A stretch of DNA of 63,486 nucleotides, counting the filler, from Platydemus manokwari (lineage: Eukaryota), in assembly GCA_037951405.1 (NCBI GenBank). It is 6 parts of 6 records of this genome, joined end to end, with 100 filler letters (N's around TTAATTAATTAA, not from the genome) between each part and the next. Parts side by side here need not be neighbours in the genome. Positions count along the whole stretch, not along the records: positions 40,757 to 54,417 come from JBBMOY011653624.1; 5 more parts are not named here. One strand, given 5' to 3'. How positions within the stretch are numbered: the first letter of the stretch is position 1; every line of letters begins with the position of its first letter. Below, in pieces: positions 1-63,486 of the stretch. The translations under genes were made by a program, and so were the position numbers. The notes beneath the pieces were generated by a model, which saw nothing but the letters and a program-made list of their open reading frames with translations, was not told the origin of the DNA and did no database searches.

Positions 1-3000
1 CTTGATGTTGATTAATTTTGGTGCAGTAAAACAAATTTAGAAATTTTATGGATATTTGTGGTATTTTTGAAAAAAAAATTTATATTAATTTATTCTTATT
101 TTTAGTTAGTTTGGTTGGCTCAAAATGGCCTGGTTAGTTCCCCACAATATATTTGGATCTAGAATCATAAATAGCCTTTTCCAATTTCTTCACTAATTTA
201 GAATTTAACCTAAACTTAAACACCTATGAATTGAAACGCCATTGCAAAATTTATTCATCATTTTCAAAAAATATGTTTTCATTTCATTACACTTGATTTG
301 AAATAAAATATCACACAATTCTTGTTCAAATAAATTATTGATTATAGTAAGTGATATATGTGAAATCCCTATATTTAATTAATAAATATTTCACACATAC
401 ATGTTGATGTTAAACCAAATATATATCATTTTGCAAATATGGAATGTTTTCAGATTCTGTGTTCCAAATATTCCTTTATCATGTGTTGTCTGATAAATTG
501 ATTTAGATTTGTAAATCATCTAATGCAATTATAAAGTTATATTTGCTTATTTAATCAAGGAGATTATTGGCTATAGAATTACGACATTTTAGATCGCATC
601 GCGATTAGATTCAGGCTGGAATAACCGGATGTTGAATAACTGATGGCAATTTCATTAATAAAGAATATCATCACTGTTTGGGTGTCAACAGCATACAATG
701 TTGATTTCAAATAGCAACAAATGATAATTTAAAGATGATAAATCCATTGGTTTAATATTGGCCAATCATCATTTAATTTCTCTATTCTTCTATCCCTGAA
801 GAATTCGAAACAGAATTGATTTGGAATTTGCGTGTAATAATAATTATTATTTGATGATAAACAATAGTGTGTCTATTAAATATTTATCCGTGAAACATCT
901 TCAAAATACTGTTAAAACAAATCTGATTTCAATGAATGGTTTTATAAAATGAAAACAAAGAATTGAAAATTCAATATTTATTTATTCGATTCATTTCATC
1001 AATATTTCAGTGCAGTGATGTTGTATTGATTTACAATGTTTAAATAATTGATTACAATAAATATGCTGTAAAGTTTAAAAAATTTGGAAATGCGTAAAAT
1101 GAGTGTAGCAATGATAAGTAACTATATTAAAATATTGGGACTTCACTGTCATTTATTCTTTGATCTTACTTTATTTGATTCTAACAGGTTAACGATAAAG
1201 CTTTATTAAATTATTCGGTGCACTTATAAAGTCATTTTTGTATTTTTAATCGAGGCATTTCAATAGCTATGTAATTACTGTAAATCACTGTATCGGGTTG
1301 GAATACACTTCAAGTTTAGATTATGATTGGTGTTTTATTAAACTGAAATTTAGAAATATAATTTCAGTAAAACACTCCAATAATAATACAACCGCTTTGA
1401 TAAATAAATGCACACTGTCACTGTCCAATCAAATTTCATGACTAAATAATCCAATAATTAATAGTTTCATTAATCAAGTTAGAATAAACTGGTGTGAATT
1501 ATATGAATCTGATAAACAGGACCAAACGAGACTCTGTTTTGATGAATAAATGAACACTATAACCGACCGCTCACTATAAATGTTATCTTTAGAGGCAAAA
1601 CATGTTTTATCAAAATAGCTCATCTATTGAAAAACACAAGCTCTGCCAATGAGATTCATGATCTATTATTAATTCAATATTTTAAAACAATAAATAATAT
1701 TTGATTCAAATTTTATTTTTCTAAACAATATTGACCAATAAGAATATAATTAAAGTTTTAATCAATATTTTTCAGTTTCTTCAAACGGTTTTCTGTCCTC
1801 AAAATATCATTTATTAATCTTTTAGAAATTATTCCAAGACAAACGCTGATTAAAATAAACCTGATCTACAATTATAATATATAAAAATTATAAATGCGAA
1901 TAATCAATATTTTCCGAAACAAATTTCACCTTCATAAATGTTCACATATTCTATAATGAAGTGATTGATGTAATCGTAAATGAAGGCATATTGATCCTGA
2001 AAAAAGGAGTTAAATTAGTATTAATGAATAATAAGATATTCAATTGATAAACTATCGATTTTCCATTTAAAATGCAATTTATTAATTTTTAGGCAAGAAC
2101 CTATCTAATAAATACGTTTCCCAGAATATAACAGCAATTTATTTAATATTCAAAACTCAACTTTATAATCAATAAGAGAAAATTAATTGCTTCGTCATTT
2201 CTTGTATCGTAATATGTCAGTAGCTAAGTTGTTCAGCGTTTCAATTTCTCAATATCTTAATTGTTTTATATTCTAATGCGCCGACGTGGGGTCAGCAGTC
2301 AGCAGCTATAAAACAAATATTATTTAACTTTCTCCTAAAAATATTTTTTGTTGGAGATATGATAACAATATTGATTTATTTTTATTTTTATAATTATTAG
2401 AGTATTCAAGTGTATATGTTCAAGTGTGTGATGTATAATTTTATGTCTGACCATCACCTGATTTGTGCTCTAATTTTTATTATTCTATTTTGTCACAATA
2501 AATGTTTTACTATTTATTTTTTTATGGGAAATAGATGAAATGAAAATAATTATATTTGATTAAAAATAATAATAATAAAATATATTCGATCGGATAATCA
2601 AATAAGATCAATATTGATTTATCAATAATAATTCCAATAGAAAACATAAAAAACACATAAAGCTGATAATGGAAATGGATTCAAATAATAAATAACAGTA
2701 TCAATAAAATGTCACCCAGTAATGGATTATAATCCTCTTCCGAAAAACCCAGGAGAGAAATAGAACATTAAACAATAAGAATAAAAAATAATTCCATAAA
2801 ATTTCCAAATATAACTCCTGAATAATAAATTATAATAATTTTTCTAAAAATAATAGAAAAAGGAGTTCAATTAAAGAAACTTTTGCCATTTTATAAACAT
2901 ATAAACATTTGCAAAAATTCTATGCATCGATTTCCAATAGCCAGAATTAGATGATTAGCAAATTCGCGAGTCAGGTTCTATACCGAAGTTACCAGAATGG

Positions 3001-4235
3001 CTTGCAGGATCCAGCGTTTATTATATACTAAGACCATGGATCTAAGTAAGCGTTCCTCACATTTAAATAACCAAAAACTGTATTCGGTTGTTATATTTCT
3101 TATTTATCTAGCAGACCCTCACTATCTTAAATTTGATGGATTTGAAGTATATTTTAAAAATAAGATAAATAATCAAAATTATAAAAATTTGAGTTAGAAG
3201 ATATTTTTAAAAAATTACATTGAAAACAAATATGCCCCATTAATATTTATAAAATAATCTTGCTTAAAAAATTATTGTTAACTGCTTAATTTTAAAAAAT
3301 TATTAAAATTAGTTAAATTACTAAAAGTAATTTTAAATAAAAAATAAATATGTGAGCATTTTCATCTAATTTAAAAAAGAAGAAAAATCAGATGGAAATA
3401 AATTTTAAATATTTTGAAATTTGTATAAAAATGGATGTATTGAAAATATATTATTTTGTTCTGGAGAAAACATGACTTTCGATTTAACACCATTGTTCTC
3501 TTATAAAATAAAGCCACTCAAACAATTTCGTCAATATCGGCTCACCTGCTTTTTGGTACTAGAATCGTTGTTGTCAATGCTAATCGCATTGTCTTCATAC
3601 AAGAGCGAGATCATTTTAAGTGAAAATAAATTGGTAAATATAAGGTCTAATAATACCTTGGGCTTTGAGACTTACAAGATTGATTTAAACGCTCACCAGA
3701 GTAAAGTTATTGAATAATAACAGATATAAAAGGACTAAAAATATAAAAACAACATCGAAACAACGTTCTATTTAGTATTTTATAATCTATGAATTTTGAT
3801 TTTTAGTGTTTTAGGATCTTTGGAAAAGATAATTATTACTTATAAAGGCACTTTAATTATAAGTAATAGTTTATTGTTATAAATAGCTTTTGTCGAGCCA
3901 TGCACTCTTAAGTCAAATATAAGTAATATTTACTTCTTCGCCTTGATTTATTGCTTCCAATATTCGACACGTGGATATTTTGTAGCTATCTAGTTATTCA
4001 GGGAGTCTAATAATTTACTAAATCATTCCATTGCTTTTTAGCTTGGTAAATATTCCAACTCTTATATAATATTATGCTTAAAATTAATTTACTTATTCAT
4101 GAATATAACTACAATTACAACAACTTTCCACCACTAAAACTTTATCATCAATATGAATTTGCTGTAGTGGAACAAATATTCCTTCTGGCCAAAACCTCTT
4201 CAAATAATTAAAACATTAAGATTGCCTTAATTAAT

Positions 4236-7200
4236 TTATGATGATTTTATCAACAATGGAATTACTGAGACTCCTGAGGAGCCAATAAAAATTAAGAATA
4301 AAAACCAAAATCCCATCTATAAATTAATATTATTATTTTAAATATTGATTTATTCAGTAAAAACTACTGAATCTGTATTTTCAACTTTTAATCAGGATTG
4401 AATAAGAAAAAGAAATAACAGCGAAGCAGAGATCAATAAAAATCATCAGATTTCTACTCATCATCATCAAAGGGAATTTATTAATAATAAATTATTATAA
4501 ATATCATTTAATATTTATTTATAACTTTACCCAGTTCTGAACCATAAAATTTCGATATCTTCGTAAATTTAAGACTGTATTGTAAATATTGATTTCCTGA
4601 CATCCGTTTATCATTTGTTTTATAATTCGATCAATGCAAATGAATGTCCCAGTGCTACCGACACCTGCACTGAATGAAGGATATAAAATCAATAAGATTC
4701 ATGACACACATTTCACAGATATTACTTCTTTAACAAGTTATAAATGTCATCCTTAAATATTTGTCAAATTAGGTTTGCTAGTTTGGCGTGTATTTAGATT
4801 TGCACTTCAATTATTTGTGTCATCATAATACACAAATTTTCAAAAAGCTTGTGATTCATTTAATTTTATTGGGGATTTTGAAATATCTAGTCAGTCGATA
4901 GGATCATAAATAAAAATTTTAGTAATCAGGCAAAAATCATTTAAAAAAGAAAAAACTAAAAAATATTTATTTCGCTTGGAATTTATGCTCGAATTTTACA
5001 ATAAATGGAGACATTGTTATGAATCAGTGAATGTCTCAGATTGTCATAAATTTGACTCTCATGGCATAACAAGCAGTGAAATCTTTTATGTCAAGCTTTA
5101 AAGTTAATTTTCGGAATTATAAATTTCATGTCTTGAGCCACGTTTTTTGTCCAATAAACATGATTAGTGTATATTTTAAACCGAATTCAAATGTTGGAGT
5201 ACAAGTTATAAGTTTGTGCGTCTTTCTGGTCAAAATTTAAAATTCTTCTCCCCACTTGATAAAATAGAAACTAAAAGATGATTTATCAATCAATATCAGT
5301 TTGACAATTTCCGTATATTCGAGATTAAAAATCTATCTTTAAAACCGAGTTTACTGTATCGTATCAACTTGATTTATTTATGCTCATATTCTATGATTCA
5401 AGTGGCTAATTCTCATATCTGATAAGATTTCTATTTGTGAAATTTTTCGTAAACAGATAACACAGCTATAATGATAATTTCAGTCTCAAAAAGAACATTC
5501 ATCTTTAATCAATATTGATTAATTAAAAAAATATAATTATTGAATGAAGTTGTTATATTTTACTATCAGATGTTGCCTCTAAATTTTGAAATTAACTAAA
5601 AATAAATTTATTAATTTAATTAAAAAGAATTAATTATTTATTAAAGATATTTTTTAATATATTTCATCATTGATGGTTTTACTTTTAATCAGAACTGGAC
5701 TTTTTTTTATTTAAATTTTACTTTTCTTTCAAATTGAATAAATGAATAAATATCAATAAATTTTTATTTAAAACTCACCAGCAGTGCACCAAATATGGGT
5801 GATGAACACCCTCATTATGAAGTTCGTGAAATCGAAAAAGCATTTTATCAAAATCATCTAAATTTGGAGCCAACTGATCCAGCCAAGTATTCATGTGAAT
5901 CTGTGTGATGTTTCTTTTTTCATTAATTTTCTGCACACATTAATCAAAAAGAGTTATCAAAATCTGAAAAAACGAATACCGCATTTTCTATCACCAGATG
6001 TCTCTCAATGAATGAATATTTTTCATTTTCTCCAACCAACGTAACATTAAACTTGTTCTCATTACCATATCTGACAGATTTATTTATATTATTTGGCCAA
6101 TACTGCACACATCCGTATTTATCTCCATTTGTTGTTCTACACTTCGATAACACAATTCAATTTATTACTCATCAATAATCACCTTGTCAACATGATAACG
6201 CAATTGATATTTTGTTCCCAAATCATTTCCCAAAACTCTGACAAGGTGTCATCCATTGGTCCTTGAGCAGCAATGTATTCAATTTTATAATCATCATTTG
6301 CAAAAGGAATAAAACTAGCATTGATGTAATCACGAGGAAATCCTTTCTCGCCAACTTTAACTCGATTTTGATCAACTTTATCAATAATTAATTTTAAAAT
6401 GATTTAACAAATAAATAACATGGAAGGATGTTTGGGAATCGATTTTTATGTGTATTAATGACATTTGAACCAGTTTCAACAGTTAATGCAAAAGACTTTT
6501 GAATAATCGCGCAGTCAGCTGATAACATCTAACAAGAAAATAAAATATGTAGAATCAAAAATAACTTTATGTTCTTGGAATAAAAGCTCTTTCTTGTTTC
6601 GAATGATATCTGTGTAACACGCAGGAAACTCATTCAAATTAATTGATTTATCACTTTGGCTAGATAATAATTATTTATGATAATTATATTTAAAAATAAT
6701 AAACTGCATTGCTTGTAAAATTGATGTTTGATGAAGTTGTGATGATTGGCTAAAACATGATAAATTGATGTTATGATTTATCAAATCAATACCTCGATTT
6801 TATTTGCGGTGTTTGATTTTCTTTGCTATTACAAGGTTGATTTGAATTATTGTAAATGTTTCCTTCCCTGTCATTTTTCAAAACATTACTATAATACAAT
6901 AAATTCAACAAATAATTTTTATATCATGTCTACTTGTTTAGGTGAAATCGACAATGTTTTATTAAAATTAATAAAGCGGCAACAATGGAACCAGCAAGCA
7001 TAAGAAAAATGATAAGAATGATTGAAATTTTTATGGATAATCTAGAGTGCGAACCGTCATTCGTGTTCAAATGATGAATCCCCATCATGTTGATACCAAA
7101 AATTTCAATCGCATAATATGATAGCATATCATCAAACTCAAAGACAAGATTAAATGTAACATTTCCGATTTTGAAAGTTTGGTTTTTCAAATAATTACAT

Positions 7201-9619
7201 TTTAATAATTGATTTCTGGTATTATGTTGGGATTCTGATAGATATTTCTAAAAATAGAAATCAATAAATAAGATGAAAAAAAGAAATGAAATAAATATCC
7301 AGAAATTTAAATTATTATGTAAAGTGCGTGTATTTATTGAAAACTGTTTTCCAGGATGCATTACAATTTGAAAATTGTGCTGCATCTTTTGGTAATTTTT
7401 AAAATTCTAAAACAAGATATTACATTTGAATCAATAAAATGGTATACAAAGTTTAAATATATATTTTAGGATTTTTTATTATTTATGATTATATGATTTT
7501 AGCAAGTCTCTTGGTTACTGTTTCGAATATGCAATGTGTTTACGTAAAATATAAAAGAAAGGTTCAAACAAAATCAATTCCCATTAATAAGGATGAAAAA
7601 ATCATTAAATAAATATTGTATTGCATTCCTAATAATAAAATATGGAGCAGTCTTCCTTATATCATATAGAAAATATCTTCTAAATTACCTCATTAAGAGG
7701 ATCTACACAATCAGAACACTTCAAATTCATCAAATATATACAAATATTTGATGAATTCTTCAATATTATTATATATTCAAACATTGATCCTTGCATTTCA
7801 TCATCAAGTTTCCAAGATATATTCAATGATTTCTCAGAATGATCAATATTTTCTGTATAATTCGATATGAATGGCTTTTCTGAAATTATTAGAAATATAA
7901 ATTTAATCGATAAATAATTGATAAACCGATTCCAGTGTAGAACTGTTTGATCTCAGAAAACGGTCCAAATTTATCATTATCGTTTGTTTTATTTTGATTT
8001 TCAGCTCTCACTTTGACATTATAAATAACATATCTTTTGAGATTGGTTAATAAAACATTTTGAGATTCTAAAAAAATTGTTATTTTAACTTTTATTTAAT
8101 ACCAATTATTATTTTTAGATATATATATATATATCGTCACCTAATCCATTTGACAGTTTTCCTGAAATAACAGAAATTTTAATAAGGGGACCAATTATAT
8201 AAATGTCTGAGCTTTTATAACTAATCAAACAGTGGAAAGTCATGTGTTTCTCAAAATATTTGATCCTATTTAATTACTAAAGAAGCTGACCAAAATATCT
8301 ATCATATTTTAATGGAAAGCATTAGCATAGTTAAGTCATGTGCTGTTTAAAAAAAAGAAGCAATGAAAACATATACCAATAGCATATTCTATTGCATTTC
8401 TCGTGTCATTGGCGAATCTTGATGTTTGTTGCTAGTTGCTTGTATGCGCCATTCGATTAATGATTTCTAAATATTGACTGATATTTGGTAAGAACCAGAT
8501 TGGTTATTGTCATGTGAGTTTACCAAATCTGTGCGTATTAATCCTTGAGGGAAGTTTTCATATTCTCTGTGAGATTTATTAAAAAATACTGTAAAATTTA
8601 AATTTACATAAGATTACAATTATAAAATTAAAAGATATATAAGATATATCTACCTGTTTCAACAGCAAATATTTGTTCTGTTCCTTTTACTTGATATTCC
8701 AATCGATATATTATCAAACAATTATGATTTAATGAATATTTCCATCTGATCGTTTGATTTGAAGAATATTGATTTTTCACATCTTCTATTTCGACTTTCA
8801 TTGGTTCTAAATATCAATAATATTATCAATGATTTACCAAATAATCCAATTTGATATTATACTAGCAGCAAGTGTAAAACTGCAAATCTCATCTCTCCAT
8901 TTGCTTTCTCCAGCATTGTTGATTGCTGATATGTTGAAACAGTAGCGAGTGCACATTTGTAAATCTGTTATTTTTATTGTATTTTTGAATACCGTTTTTG
9001 GAGAAATATTATGAGAATCTGCTTTTACATGAACAATATATTTATCAGCTTTGCCAAATTCAATTGTTTCAGCTGAATCATTCCAAGACAACTCGATTAC
9101 ATTGATTGATTGTGATATGAGTGAAATGTTTGTCGGAGCATGTGGTTCTTAATATTGAAGATTAAATAATTCGATCAATCATTTGTTTGAATTTTACTTG
9201 CTAATCGAGTTCGAATCGAAATATTTTTCACTTCACCATATGATTCTGCATTACTTAATGATTTAACAACGGGAATGATAAATATAAAATATTCTCTGTT
9301 TTGGTGAAGACCTTTGAAATTCGATTTATAACTAATGGAATCGTTAACGTGTCCAGATTTACATTTTGAATACAATAAATCTAATTTTTTCGAGCGATTC
9401 TAAAAAATGAGTAAAAATTCTACTATTAATCGATATTCGCAATGCATACAGATGAACAAGAATTGCATAACTGTATGTTGTATTGATCACATTGATATTC
9501 CTCATTATAAAGTAATATAATGTAACCAATAATTGTTGTATTGTATAATGGAAGATCCCAATCGAATTGAATAAATTGTGTGCAAATGATTTGGTTTTTG
9601 AGATTTGCACATCCAGTTA
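4236..9619 (-). CDS. Receptor-type protein tyrosine phosphatase, R3-like (FN3 repeats, TM helix, single PTP domain); multi-exon, 5' end not found; probable pseudophosphatase
   Basis: Manual splicing at GT-AG sites gives in-frame exons 6420-6528 (NTHKNRFPNILP), 6183-6375 (FDQNRVKV..DYINASFI..YIAAQGPMDDTLSEFWEMIWEQNINCVIMLT), 5980-6136 (CVQYWP), 5779-5930 (QIHMNTWLDQLAP..YLVHC), 4531-4669 (CAGVGSTGTFICID..LRRYRNFMVQNW) and a probable last exon 4236-4316. TM segment ISIILIIFLMLAGSIVAALLILIK lies in ORF 6930-7190. FN3 exons lie at ~7690-9619 (e.g. LSWND..DLQMCTRYCFNISAINNAGESKW; FDWDLPLYNTTIIGY). Confidence 0.88.
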
Positions 9620-10169
9620 CTGAATTTCAAAATACTTTATAATTCAGTAATGATTAGTCAAATTTTGAATATAAAAGGTATTATAATGAGTTGAAATAAT
9701 AACTTGATTTTAAAACGTCAGGAATATTAATAAGTTATTCTTAAATTCTTTAGAAAATAACTTTTGATTTCTCTTAAAAATCTAATGATGGATTCCAAAA
9801 GAAACTAATAAAACCCCAGACAATACCAAAGAAAGAAGGTCAGATGGATAATGAATTTAAAAGGCTAATAGAAACCCATATCATCTGGCGGCAGTGGTTC
9901 AGTCTGGAAAAAAGTTGGGAAAAGAAGAGAAAGACTTGAGAAAAGAAGAGCTGGTGCGTGGATTTGGATCTTGATTTTCAGATTCAAATAGCAATAAATT
10001 AAATAGTTCTCACTTTGTTTTTTTTGAATATCCTATAAAATTACTGACTTCATTATTTAACTTTCATTACATCATTGTTCGAATATCTTCAGTTATTTTG
10101 TGAATATTTAATTGTATATAAATGATTATATAAGCGCTCAATTTAAATATTCGAAAATTTGATAGAAGA

Positions 10170-11968
10170 AATTCAAACGAAGCTGCGAAGTGGGTGCAAA
10201 ATACAGAAAAGTGGCTATTAATTAATAGTCTCGGTTTACTGCTTTCAGAGAAGGCACGCATTTTGTGGAAAAACTTCAAATTGGAAGATATCACAGAAGA
10301 GTCAGCTAAATCGTGGTTTGAAGATACATTTATGGATATGTTTGTCGAACTGATTGTTTGAGACGGCGTAGAAACAAGATTTGATTTGACACGATGAATG
10401 CATTCGAGATTCGGCTGAAAAAGGTGGCCACAATCGATTCATCACAATTTAACGACAAATATACAGATGAGGAAAGATCGAAACACGCAATGGAAACGAT
10501 CAAGACTAGAAACACGGACAGAATTGGAAGAGCCATCAAGGAATACGGAAAAATATTTATGACTTCGAAATTGGATATAGGCAGAACCAACTTAGTTGTT
10601 TACGATATTATAATTACCGAAAATCCTATTTCGTAGAATCCCAGAAGACAGACAACTTATGCACTTAGAAACAAAAATTGAAGATATGATCAAAAACCTG
10701 CTTGAAACAGGAGTAATAAGACCATGCAAGAGTGCTTGGAATTCACCACTGATCATCGTAGGAAAAAAGGACGGATTTATCCGGATGTGTGTGGATTTTT
10801 GAAGACTCAAAATTTAGTTTCCAATGCAGAAGCTGTTGGATGGATTGATCTTTAAAGGCGTTGTGGTATACTTGGATGATGTGTTAATATACGGAAGAAC
10901 TCAGCAAGAGCATGACGACCTACTAGAAGCCCTGTTTGGACGAATTCAAGAGTGAAAATGAATCCGTCTAAATGAAACACTTATAAAAGATGAAGTAAGG
11001 TTTTTAGGTCACATGGTCAGTTCCGAGGGCATACAGACTAATTACGACAAAATCGAATAGATGAAAACTATACAATGGTTAGAATGATGTCAAAAATGTT
11101 TTTGAAGCTAAAGTCGGCACTCTGTAAGGCACCTATTTTTGGTTACCCCAGACAAAATAGGATATTTTTCTTCGATACGTACCCGAGTTTTCGTGCAATC
11201 GGCGCTGTTCTAAGCCAAGGTACTGAAGAAAGAACAGAAGTAGTTATAACCTATGGGTCTTGATTGCTGACTCGTCACGAGAAAGGATACTGTGTTATCA
11301 AGAAGAAACTGCTGCTTATCCATGAGTATGTTATTTACTTTAGACAATACTTGTACAGGAAGAAATTCATCGCCTCGGACTGATCACAAAGCCCTGATAT
11401 TCTTGAAATCGATACGAAAACCGAGCTCTCAGTTTCAAACATTGATGGCGGCACGGTCAGAATACGATTCATACGGAGAGAATTATATGGATTGTCTAGG
11501 ATCAACGAGACACTATGTTCCCAGTGCAAGACGAGACACGATGAAGCAAAGACGGAAGAGCCGAAACCAAATATTTAGCCCAAATACAAATAAAATCGGA
11601 GATAATGCAGAAAATACAGGAAGCAAACCATAAAGATGCAGAAATAGTGTAGGCATTCAGATTTCTAAATAGTGAAATAACTCTAACTAGCGCGGAATTC
11701 TGGAATAAACATTAGCTTTCGAGAATTAAAGATAAACTGAAGGTGGTCAATAATACGTTGATGCTTGGCGGTTATAATACCGAAAGATTTTGTCGCTCAA
11801 TTTGTCAAGACAATTCACGAGGAGCTCTGCCACTTAGGCTTAAAGAAAACCTTCGCATATTTGAACGACAATTTTTATTGGCCCAACATGTTCAACACCA
11901 CCAAAGAGATACTGAAAGAATGTATTATATGCGGAAATATTGATCAATCCAGAACTAAGGAGTTTATG
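10170..11968 (+). mobile_element. Degenerate Ty3/Gypsy LTR retrotransposon pol remnant (RT, RNase H, integrase Zn domain)
   Basis: Fragments SAWNSPLIIVGKKDGFIRMCVDF, VVYLDDVLIYG, FRAIGAVLSQG, RTDHKAL and HEELCHLG..YWPNM..CIIC occur in RT-RH-IN order, with frameshifts and stops. Truncated by the gap. Confidence 0.9.
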
Positions 11969-12068
11969 NNNNNNNNNNNNNNNNNNNNNNNNNNNNNNNN
12001 NNNNNNNNNNNNTTAATTAATTAANNNNNNNNNNNNNNNNNNNNNNNNNNNNNNNNNNNNNNNNNNNN
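11969..12068. other. Assembly spacer (N44-TTAATTAATTAA-N44)
   Basis: 100-nt N run with a central 12-mer giving stops in all six frames; identical at all five gaps. Confidence 0.97.
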
Positions 12069-13079
12069 ATTAAATTTATTCATTGAAATACAAATTTTAA
12101 CTCATTTTTGTAAAAGCCGGAATCATACTAATACACCTAATATTTTATATCAAATAAATATTTGGCGAATTTTCAGAACTAGGCTTTTAAAAATTGAAAT
12201 TTCTATCTTAGATTCATTGATTTTCACGATGACCAGTGAATTAATACTATGAATTCTTTATTATTTATTGGTGCAATTGAAACTATCTAAACAATGTGTT
12301 CTCTATATCATGTCCGTTAATTTCCTCGCTATTTAAAGAATTTTGATCAAATTTCATTGAGGAATTTGGAAACATATGAGGAAAAATGTAACCTAAACAT
12401 AGCTCTAAACGTACCATGAGAAAACCATTCTATCTGAAATTATAAAGAAATAGCGAAGCACTTATATATTAATTATATAATGTCACTATTATGTTAACAA
12501 CACAAAGTTTTGACAATCTTTTCCTAGAAACAGTTCGGATGTATATAAACAATCAAAGAATACAATTTTTCAAAGCCAATATATCCGAATATATCAACCC
12601 AATTTTTAAATTATAAAGAATTTCTGTAGTAATGGATATGTTAATATGAATTCAAAATGCAGTGGGGACATATATCCAAAGATCTGCGACATGTCAATAA
12701 AATATTTTTGGGTATGAATTCATGATAAATTAGTAAATGCTGGATTCGAGTTTTGGTCTTATGCTGGCTAGTAGAAATAACTATGTCTTTAGGTGGACTA
12801 TTTTGTCGAAATTGTTACAGATTTTAATCAGCAAACCATCACAGGCATTACATGCATAAATAAATTCAAAAGAAATGGACGTCATCATATTCAATTTATT
12901 TATTTTTAAAGATGTAATAATAATAATTTTTTTTAAAAAAATCATATTTAAAACAATGCCTGGCTATTGATGATAATCATCAGTAAATAATGCAAGCTAT
13001 TATAAATCAACTAATTCAGATATATTTCACAAAGCAATATCATGCCTTATTTATCATTATCAAACAAATTAAAATTTAC

Positions 13080-15110
13080 CGGGAATATGAAGGATAAATG
13101 ATGGGAGGTTTCGTTGCCTTTGGATAAATATTCATCAAATCAATCAATGCTTCATGCAAAAGATCATAAACGACTTTACAGCAATTTCTCGTGAGTATAA
13201 AGATAAAAGGCTTAATTAAAAAATAAAGATGAAAATATTATGATCGAGTTACTCAGAGATTTACTTTTATTTCATCTCTAACATCTAAAAATGCCAAATG
13301 CTTCGCAAGGAAATGTTTGATACTGGATAATTTGGACTTAAATATAGAGCTGTCGAATTGAAGATGATTGGATAATGATTGTAAAGTATCTGCGATTTGT
13401 TTCCGAACGAATTCTGAAATAACCAATTTTAATTATGCCTTAATAAATCATCAACCAACCATTTTCTTTAAGAAACTTTTCGTACTTTTTGGTAACTTTT
13501 TTGAAGCTTATTAAGCAAGCCTGAAAGCCATAGATCTCAAACATGTGCCGGGCATAAATTAGAATTTTGAGAGAAGTGATTAAAATATTTTCATATCCGG
13601 TTTTAACTAAATTTCACAGATGAAAGATATACATTTTAATAATATATCGATAAAAGAAAACCGGAAACAAAAATTTTAAATAAAAATAAAAGAAATAAAA
13701 ATAAAGATATTATAAACATGAAAAATAATAACAATAATAATAATAACGACAATGATATCAATAACCATAGCAACAATCACAATAATGACACAAATAGATA
13801 ATAATAAATAATACGAGCAACAGCAATATAAACAAAAAATAGTAGCAATAATAATATAAGAGATACTTTGAAGGTGAACAAAATGCAATTAATACAGATG
13901 AACACGCCAATCAATAAGTGATAATGAAGTTGAATGAAATGGCCGCGGGTTCGAGTCCATCAATTAACGAATTATAAAATGATGAATTCGAGGTCCAATG
14001 TGATACTGATAATCTGATAGAACTAAGAAAATGATCCAAACGTGACATATAGGCAAGGATTGGTAACAGTTTGATCAGTAAACTATTATCACCTTTACAA
14101 ATAATAATTTCTTATTATAAATATATATGAGATGTAATAAAATATATAAATACATTAAATATATTATTTTCTCGAAGAACTAAACTAAAGACCCCACAAC
14201 AAAAAATGTCTTGTGTAACTTCTATCTGTATTGATTTCTCTCTAATATTTTTTTTATCGAATATTATCAAAATATTATTTTTACAAATTTAAAAATTTAT
14301 GTAACCCAAGTTATAAATACAATCAAAACATTTCAGAGTTGAGAAAACTATAAGAATTACTGTTTAAAACTTATTTGGATTTTTCAAAGACTCTTGTATT
14401 ATTAAAGGAAAATAATTCACCTTTTATTGTTCGAAATGTATCAATGGTCATATTGAAGAAATGTATTTTAACATCAATAACTCCCACTGAATGCAAATAT
14501 CGAATTTTATCATCAGAAACTTGTTTGATAATCTTCAATATGTGTATTTCTTGATCTGTATAAAATATTTTCTGAACATGTACAACAAACATATGATCAT
14601 ACCTGATAGTTTATAATAGATCTCAAAATTATGTCGAGCTAGATTAAAAAGATTAGATTTAATTAATAAATTGTTTCATAAAAGTCACTCTATAAAACTA
14701 AAACATTTTATATAATATTCATGAATGAATGAATATAAATCTGAACTGGTGTTGGAACACAAAAAGCTAGAGATCTTTAATTTCAACAGCAGTCGAGACT
14801 TTAAATTTCTCAGCAAATTACTAATTTTATTACTTTCTTGTTAACTCAGAGAAGATTTCTTCCATTCTTATCCAAACTTATATTCGAAATAATAAATCTA
14901 ATAAATGATCTTGTTGATCTCATTTCGTCAATGTTACATGAAAAGAATTCATTGCATATCTTATGTATTGAAACATTAAAATTTGACAAAAAATTGACTT
15001 GGTAAAGCCATGCTTCACTGACTTTGTATGACTTTCCATTTCACCAGGTTTTATTGTCATGTCATACACATGTTCAGCAAAACCTCGGATAAAAAGGTAC
15101 ATATTCAAAG
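13080..15110 (-). other. Cluster of exon-like coding segments of unknown product (orphan gene or pseudogene)
   Basis: Several open segments have plausible acceptors or donors (e.g. ~13081-13190 ending ..IIYPSYS/GT, ~13250-13412, ~13900-14092, 14371-14602, 14920-15108). I found no recognisable domain and no consistent splice model. Confidence 0.3.
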
Positions 15111-16133
15111 CATAAATAAAGATTTATTTTAATTTTCAATAGACACATAGTTGGAGGGGATTTAAATTCAATATTGGTAAAAGATAAAAATTTATATCTT
15201 CGATTTAATGTTTCTACAGATCATCAGAAGCGATTAATACAGAATGGTTAGGCTTTCATCATTCAGGTTGCGTTCAATAACAACTCAACAATATCTTCGT
15301 TTCACATAAAGTTTGGAACCCTTATCCAACAAGTATATAAATTCTCGAGTCAATTTTTAATCAAATGAACTCAGTGAACCCATCCATTAATGTTTAATTT
15401 TATTTCTTACAATGCAATTCATTTACTACGCTTAGATTTTAAAAAGGCACTTTTTCAAATCTATATAAAACCAGACTAATTTTCGAGGCTATCAATATTA
15501 GAAAATATCTCCATAAACTTCACATAAACATGATGATGACTGACAAATGTTGTCTATATAATACCATATAAATGAGACTTCGATCTTCAAGATGTTAAGT
15601 ATAAAAAATAATTATTAACAATTGAGAAGGTTGCTAAGATATTATTAAACCCAATATCAAACGATTTTAGCCATTAGCCGTTAATGATACACGATATATT
15701 ATATACCTTTATTATTTGAAGAAATAGACTGGTTATTATGAATACCAAGAGAATTTTCCATTACTTGCGGAAAGAATTTGGTTCTCTGATAATCATGGCC
15801 TGCTAAAACAGACATGAAATTCATGAATTTAAGTGCCAAAATCATAATATAATATCAAATAAAACATTTCAATTTCATCTTTATTTCTGTCGAATGTAGA
15901 GACCAGTATTAAAAATAATTACGTAATATAATTTTCAACATAAGAAAAACTTTTTCAGGATTTTCAAAATTGTTCGATGAATGATCGACTATTTTGTCAG
16001 ACTCAAGCCTCAAATGTTAAATCAATTTTGCAAATTAACCGTAGAACAAGAATTTCAAATTTATTTCTCATACGATCAATTTTCAATAAAGCTGGTGGAG
16101 GAACATCACGTATTGTGTCTCTATTGTTCACAG

Positions 16134-16824
16134 TAGTGTTTTTTAAAAGGGATGGGTACGAAAATTTTTTTGGGAATCACGAGAAATTTCAAAGTTATAG
16201 TAAAGTATTCATAAGAAAATATTCTTTAAATATGAGAAGTTTAATTATAAATAATTTTGAATACATTTATTATTTTTTTTTATTGATAGTATTAGACGAC
16301 AAAATAGTAAATTTTTAATTAATACTAAAAATAATCTCAACAAGAGTAAATCCTAATTATTAAAAAGAAGTGAATCATCTCTCATTTAAAGCTCAAAAAG
16401 AGTTTTCAAAACTTTCCAGTGATTTGAGCTTGAAATTTAAAATTTTCAAAAAAATTTAAGTTTATTTTGGGCTAATGTAAAAACAGAATATTCACTATTA
16501 TTGGAACTAGCCATACTTTCTCTTCTTCCTTTTGTCTCTACTTATTTGTGTGAAAAATCATTTTCCACACTGATTTATATTAAGACAAAATATCGATCAA
16601 ATTTCAAAGATCTGGAATTAGTACTGAGACCAGCCATCACCAAAATAGATCTAAGGTTTGATGTTTTATGCCAGAATATACAAAATCGTTGTTATTATTA
16701 AATATATTTTAATTTTTTGGAGTTAAAAAAATTTACTTTATTATTTTTATTGTTGTCCCTAGGGGTCGCGAAAAAATTTGCACTCTTAAAATGGGTCGCA
16801 ACACAAAAAGTGTGAAGACCACTG
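16134..16824 (+). mobile_element. hAT (Buster/Charlie-type) internal-deletion derivative
   Basis: Imperfect terminal inverted ends (TAGTGTTTTTTAAA.. / ..GTGTGAAGACCACTG). 8-bp flanking direct repeat GTTCACAG (16126-16133) / GTTTACAG (16825-16832). Remnant of the hAT C-terminal dimerisation region LLPFVSTYLCEKSFSTLIYIKTKYRS (16501-16701). Subterminal GGGTCGC motifs. Confidence 0.85.
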
Positions 16825-17160
16825 GTTTACAGCATTTTCAGTCTTCGAATACTGTTTTGAAATCTATTCTTTTGATCTCAAATGAACATAATATATGATA
16901 TCAGACAAAAGAGTCACACAATTATTAAGTTCACAAAAACATTCTTACAGGCGACAACATAAATTTCAGTGGTTTATGACTTCAAATTAAGATATCCAGA
17001 AATTTTTAAAAATCTACATATTTATCAAGTTAAAATTTAATTATAAAAAATCGAAACTTCATAATAATTTCTATTAGCTTTAAAGAACATCAAAATTTAT
17101 CTTTTTCTTTCATAAGACATTTCCAACAGCTCAAGTATATATTATATATCTATGTCTTAC

Positions 17161-20100
17161 GTGTTTCAATCTTTGGTTTCTTGGCAAGATTTTCCGATAT
17201 TAGAGAAGATCCTCTTTTATAATGATTGAGATTATGAGGAGTAGCATTATGATTCATTTTAATTGGTAATAACAATTCCTTAACGTTATCGTTACTTTTT
17301 GAAAGTTCTAGCAAAATATTCAAAATTTATATCACCATAAAATAATTTTACCTTGATGGATTTGCTTACATTTTACAGGAAGGTTATTCTTACAAAGTTT
17401 GTTACATTCCCATGCTTTAGTCAAAAATTGATTTGTTGGTGTCTTAAATTCTATAGGATTGATATCTATCAATACAAAAGGATTTATGAGAGTTAATGAA
17501 TAAATGAATCGAAGTGGAACATATTAGATATCGAATATGTGTGAAGATCAAGCAAAAATGTTGTTACCATGGGGACGTTTTACAGAAATTGTAGAAAAAC
17601 TATTTTCATCTAGTTTCTTAAACTGAGAAACTTTGATAAAGTTCGGATTAGTTGGTGTCTTGAATTCTTCACGGTTCATTATGCCTGCAAACAGAACATT
17701 AAAATTCTTCAATTAAATCATTAAGTAATTTGATATGCGAAATATTAATCTAATTGAATCAGCCCGAAGGAGTCGATAGACTGAAATGATTTAGAACCTG
17801 AATCTAGTCATCTCTATATCAACTCTACAGGTCTAAACCGAAATAACAAGTAGTTATTTAAGGAATAAGAATATTGAAGGATTATTTAACTTGAAAAACT
17901 TTTTTAAAAGGTGTTATTACTTGACTTTTGTTCCTTTTCTGAAGAAATATTGTTTTCACTTGAATTATTTGATTCGTTCGTTCTATTAAACAATTGATTC
18001 ACCGGTGATTTAAATTCTTCATGACTGATTTTCGCTAAAAAATATACAACTTATTTAATTTATTAAAATAGTAGAAAAAGATATGAATGGGACAGAGATT
18101 CGATGTCTGATGAAATGAAATAAAACACACAAATATAAGTTTATTTTTACCACGGTTCTGTTGCCCATATTGTGGAGAAAACTTTGTTTTGTTTAACTGT
18201 TGAAGTTGAAAATCAATGTTCAAGATTTGATCAGTAGGTGTCTTAAACTGTTCACGATTGATTTTGTCTACAACATATAAACATAATCACCAAACAGAAA
18301 GGTTTTATTCATTAATAGTTATTCACTTCATATAAGAAGCAACAGATTTACAAGCAAATAAATGATTTAAAGTGAGTCAAAACTTGAAAACAATTTAAAA
18401 CTCGAAATTTTAATTGTTTTCAAACACACGATCTGTAAGACAAGCCTGAGATGTAATCGTAGTCTTGTTGGTATATCACACAACACAGTCATACATTATA
18501 TTATTTTGTATAATATTATATGATGTTTGTGAGATATTGTAAATGAATTAAAATTTTAATTCAAATTTAATATAAAATCATATTTATATAAAATTATATT
18601 TATTTGCTTAAATATTTGTATTTAAATATATTTTTGGGGTCTTGACTTTTCAGTTCGATTTTAATGTGTGGTTTTTAAAAATAGTAGCGTCTAACAATGT
18701 TAATAATTGATGATTACTGGAAGAGTTTTTCGTAGGTTATACAAAAATAAACATAAAAATTGTCGAGAATATTATTAAATTGTAACAAATAAAAACGTGT
18801 GCTTAATAAATGCTGAAAACGCCATTATATCTTACCATATACATTAGATTTTCGAATAAAAGGCTAATTTGATATTGAATAAAAAACTCAGAAACGAGGC
18901 TGTCCAGAAAAATAATGTTTTTAATTTGAAAATAAAAAATAAGCGAAAAGAGAAATTCACGACAGAAAATTTTCAAAATTTTTTCTTTTTAGAAAAAATT
19001 GAATTACATTTATCATTTGCATGAAAAATTGAATTAACAATAAAGAATTACCTAAGTGATTTTGTTTGAACTCATCCGAATTGTTATTTGAATTGAATTT
19101 CCTAAATTCATTCTCGATTCTTAACTTTTGCCTGACCGGTGTAACAAATTCCTCACGCACAGGTTTCCCTACATTACATAAATATTCGAAATTAAAGCAA
19201 TAATTTTTTCAGTAAAGATAAGGTAATTCAATTTAAATAAGCTATTTACAAACGACAGTAGTAAAAATATCGATAAAAATGTGAGTGGATAACAATATAG
19301 TTAAAGAGTTTACTACGAGACAAGGAAGCTCATGAAAACTCTACGTCCAACTCAATCTACTTGAGACTAAGAAAATTATTATTAGAAACCCCCACAAATT
19401 ATTGAAGAAATTCACAATAAGTGGATTAATGATTGTCTGCTCTAGAAAATTATATATCATCATCCTATGAGTAAACAACAAAAAGAAGGAAATATTTCTA
19501 TCTGCAAAACGAGATAAGTCATTTAATTCTTTGATAAATTTTTGTAATTCATAATGTCTTTGATAATCATAACCATTGTTTTTAGTAATGTCTTGGGCCT
19601 CGCCCAACTACTATTTAATTAAACCTTATTTTATTTCAATTGTTGAAATCTCCTCCGTATAGTTTCCTGTCTATTAGGTCCCAACATTTTTACATCACAT
19701 CCGGGACCTTGCAGCTCTCCGCGCAAGGAACACAAAAATTCATACAAGATAGTCGTTATCTTATAAACGTCCTGATTAATTTCACCTGGTTATTTGACTA
19801 TTCAAGTTAATAATCAGCTACTGCCATTTAAATTTGTGCATATAATTGTAATTTTGATTTAGATTACCTATATTTATTCGCATCTATTGTATTATTTATT
19901 TATATTTACATTATTTCTGTCATTTTTACCTGCGCTTTCGAAGTAAGGTATAAATTAAGGACTTAAAAACCTTCTGAAATTAAAACCCAACAAAAATCAA
20001 ACACTTATAAGAATAAATACCATAAAATACACAAAAAATTGGCGATAAACCTGAAAGCAATTTCTCAAGAAAGTCAAAACGTTCTTTTAGCATTGATTCG

Positions 20101-20507
20101 AATAATGTGTATAAAATATTTCTCGATCATAGGCAAAATAACCAAAACAAAAATACTGTAATTACTTGTGAAATCATCTAATGTGAATAACTGAAAAGTT
20201 TCCGATATTGTTGTGACCGATAACGGGTTGTCAAAACTTATATTTTCAAAGGATGTAAAATCAATTCCAAACGAATCATTTAACGAATATTTTTCAACTG
20301 ATTCGAAAGCTGAAATTTCCTCATCTAAATTCAAGTGAAATTCAGAGATTCGTGGCTCATAAGAATCCACTGAAATTTATCATTAAGAAGTAAACCAATA
20401 TTTTCACTTTACTACATTCTATGAGATATTTTTCAACATCAAAACAATCAAGGAATTCGTGCTCTTGTTGACCCTGGTTTCTTGATATATCACTGACATC
20501 ATTAGAG
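17161..20507 (-). CDS. Orphan multi-exon gene, likely disordered protein with five exon-encoded EF(K/V)(T/S)P repeats; both ends unresolved
   Basis: GT-AG exons 20413-20507, 20166-20369, 19052-19168, 18151-18267, 17921-18034, 17568-17684, 17352-17465 and 17161-17307 join in frame without stops. The last exon ends with an NLS-like AKKPKIE. Confidence 0.72.
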
Positions 20508-21247
20508 CTGAATAAAAAACATTGTTGAGTTATTATATAATATAAATAATGTAATTTGTAAGAAGAATAAATATTTGATTGTTAAGATTGGTAAAAATGG
20601 TCGAAACCACCTGCAAGTTTGAAGTCTAAAATATAATCGATTCCTGACTAGCTCTGCCAGATAACATCAATTTCCAATCGGTAGTATTTTATATTAAATA
20701 AATAAAGGAGAGGTTCTTCTTTAACAATAAAAAATCTAATTGTATTTAAAAAATAGGATTTAAATGATTTAAATGATTTCCTTTTATAAATCTGTTAAAA
20801 AGGGGACCCTAAATTATAATAAAATACAAAGTGACCACGCATCGAGATTTGATTATGAAAATATCAACGACTGAAAAGTATAGAAGAAATGGAGGAAGGT
20901 ATAACGAAGATATAAAGAAGATAGAAGAAATAAAGATTTTATATAAATAAATACTTAGAGAAAGATAGTCGTGAAGATTTAAAAATGAATTAAAATTACA
21001 AAGATTTAATTCAGATTGTATAAAAAATAATAATTTGTTCAAATATAATTATATATATCGTGACTGTTCAATTCGTTTTCTATATGCGCTTTATAAAGTA
21101 GTAGTTGTTTACACGGCTTTTGTAGAATAAAATACATTACCACTGTCCGAAGACTAAAAATTTAATTTCAAATACGTTGATGAATCGACAAAACCTTATT
21201 TGTAGTTATGTGATTTATATATTTTAATATAATATTATAACCGAAAC

Positions 21248-21324
21248 TACTGTAAAATCCCGAGTATAAGCTGCAGCGCGTATTAGCTGCAGATGACATT
21301 TTTATAAAAATGTATTTTTTAGTC
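21248..21324 (+). mobile_element. Terminal inverted repeat end of a Tc2/pogo-like DNA transposon, cut by the gap
   Basis: TA followed by CTGTAAAATCCCGAGTATAAGCTGCA with a repeated TA(T/A)AGCTGCA unit resembles Tc2/pogo-type ends. The partner end is not visible. Confidence 0.4.
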
Positions 21325-21424
21325 NNNNNNNNNNNNNNNNNNNNNNNNNNNNNNNNNNNNNNNNNNNNTTAATTAATTAANNNNNNNNNNNNNNNNNNNN
21401 NNNNNNNNNNNNNNNNNNNNNNNN
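21325..21424. other. Assembly spacer
   Basis: N44-TTAATTAATTAA-N44. Confidence 0.97.
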
Positions 21425-21600
21425 AAAGCGGAATGGCCAGCACAAACTCGAAAAGTGGTTGAAGATCAATTTTTAAAAGGCGTTCACCACCACATCAGCG
21501 CTGCACTTAGTTTACCAGATTATCCCAATTACGACGAGTTAATCAAAAAGGCGATGAGAGTAGAAATGAACTCAACAATTGCGTTACTTGGATTCAAAGT
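21425..21600 (+). mobile_element. LTR retrotransposon gag-like fragment
   Basis: Short frame KVVEDQFLKGVHHHISAALSLPDYPNYDELIKKAMRVE resembles the Gypsy capsid C-terminal 'F..GL...I...L......+.E.+..A...E' pattern. Confidence 0.4.
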
Positions 21601-24600
21601 TTTAGCCACTTCTCCATATGAACGGAGTTAAGAATCCTCGCTTAAAAAGACTATATTACAATGACTTAAGTTTTTTCTGGTAGTAATCACGTAGATATTG
21701 CATTGTAAAGTATGGGCGTAAATTGCTTACTTTGCAGCTTTTAATTACACTAATGCAATTCAGCCATAATGATTCATCGTTATTATCAATAAAACTGCAA
21801 TTCTTAAACCATTTTCTTGAGAGCTTATATTTTCGTCTTCGTACTTTCGTTTTCTGATGTTTTCAATATCCAAGCTATTATTAAAAAATCGAAATAAATT
21901 TAATTTTATACTGAAATTTTATACTTTCAAATAATTTTAACATTATTTATGGCCAATTATCGGTTTTTATCATCAATTAAGACTTGATAACAAAATAATC
22001 ATGCGTACTTTTATTTGATGTTTAACAATTTATCAGGGCATAAAAGTAGAATTGTAAAGAAATGCTGAAATATTGTGTGTTAACTGGAAAATATTCCAAT
22101 AATTTTATTTCTTAATTTACATTTGGAAAATTATATTTTTTGTTCTTATTGACGAATATTTAATCGGACAAAGTGAATTGATTTTATTTTTGACTAAAAA
22201 ACCTTTAAAAATCTTAGATAATTCATTAAAAATCCCTGAATATAAAAAGCATTAAAAATAGAATAAAATAACCCATTAAAAATAATGTTATGATTAAATA
22301 ACGACCACACTAATTAAAATCAAAGTGCAGAGAAAATAAAGCTCACATTCAAAAATACTCCGAGAGAATATTTTACTTCATATGATTCACGGTGCCATTT
22401 TTACAGATACTACTTCAACAGTTGCTACTCTTCGAGAAGAAAACAATTTTGCAAGTCAAGCTATTTTCGTGAAATGATCCATTTTACCAGACCATTTGAT
22501 AATGCATTCCCATTATTTTACTGGAAGATCCTTCAAGTATTTCAAATTACTCCATTGAGAATAAGCATTAGCTGTAATTTAATATCTTGCATTTATCTCG
22601 CATATTTTGTATTTAAAAAATATCTTGCAATTCGATTCCTATCCAACGATACGAGGAAGATTAACAAAATCATACTCTATCTTTGAAATTGATTATTTTA
22701 CACAAGGTCATTTTTCTCAGTTTTATACTTATATGTTTTTATATCAAAATGCCTTAATTTTTAAATAATTGCATTATAATTGCTAAATAGCATTATCTTA
22801 TTTGGTTTATCATTTACTTGTCAAGAATTTCAATGTCATTCTTATCACCTATTATTAGTAATAAATTTTATTACTATAACTAATAATTCATTAGTCAGCT
22901 GCTAGTAGTATTAAACCGAATAGCAACTGTGCCAAAGATAAAATTATTAGCAATTGTAGTTTAGTAGTGATGCGTATAGCATGGTAATTAACATCGCTCC
23001 AATAATCTTCGTATCATTGTGAAAACGTTGAGGCGAAAGAAGATCAAAATTATAGGTACATTGCATCTAAGGCATAATATTATAACTCATTGAGACTGGT
23101 TAAATTGCTAATAATCTCAATAAAAACTCATCTCACAAAGTAACATAGGTAATACCCATAACATAGATAAATCCATAAGGACCAAAAGTAACATTTATTT
23201 GAATTGAAAAACTGACATATATAACCACCCACAGAGTCGAAATTCCTGTATAGGTTGGTGTTGCACAAATTGTCTGTAGTACGAAGTAACTTTAATAATG
23301 TACATACTTGCTCATAGATATTTTATGGAAGACTGCTGAATTCCTGCCACGTCTATTACTCCCTTCAGCATACATACTGGCCAACACAATTTGCCAACTC
23401 GTGCATTACAAAGAGTTCAAAGAAAAAGACGGAAAACTTTGATAGAAACAGTATTTGATTCAACGAAAAGCAGCATACGGCTTTTGAAACCACATGATCT
23501 ATACCTATAAATTTCAAATACAATGATTTCGAAAGATATTTAAAATTTTACTATTCGCTAGAGTAGTATATATGTATAAATCAAAATATGTGATTTGTTT
23601 ATTGTTATTAAATAAGAAATTTATTAGTATGTATAACCATTGAACTAGTTATGTAATCAATAATTTGTGGTCTTATTCAATAATACCATTGAGTGAAAAT
23701 GTCAACGACACCAGTCTATCGATCATTTAATTAATCACCAGGACCTTCAAACCCTTACAATTATTGCCTTACAATTACTACCAGCTCACCAATTGATCAC
23801 TTACCTAAATTTCACCGCATGACTATATATTCATTGTATTCGAAATATAACATTCATCGAAAATTATTAAAAACATTATTACAATGATCTTAACAAAACT
23901 TTCAGAAATTCGTCTCTCTAAAAATTTAAAGTCATTCACATATTAAAAATAATAATAATAATTTTATCGATATTTTCATTATAATAAAGATGATTTCGTT
24001 TATAATTTCATATAATATTATAATAATTATTATCACATTTGTCAAGGATTATATGTTGATATTTATTGATAAAAACATTTCAGGAAATGCCAAAAAATGA
24101 TATAAATAAGATTTTTAATATCTTGCATATATCTTATTAATTTACAAAGAATAGCTTTTTCGATACTTTGATAAATGATTGAAAAGACCGAAAAAAAATT
24201 ATTATAGAAAAGATTCGAAACAACTCTCACATTGATTAGTCACCTAAATTTCATCTTATGGTTTTGTTCGAAATGTGATCATTAATCTGTATCGCAACTA
24301 AATTAATAATATATTTTTTACTCCTGTTCTTGAAACCCAATAAGAATTACTACTCTTTTTGTTGGACGTCAATATTGTTGTATAACTTATTAATTGCGAG
24401 CAATTTTTAGTTATGTCTAGAGTTTGAATACAATTTAAGACACAATATAATGGCCATTGTGTTGTTGGTTAATTAATTGCAAGATAATTTGTTTTTAGTT
24501 AGATAAACAAATTTCTTCTTTCTTATCTATCTAGGGTAAAATTTTCATATTTCGAAAATGTTCAATTGACACTATCTTAGTTCACGGTACTGAAACAACC

Positions 24601-26177
24601 TAGGAAGTACTGAAATGTATTGTAATAAACACATTTGTTTCTTCTGATAGCTCTAGTATTAGTATTTGAGAATTTGTAAAAATATTTCCATTAATTATTA
24701 AGCGAGTAATGGAACATATATGTCGATTTTAAGCACAAATAATCTCAAATTTTAAGTCTAGTCATGTTATATTTCTTTCTGAGTTAGCGAGAATTTAAAG
24801 ATCTGAGTGAATAATCTCTTTAATTGACATCATCAGCTAAATTTTGATTAAGTTTTTTTGCTTTGATCGAATTCAAAGGTTTAACAAATAAAAACTTGTA
24901 GTTTTGATTAATTTTTAAGAGATTACTTTTGATTTCTTTTTATTTTCGATAATTAAAGTGTTTTTAGCTCTATTTTTAAGTAAATTCGTTTTTTACAATA
25001 TTTATAGATTTATTTATTGTACGAATTGTATAATTATTATAGACAGTGACTACTTTTATTAAGGGTTTTAATGTTAACCTTTTGCATAGCTTAATATTCC
25101 AGAAGGAAACATATGAAGTTCTTATGAATTCTTATTAAGTTGATTTTAAAAGAAATTTCTAAATACCAGAATCCAATAGCCATCAAGAGCGTTTTGATTA
25201 CATCACTGACCTGCATATTAGTCGAGATAACCTTAATTGTTTTAGATGAAGGTAGTTATTATTATGACAGCAGATTTTTTAAGACGATCTTTTGTAAAAA
25301 TGTTCTATTACGAAACTCCGCCTGTTGGTTGCCATCGAGATAAAAAAGAATTAAATACCGAAAGTCATTAATCTTGTTTTAGATTTATTTATTCTTTTAA
25401 TTTTGATAAATTTATAAAACTGGAAATAAAATAAAATAATAAATTATCGAAAATGGTAGCTAATATATGCTTTAAAATATACCAATTACATATTTTACTT
25501 AGAAAATTTATATATCTCTTGAAGAAAATGACCCCGTAAAATAAGCAATGATAAACTTGAAATATCAAACTATTCGTGTTTAATTTGAGAAGCTATTATT
25601 ATGTCATTTTCACATATTTTTCCCACGCTCTCTTTTTCGGTTATGCTCAATTTATCTGCACACGCCTTTTCATTAGAAGAATATTTCGTAATTAATTGAT
25701 TGAAAGATTCCGATAATAAAAATTAGCCTTATTGAATATCAATAAAAATATTTAAAACATTTTATATTGATAAGTTATCCATTTTAAGATCCATGTCCTT
25801 TTGAAGAATGTCTATTGAAAATTCTCGTAAATCTGTGAAGCACCAAAGTAATTAAAGTTTCAAATTAGATTTAAAGAAATTAAATTGAATTTTTTCAAAT
25901 TTTCTGAAAATCTACAAAACAGCTACAATTCCATGGTCAACCGATTACCCTTATAAGCGTGAGATTATGAAAAAAAATTCTCACCAAATTGAATAATAGC
26001 ACACAGTGGCACAATGTATGCCAATACATCAATAGGGGAATTAGAAAATGCAGAACAATAGGATTATTTATCAATTTATGCGATTTAACAATGACAACAT
26101 ATTATCGAATCATGATGATGCATGTGGTATAAAAATGGAAATTCTTTCATTTATTTATGAATTGTCGATCAATTTGA

Positions 26178-28346
26178 ATGAGATTATTCTTGACATCTTT
26201 GTTTTTGGCGTTTCTTTTCCATTTTTCAAATGGAGATAAAAGTAGTTGCTATAACTCAAATGGAGAACCGGTAGCATGCGAGCCATCTTTGATCAATTTA
26301 GCGCAGAAATTAAAAGTTGAAGCCAGTAGTACTTGTGGAGTAAATGGGTCAGAAAACGTCTGCACGGAATGGTTAGATCGATCTGGTAAAGTTCAGAAAT
26401 CGTGTGAAAAATGTGATTTGTCTGATAGTAAATTATCGAAACCATCAACTTTGGTTGTCGATCCGCATATAAGAGGTAAAGAAACTTGCTGGATGTCGGA
26501 AGGTTTACATGCTAGTTCCCAACCAACAAATGTTAATCTGACTTTGGGTCTTAAAAAAAGATCGTTAATATCTTTTGTAACAATTGAATTGTGTGGCCAC
26601 AATCCAGACGGCATTATTATTTATAAAATGGATAAGCACTTGGAAGATTGGTATCCTTGGCAATTTTTTGCAAAAGATTGTAGAGTTACTTTTGGAATGG
26701 AACATCTATTTCCCGATATGAACCCATCATTGTCCTACAGTGACAGTTTAAAACCTATTTGTTTTGATTTAGAAAAGAGTATTGACTATGGAGGAGATGA
26801 AAAAATATTTCGTCTCATTCCTTTTAATCCCAAACAGGGAAGAATTTTTAATGACATATTAACTCAAAAGGAACAAGAATGGTTGACTGCAACTGATATT
26901 CGCATCAGTTATATTCTAATGCCAAAAGAAAATTTTGAAAAACCTTTAAGTAGAGAAAAGCGTAACAGCGAAAACACCATTTTTCACTTTGGATCTTCTG
27001 ATATTACAATTGCTGGACGGCCAATTTGTCATGGTCATGCTAATAAAATAAAGGAAAATCCTGACGGTTCTTATCAATGTGAATGTCAGCACAGTACTAC
27101 TGGAAAAGATTGTGAAAAATGTCATCCGGAATTCAATGATCAACCATGGAGTCCTGCAACTCATCGTAGACCTGCGGTTTGTAAAAGTAATTAATAATTT
27201 GGACTGATTATTATTATAAGTATATAACAGGATGCGAATGTAATAATCACTCAAAAACATGCAAATTCGATTTAAATGTATATCTAAAAACTGAAAGACT
27301 GCATGGTAGTCATTGTATCAATTGCGACCATAATACTGGAGGCCCCAGATGTGACCAATGTGCTCCCGGATATTACAGAAATCATGCTTTTCCAATTTAC
27401 CATAAAAACGCTTGCCAAGGTTTGTATTTTAAATATTGGATTTTTTACTTTATTAAGATTTTAGCATGCTTCTGTCATTCTGTTGGATCTCATCCAGGAA
27501 AACCATGTGACCCAATAACTGGTAAATGTTTTTGCAAAGTTGGTGTGACGGGTGAAAGTTGTAGTCAGTGCAGAGAAGGTTTTAAGCAAACTGATTCATT
27601 GATTAAACCATGTAAAAAAAGTTTGTTTTATGATTGTATTGATATTGCAATTTAACATAAAATTTAGTTCGAGCTCATTATTTGGTAAATAAAGGTAATA
27701 TTAAAGATCTCGTTTGTTTATATATTACATAACAAATTAGCGATAATTGAACTATTTTTATTTCATTTTATTTTCCAGGGAATTCTGGATGCGATTTCTG
27801 TCAGAAAAAGTTTAGAAGAATTAATTTCAAGCGTTTTTGCAACAAACAACTAAGTTTATTAAATTATTATTAACTATGTGGTATAACATAATTTGAATAG
27901 TTTTCAAGCTTTCATTGAAAAGCAAAGAATCTCGAGGTCACTGGATTAGGTTTATTGTAACTATTGAAGATATTTGGAATAGAAAACATGAAGATTCTAG
28001 AATAAATTTACTTGGTATAAACGCCATGGCTACTGCATCGATATGGGTACAAAAAGACCTAATTGATTGTCAATGTATTGATTTCGATTTTGGTCACTCT
28101 TATTTGGTGATGGCAAATATTAGAACAAGAGAGTTTATGGGACAGAATGAATTAGTTATTTCACAATCCGATGTTATTGAAGAATGGAGTGACGAATGGG
28201 ATGAACTATTTGCCAGATTTAATAAACTTGACAGTAAAGATCAATGTGACAAATTCGCTAGGTCTAAAAGAAACGCACCACTTAAGAACCTTGCCCATTC
28301 ATATTCTCTTGCTTCTTCATATAACCAATATGTATCCTATGGTTAA
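26178..28346 (+). CDS. netrin: Netrin (signal peptide, laminin N-terminal domain VI, three laminin-EGF repeats, NTR/C345C), 633 aa, 6 exons
   Basis: Exons 26178-27186, 27231-27419, 27465-27620, 27668-27694, 27779-27853 and 27901-28346 join via GT-AG introns (44, 45, 47, 84, 47 nt) into a 1902-nt ORF. Motifs include CYNSNGEPVACEP, VEASSTCG, WYPWQFFAKDC, QEWLTATDIRI, CECNNHSKTCKF..CINCDHNTGGPRCDQCAPGYYR, CFCHSVGS..CDPITGKCFCKVGVTGESCSQC and C345C-type CQC..GHSYLVM. Confidence 0.95.
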
Positions 28347-28946
28347 GGAAACACTTACAGCTTAATCATTCAGCTGAGTTTATTGTGATTGGTTGTTTTT
28401 TGTTTTAAAATAAATTTTATTATTACGTTATTCCAATTTTTAATAAAATAATCAGAAATAAAGTTCTAGAAAATCTGTATATTATGATAAAAAAAATTGT
28501 AAAAATATACAAATATTTATTGATAAAACAGTTTTTTTAATTAATTTTATTCGATGAAAAACTTTAATCAATCAATCTTTATTGACCTTTTATGAGAATC
28601 AATAAGCGATCATCTGGATAGTGAGACAAGTTTTGTACTTAAACAGATCATAATCTTTTCAAGCCCTAATGCCCTCACGATCATAATTAAATAACGTCCT
28701 GGCCACAAACATAACGGCGAAAACCCCTTAAATAACACATGAAAATCACTTCCAAGAATAAATTTTCGTAAACTATAGGATCAATCAATAATTTAAAAAC
28801 CCTAATATACAAAATAGATAAATAATTATTTTTCAATGAAATAACATGAAATTTCTATTTAATCCCATCGATAAAACAAAATTGAACTCTAACAAAACTT
28901 ATAAAATAACTAATTCTCTATTTATAATTAAAAATTTGCAATGAGT

Positions 28947-30008
28947 TTAATTATCCTTGGATTTTTTCATTGCTTTCTTTGTTTTCGGTGCATCTTGATG
29001 ATTTTCAGACAATCTTTTCAGTGCCTTTTTAGATTTTACTTTATTTGAATCTGCGTTGTCTTTTCCTGATTCTTCATTTTGTGATTCATTTTCTTTCTCA
29101 ACTATTTTAGCTGTTTCCTGTTTGTCTTGTTCAGTTTTTTTAATTTGTTTTTTTGTCACAGTTGCCTTTTCTGGTTTATTTTGCTTATCTTCTTTTACTT
29201 CTGATTCCTTTTCAGCTTTCTTCTTAGATTCCTTCTTTGGTTTGTCTTCTTTTACTTCTGATTCTTTTTCAGCTTTCTTCTTAGTTTCCTTCTTTGGTTT
29301 ATCTTCTTTAGTTTCTGATTCTTTTTCAGCTTTCTTCTTAGATTCTTTCTTTGGTTTGTCTTCTTTTACTTCTGATTCTTTTTCAGCTTTCTTTTTTGAT
29401 TCTTTCTTTGGTTTGTCTTCTTTTACTTCTGATTCTTTTTCAGCTTTCTTCTTAGATTCCTTCTTTGGTTTGTCTTCTTTAGTTTCTGATTCTTTTATAA
29501 CTTTCTTTTTAGATTCTTTCTTTGGTTTATCTTCCTTGACATCTGATTCTTTTATGGTTTCTGATTCCTTTTCAATTTTCTTCTTAGATTCCTTCTTTGG
29601 CTTATCTTCCTTGACTTCTGATTCTTTTTCAGTTTTCTTAGATTCTTTTTTTGATTTTTTGTCTGATTCACTTTTTATTTTAGTAGCATCCTTTTTCGGC
29701 TTTTCTTTTGCTGCATCGTCACCACTTGGTTTTACTTCTGTTTTCTTTGTGGAATTTTTCGATGGTAACTTGAAACTACCGCTGGAACCAACACCTTTAT
29801 CTCCAACTCTGACTATTTCACCTTTCTCTACACCTGATTTGATTGCCTTGCGAATAAAATGAGAGAACTTTTCAATGTCAACTTTATATTCAGTTTCGAT
29901 GAACTTCTTAATGGCGACCAATGATGAACCTTTTTTACCGGGGTTAGCCAAAATAGCTGCTTTAACCATTTCGATTACTGGTGGATTCGAGGACTTTTCT
30001 GAAGACAT
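28947..30008 (-). CDS. Linker histone H1/H5-family protein with an extended Lys/Glu-rich repeat tail (353 aa, intronless)
   Basis: N-terminal winged-helix H15 signature PPVIEMVKAAI..KKGSSLVAIKKFI..IRKAIKSGVEKGEI..GVGSSGSFKL, followed by a low-complexity tail. Confidence 0.92.
   Translation of the reverse strand: MSSEKSSNPPVIEMVKAAILANPGKKGSSLVAIKKFIETEYKVDIEKFSHFIRKAIKSGVEKGEIVRVGDKGVGSSGSFKLPSKNSTKKTEVKPSGDDAAKEKPKKDATKIKSESDKKSKKESKKTEKESEVKEDKPKKESKKKIEKESETIKESDVKEDKPKKESKKKVIKESETKEDKPKKESKKKAEKESEVKEDKPKKESKKKAEKESEVKEDKPKKESKKKAEKESETKEDKPKKETKKKAEKESEVKEDKPKKESKKKAEKESEVKEDKQNKPEKATVTKKQIKKTEQDKQETAKIVEKENESQNEESGKDNADSNKVKSKKALKRLSENHQDAPKTKKAMKKSKDN
29182..29651 (-). repeat. Coding minisatellite, ~8 copies of a 57-bp unit (KKESKKKAEKESEVKEDKP)
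   Basis: Directly visible tandem repeat in DNA and protein. One unit is one residue shorter and one carries an internal partial duplication. Confidence 0.93.
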
Positions 30009-30431
30009 GCTTTAAAATAATTATATAATAATAAGCTTATTAAAATAACAAATTAAAAAACTACAACTTAATTATTTAATATTTTTTTTATTTAATTTTA
30101 AGTTAATATTTATAGTCCCATAATATTGAAAATGAAAGCATAAATTACCTCAAATCATAAATATATTATACATTTAGTTGTATTAAAAACTTTTGATATT
30201 ATATAAAATAACTTTTTGAGCTATAAATTAGAAAATTTTAGTAATTTAGTTAATTAATATCAATTTTTTAAAGAAAAATATGTTAATCAATAAAATTTAT
30301 CAACATATTGACTCTTCAAAACGCCCATTATTGTTTTCAATGTTTTTAAAATTAACAAAACGAAGAAATAAATACAGGATATGAAAATGATTTTTTCATT
30401 CAATATATATGTCTGTTATAAATGATATTTC

Positions 30432-30531
30432 NNNNNNNNNNNNNNNNNNNNNNNNNNNNNNNNNNNNNNNNNNNNTTAATTAATTAANNNNNNNNNNNNN
30501 NNNNNNNNNNNNNNNNNNNNNNNNNNNNNNN
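30432..30531. other. Assembly spacer
   Basis: N44-TTAATTAATTAA-N44. Confidence 0.97.
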
Positions 30532-31789
30532 TCATGGCCTTCCACGTTGCAGATTTCCCGAGTCGCAGCTGCTGCTGTTAAGCCTTTTTTCCAATAATGT
30601 CGTAATAATACATACAATGGGTTTTATGATGGCTTATTAATTTATTATTTGTTTACTTCTATTGTAATTTCTTTAGAATTATATTAAAAATAGTTTATAA
30701 ATTAATATACCAGTGTGCTTGTATCGGAGTCAATATTATATCAAATCATGTTTAAATTGCAATGTCAAGTCATTCAAGAGATGAAATTTTCGATAAAAAT
30801 ATGAAATATGCTTACTCTGGTAATGTTCGAACAACATGAATAATCATTTCATATTTTGAACTTTCATATAAGGTCATTTGATTCCTCATTTATTAAACAT
30901 TTAACAATGCATGGCATTTATAAAGAGGTCGATCTTCGTTCATTTATAAATATTGGATTATAGTAATAATGGAATTGTTTCCATGGTAGTCACTTTCATT
31001 GATATCATCGATATTTCAAGGATCCGTGTCTATTATAAAGATACAACAGAATCAAATATTGAATTAAATTTGTAAATACTGTAACAATTTTTATCATCTT
31101 CATGTCTTTCCATTGAAAACTGATGATGTTGAAATAATGGAAGATATTTGATTCGAGACACTGAAGACGTAAAGATTTATTTCAAAACATAAAAATTTCT
31201 CTTTTGAAAATCAAAGTGCGAAATTCTGGTTTTTTGTAGTCTAAATTTTGTAAATTGTACTCGGTTTTCACAGGCATGACAATGCTCATTGTGCGCATTT
31301 CTTTAATCCAATCTTCTCGTTCCGCGATCATCCCGTTTTTAAATCAATTACCAGGCTAAAATCTAAAAAACAGAATATAGTTATGTAACAATAATAAAAC
31401 TCATTTCCGTGGCGATTTTTTTCTTATCTAAAATGAAAATGTAAGGTTATATTTATTCCATGTCATATAATTGATTTATACACGGTTTTCTCCATAACGA
31501 GATCATCTTAGCAATCAAGATAGATGCGTTCTTTCACACCATAAAAATGATTAGAAAGGTGGATAAGACTCTACTGTCTCTCATGTACACCTTATAAAAA
31601 GGATAATAATACTAATAATAGAAATAACTATACTGGTGTTCCTTTACCATGTGTACAAACCGTCATTTTTTCTGTTACGTGTGTTAGATATATTGGCGGA
31701 GCTGTTTATTGGAGGCCTAGCCTCCTTCGCTATGTGAGATCTATATAACCTATATGATTCTATAAAAGAAGTAGAAATAAGAAGTGAAG

Positions 31790-33100
31790 CCAACTCATTT
31801 GAACTCTTATTATCTCACCCTATTTGTCCCAAGACTCCATCATTCTGCGGATCCCACTTTAAGTTCTGGATTGCCTAGCTAAATGAACAGCCAAGTCTAC
31901 ATACTATCGGTAGTTTCTCTCCAAGTTATTCCTAACGTTTTCTTCCTTAAGATCTACGAAGAATGTATGTTTTTTCATGTTTTTACAACCCGAAGTTCGG
32001 ATTATTAAGTTAGAACGTAAAGAAGTCTTCACCTCAGTTGGCGAGCAGTCAACGTCTACATTATATCCTAAAGCAATATGCCTTTTAGCCAAAATTGCAA
32101 GTACTGCATTATGCCTAGAGGTCGCCCCATAAGGGTTACCAATACAACGATTGAGTACGTGGGCCATCGATTCCACTGCAGTACAGAATCGACAGAAATT
32201 TAAATCTTTACCCTGCATTACACGGAAAGGCCGGAAATTCAGCGGTAAAAGGTTATGTCTACTTAAGACCAAAAGGAACTCCAAGATACTTATATTTGTT
32301 CTTATCATCCACTACTGAAATATTATTATCGTATATTCTGAGAACAGTTCTTTTCACAGGATCAGTACAGAAATATCCACATTTACTTGGATTAGGGGTA
32401 AGATAAACTTTACTATTCAGATGCACAATTCTACCTAACCTATCAGTATTACCTACTGCATCACTAGAAACAACTACCAAGTCGTGAGTATAAGCCAAAA
32501 AGAATTATGTGAGTGGTCTCGGTAAATTATTACAAGGAAATCTATCGATAAACTGAACAATGACATCGACACGAGGCACCTTGTTTGACACCTTTAACCA
32601 AATTAATAGAAGGAGTGACTATATTCTCACAGCGATATGTAGTACTCACGCCACTATACAAATTCTTCAGAAGATTGATTGTGCTGGAACGCACAACCCA
32701 TATTTCCAGAGTCAACCAAATTAACTCATGCGGCAAGCTAGGAAATGCTTCTTTAAGATCCAACCAAACTAAATGACAATTTGCCCTTGACATTTTACAA
32801 GGTTTGTAAATGGATTGAAGTCATGAATTGTGCTCAGCACAACTACCTTCAGATAAGAATGCCTTTTGATTCATATAGATTAAATCTCCAATCGTAATTC
32901 AACGGAGCATACGATTGTTAATAATGTTACAAAACAATATATAGGACATGTCCATTAGTTCAATTGGTCACCAGAATGACACTAAGTGTGCTTTCCCATC
33001 CTTCAGCTGTTTCAATATAAGAGAAGCCTTAAATTTTTCCACTGATCCGGCATACACCCTGAACTTAGCACTGTTTTGCTTTGGAATAATACAAGTTTTG
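31790..33100 (-). mobile_element. Degenerate, internally deleted RLE-type non-LTR retrotransposon
   Basis: RT motifs VWLDLKEAFPSLPH, KGVKQG, LAYTHDLVV and YKYLGVPF. C-terminal CCHC knuckle CRFCTAVESMAHVLNRC, RHNAV and PD-(D/E)xK-like LRSNLII..FVDLK. Frameshifted. Confidence 0.88.
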
Positions 33101-34656
33101 GAGAACAATGCTTACGTTCGTATCCAAAATTTTAATAATTTGGTTATTTATAATAAATTAATTTTGGGTTATTTTTATTAAAACATGTTCATATTAATAA
33201 CAATGAGAGTCGATTGATGATTTCGTGAATTAAGATCTCAAGGATTCGCTTGTAATGAAAGTTTGGTAGGACACAAAATTCCATTATTTGTAATTGTTTT
33301 ATTCATCTTTTGGGTAATATCTGCCAGATGGATAATTGGTGTTCATTATGAAGACTTTCCTCAAAATTATGTCTCGATGCACAAGTCCGGTGTAAATTTA
33401 GAAATCGTATAGTATTTCAAGAGGTATCTGACAGCCTCATTTACACACATTGAAATATCTTCATTTTGTTTTGGAATCATGAAGACACAAAACACATGAG
33501 TCCTAAGTTATGATTACTTAAGTTATTGATTCATGATATTTAATGTTAAGAGATTTTTTGTGAAAATATAGATCAGCTTAAAATCCTCCTGTGATTTTTC
33601 ATTTATAGTTTGCTATGAATTTATAACTTATTTATTTATAGTTTATTGCTAAATTATTATTAATACACTTTTTAACTTTTACTTTTATTTAATTATTTAA
33701 TCACCGCACCGCGTTCTTACACGAATTAAGAAGTTCAACTCAAAAGTATATTCAAACAAATTATTTTAAATTTATAATTAATCAGTCATTTTATTTATAA
33801 AATTTTAAAATCCTCACAATATGTTTAATTAATTTTCTAAAATTATGTATTAAATAGTTAAATATTTTAAGATCTTGAAATATTACAAGATATTATGACA
33901 AAATAAAATTTTTTATAAATTATAAAATTTACTAAATAATCAAGAATCTTTAGAAATTTTGTTACAAATACGGCGTTATTGTTGAAAATCTTTTATAAAA
34001 TTTAATTTGTATTTTTTAGTTCATTATTATTGTTGTTATGGTAGTTATGTAGAATTATGTTTGTTTTCATGTCATAAATTTTAAGATTTCCATTTTTTTC
34101 ACATTATTCTTATCATACTTAATAAAAAGTATTTTTCCTGAAATTTTGGTCTTTATTATTATTTTCGATAAAGCTTGAAGTATGTTAAGTGAGGGAGTTA
34201 GTTTTGAAAATGAAATTTTATGAAACAAAAGAAATCTTAAAAATAATAAAAATAAAATTATAGAAATTTAGGATGACAGCAAATATGATATAATGCCCTT
34301 GCGATATATATCAATTACTGAAAATATTATTCCAAATAGGTTCCATCTAAAAACCACCAATCATATTATCATGATAAATCTTACAATCTTTTATTATTTT
34401 ACTTTCCTATTTAAAAAATCAACTTAAAGACTTGCCAAATGAGAAATGTTAGGGTCAAACATAAATTTTCTATAATTATATGTTCCTCGTTAAAGATTAT
34501 TTATTTTCACAATTTCTTTCCAAATCATTTGTTATGTCTCATTCTGTCGAATGTCTGCCAATGTCAATATTATAAACCAATAACACTGCAATTAATGATA
34601 AATTGTTATCCAAATAAATGAAAAAAATAATATCCTTTTATTAATTATCTATTCCT

Positions 34657-35112
34657 ATGAAATATTTGGTATATCTCATAGTATTCTTTTGGCCTTGGTT
34701 CCATTTGAATGCGAACTGTCCTGACCAATATCGAGAATGCATTAATTACTGTTTCTTAGAAATAAACACGAAGAAACTCGATATGAATGATGAATGTGCA
34801 AAATGGAAGTATTGTGATAAACGAGATGGTGTTTTGTCTGACAAGATTTTTCTGGAGGTGATAGTTAAATGCTTAAAAAGTTTGGGTATATCGGATATGA
34901 TAAAGTCTTCAGAACACCGAATGGATAGGGATAATTTTGGAATAATAGACATATTGAAGAGTTTATTGCCCGGAGATTACTGTGTACCAAAGCAGAAATC
35001 AATGTTTAAATCTGGAATTTTTCAGTCTGTCAAAAAACGAAGTCAAAGATACGATAATCTATGTGAAACGAAAATAACAGTTAAAAGCAAGATAGACTGT
35101 GCAAAGAAGTAA
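34657..35112 (+). CDS. Small secreted cysteine-rich protein (151 aa), possibly a divergent C-type-lectin-like fold
   Basis: Intact ATG-TAA ORF in AT-rich flanks. Hydrophobic N-terminus MKYLVYLIVFFWPWFHLNA. CPDQY..NYCF..YCDKRDGVL resembles the CTLD N-terminal pattern. No EPN/QPD/WND motifs. Confidence 0.6.
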   Translation: MKYLVYLIVFFWPWFHLNANCPDQYRECINYCFLEINTKKLDMNDECAKWKYCDKRDGVLSDKIFLEVIVKCLKSLGISDMIKSSEHRMDRDNFGIIDILKSLLPGDYCVPKQKSMFKSGIFQSVKKRSQRYDNLCETKITVKSKIDCAKK

Positions 35113-38100
35113 GATAAATAATATCTTTCATGTATCATTAAATGGTTTACAACGAAACCTATATTTTTAGGATTCAAAATAAAAATAATGAGTTAATGAC
35201 AAGGGGTGGATGGTAATTATATTTGCCTAAAGAATGTTTATAAAAATATTAAATTTATTTTACAAGTAGAAACATCTCATATATTAAGCTGATCTTCTTA
35301 GAAATTTATATTTCACATAAATAAATTTCTTTCCAAAATTGTCTTCTGTCCTACTTTGATATTCGAATTTTGTTATTGAATATTCCTTAATGGTGTTAAT
35401 ATTTTGAGTCCAGAAGGCATCCTTCTCTCCATTTAATGACATTTTTCGCTAACCAACTTAAATGATTTCGATAAGAAAACTAAGCTGCTTCTAAATAACA
35501 AACCTAGAACCATCTACCTTTATGTATTGATGTTCAATTATTCTAAATAAGTTGGTCAAAATACTCAATGGCTTTCCAAAATTAGTTAGTGCTATGAAAT
35601 CTATATTTCTTTTTCAGAAAGCAAAGCCAAATAAAAATTATTTCTTTTAACTTTATTAATTAGAAAAATACTGACAATCAAAGATAATGTACAATTGAGC
35701 TCTCACAGGAATTTATAAAGCAATCGCTACAATGATCTTGCTGAAATCTCAAGAACTTAATTGAATCATGAGTAATTTTAATTTAAAGAATTTGAATAAA
35801 TTATTGCATTTCCAAAGGTGGAGAGTTTAAATCATGAGATGTAAAAAATATTTCTTTACTAATTTTTGTTAAGTGTCATTATTTTCAAAGGTAATTTTAA
35901 TCAAAATTGTTACAAATTCAAAATTAAACTAGAACAAATTTTGTACAAATTTTTATTATAATAGTTTATCTTGGTACTCTGCACCGATAATCATTTATTT
36001 CCATTATTGAATTTATAAATTTGAATTATTTTTGGTACTTTGTTCCCTTATCTTCTCTAATTATTTTTATCCATCTGATTTTTATAAGTTTTATTTGTTA
36101 ACATTTATTTTATATTATTTTATTTAAATAAATTATCTTTATTTTATTCTCATTTTCTAAATATATATATTTGGTACAATTTCAATACAAATCGTTCCAA
36201 AAAAAATTTATACAAAGATGATTCAAAGAATCAAATAAATATTAAATCACAAATCAATGTCAAATATTATAATTTTTGTTCAAAAATAATCAAATTAATG
36301 TCTGTCCAATGGCATTTGGCTTTGAATTGAGATTTATAATGCAAATTTATTTTTATTATTGAAATTTTGTTTAGGCATCGAAGCCGACACTCCGGCTCTT
36401 CACCCACTGCTCTCTATTTTTCTTCAACTCTTCTTACCCTTTTAAAAACCACACTATTACTGTCAAGTGTTTTGAGCCATAATTTCCTTATTTATTCGAT
36501 GTTGTGGCATATCTTCCCGATTCTGTTTCGGCCTTCCTTGTCTTCCATTGATTGTATGAGCTAACAGTCATTGTCATTTTTTCATCCTCAATTTATCACT
36601 AGCTTGTCCATGATCAGTCATAAAACCATTTATTCGAATTTGTTTCTATTAGCCTCTCCGTCTAGGTTTCTCTACTAAATTATTACTTCAAATGATAACA
36701 ATTGCGAGAATGCGTTGATTATATTCAAATTATTTAAGAATTACCAATCTTCGATGTCTTTGAAGTACTTCACTTGAAATTCGAATATCATATATTGTTA
36801 TATTAAAGATTTTAAGACCTTTTTTGCATTCTCCATAATAATGCTGTCCGTTATAGGTTTTTTGATAGATTCGTTCATTAGTTTCATTTTTAAAAGGTTT
36901 CAGGTATCATATATATAAGTAATAATATTAAATATATTAAGTACCTTTATTATTTCAAATCATTTTAGAATTGTTTGTTTTTACTCAAACCATTAAGTAA
37001 TTCTTCTATTTAAATTAAAACAAGTATTACCGAATATAAAAACAAGTAACAATAACACATGTATCACATTCCTCTGTGCAATAAAGAATCTCCTTACTTC
37101 TGGATTCGCTGTAAAAACTTCACAATCACTTGACCTGGTCATTGTTTTCTGATATGATTGCTTGTTAAGATTTCGTTATCTCTTTTGATCTACATCCATT
37201 CTCTTAGGCTATAAAACTTTCCTTGTTAACCATAATTTAATTGCGATATTCAAATAAAAATTTTTCGAAATATTATTGAATTAAACAACTTTTTATAATA
37301 TAATATTACATTATGGAAAATTTATAATTTTATTCTTGTTACAGTTGCAACCAATTGAATAGTTGCAAATCATTTTATTTCCAAGTTCAAACTCAACAGT
37401 GTATTTTGGTACAGGGCACAGATCAAAATGGATTTACGACGACAAACGACAAGGACGACTGGCTAATGTACGAACAGACTTAATAGATATAGTTTGATCA
37501 AAGTTAATCAATAATATTATTCGATATAATATAATTTGATATTCTAGTTATGAATTTCCATTTTTTATTTTATTTATGATTTATACTTTAAAATCGTGAT
37601 TATACCTGATTGTTGTAATCTCAAATGATAAAATATAACAATATTATTAATAACAACATTGATATTTATTAATTAGTTGAAATGTTTCAGAATTATCGAG
37701 TATTATTTTGAAATTGCAACGCCACGAAAAGTAGTTGCAATAACCTATTGATTGAATAATGAGAATTAAGATTATTAGTTAATAAATGATTTACCAATTT
37801 AAGTATAATAATTTTTTGTCATTTTAGTTTGTTTAAATTTTAAATTAAATTTTCGGCTGGTCCCGAAATACTGGTCCTAAAATAAAATTTTAATTTGTGA
37901 AGTGTATTGCAAAAATCGATATTTTAATTAAATTCTTTAAAAAATTTTGAATTTTTTATTTAAGTACTTGAGAAGAATTTGAGCTATTTATAATCAAATA
38001 TTATATACACGGGAGTTTTAAAATATACGTAAAATTAATTATTTGAAAAACTGGTCAAAGTAGGTCAAAATGCAATTTATTCAAAATTATCGTTGACCTC

Positions 38101-40300
38101 TTTTTAACATTAGAAACAAATGGAACGATGTCTGAGATTTTTAGAGTTATCTTATAAAAAGTAATTTGGCAATTGTTGAGGAATGCCTGGAACTAGGTAC
38201 TTGTATTTCATATGACTATAAGTTATTTTATGGTGAACAGGGGTGTTGGGTATTTATTAAAAATAAATAACTGACCCCAATACGAAGGTGTATTAATCAA
38301 TACAGGAACTACAAAATCTTAACCCCAACTTAGCTTTCAACTACCAGTTGTCCATATTTACATCGATTTTTATACTCGCTATTTGTCTGTATTTTTGTGT
38401 CATGTTGTATCACATTTTGATTTAATATTTGTTTTTTTGTGTTCTTATTACATGAGTGAGATTGCCCAATCCCTATATGTGTGTTTTTTGTTTCTATGCC
38501 CCTTTTTCCAATTGTAATTCCCCATCTAACTTCAATGCGATTGGCTGATTGCTATATCTATATGGCTGTGTATGCATGCATATGTTCAAAGTGCATAAAC
38601 AAGGGTTCCAAGGTGCAATTTCGTTTTTCTTTTTGTAGGATTTCATCTCATTTAACAGTTGTCAGACAAAAAATGACCTCTATTAGCAAACCAACAATCA
38701 CCAAATGATGACAATTTTTATTAAAATTAAGTTTAGAATTTAAAATTATTTATTAAGGTACAAAATTTGCAAGAAAAGTAAAACAGAAACTAAGTGGCAT
38801 AAAATTAAATCAATTAATGTGAAATTAAAAAATGTCATCGACCACATACGATAGCTACATATACATAATATAAATATCGATGATAAAATTTCAGGATCGA
38901 ATTTTGTGATACGCCATCCCGGACTTTAAGGATATAAACAATATATTACAAAATATTTATTCAAAGCTAATATATAATTCATTATATTTATTTCGCCACA
39001 TATTTTTGGAATTTTTAATTTCATAGTTAAAGCAAAAAATTGGTATTTTGCATTCAGATTTCGAAGAGAATTAGTTAGTGGGTGAATTAGACAAAAAGCC
39101 ATCCATATTCCGTTTGTTATTATTATTGTTATTATTATTATTTATTATTATTCTTTGAAAATTAATTATATAATGACATTTCCAAAGAAATGTTTACCGA
39201 AACTGGCTGACATCAGAAAAATCGAATTTGACAATTGGATGGAAGAGGTAAATACTATATCATTTAATTGAATTAGGACTTTGTCTAATTGCAATTTCTT
39301 AAAATTTAAATGATTTCGTCCAATGTATAACACTAAAATTAGCAACTGAAAATCACTTAGCAAAACAAGGTCAATTAGGTATCACCACCTGAACGATTAA
39401 ACAAGTATAGAAATTACAGACCATTAATAACTAATCATCATTTACTAACTAGAAAAGACTGACCGTTGCCATCTAGATTCATCTACCTATATATATTTTC
39501 GTGTGTACTTACCTGCTGACTTGCAGCTCTACTTTTTATTCTAGCTTATTGAAACATTTTCTTCACTCTCCCATATAATTGACGTACATTGATATTCGTT
39601 ACCTATTGTTGGCTTGCATCAATTGATAATCGAATTTTATTTATTGATAAATATTTTGAAGGTATCAAAATGGCTACTGACACATGCACTCATTGTATCG
39701 ATCCTTTGAAGGTTATTCCATAATCTCCGTGGGTACTTTTATCGTTTTTATCACACACATCAGATAGTGATGCATACCTACGGAAAAATAACATAAAAAT
39801 AACATATTTAGCAATAATATTAGAGATATAGGACAAACTACGAATGGAATAAATAGACAAATTTTGGAATGGTTTTGACAAACGGAAAATGACACCTACA
39901 GGACAATGTGTAAGAATCACTTTCCTAGAAGAATCTGTATTTACAGGCCATTCCTCATGACGATAGAACAACGACTACTCTTTACGATTACTCGGATTCA
40001 TTCATTTTCGTGGTTTGATGTTTGTTAAGTGGATTCGTTGGGTCTAAATCTAAAGTATCTTTATGATTATAACTGTTTAAAAATTGATATTTTTAATAAA
40101 AATATTTTTTACATCATTTTACTATCATTTCATATCAATGTTTTGGGTTACATAGCTATCATCATATTCTGGTGATGTACCACTATTGTGTTCCGTGTCT
40201 TGTGTCAAGCATCTAGGCAACTTGCTTTTGACACTATTGGGTTTTGTTTTTTGCTCTCTTAAAATATACGTCTTTTTCATAATTTATTTTTATTTAGCCT

Positions 40301-40402
40301 AGTAGTATGTTACACCAGTCTTCGACGGGAGATCTTGAACCTTCAAGTTTGAGGAAGCGAAGGTTCAAAATCTCCCGTCGAAGGCTGGTGTAACATACTA
40401 CT
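40301..40402. repeat. Near-perfect inverted repeat/hairpin, 44-bp arms, 14-nt loop
   Basis: AGTAGTATGTTACACCAGTCTTCGACGGGAGATCTTGAACCTTC versus GAAGGTTCAAAATCTCCCGTCGAAGGCTGGTGTAACATACTACT: 42/44 Watson-Crick pairs, plus one G-T and one C-A. Confidence 0.95.
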
Positions 40403-40441
40403 CCTAAAATTAAGGGCATTGGCGAAATTCATAAAAATAAC

Positions 40442-40656
40442 ATGCATAAAATTTTAATAAAAATAGTATGCTTAAAAATGAACGAAAATAAGTGCGAAAT
40501 TTGTAACAAGTTGTTTAAAAATATTCAAGGTTTAAGAAACCATAAAAAATCAAGAAACCATAAAGCGAAATTTAACACTTCTATTAATAACAATGAAATA
40601 ACTTTACATGATAATACATGTGATATTATTAAATTTGTTAAATTCATTAAACATTC
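40442..40656 (+). CDS. Partial ORF with an N-terminal C2H2 (matrin/JAZ-like) zinc finger, truncated by the gap
   Basis: CEICNKLFKNIQGLRNHKKSRNH fits C-x2-C-x12-H-x5-H. The frame is open up to the N run. Confidence 0.55.
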
Positions 40657-40756
40657 NNNNNNNNNNNNNNNNNNNNNNNNNNNNNNNNNNNNNNNNNNNN
40701 TTAATTAATTAANNNNNNNNNNNNNNNNNNNNNNNNNNNNNNNNNNNNNNNNNNNN
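40657..40756. other. Assembly spacer
   Basis: N44-TTAATTAATTAA-N44. Confidence 0.97.
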
Positions 40757-41291
40757 TCAAGCATAACAAAAGTTAATTAAAAACCTTTTAATATTATCCA
40801 AATTGTTAGAATCAATATGATTATCATTATTATTAAGCTTGATAAAAAGGTTTAGTAAGTTAATTATAAAATATTTAAATTTATTAACCAAAGCTAAATT
40901 TAAATTATCAACAATCAAATATTTATCAAAATTTATAAAATTTATTAAAAAACATTTAATAAAATTCATAAAATTAATAACGAAATTTTAAAAAAGTGAA
41001 AAAAAAACTAACGTTAATCTCACTAAATTTCAAATTCCAATCTTGACTGTTCTTGGTGTCTCCGTTGATTGGTTGGCCAATCACCTGCAGTCAATGCATG
41101 CACAGCGTGTTTATACATGAGCAGTCAGACATTCGCGGCACAATATTTGCCTCAAATTCAATAAAATCATCAAATATCCAAATCCCAATCATTTTCAAAA
41201 CATCATTTCACAATCATTTCACATGTTGTTCGTTTCTTAATAACAAAACAACGTTTTTCATTCAACCCCACCCATAAAAACATAAATACTA

Positions 41292-41500
41292 CAACACATT
41301 GACGGACGCACTCCAATATACGAAAATTTCTTTTTCTCACTACTCTTTTTAGCTTTTTTCTTTACAATTTATATTAATGTTGCAATTTTTCAATGCATTG
41401 ATTTTCATATATATATATAATAATACTACTTTCCATTCATCATTAATCATTTTTAATCGAACCAGTGACCTTTAGATCTTCAGTCTAACGCTCTCCCAAT
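41292..41500 (-). repeat. tRNA-Phe-headed repeat, copy 1
   Basis: Colinear with 44938-45193. Shared blocks include CGAAAATTTCTTTTTCTCA, CTTTACAATTTATATTAATGTT, TTCAATGCATTGATTTT, (AT)n, AATAATACTACTTTCCATTCATCATTAAT and ACCAGTGACCTTTAGATCTTCA. Confidence 0.9.
41456..41499 (-). pseudogene. tRNA-Phe(GAA) fragment (D-loop to T-loop; both acceptor-stem strands missing)
   Basis: Reverse complement TTGGGAGAGCGTTAGACTGAAGATCTAAAGGTCACTGGTTCGAT is the conserved animal tRNA-Phe core, with anticodon arm TTAGA-CTGAAGA-TCTAA and T-loop GTTCGA. Confidence 0.9.
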
Positions 41501-44500
41501 TAAAATATTTATCTTTCATTTTTTCCTCGAATCATTGTCTCCTTCTCCTCTTTTAGTTCTATGATGAATCCGCTTTGGTGATGATGCCAAATTCTTGCTG
41601 AGTGCCTGATGTTTGAAATGGACAGCTCCTTTGTTATGTACATCATGTTCTGTAACTTAGATTTTCAGTAGTGTCAATATTGTGCTTTGCGGAACAGGAT
41701 CCAAGTGATCCAATTATAATTGTCTGGATACTGACTGTGTAACCAGGCTTGTGTTCGTATATTCGATTTCGCAGTGGGATATAATATTCAAAATTCCTAC
41801 TGTGTGCATTGTTAAAGAGATCCTCCTTGTTAAGCTGGCACTTTACATCAGCGCGATAGATGGTTTTTTTGACTGGACTCTATATGCACAAGTCAATTCT
41901 TAAGTTTGAAACCTCATCATTATTGAGTAGATAAGGAATTGTCTCATTGATTAAGTGTGAAGATTTAATTTCCTCGTAGACCATTCGTAGGCATTCGTCA
42001 TGTCTTTACACTATTAGGGTCAGGCAATGGATACAAGTTTGTAGAACATGCATCAATATTTCCTCAGGTGCAATGCACCTTATGCACTTCCTCTTGTCTG
42101 GGTCTCTTTCGAAAATCCGCCCGTTTACTAGCAGCACGTTTAACCTGGCTCGATGAATAAATTGCCATGCATGACTTCCAATGAGTCCGTTGTAGATTAC
42201 TGAGTTAAATCTTGTATTTGTTGTAATGATTTTGGCCAGATAATTTGATGCTTTTCCTTGAAGCCATTTTTGAAGGTAGGATTCTCGGATTGATTTGTGA
42301 ATTATTTGAGTAACTTTATTCTTGTCCTTGTTGCCTATTACCGCTGTTTTTCCTGAGGAGTTGTTTAGTCTGATGTTTACATCATATCCTATGCTTTCGA
42401 ATTCGATTGAGATAAGGTGTTGTTTTTTGAAATGATTGATTGCTAAGATTAAAGGCAGCCACCAGCATTTCTTGGCATTTAAATTTTTTGATTTGACTGC
42501 TACTCCTGTAAGCCATTTCAAGGATTGCTCAAATGAAGTCGGTGTGTTGGTTAGTCTTGATAATGATACTTGGTATAGTGTTTCTTGAATAATTGTTTTC
42601 AGATCACTGTCCAGTGAATTTAGTAGTTTGTAAGCTTGAATAATCTGCTATAAATGATGTTCGTCAAGTCCCACAATCCTGCTCCGCAATTTTTTGTTTC
42701 TATGTAGATATAGCAGGATTCACCCTGATGTGGCAATGATAATTTCTGAAGCATTTTCTAACTTCTGTGCAGCGATTTTCTACAATTCTAGATGTTTTTC
42801 GATCTTTCTTCGCTTTAAAGGCGCTGATTTTCATTTCTCTAGTTCAGAAGGCAGATGTCAGTGTTAGAAATAGGATGGTTCTGATTGCATTGATCTTTTG
42901 AAAACTCATGATTTGTAGATCTTTTGGACTATTTACGATGATTGCAATGTCGTCAACATATGCGAGAACTCTGATTTAGTTGTTGAATATTTGATAATGT
43001 GGGACGTCGACGGTTTTCATTGCAGCAAGAACCAGGTTAATAACCATAGAGAACAGGAGCATTGACAGTGGGCGTCATTGTTTTACTCCAATATTTAGTG
43101 GCAATTCATTTATTATTATTATCTTTAATGATTTTCTGAAAGCCACTACTAATTCCATGTTTTTTCAGAATTTAAAGCATGCGATAAAATTGGGAAAGCA
43201 TTTTTTATATCAAGCCATGCTACAGATGTCGGCTTTTTAGTTCTCTTATGCTCTTCGAAGAAGGGCATTGTGCTCGATGCACCCCTCGAATTCCATTCCA
43301 ACGTTCGGACCAGGACTGAGGATTTTGTTATGAGAGATCCACTGTAATATACGGTCCGCAAGTATTTCTGTAATTAGTTTGTAGCTCGAGTTGCATAGAG
43401 CGATTGGTCCCCAGTTTTATGTGTTAGAATAGTTATCTCGAACTGGTTTGGGGAGGAGAGATGTTCTTAATTGTTTCCATCCTGATGTGCATCGTTTACT
43501 AGAAATAATTTATTTGAATAATGATTCCAGAAGGGTCAAGTGTCTTGAGGTGAGAGTAATTAACATTATCCGGTCCAGGAGTGCAGTTGTCGAGTGATTT
43601 GTGCTTCCGAATTATTTGATCTGAGGTGGTTGGTTCCAAATCCAGTATGAACTCACTTGGAGTATAAAAATTGATAATGTCTGCAGAAATGTGGTTGAAT
43701 GTGTCGAATGAAAACGCTTCGGTAAAGTCGGATGCAGAGAATCTTCTTTTCATTGAGAATTATCTTTTCGATTGTAACTTTGGGGTTGATTTTGTACATG
43801 GCTCTGAGTTTTGTAGCATCCAGAAGTTTGAATGATTATTTAGAGCCAAGATATGGTCGAGGATGGCAACTGAGTTTGGATTCTTTGGCTGGCATTTTTG
43901 ATATGATGAGCTGGTTGATTTGATTAATGTCAAGGTCAGTAAATGATTTGAGAATTTCATGTAATCTTTCCATTTGTTCCGATATTGTCAGAGTCCGTGT
44001 TGGTTTTTCCGCTATTAGAATAGGATTGTTGTTGATTTGTTTTCATGTTGTTATTAATGATTGAAACTCTTGAACTGAGTGTGTTTGCCATTTTCTAAAC
44101 CTTGATATCAGTGAGAGAAAGATCTCTGCTAAAATGATAGATGTAGGAGCATATGAGGACATTGCTAAATAGTCCAGATCCTTTTGAGAGATATTGACAG
44201 CTTCAAAAAGCCTTATTTTCTATTTTGATGAAAAGAATGTTGACAACTTTTTGAAGAACATCTTTGACTAGAATGGATAGGTCCTCGTTTGGAAAGTTTG
44301 TTGATGGGCCAAAGAAATAGAATTCTCAATTTTCAATATCGATTACTATGAGTCATAAATGATAGTTTGGTGGATGTATCAAGCAGTAAATAGTGTCCGC
44401 GTTTTTTACTTTGTCTTTTTCGAGGTAAGAAATAAGGTAGCTGTGATTTTTGTCGATTAGAGCGATGATTGTGATTAGATCGTGTTCAGAATTAATCTCG

Positions 44501-44935
44501 GGTTCAGAATTTCCGTTGCAAAGATGGTGTGCTAGTTTTCTAATGTTGAGTACTGGAAATCAATCTTTTGAGATGCTTCGTCCTTTTGATATTTGGAGAG
44601 CATAGTAGCAGATCATTAGACCACAATCAACGTCATTGATTTGATTGCTTATATTTGTTGCTTGTTCATGAATCAAGATATGATTAGTGCCAAACGAGTT
44701 GTTTAGATAGTGGTGTATTTTCTCAGATCTTTCAATAGATTTTTCCAGTCTAAAGACAATGATCCAGTGGCAATGAGAGATGTTGATTGATGCAAATAAT
44801 ATATTTGTTAGCTGATGATGAGATTTGACATTAAATGTCGTAGTTTCACCGTTTCATATTTGTAAAGCCAGCTGCGGATGAATAAAGTCTGATGATGGAG
44901 GTTTCTAATATTTTGCCGTCTTTTAAATTACTCTA
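41501..44935 (-). mobile_element. Degenerate NeSL-clade-like RLE non-LTR retrotransposon with Ulp1/C48 protease remnant (element 1), probably 5'-truncated
   Basis: Protease motifs INISHCHWIIVF..QINDVDCGLMICYYA (~44600-44800). RT motifs TPGPDNVNY, VAWLDIKNAF, GVKQ..PLSMLLF, VLAYVDDIAII. C-terminal WQFIHRARLN..CIRC..EILMHVLQTC, RHD and IIIGSLGSVP. Many stops and frameshifts. Confidence 0.9.
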
Positions 44936-44937
44936 TC

Positions 44938-45073
44938 GAACACACTGCGAAGATGCATCCAATACACGGTGATGATGACCCTGTTATTAGACGAAAATTT
45001 CTTTTTCTCAGTACTTTTTTCTGCTTTTTTTCTTTACAATTTATATTAATGTTACAACTTTTCAATGCATTGA

Positions 45074-45104
<31 letters not shown>

Positions 45105-45193
45105 TTAATAATACTACTTTCCATTCATCATTAATGATTTTATCAATGGAGAACACCAGTGACCTTTAGATCTTCAATCTAACGCTCTCCTAA
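44938..45193 (-). repeat. tRNA-Phe-headed repeat, copy 2 (tRNA part 45155-45193)
   Basis: Reverse complement TTAGGAGAGCGTTAGATTGAAGATCTAAAGGTCACTGGT differs from copy 1 by two transitions. It is followed by the same AT-rich body with a longer (AT)n. Confidence 0.9.
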
Positions 45194-48100
45194 TAAAACA
45201 TATTTTACAGAGTTTTTATATACAATCAATAAGGTATATGCCAGCAAGTCAAACCAAACAAAAACAGAGTTGGCAGCTGAGTTGGGAGGACTTTAAATTG
45301 TGTGATTCTTCTTTATCCTTTTCGACACTGATTATGTTTTTTTCATTGATCATTTATGGCCGGTCCAGTGTCTCTGCAAAGGTCGATGTAATTGATTGGA
45401 ACATCGGATTCGTGAAGATGCCATATTCTTGTACTGAATCTTATTGCATAGATGCTTTATCTCGTTTTTAGAAATTCCAATACGTTTGAGGATTTCGATC
45501 GTTGAATCTGGAATACTTCCAAGAGATCCGATCACAATCGTCAGAAGCTGAACCTGATATCTTGGTTTTTGTTCACAGATTTCCTGTTTCAGTCTCTGAT
45601 AATGCTCAATATTTTTTGCTATGCAGTTTCCAATTGTTTGAGACATATCGATTTGACATTTAACATCAACGAGATAGATTTTATGAGATTGTGCATTTTC
45701 AAGATAGATATCTATGCTTTTTCTCGAAGTGATGTCCGGTTCAGTAAGATATTGGACAGTGTCTTTGATATTGACATTCCATCCGGGTTTGCGAAGTTGT
45801 TAATAGATGAGATTTGTGAGTCATGTCTTTGAGTTATGAGACTTTTGTTACATCGGCAAGTTTGTAAAATGTCTCATTTGACAATGTCTCAGTATGACAA
45901 CGCCGACAGAGTCTTGCATATGGACATGCAATGATCGGCAACCAGTTGTGTCGAGCTCAATGTACAAATTTCCAAGAAAAGTGCCAATTTCTCCTCTATA
46001 AACAATTTTGTTTAACTTATCGTTGTGATTGACACATTGGCAAAGAAGATTAGAGCGTTGACTGCTGGCCCATTTGATTCGATATGTCAGGTGAACATTG
46101 GCATGGAGAATTCTTGTTATCTTTATGCTGTCTGTTGGTTGGATGACTTCAGTTCTATTTGAGCCATCAGTGAGTCTTAGGTTGAAATTTAGATTGTCTA
46201 ATTCAAAGCTGATGTAGATTTTTAGGTGATTCCTGAAGTAGTCGATGGCTTTTCTGATTCGTGCTCCAATATTTCGACCATTTAAACGATTGTCGTTCAG
46301 CCATTCAAGTGATTGCGATTGAGATAGATTATTGTCTCCACTTGATCTGCATGTAGCAGCAAACATTAGAGATTCTCTCGTTACTTGACAAACACTCGGT
46401 TCTTGTGAATTGAGCAATTTGAAAGGTTGGACTAGTTGTTGTAAGCTGTTGTAGTTCACGAAACAATTGACAGAGTTTTGTATTTGGATTGCCATTCAAG
46501 ATGTTTCTTTTTGACTTCTCTGGTTCTGAAAGCGAATGTCAAACGTGAAAAACCAAAGGTTTGTGTCTTGAAGAAATGGATAAGGTGTTTGGTCAACATT
46601 ATATCCACTGCAACACCTAGATAATCTTAGAATTCTTCAGGTTTCAGATGATCATTGATGATAATGTTGAAATCGTTGGGTGATTCGTGAGGAATTTCTA
46701 GGAAGGCACACTTGTTTGGTTGATAGTGAAGATTGCATAGTGATTCTGTTGATGATGCAATATCAATAAAGTATTGTAGATCTTTGCACGAGTTGGCAAT
46801 TATTACAACGTCATCAACGTAAGCTAGAACTCGAAACTCTTTGCCAAACATTTTGAATTTATTGCAACCTGCATTTTCGATAGCGTTGAGAACTGGATTA
46901 ATGGCAAGAACAAACAAGATCATTGATAATGGACACCCTTGCTTGACACCAACATTTATTGGCAATTGTGGAGTGTTGATTTGTCCACATTTCTAGTACG
47001 TTGAAGTGTTTTCATATAATTCCCGAATGATATCAATGAAATTCTTGTCAACTCCAATTGATTTGAGATTTTGTCACATGGATTGATGTGGAACACAGGG
47101 AAAAGCACTCATTATATCTAGAAATGCAGTTGCCGTTGCTCTCGGTAATCCAATTTTATTCTTGACGAACTCAAAAGTTGCTGAAAGGATAGCATTGTTT
47201 TCGATGCCTCTCTTGATTATGATCCACCTTTTTGTCCCGGGTGCAAGATATTATTTGCTTTCAACAACGATATCAAGCGATCGGTTAGGATTGAGGTGAA
47301 TATTTTGTAGGTTGAGTTGGTCAGAACAATAGCTCGCCAGTTCTAGACATCTTTGTAATTAGATTTGTTTGGTTTCGGTAATAATGTTGTTTAGAATGTT
47401 TTCCATTTCGTTGGTGAAACTCCGCTTTGGATGATTTTGTTGAAGAAGAGCCACAGAAATTTACCTTGTGGATCCAAATGGATAAAATGGGTATAATTTA
47501 CTCTATAAGGACCCAGGGCACAATTTTTTAGTTTTTCAAATTTGGCCACAATTTCTTCACAAATGAAATCTTTGATCTTCAGCTTTTCAGTCACCGGAGT
47601 AATTGATTAAAATAGTCGATAATCAGAGTCGATAATTGGTTTTGAATGTTTGGCAAATATTCTCAAATGACGGAATTTCTAAATCGGTGTCAGATGAATG
47701 AAGGATTTTATTAATAGTCATCTTTATTTTTGTTCGAAATAGCAGACGAAGTTTCGATTTTTTTGATACAAGTCTTAGTGCGGTTGTTGACCAATTTCAG
47801 TGTTGAGTTTATTCTACTTGCCAATGAATCCAAGTCGATATTTTCAAGAGATTGATCGAGAACAAAGTGCTCAATATATCTACAGATCAGCAACTGACTG
47901 AAAAGACAGGATCACTTCACTTGATACAGACATTTATTTTCTTTAATTTCGACTGTTTTTTCCAAGAGAAAATAGGAAAAGTGCTCCACGATAGTCGATG
48001 CATACAGTGTCAAGTCCGGATTAACGTTAAGCGATGTTGGATTGAAGATATAATATTCTCACGTTTCAATGTCCACAATAATCAGGCATAGATGGAAACC

Positions 48101-48860
48101 TGGTGGGAATATTAGACAAAATATGATCCGTGTTTTTTTCAGAGTTGGTATATTATGGTAATTGATAAGGTATTACCAATTACCTTCAAATAGTGACATA
48201 CAACTTGTTGGGTTCAATATCGAGAATGTCATATTCCAATTCAATGATTCCATAAATTTCATGATGAAATCACAATTCATTTTGCTATTCACCACTCGAG
48301 TATTCTCTTTGGCGTTGAATTCTTGTTCACTTGAAAATTCCAGCATAAAATCCTTAAAGAATGGTACAATTTTCTTTATATTTTCAGATATGATTCCAAC
48401 AACGGCCTGTAAGATTCTGGTGAAATTCATAACGGTTGATGGCGTTATAAATGCCTTGGATTCTGGTGTTAATGCAGCTGATCCATTAACAAAGAAAGAT
48501 TTCAATAGCTTAACAAGAACCTTTTCATCATTGAGACCATCAATAGTGATTGATTTTCCAAGCAAGTTATACATCAACCCTCACTTCTCTTTGTAATTGT
48601 ATATAGTAAGGTATAGAAAAACGAACGTTATCGAGTATGTAGTCTCGGTTGCCATTTATCATACTGATAATCAGTTCATAGTCCAGAACAAATATGTTTT
48701 GGAAGTTTTGGAATAAATATTTGACTGAATTAATAAGATTGATTTTGTAATAGTAGTTGTAGACAATGGACCTTCAATGATTAAACCAAATAAATTGAAG
48801 AGACGGAGAAATAATGGTTATGGTAGTAGTGGTGCGAATATTGATGATAATGAGGGTATT
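45194..48860 (-). mobile_element. Degenerate NeSL-like RLE non-LTR retrotransposon (element 2), related to but diverged from element 1
   Basis: RT motifs CALGPYRVNY, AFLDIMSAFPCVPH, NVGVKQGCPLSMILFVLAINPVL, VLAYVDDVVII and YLGV. C-terminal YRARHN..CRRC, RHD and LLTIVIGSLGSIP. Upstream IIFCLIFPPGFHLCLIIVD may be a diverged protease segment. Confidence 0.88.
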
Positions 48861-48869
48861 AAAAAAATT

Positions 48870-50900
48870 GGGACGTTGGAAAATAAAATTGAAGACTTGT
48901 GTAAAGAAATTTCGAAAATAGTTTGGAATACGTTGGCATACAACTGTAAACTTTTAGTATTTATGAAAGTAATGACGGAAATATTACTTATAAATGAAAA
49001 TATTTCGATATCTCTATTGAAAATAGGATAAGAAATTTAATTAAAATAAAGCTAAATTATTTTTTAACGAATTCGACATATTAGAAGCCAGATTGTAAGA
49101 GAAGAGTCTACGGACACGTTTTTGAATCAAATTTTACTTTATTATGATTACGTGATGAATTATGGCATTGTGCCAAAAATGATGTTGTTGTGAAAATAAA
49201 AAAAACCTGTGTATAGAAGAATAGAGGAACCATGCAAAAATGTCAAAGAAGGGCAGTACACTTTTAATTGAATTGAATTTTAGTGAAAAAGATAAAATTT
49301 TGGAACTGATCAACAAAAATATATCAATATCAGAAGAAGGATTTCAGAAAAGTTGAGAAATGAAGTTGCTATTATTTTATATTAAATGAAAACAAAAAAT
49401 AAAAAAAATAAAATATTAAGAAATGGAATTTTCTGCTTTTGTTTCTAAAACTCTGAGAGAAAATTTAAACTGTAAGAGGTTGAGTTCGACGTTTGGCATT
49501 CGAGGGAAGTAGAAGCGGAGATTCAGAATAATAAACGAGTAATATTAGCGAATGATATGGTACTAGGAAATGTTGATTGCTTTGTAAAAGCTTTGGTTGT
49601 TGACGGAAATAGCGGAAAAGTGGATAGTTTCTTTGAGTTTGTGTTTGGAGCCGATAAGAGAAACAGTGAAGAAAGAGGGATTTGATAATATGCGATTCGT
49701 TGCTTAAAGCTAATAACGGATATGTCTCGGAAAGGTTAAAGAATGAATTTAGATTGCGTAGAAGAAATAAATAAAATCAACGAGGACAGCACTTGGAATT
49801 CAGTTGGGTTGTATAATTTTTGTTCCAAAAATCGAGAAATGAAATTTTAAAAAACATCAAACAGAACTGAAATGATAAACTGAATTCTGAGGATAATAAT
49901 AATCTAATGAGGGTTCTAGCCAAATACAGAAATAGTTTTAGTTTTGGGTTAAAAGGAGATGCTAAACATATAGTAGATAGAATGTTTGAATTGAACGTCA
50001 TTATTCCAAGTAATTCAGTGTCGAATTTCCCAATAATGCTAGTCAAGGAAAAAAATGGAACGAATAAAATGCGCATAGATTATAGGAAACTAAATGCTGC
50101 TACGTTCAGATCAATTTTTCCATTCACAAATTCCGAAGAAATATTCGATGCTGTACTTTTCAAAAATGGATTTGGCGACCGGATATCATGAATTTGAATT
50201 GAAGGAAGAAACGAAAGAGAAAACACTATTCAGCACTAGATACAGACAGTTTCAGTTTAATCGAATGCCTTTGGGATTATGTTCAGCACCTGCTACTTTT
50301 CATAAACTTATGAATGAGGCTGTGAAGACTGAAAATTGGACAAACTGTTTAATCTATCTAGATGATATTCTGATATTTGGAAAAACAGTCAAAGAACACA
50401 ATGAAAGGTTGGAAGGAATTTTTAATCGAATAGATGAGGCTGGGTTGAAAAGGGTTCCAAAGAAATTTTTTTTCCTAGGAAAAGAAATTAAGTATTTAGG
50501 ACATGTGATTGACGTAAACGGCATACGAACAGATGAAGACAAACTTGGGGTAATAGAAAATTGTCAAAACATCAATGTGTCAAGGAAAAACAGGAATTTA
50601 TGAGATTATGTGGTTATTACTGGCGGTGTATAAAGGATTTTCCTGGTGTTACCTAACCGCTATACCAATTAGTGAAGAAAGAAAGTAAATTTGAGTGAAA
50701 CAATTAAGCAACTGTATCTTTTCACAAATTGAAAACATCATTACTGTCACCACCAGTTCTAATTTCCCATGCAAAGAAGGGAAATGTTTTGGTACTGACA
50801 TATCTTTCGGTGCTATAGGAGCCGTGCTTCCTCAAACACAAAACGTTGAAAAACGAGTGATAGCGTATGCATAAACAATATTGACAAAAGCTAATACAAC
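48870..50900 (+). mobile_element. Degenerate Ty3/Gypsy retrotransposon (RT/RNase H remnant)
   Basis: FPIMLVKEKNGTNKMRIDYRKLN, FSKMDLATGYH, QFNRMPLGLCSAPATF, LIYLDDILIFG, IKYLGHVI and TDISFGAIGAVL. Confidence 0.92.
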
Positions 50901-51479
50901 CATAAGTATAAGAATTATTAATTTTTTCGGTTAATGGTGAAATTTTTATTTCTCTATCTTCACCTACTTTTTAGTTAATTCTTTTATTATGAAATGAAAA
51001 TCATATTTTGATCCATTATAAAAATAAAGTGAGAAATCTTTTGGTTTCCTAGCTAATACAATCTTAACATGGAGCTCCTCAACAATTGTTTTCTTTTAAA
51101 TAATGATTATGATCTCTAAATTTAATTATTGGTTCTATTGTTAGTCCCAGATTATGTAATTATTTTCTTATAAATAATTATTGTTGTTAATCACGGGATA
51201 TGTAATATCGACGAAGTTGGATCACAAATAATTATTTCTTTGAATTTCTTTTTACAAGAAACACAGTTAGATGAATCTCAGATTTATTTAGATTTTCAGG
51301 AAAACGCAATAAATTTTAAAGCAATAAATTTTGATGGAAACCAACAATGTTTTTACTAGTGACCAAACCAAAATAAATGCTCCTACTAAAACCAAACGAT
51401 TCTTTCATTTATCAATCCAAGATGCTGATAAATGATTTCAGACAACTAAAGATTTCACCCCATTTAATCAAATTATATA

Positions 51480-63486: not shown

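What the first reader, a model, noticed from the sequence alone, without database searches (positions are those of the whole stretch)
41292..48860. Two divergent NeSL-like retroelements inserted at the same site of a tRNA-Phe-derived repeat: candidate tRNA-Phe-targeting site-specific retrotransposon system
Seen in sequence: on the minus strand the order is element 2 > tRNA-Phe repeat > element 1 > tRNA-Phe repeat. Both elements' 3' ends meet the repeat at essentially the same point, just before TT(G/A)GGAGAGCG in the tRNA-Phe D-loop (41499 and 45193). The elements align only at protein-motif level and their 3' UTRs do not visibly match, whereas the downstream ~210-255 bp align easily as DNA. 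This argues that the repeat is the target rather than part of either element. Established: RLE-encoding non-LTR elements (R2, R4, NeSL, Utopia) are often sequence-specific for multicopy RNA genes. From memory, some planarian families target tRNA genes of other isotypes; this needs verifying. Inference: this is a lineage specific for tRNA-Phe or a tRNA-Phe-derived SINE/satellite. I do not know of one having been described.
Basis: partly seen in the sequence, partly recalled or inferred. Interest (0 to 1): 0.82.

Follow-up and report, generated by a model that had tools for sequence, protein, structure and literature searches.

The report
Two dead retrotransposons in one tRNA-Phe-like site
Two long-dead jumping genes of the R2/NeSL type sit one behind the other, each joined at the same nucleotide to a fragment that looks like phenylalanine tRNA. 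This fits a known habit of this element group (inserting into tRNA genes) with a tRNA type not yet reported, but genome-wide specificity could not be tested.

Summary
On the minus strand the order is E2 (45194 to about 48743-48860), repeat 2 (44924-45193), E1 (41500-44923), repeat 1 (41283-41499).

- **The elements.** Both are decayed non-LTR retrotransposons (at least 12-18 in-frame stops and 3-6 frameshifts each). They carry a reverse transcriptase, a CCHC knuckle and a restriction-like endonuclease. E1 also keeps an Ulp1/C48-like region. They share only 31-47% protein identity and their 3' UTRs do not align.
- **The repeats.** They are 93-94% identical. Each begins at the same nucleotide of a tRNA-Phe-like fragment (D-loop, about nt 15/16, anticodon GAA). 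No intact tRNA is present.
- **Relatives.** Only 14 distant relatives turned up in 1.8 billion proteins. Five of their contigs end in the same A/T-rich terminus, joined to other tRNA-like fragments (Leu-, Gln- and Gly-like).
- **Literature.** Kojima & Jurka 2015 already describe NeSL-related families specific for tRNA-Arg, tRNA-Glu and tRNA-Pro.

The repeat is therefore most likely target DNA: either a roughly 220-245 bp target-site duplication or two neighbouring copies of a tRNA-Phe-derived repeat. I rate it a new member of a known kind, of modest interest.

The parts
41283..41499 (-). Repeat copy 1 (target DNA downstream of E1). A tRNA-Phe-like internal fragment at about 41456-41499 is followed by about 170 bp of A/T-rich non-tRNA sequence with a short (TA)n.
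   Evidence: Rfam tRNA model 18.8 bits at 41450-41505 on the minus strand. ARAGORN finds no tRNA.
41500..44923 (-). Element 1 (E1): a decayed RLE-type non-LTR retrotransposon. It covers almost a whole ORF2 equivalent (P0003 aa 51-1503) and has no ORF1. At least 17-18 in-frame stops and at least 6 frameshifts.
   Evidence: tblastn. The 5' limit comes from the end of repeat homology.
44503..44898 (-). E1 region homologous to the Ulp1/C48 protease domain of the relatives.
   Evidence: tblastn P0003 aa 51-201, 34% identity, E 1e-19. Pfam places Peptidase_C48 at P0003 aa 80-184. Pfam does not hit the E1 pieces directly.
42880..43760 (-). E1 reverse-transcriptase region (broken).
   Evidence: tblastn to the RT regions of P0003, P0007, P0008 and P0012.
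41646..42647 (-). E1 thumb/linker, CCHC zinc knuckle (C..C...H....C) and the restriction-like endonuclease core (..ADVKC..).
   Evidence: Alignment A2. Comparisons.
44924..45193 (-). Repeat copy 2 (target DNA between E2 and E1). Its tRNA-Phe-like fragment lies at about 45150-45193. It has a longer (TA)n and an extra 25-nt block near its far end.
45194..48743 (-). Element 2 (E2): a decayed, 5'-truncated RLE-type non-LTR retrotransposon (P0003 aa about 256/280-1491) without a C48 region. At least 12-14 in-frame stops and at least 3-4 frameshifts. The true 5' end lies somewhere in 48743-48860 and is undetermined.
   Evidence: Pfam RVT_1 at 46630-46992. tblastn.
45353..45799 (-). E2 C-terminal piece holding the endonuclease core (..IDIYL.. 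and ..LVDVKC..).
   Evidence: Alignment A2. Comparison.

Best explanation
E1 and E2 are dead copies of two divergent families of R2-group, NeSL/LIN-like non-LTR retrotransposons.

**Proposed mechanism.**
- Their protein, while active, nicked one DNA strand inside a tRNA-Phe-like sequence, in the D-loop between about nt 15 and 16. This is inferred from the junctions.
- The freed 3'-OH primed reverse transcription of the element RNA from its A/T-rich 3' end (...TTTTA/AA). This target-primed reverse transcription is established for R2 and inferred here.
- Second-strand cleavage downstream then completed the insertion (inferred).

**What the repeat is.** The 217-270 bp direct repeat behind each element is target DNA and not part of either element. 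I cannot separate two sub-variants and give them roughly even odds.
- (a) One site was hit twice. E1's second-strand cut lay about 220-245 bp downstream and produced a very long target-site duplication. Either E1 re-used the half-site left next to E2, or E2 later hit the complete site that the duplication regenerated.
- (b) Two neighbouring or nested copies of a tRNA-Phe-derived SINE-like repeat were each hit, and E1's insertion lost the 15-nt 5' part.

Either way the lineage aims at tRNA or tRNA-derived DNA. That habit is already documented for its relatives with other isotypes.
For: - **Same junction twice.** Two elements with only 31-47% protein identity and unalignable 3' UTRs join the repeat at the same nucleotide.
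- **Domain build.** RT in E2. CCHC plus the RLE motifs R(I/V)D and (L)VD(I/V)KC aligned with relatives. C48 plus RVT_1 in full-length relatives and a homologous C48 region in E1. The nearest solved structures are R2 proteins (E 1.4e-54).
- **Relatives' 3' ends.** They carry a similar terminus (AAATAAATTTAG, AAATAAATATTTAA, AATAAATTTTTAG, TATAAATATAAAG, ATAAATTTTTA) followed directly by tRNA-like fragments.
  - L001: Leu-like D-loop at the same structural position.
  - L007: Gln-like 3' end plus a T run.
  - L015: Gly-TCC-like anticodon arm.
  - L003 and L016: a shared B-box-like sequence.
- **Published cases.** LIN15_SM, LIN25_SM and NeSL-1_TV are tRNA-specific, and LIN15_SM ends ...atatttttaa| next to tRNA-Arg. 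Its 5' and 3' junctions in S6 Fig appear to overlap by about 40 nt of tRNA, which would be a duplication of the polarity needed for variant (a).
- **Local structure.** The far end of repeat 2 coincides with E1's 5' end. There is no third repeat copy and no tRNA 5' half. This is what a duplication flanking E1 predicts.
Against: - There are only two junctions, both in one locus. Under variant (a) they are not fully independent.
- A 220-245 bp duplication would exceed anything I know for non-LTR elements.
- The repeats differ by only about 6%, yet E1 carries at least 18 stops and 6 frameshifts. That is more than I would roughly expect for so little divergence, unless E1 arrived already damaged or the repeats were homogenised by gene conversion.
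- No duplication or target remnant is visible upstream of E2.
- The tRNA identities of the fragments (Phe, Leu, Gln, Gly) rest on my memory of canonical sequences. Rfam gives nothing significant for such short pieces.
Confidence: 0.68

Rival explanations
1. The repeat is a shared 3' module of both elements: a captured tRNA-derived tail or a transduced flank that travels with them. The real 3' end of each transposition unit would then be the far end of the repeat (...GTA(A)TTTA), and the elements would not be aimed at tRNA-Phe.
For: - The far end of the repeat (GTATTTA / GTAATTTA) loosely resembles the clade's A/T-rich terminus.
- The repeat never appears without an element in this piece.
- No tRNA 5' half is present.
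Against: - It needs a 93-94% identical module on elements that share 31-47% protein identity and have unalignable UTRs in between.
- The element-to-tRNA junction follows the clade-typical terminus seen in relatives and in LIN15_SM, where what follows is a genuine tRNA.
- It leaves the head-to-tail adjacency of two related elements unexplained.
Confidence: 0.12
2. The elements aim at tRNAs but not at one isotype. They recognise the conserved D-loop/A-box region of many tRNA genes and tRNA-derived repeats, and both copies carry a Phe-like fragment only because one locus was hit twice.
For: - L001's element groups with E2 and sits at the same structural position of a Leu-like D-loop (the tree gives 92/96 support for the group holding E2 and P0003).
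- LIN15_SM hits three different tRNA-Arg isoacceptors.
Against: - Published relatives are isotype-restricted.
- There is one junction per relative, so no relative shows two isotypes.
- E1 and E2 may or may not be sisters (AU test p 0.27).
Confidence: 0.12
3. There is no targeting at all. The structure would be an assembly artefact, or a local duplication plus chance nesting in a transposon-rich region.
For: - The neighbourhood is full of decayed transposons, including Ty3/Gypsy-like pol remnants at 49.9-53.5 kb.
- Only one public run holds a third of the sampled words of the stretch.
Against: - The two elements are different sequences, so a simple duplication or collapse cannot make the pattern.
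- Identical junction nucleotides, the clade-typical termini and the tRNA-flanked relatives are not expected by chance.
Confidence: 0.05

Closest known systems
LIN15_SM (tRNA-Arg) and LIN25_SM (tRNA-Glu) of the planarian Schmidtea mediterranea, and NeSL-1_TV (tRNA-Pro); Kojima & Jurka 2015, PMC4640811
   Same: - RLE-type NeSL-related non-LTR elements whose A/T-rich 3' end (...atatttttaa) abuts an internal position of a tRNA.
- The termini of E1 and E2 (...AAATATTTTAA, ...AATATGTTTTA) and of the relatives L003 and L007 look alike.
- LIN15_SM appears to leave about a 40-nt duplication of tRNA sequence.
   Different: - The isotype here is Phe-like and the position is the D-loop at nt 15/16. LIN15_SM inserts near nt 25 and LIN25_SM near nt 4.
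- The target here is not an intact tRNA gene.
- Membership by RT phylogeny could not be tested because no Repbase sequences were on hand.
- The host organism is unknown.
NeSL-1 of Caenorhabditis elegans and Utopia-1_TSP (NeSL clade; Malik & Eickbush 2000 as cited in PMC4640811)
   Same: [quoted passage not shown] Both insert into multicopy small-RNA genes.
   Different: - Their targets are spliced-leader or U2 snRNA genes, not tRNA.
- The relatives found here appear to have a further upstream ORF of 350-800 aa. It is absent from E1 and E2.
R2 and R9 (R2 clade, rDNA-specific)
   Same: - The nearest solved structures to the relatives are R2 proteins.
- The same target-primed reverse-transcription logic applies.
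[quoted passage not shown]
   Different: - R2 and R9 insert in 28S rDNA, have N-terminal zinc-finger/Myb domains and carry no C48 protease.
- The duplication proposed here would be about twice as long as R9's.

Membership tests
RLE-type (R2-group) non-LTR retrotransposon | Reverse transcriptase domain of the non-LTR type | tested here: met
   Pfam RVT_1, 4.2e-12, on E2 46630-46992. Both elements align to the RT of P0003, P0007, P0008 and P0012. The nearest solved structures to P0003 are R2 proteins, E 1.4e-54.
RLE-type (R2-group) non-LTR retrotransposon | C-terminal CCHC zinc knuckle followed by a PD-(D/E)XK restriction-like endonuclease, and no AP endonuclease | tested here: met
   Alignment A2 shows CxxC...H....C, then R(I/V)D and (L)VD(I/V)KC, in the relatives and in the E1 and E2 pieces. 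Pfam finds no Exo_endo_phos domain in the full-length relatives. Catalytic activity was not tested.
NeSL clade (NeSL-1 / Utopia / R5 / LIN) | N-terminal Ulp1-like C48 cysteine protease (present in NeSL-1 and Utopia-1_TSP) | tested here: met
   Peptidase_C48 passes the Pfam cut-off in P0003, P0007, P0008 and P0012. E1 44503-44898 is homologous to that region. Pfam does not hit the decayed E1 pieces directly. E2 lacks the region because it is 5'-truncated.
NeSL clade (NeSL-1 / Utopia / R5 / LIN) | RT phylogeny places the element with the reference NeSL, R5, LIN and Utopia sequences | not testable with these tools
   No Repbase reference sequences were available. The tree of the sequences on hand only shows a well-supported clade (100/99) of E1, E2 and 12 unnamed relatives, apart from the Xenia and Homalodisca proteins.
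tRNA-gene-specific NeSL/LIN families (LIN15_SM type) | Many independent copies joined to the same nucleotide of one tRNA isotype | tested here: inconclusive
   Two junctions at the same nucleotide, but both in one locus.
tRNA-gene-specific NeSL/LIN families (LIN15_SM type) | A/T-rich 3' terminus directly abutting an internal tRNA position, with no poly(A) | tested here: met
   E1 ends ...AAATATTTTAA and E2 ends ...AATATGTTTTA, each directly before the tRNA-like fragment. The relatives L001, L003, L007, L015 and L016 show the same pattern, as does LIN15_SM in S6 Fig.
Functional tRNA-Phe gene (as the target) | Complete cloverleaf with acceptor stem and T arm | tested here: not met
   ARAGORN finds no tRNA in the piece. 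The Rfam tRNA model scores 18.8 bits against a gathering score of 29. tRNA likeness stops at the T stem or loop in both copies, and the 5' 15 nt are absent from the piece.
tRNA-derived SINE (as the target) | Dispersed multicopy family with a tRNA-related head (A and B boxes), an unrelated body, and a tail shared with a partner LINE | tested here: inconclusive
   The build (tRNA-like head, unrelated body, total about 230-285 bp) fits. However, the A box is missing, the B box is intact only in copy 1, tail resemblance is loose, and copy number could not be measured.

The most novel reading that the evidence does not exclude
The E1 family makes a target-site duplication of about 220-245 bp. That would be the longest known for a non-LTR retrotransposon. 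It would rebuild a complete tRNA-like target beside each insertion, so one site can be hit serially by different families. The nick position (D-loop nt 15/16) would be shared across isotypes: Phe here, Leu-like in the relative L001.
Probability: 0.25. Interest if true: 0.55.

Novelty: new member of a known kind. Interest (0 to 1): 0.35.

Why it matters
Site-specific RLE retrotransposons are now being developed as tools for safe-harbour gene insertion (R2 in rDNA; see PMC13580325). A clade that aims at defined nucleotides of different tRNAs would widen the set of natural targeting modules. It offers a series in which target choice changed among close relatives. A double-occupied site with a possible duplication of more than 200 bp also bears on how far apart the two strand cuts can lie. 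For this genome alone the finding is ordinary transposon annotation: two dead copies.

Tried and rejected
- **Alternative genetic code.** Rejected. TAA, TGA and TAG all occur (16, 15 and 5 times) opposite varied residues of the relatives.
- **Third repeat copy or further tandem units.** None in the piece.
- **tRNA 5' half (..TAGCTCAG).** None anywhere in the piece.
- **E2 plus its repeat nested inside E1.** No ORF1-like or N-terminal homology lies upstream of E2. Power is low because the ORF1s are poorly conserved.
- **Rfam on the short flanks of the relatives.** No significant tRNA or hammerhead hit.
- **Terminal duplication in L003.** None seen.
- **Other copies in public collections.** Nothing useful.
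  - The protein word search with the E2 endonuclease piece found nothing.
  - The metagenome scan returned 4 partial loci, none reaching a 3' end.
  - The viral scans found nothing.
  - The prokaryote genome scan found nothing.
- **Reads.** Later work used the sequence beside them and local scripts.
- **Host organism.** Not identified. The run and organism are coded, the atlas gave no useful taxa, and the Gypsy-like ORF gave only unnamed hits.
- **Are E1 and E2 sisters?** Undecided. They are not joined in the free tree, but the AU test gives p 0.27.
Full report
**Scope.** Only places 40757-54417 of the window are genome, and all work was confined to them. The piece is A/T-rich (33% G+C).

Reading the sequence, aligning the two regions and the repeat finder confirm the layout on the minus strand: E2, repeat 2, E1, repeat 1, flank.

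- E1's last base is 41500 and the repeat starts at 41499.
- E2's last base is 45194 and the repeat starts at 45193.
- Both repeats start with TT(G/A)GGAGAGCG. They continue through a 5-bp stem around a 7-nt loop that holds GAA at the anticodon position.
- From memory this matches eukaryotic tRNA-Phe from about nt 16 to the T stem with one or two mismatches.
- ARAGORN calls no tRNA. The Rfam tRNA model reaches only 18.8 bits. This is a fragment, not a gene.
- tRNA likeness ends at the T loop in both copies and unrelated A/T-rich sequence follows.

The tRNA-like part is 93% identical between the copies. The rest is 94% identical over aligned columns, with a (TA)n expansion, a 12-nt indel and a 25-nt extra block in copy 2. 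Beyond that block the homology resumes for about 45 nt (1 of 2000 shuffles as good). The repeats therefore span about 41283-41499 and about 44924-45193, and E1 starts near 44923. There is no third copy and no tRNA 5' half anywhere in the piece.

**2. What are the elements?**

- Stop-free pieces were searched separately. E2 46630-46992 hits Pfam RVT_1 (4e-12).
- An exhaustive profile-free search of 1.84 billion representative proteins with the 215-aa thumb piece of E2 found only 14 relatives, the best at 38-40% identity.
- Four of them are 1344-1540 aa proteins with Peptidase_C48 and RVT_1.
- The C-terminal alignment shows a CCHC knuckle and the endonuclease motifs R(I/V)D and (L)VD(I/V)KC. Both are also present in the E1 and E2 pieces.
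- The nearest solved structures to P0003 are R2 retrotransposon proteins (E 1.4e-54).
- By tblastn, E1 covers P0003 aa 51-1503, including the C48 region. E2 covers aa about 256-1491 and so is 5'-truncated.
- Neither element has the upstream ORF that the relatives carry.
- Both are dead. E1 has at least 17-18 in-frame stops and 6 frame changes. E2 has at least 12-14 stops and 3-4 frame changes. The stops are of all three kinds and lie opposite varied residues, so no unusual genetic code is involved.
- E1 and E2 share 31% identity in the thumb and 47% in the endonuclease core. Their 3' UTRs do not align.
- In a tree they fall within one well-supported clade with the unnamed relatives (100/99). 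E2 groups with P0003, P0001 and P0004 (92/96) and E1 is unresolved. Sisterhood of E1 and E2 is not rejected (AU p 0.27).

**3. Target or tail?**

The piece alone cannot decide, so I looked at the 3' ends of the relatives' contigs. Where the contig reaches far enough, the element ends in an A/T-rich terminus much like those of E1 and E2. A tRNA-like fragment follows immediately.

| Locus | Element terminus | What follows |
|---|---|---|
| L001 | ...AAATAAATTTAG | TGGTCTAAGGCGCC, a Leu-like D-loop at the same structural position as here |
| L007 | ...AATAAATTTTTAG | 22 nt that I recall as the exact 3' end of tRNA-Gln, then a T run |
| L015 | ...TATAAATATAAAG | a Gly-TCC-like anticodon arm |
| L003, L016 | ...AAATAAATATTTAA / ...ATAAATTTTTA | a shared B-box-like sequence |

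- Several other contigs stop at or just before the terminus. That is what assemblers do at multicopy targets.
- The isotype calls rest on memory, because Rfam cannot score such short pieces.
- Kojima & Jurka 2015 state that LIN15_SM is tRNA-Arg-specific, LIN25_SM is tRNA-Glu-specific and NeSL-1_TV is tRNA-Pro-specific.
- Their S6 Fig shows LIN15_SM ending ...ataatatttttaa directly at an internal tRNA-Arg position in three isoacceptors.
- These parallels make the element-to-tRNA boundary a true insertion junction and the repeat target DNA.
- A shared 3' module would need a 93-94% identical tail on elements that are otherwise 31-47% identical in protein. It would also leave their head-to-tail adjacency unexplained.

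**4. Why a direct repeat?** Two readings fit.

- **(a) Target-site duplication.**
  - In target-primed reverse transcription, a second-strand cut downstream of the first nick duplicates the interval.
  - The new element is then flanked by x..y on both sides, with x at its 3' junction and y at its 5' junction. This is exactly the layout rep2-E1-rep1.
  - E2 would then sit at the same nick position x. It arrived either earlier, with E1 re-using the half-site, or later, hitting the complete site rebuilt by the duplication.
  - In S6 Fig the 5' junction listed for tRNA-Arg-TCG runs to about nt 66 while the 3' junctions start near nt 25. That suggests about a 40-nt duplication of the same polarity in LIN15_SM. 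The text is machine-read and the family assignment of that 5' junction is not explicit.
  - R9 is published as making an exceptionally long duplication (title seen; 126 bp is from memory).
- **(b) Two copies of a SINE-like repeat.**
  - The repeat would be a tRNA-Phe-derived SINE-like family of about 230-285 bp in total, with a head, an unrelated body and a loosely LINE-like end.
  - Two neighbouring or nested copies were each hit.
  - The 15-nt 5' part at E1's 5' junction was lost.
- **Against (a).**
  - The length is unprecedented.
  - No duplication is seen at E2.
  - E1 seems more decayed than about 6% repeat divergence would predict. Mutation bias, gene conversion or a copy that was dead on arrival could explain that.
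- **Against (b).** It requires exact adjacency plus a deletion.
- I give the two roughly equal odds.

**5. What could not be done.**

- The decisive test is tabulating other copies in the same genome.
I worked beside them.
- Only one public run holds part of the stretch, and it is coded.
- Scans of the metagenome, viral and prokaryote collections gave nothing useful.
- The host organism stays unknown.

**6. Verdict.**

The elements are NeSL/LIN-like RLE retrotransposons, and the repeat is most likely their target.
- tRNA-Phe specificity rests on one locus. tRNA targeting in this clade is already published for Arg, Glu and Pro.
- This is a new member of a known kind.
- The more interesting open point is a possible very long duplication with serial re-use of one site.

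Noticed in passing
window 49900-53500 (+): Decayed Ty3/Gypsy-like LTR-retrotransposon pol remnants, on the strand opposite to E1 and E2. The 169-aa ORF at 50094-50603 is 50% identical to an unnamed protein with RVT_1, RT_RNaseH_2 and RT_RNaseH domains.
   Followed up: partly
L003 7459-7502 (+); L002 about 3485-3525 (-): A hammerhead-like core (CTGATGA...GAAAC) lies about 85 nt downstream of the tRNA-like flank of the closest relative. Rfam Hammerhead_3 gives only 12.7 bits, E 6.5, which is not significant. A similar motif occurs in reverse in L002. It recalls the tRNA-derived hammerhead SINEs of flatworms (from memory).
   Followed up: partly
L003 7374-7430 and L016 2114-2141: Two relatives from different samples are flanked by a similar non-canonical tRNA-like sequence (GGTAATG..TGAG..GGGTT..AAT). 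This suggests that some members of the clade target a conserved tRNA-derived repeat and not a true tRNA gene.
   Followed up: no
window 48061 and 44328 (-): E2 and E1 each have a TGA at the same aligned codon, where P0003 has Trp. This is probably parallel TGG-to-TGA decay, because the other stops show no pattern.
   Followed up: yes
window 45078-45105: The (TA)n microsatellite inside the repeat is 16 nt longer in copy 2 than in copy 1.
   Followed up: no
L003 142-7142; L005, L006: Full-length relatives carry a further upstream ORF of at least 350-800 aa with no Pfam hit, directly in front of the C48-RT-RLE ORF. Its function is unknown and it is absent from E1 and E2.
   Followed up: partly
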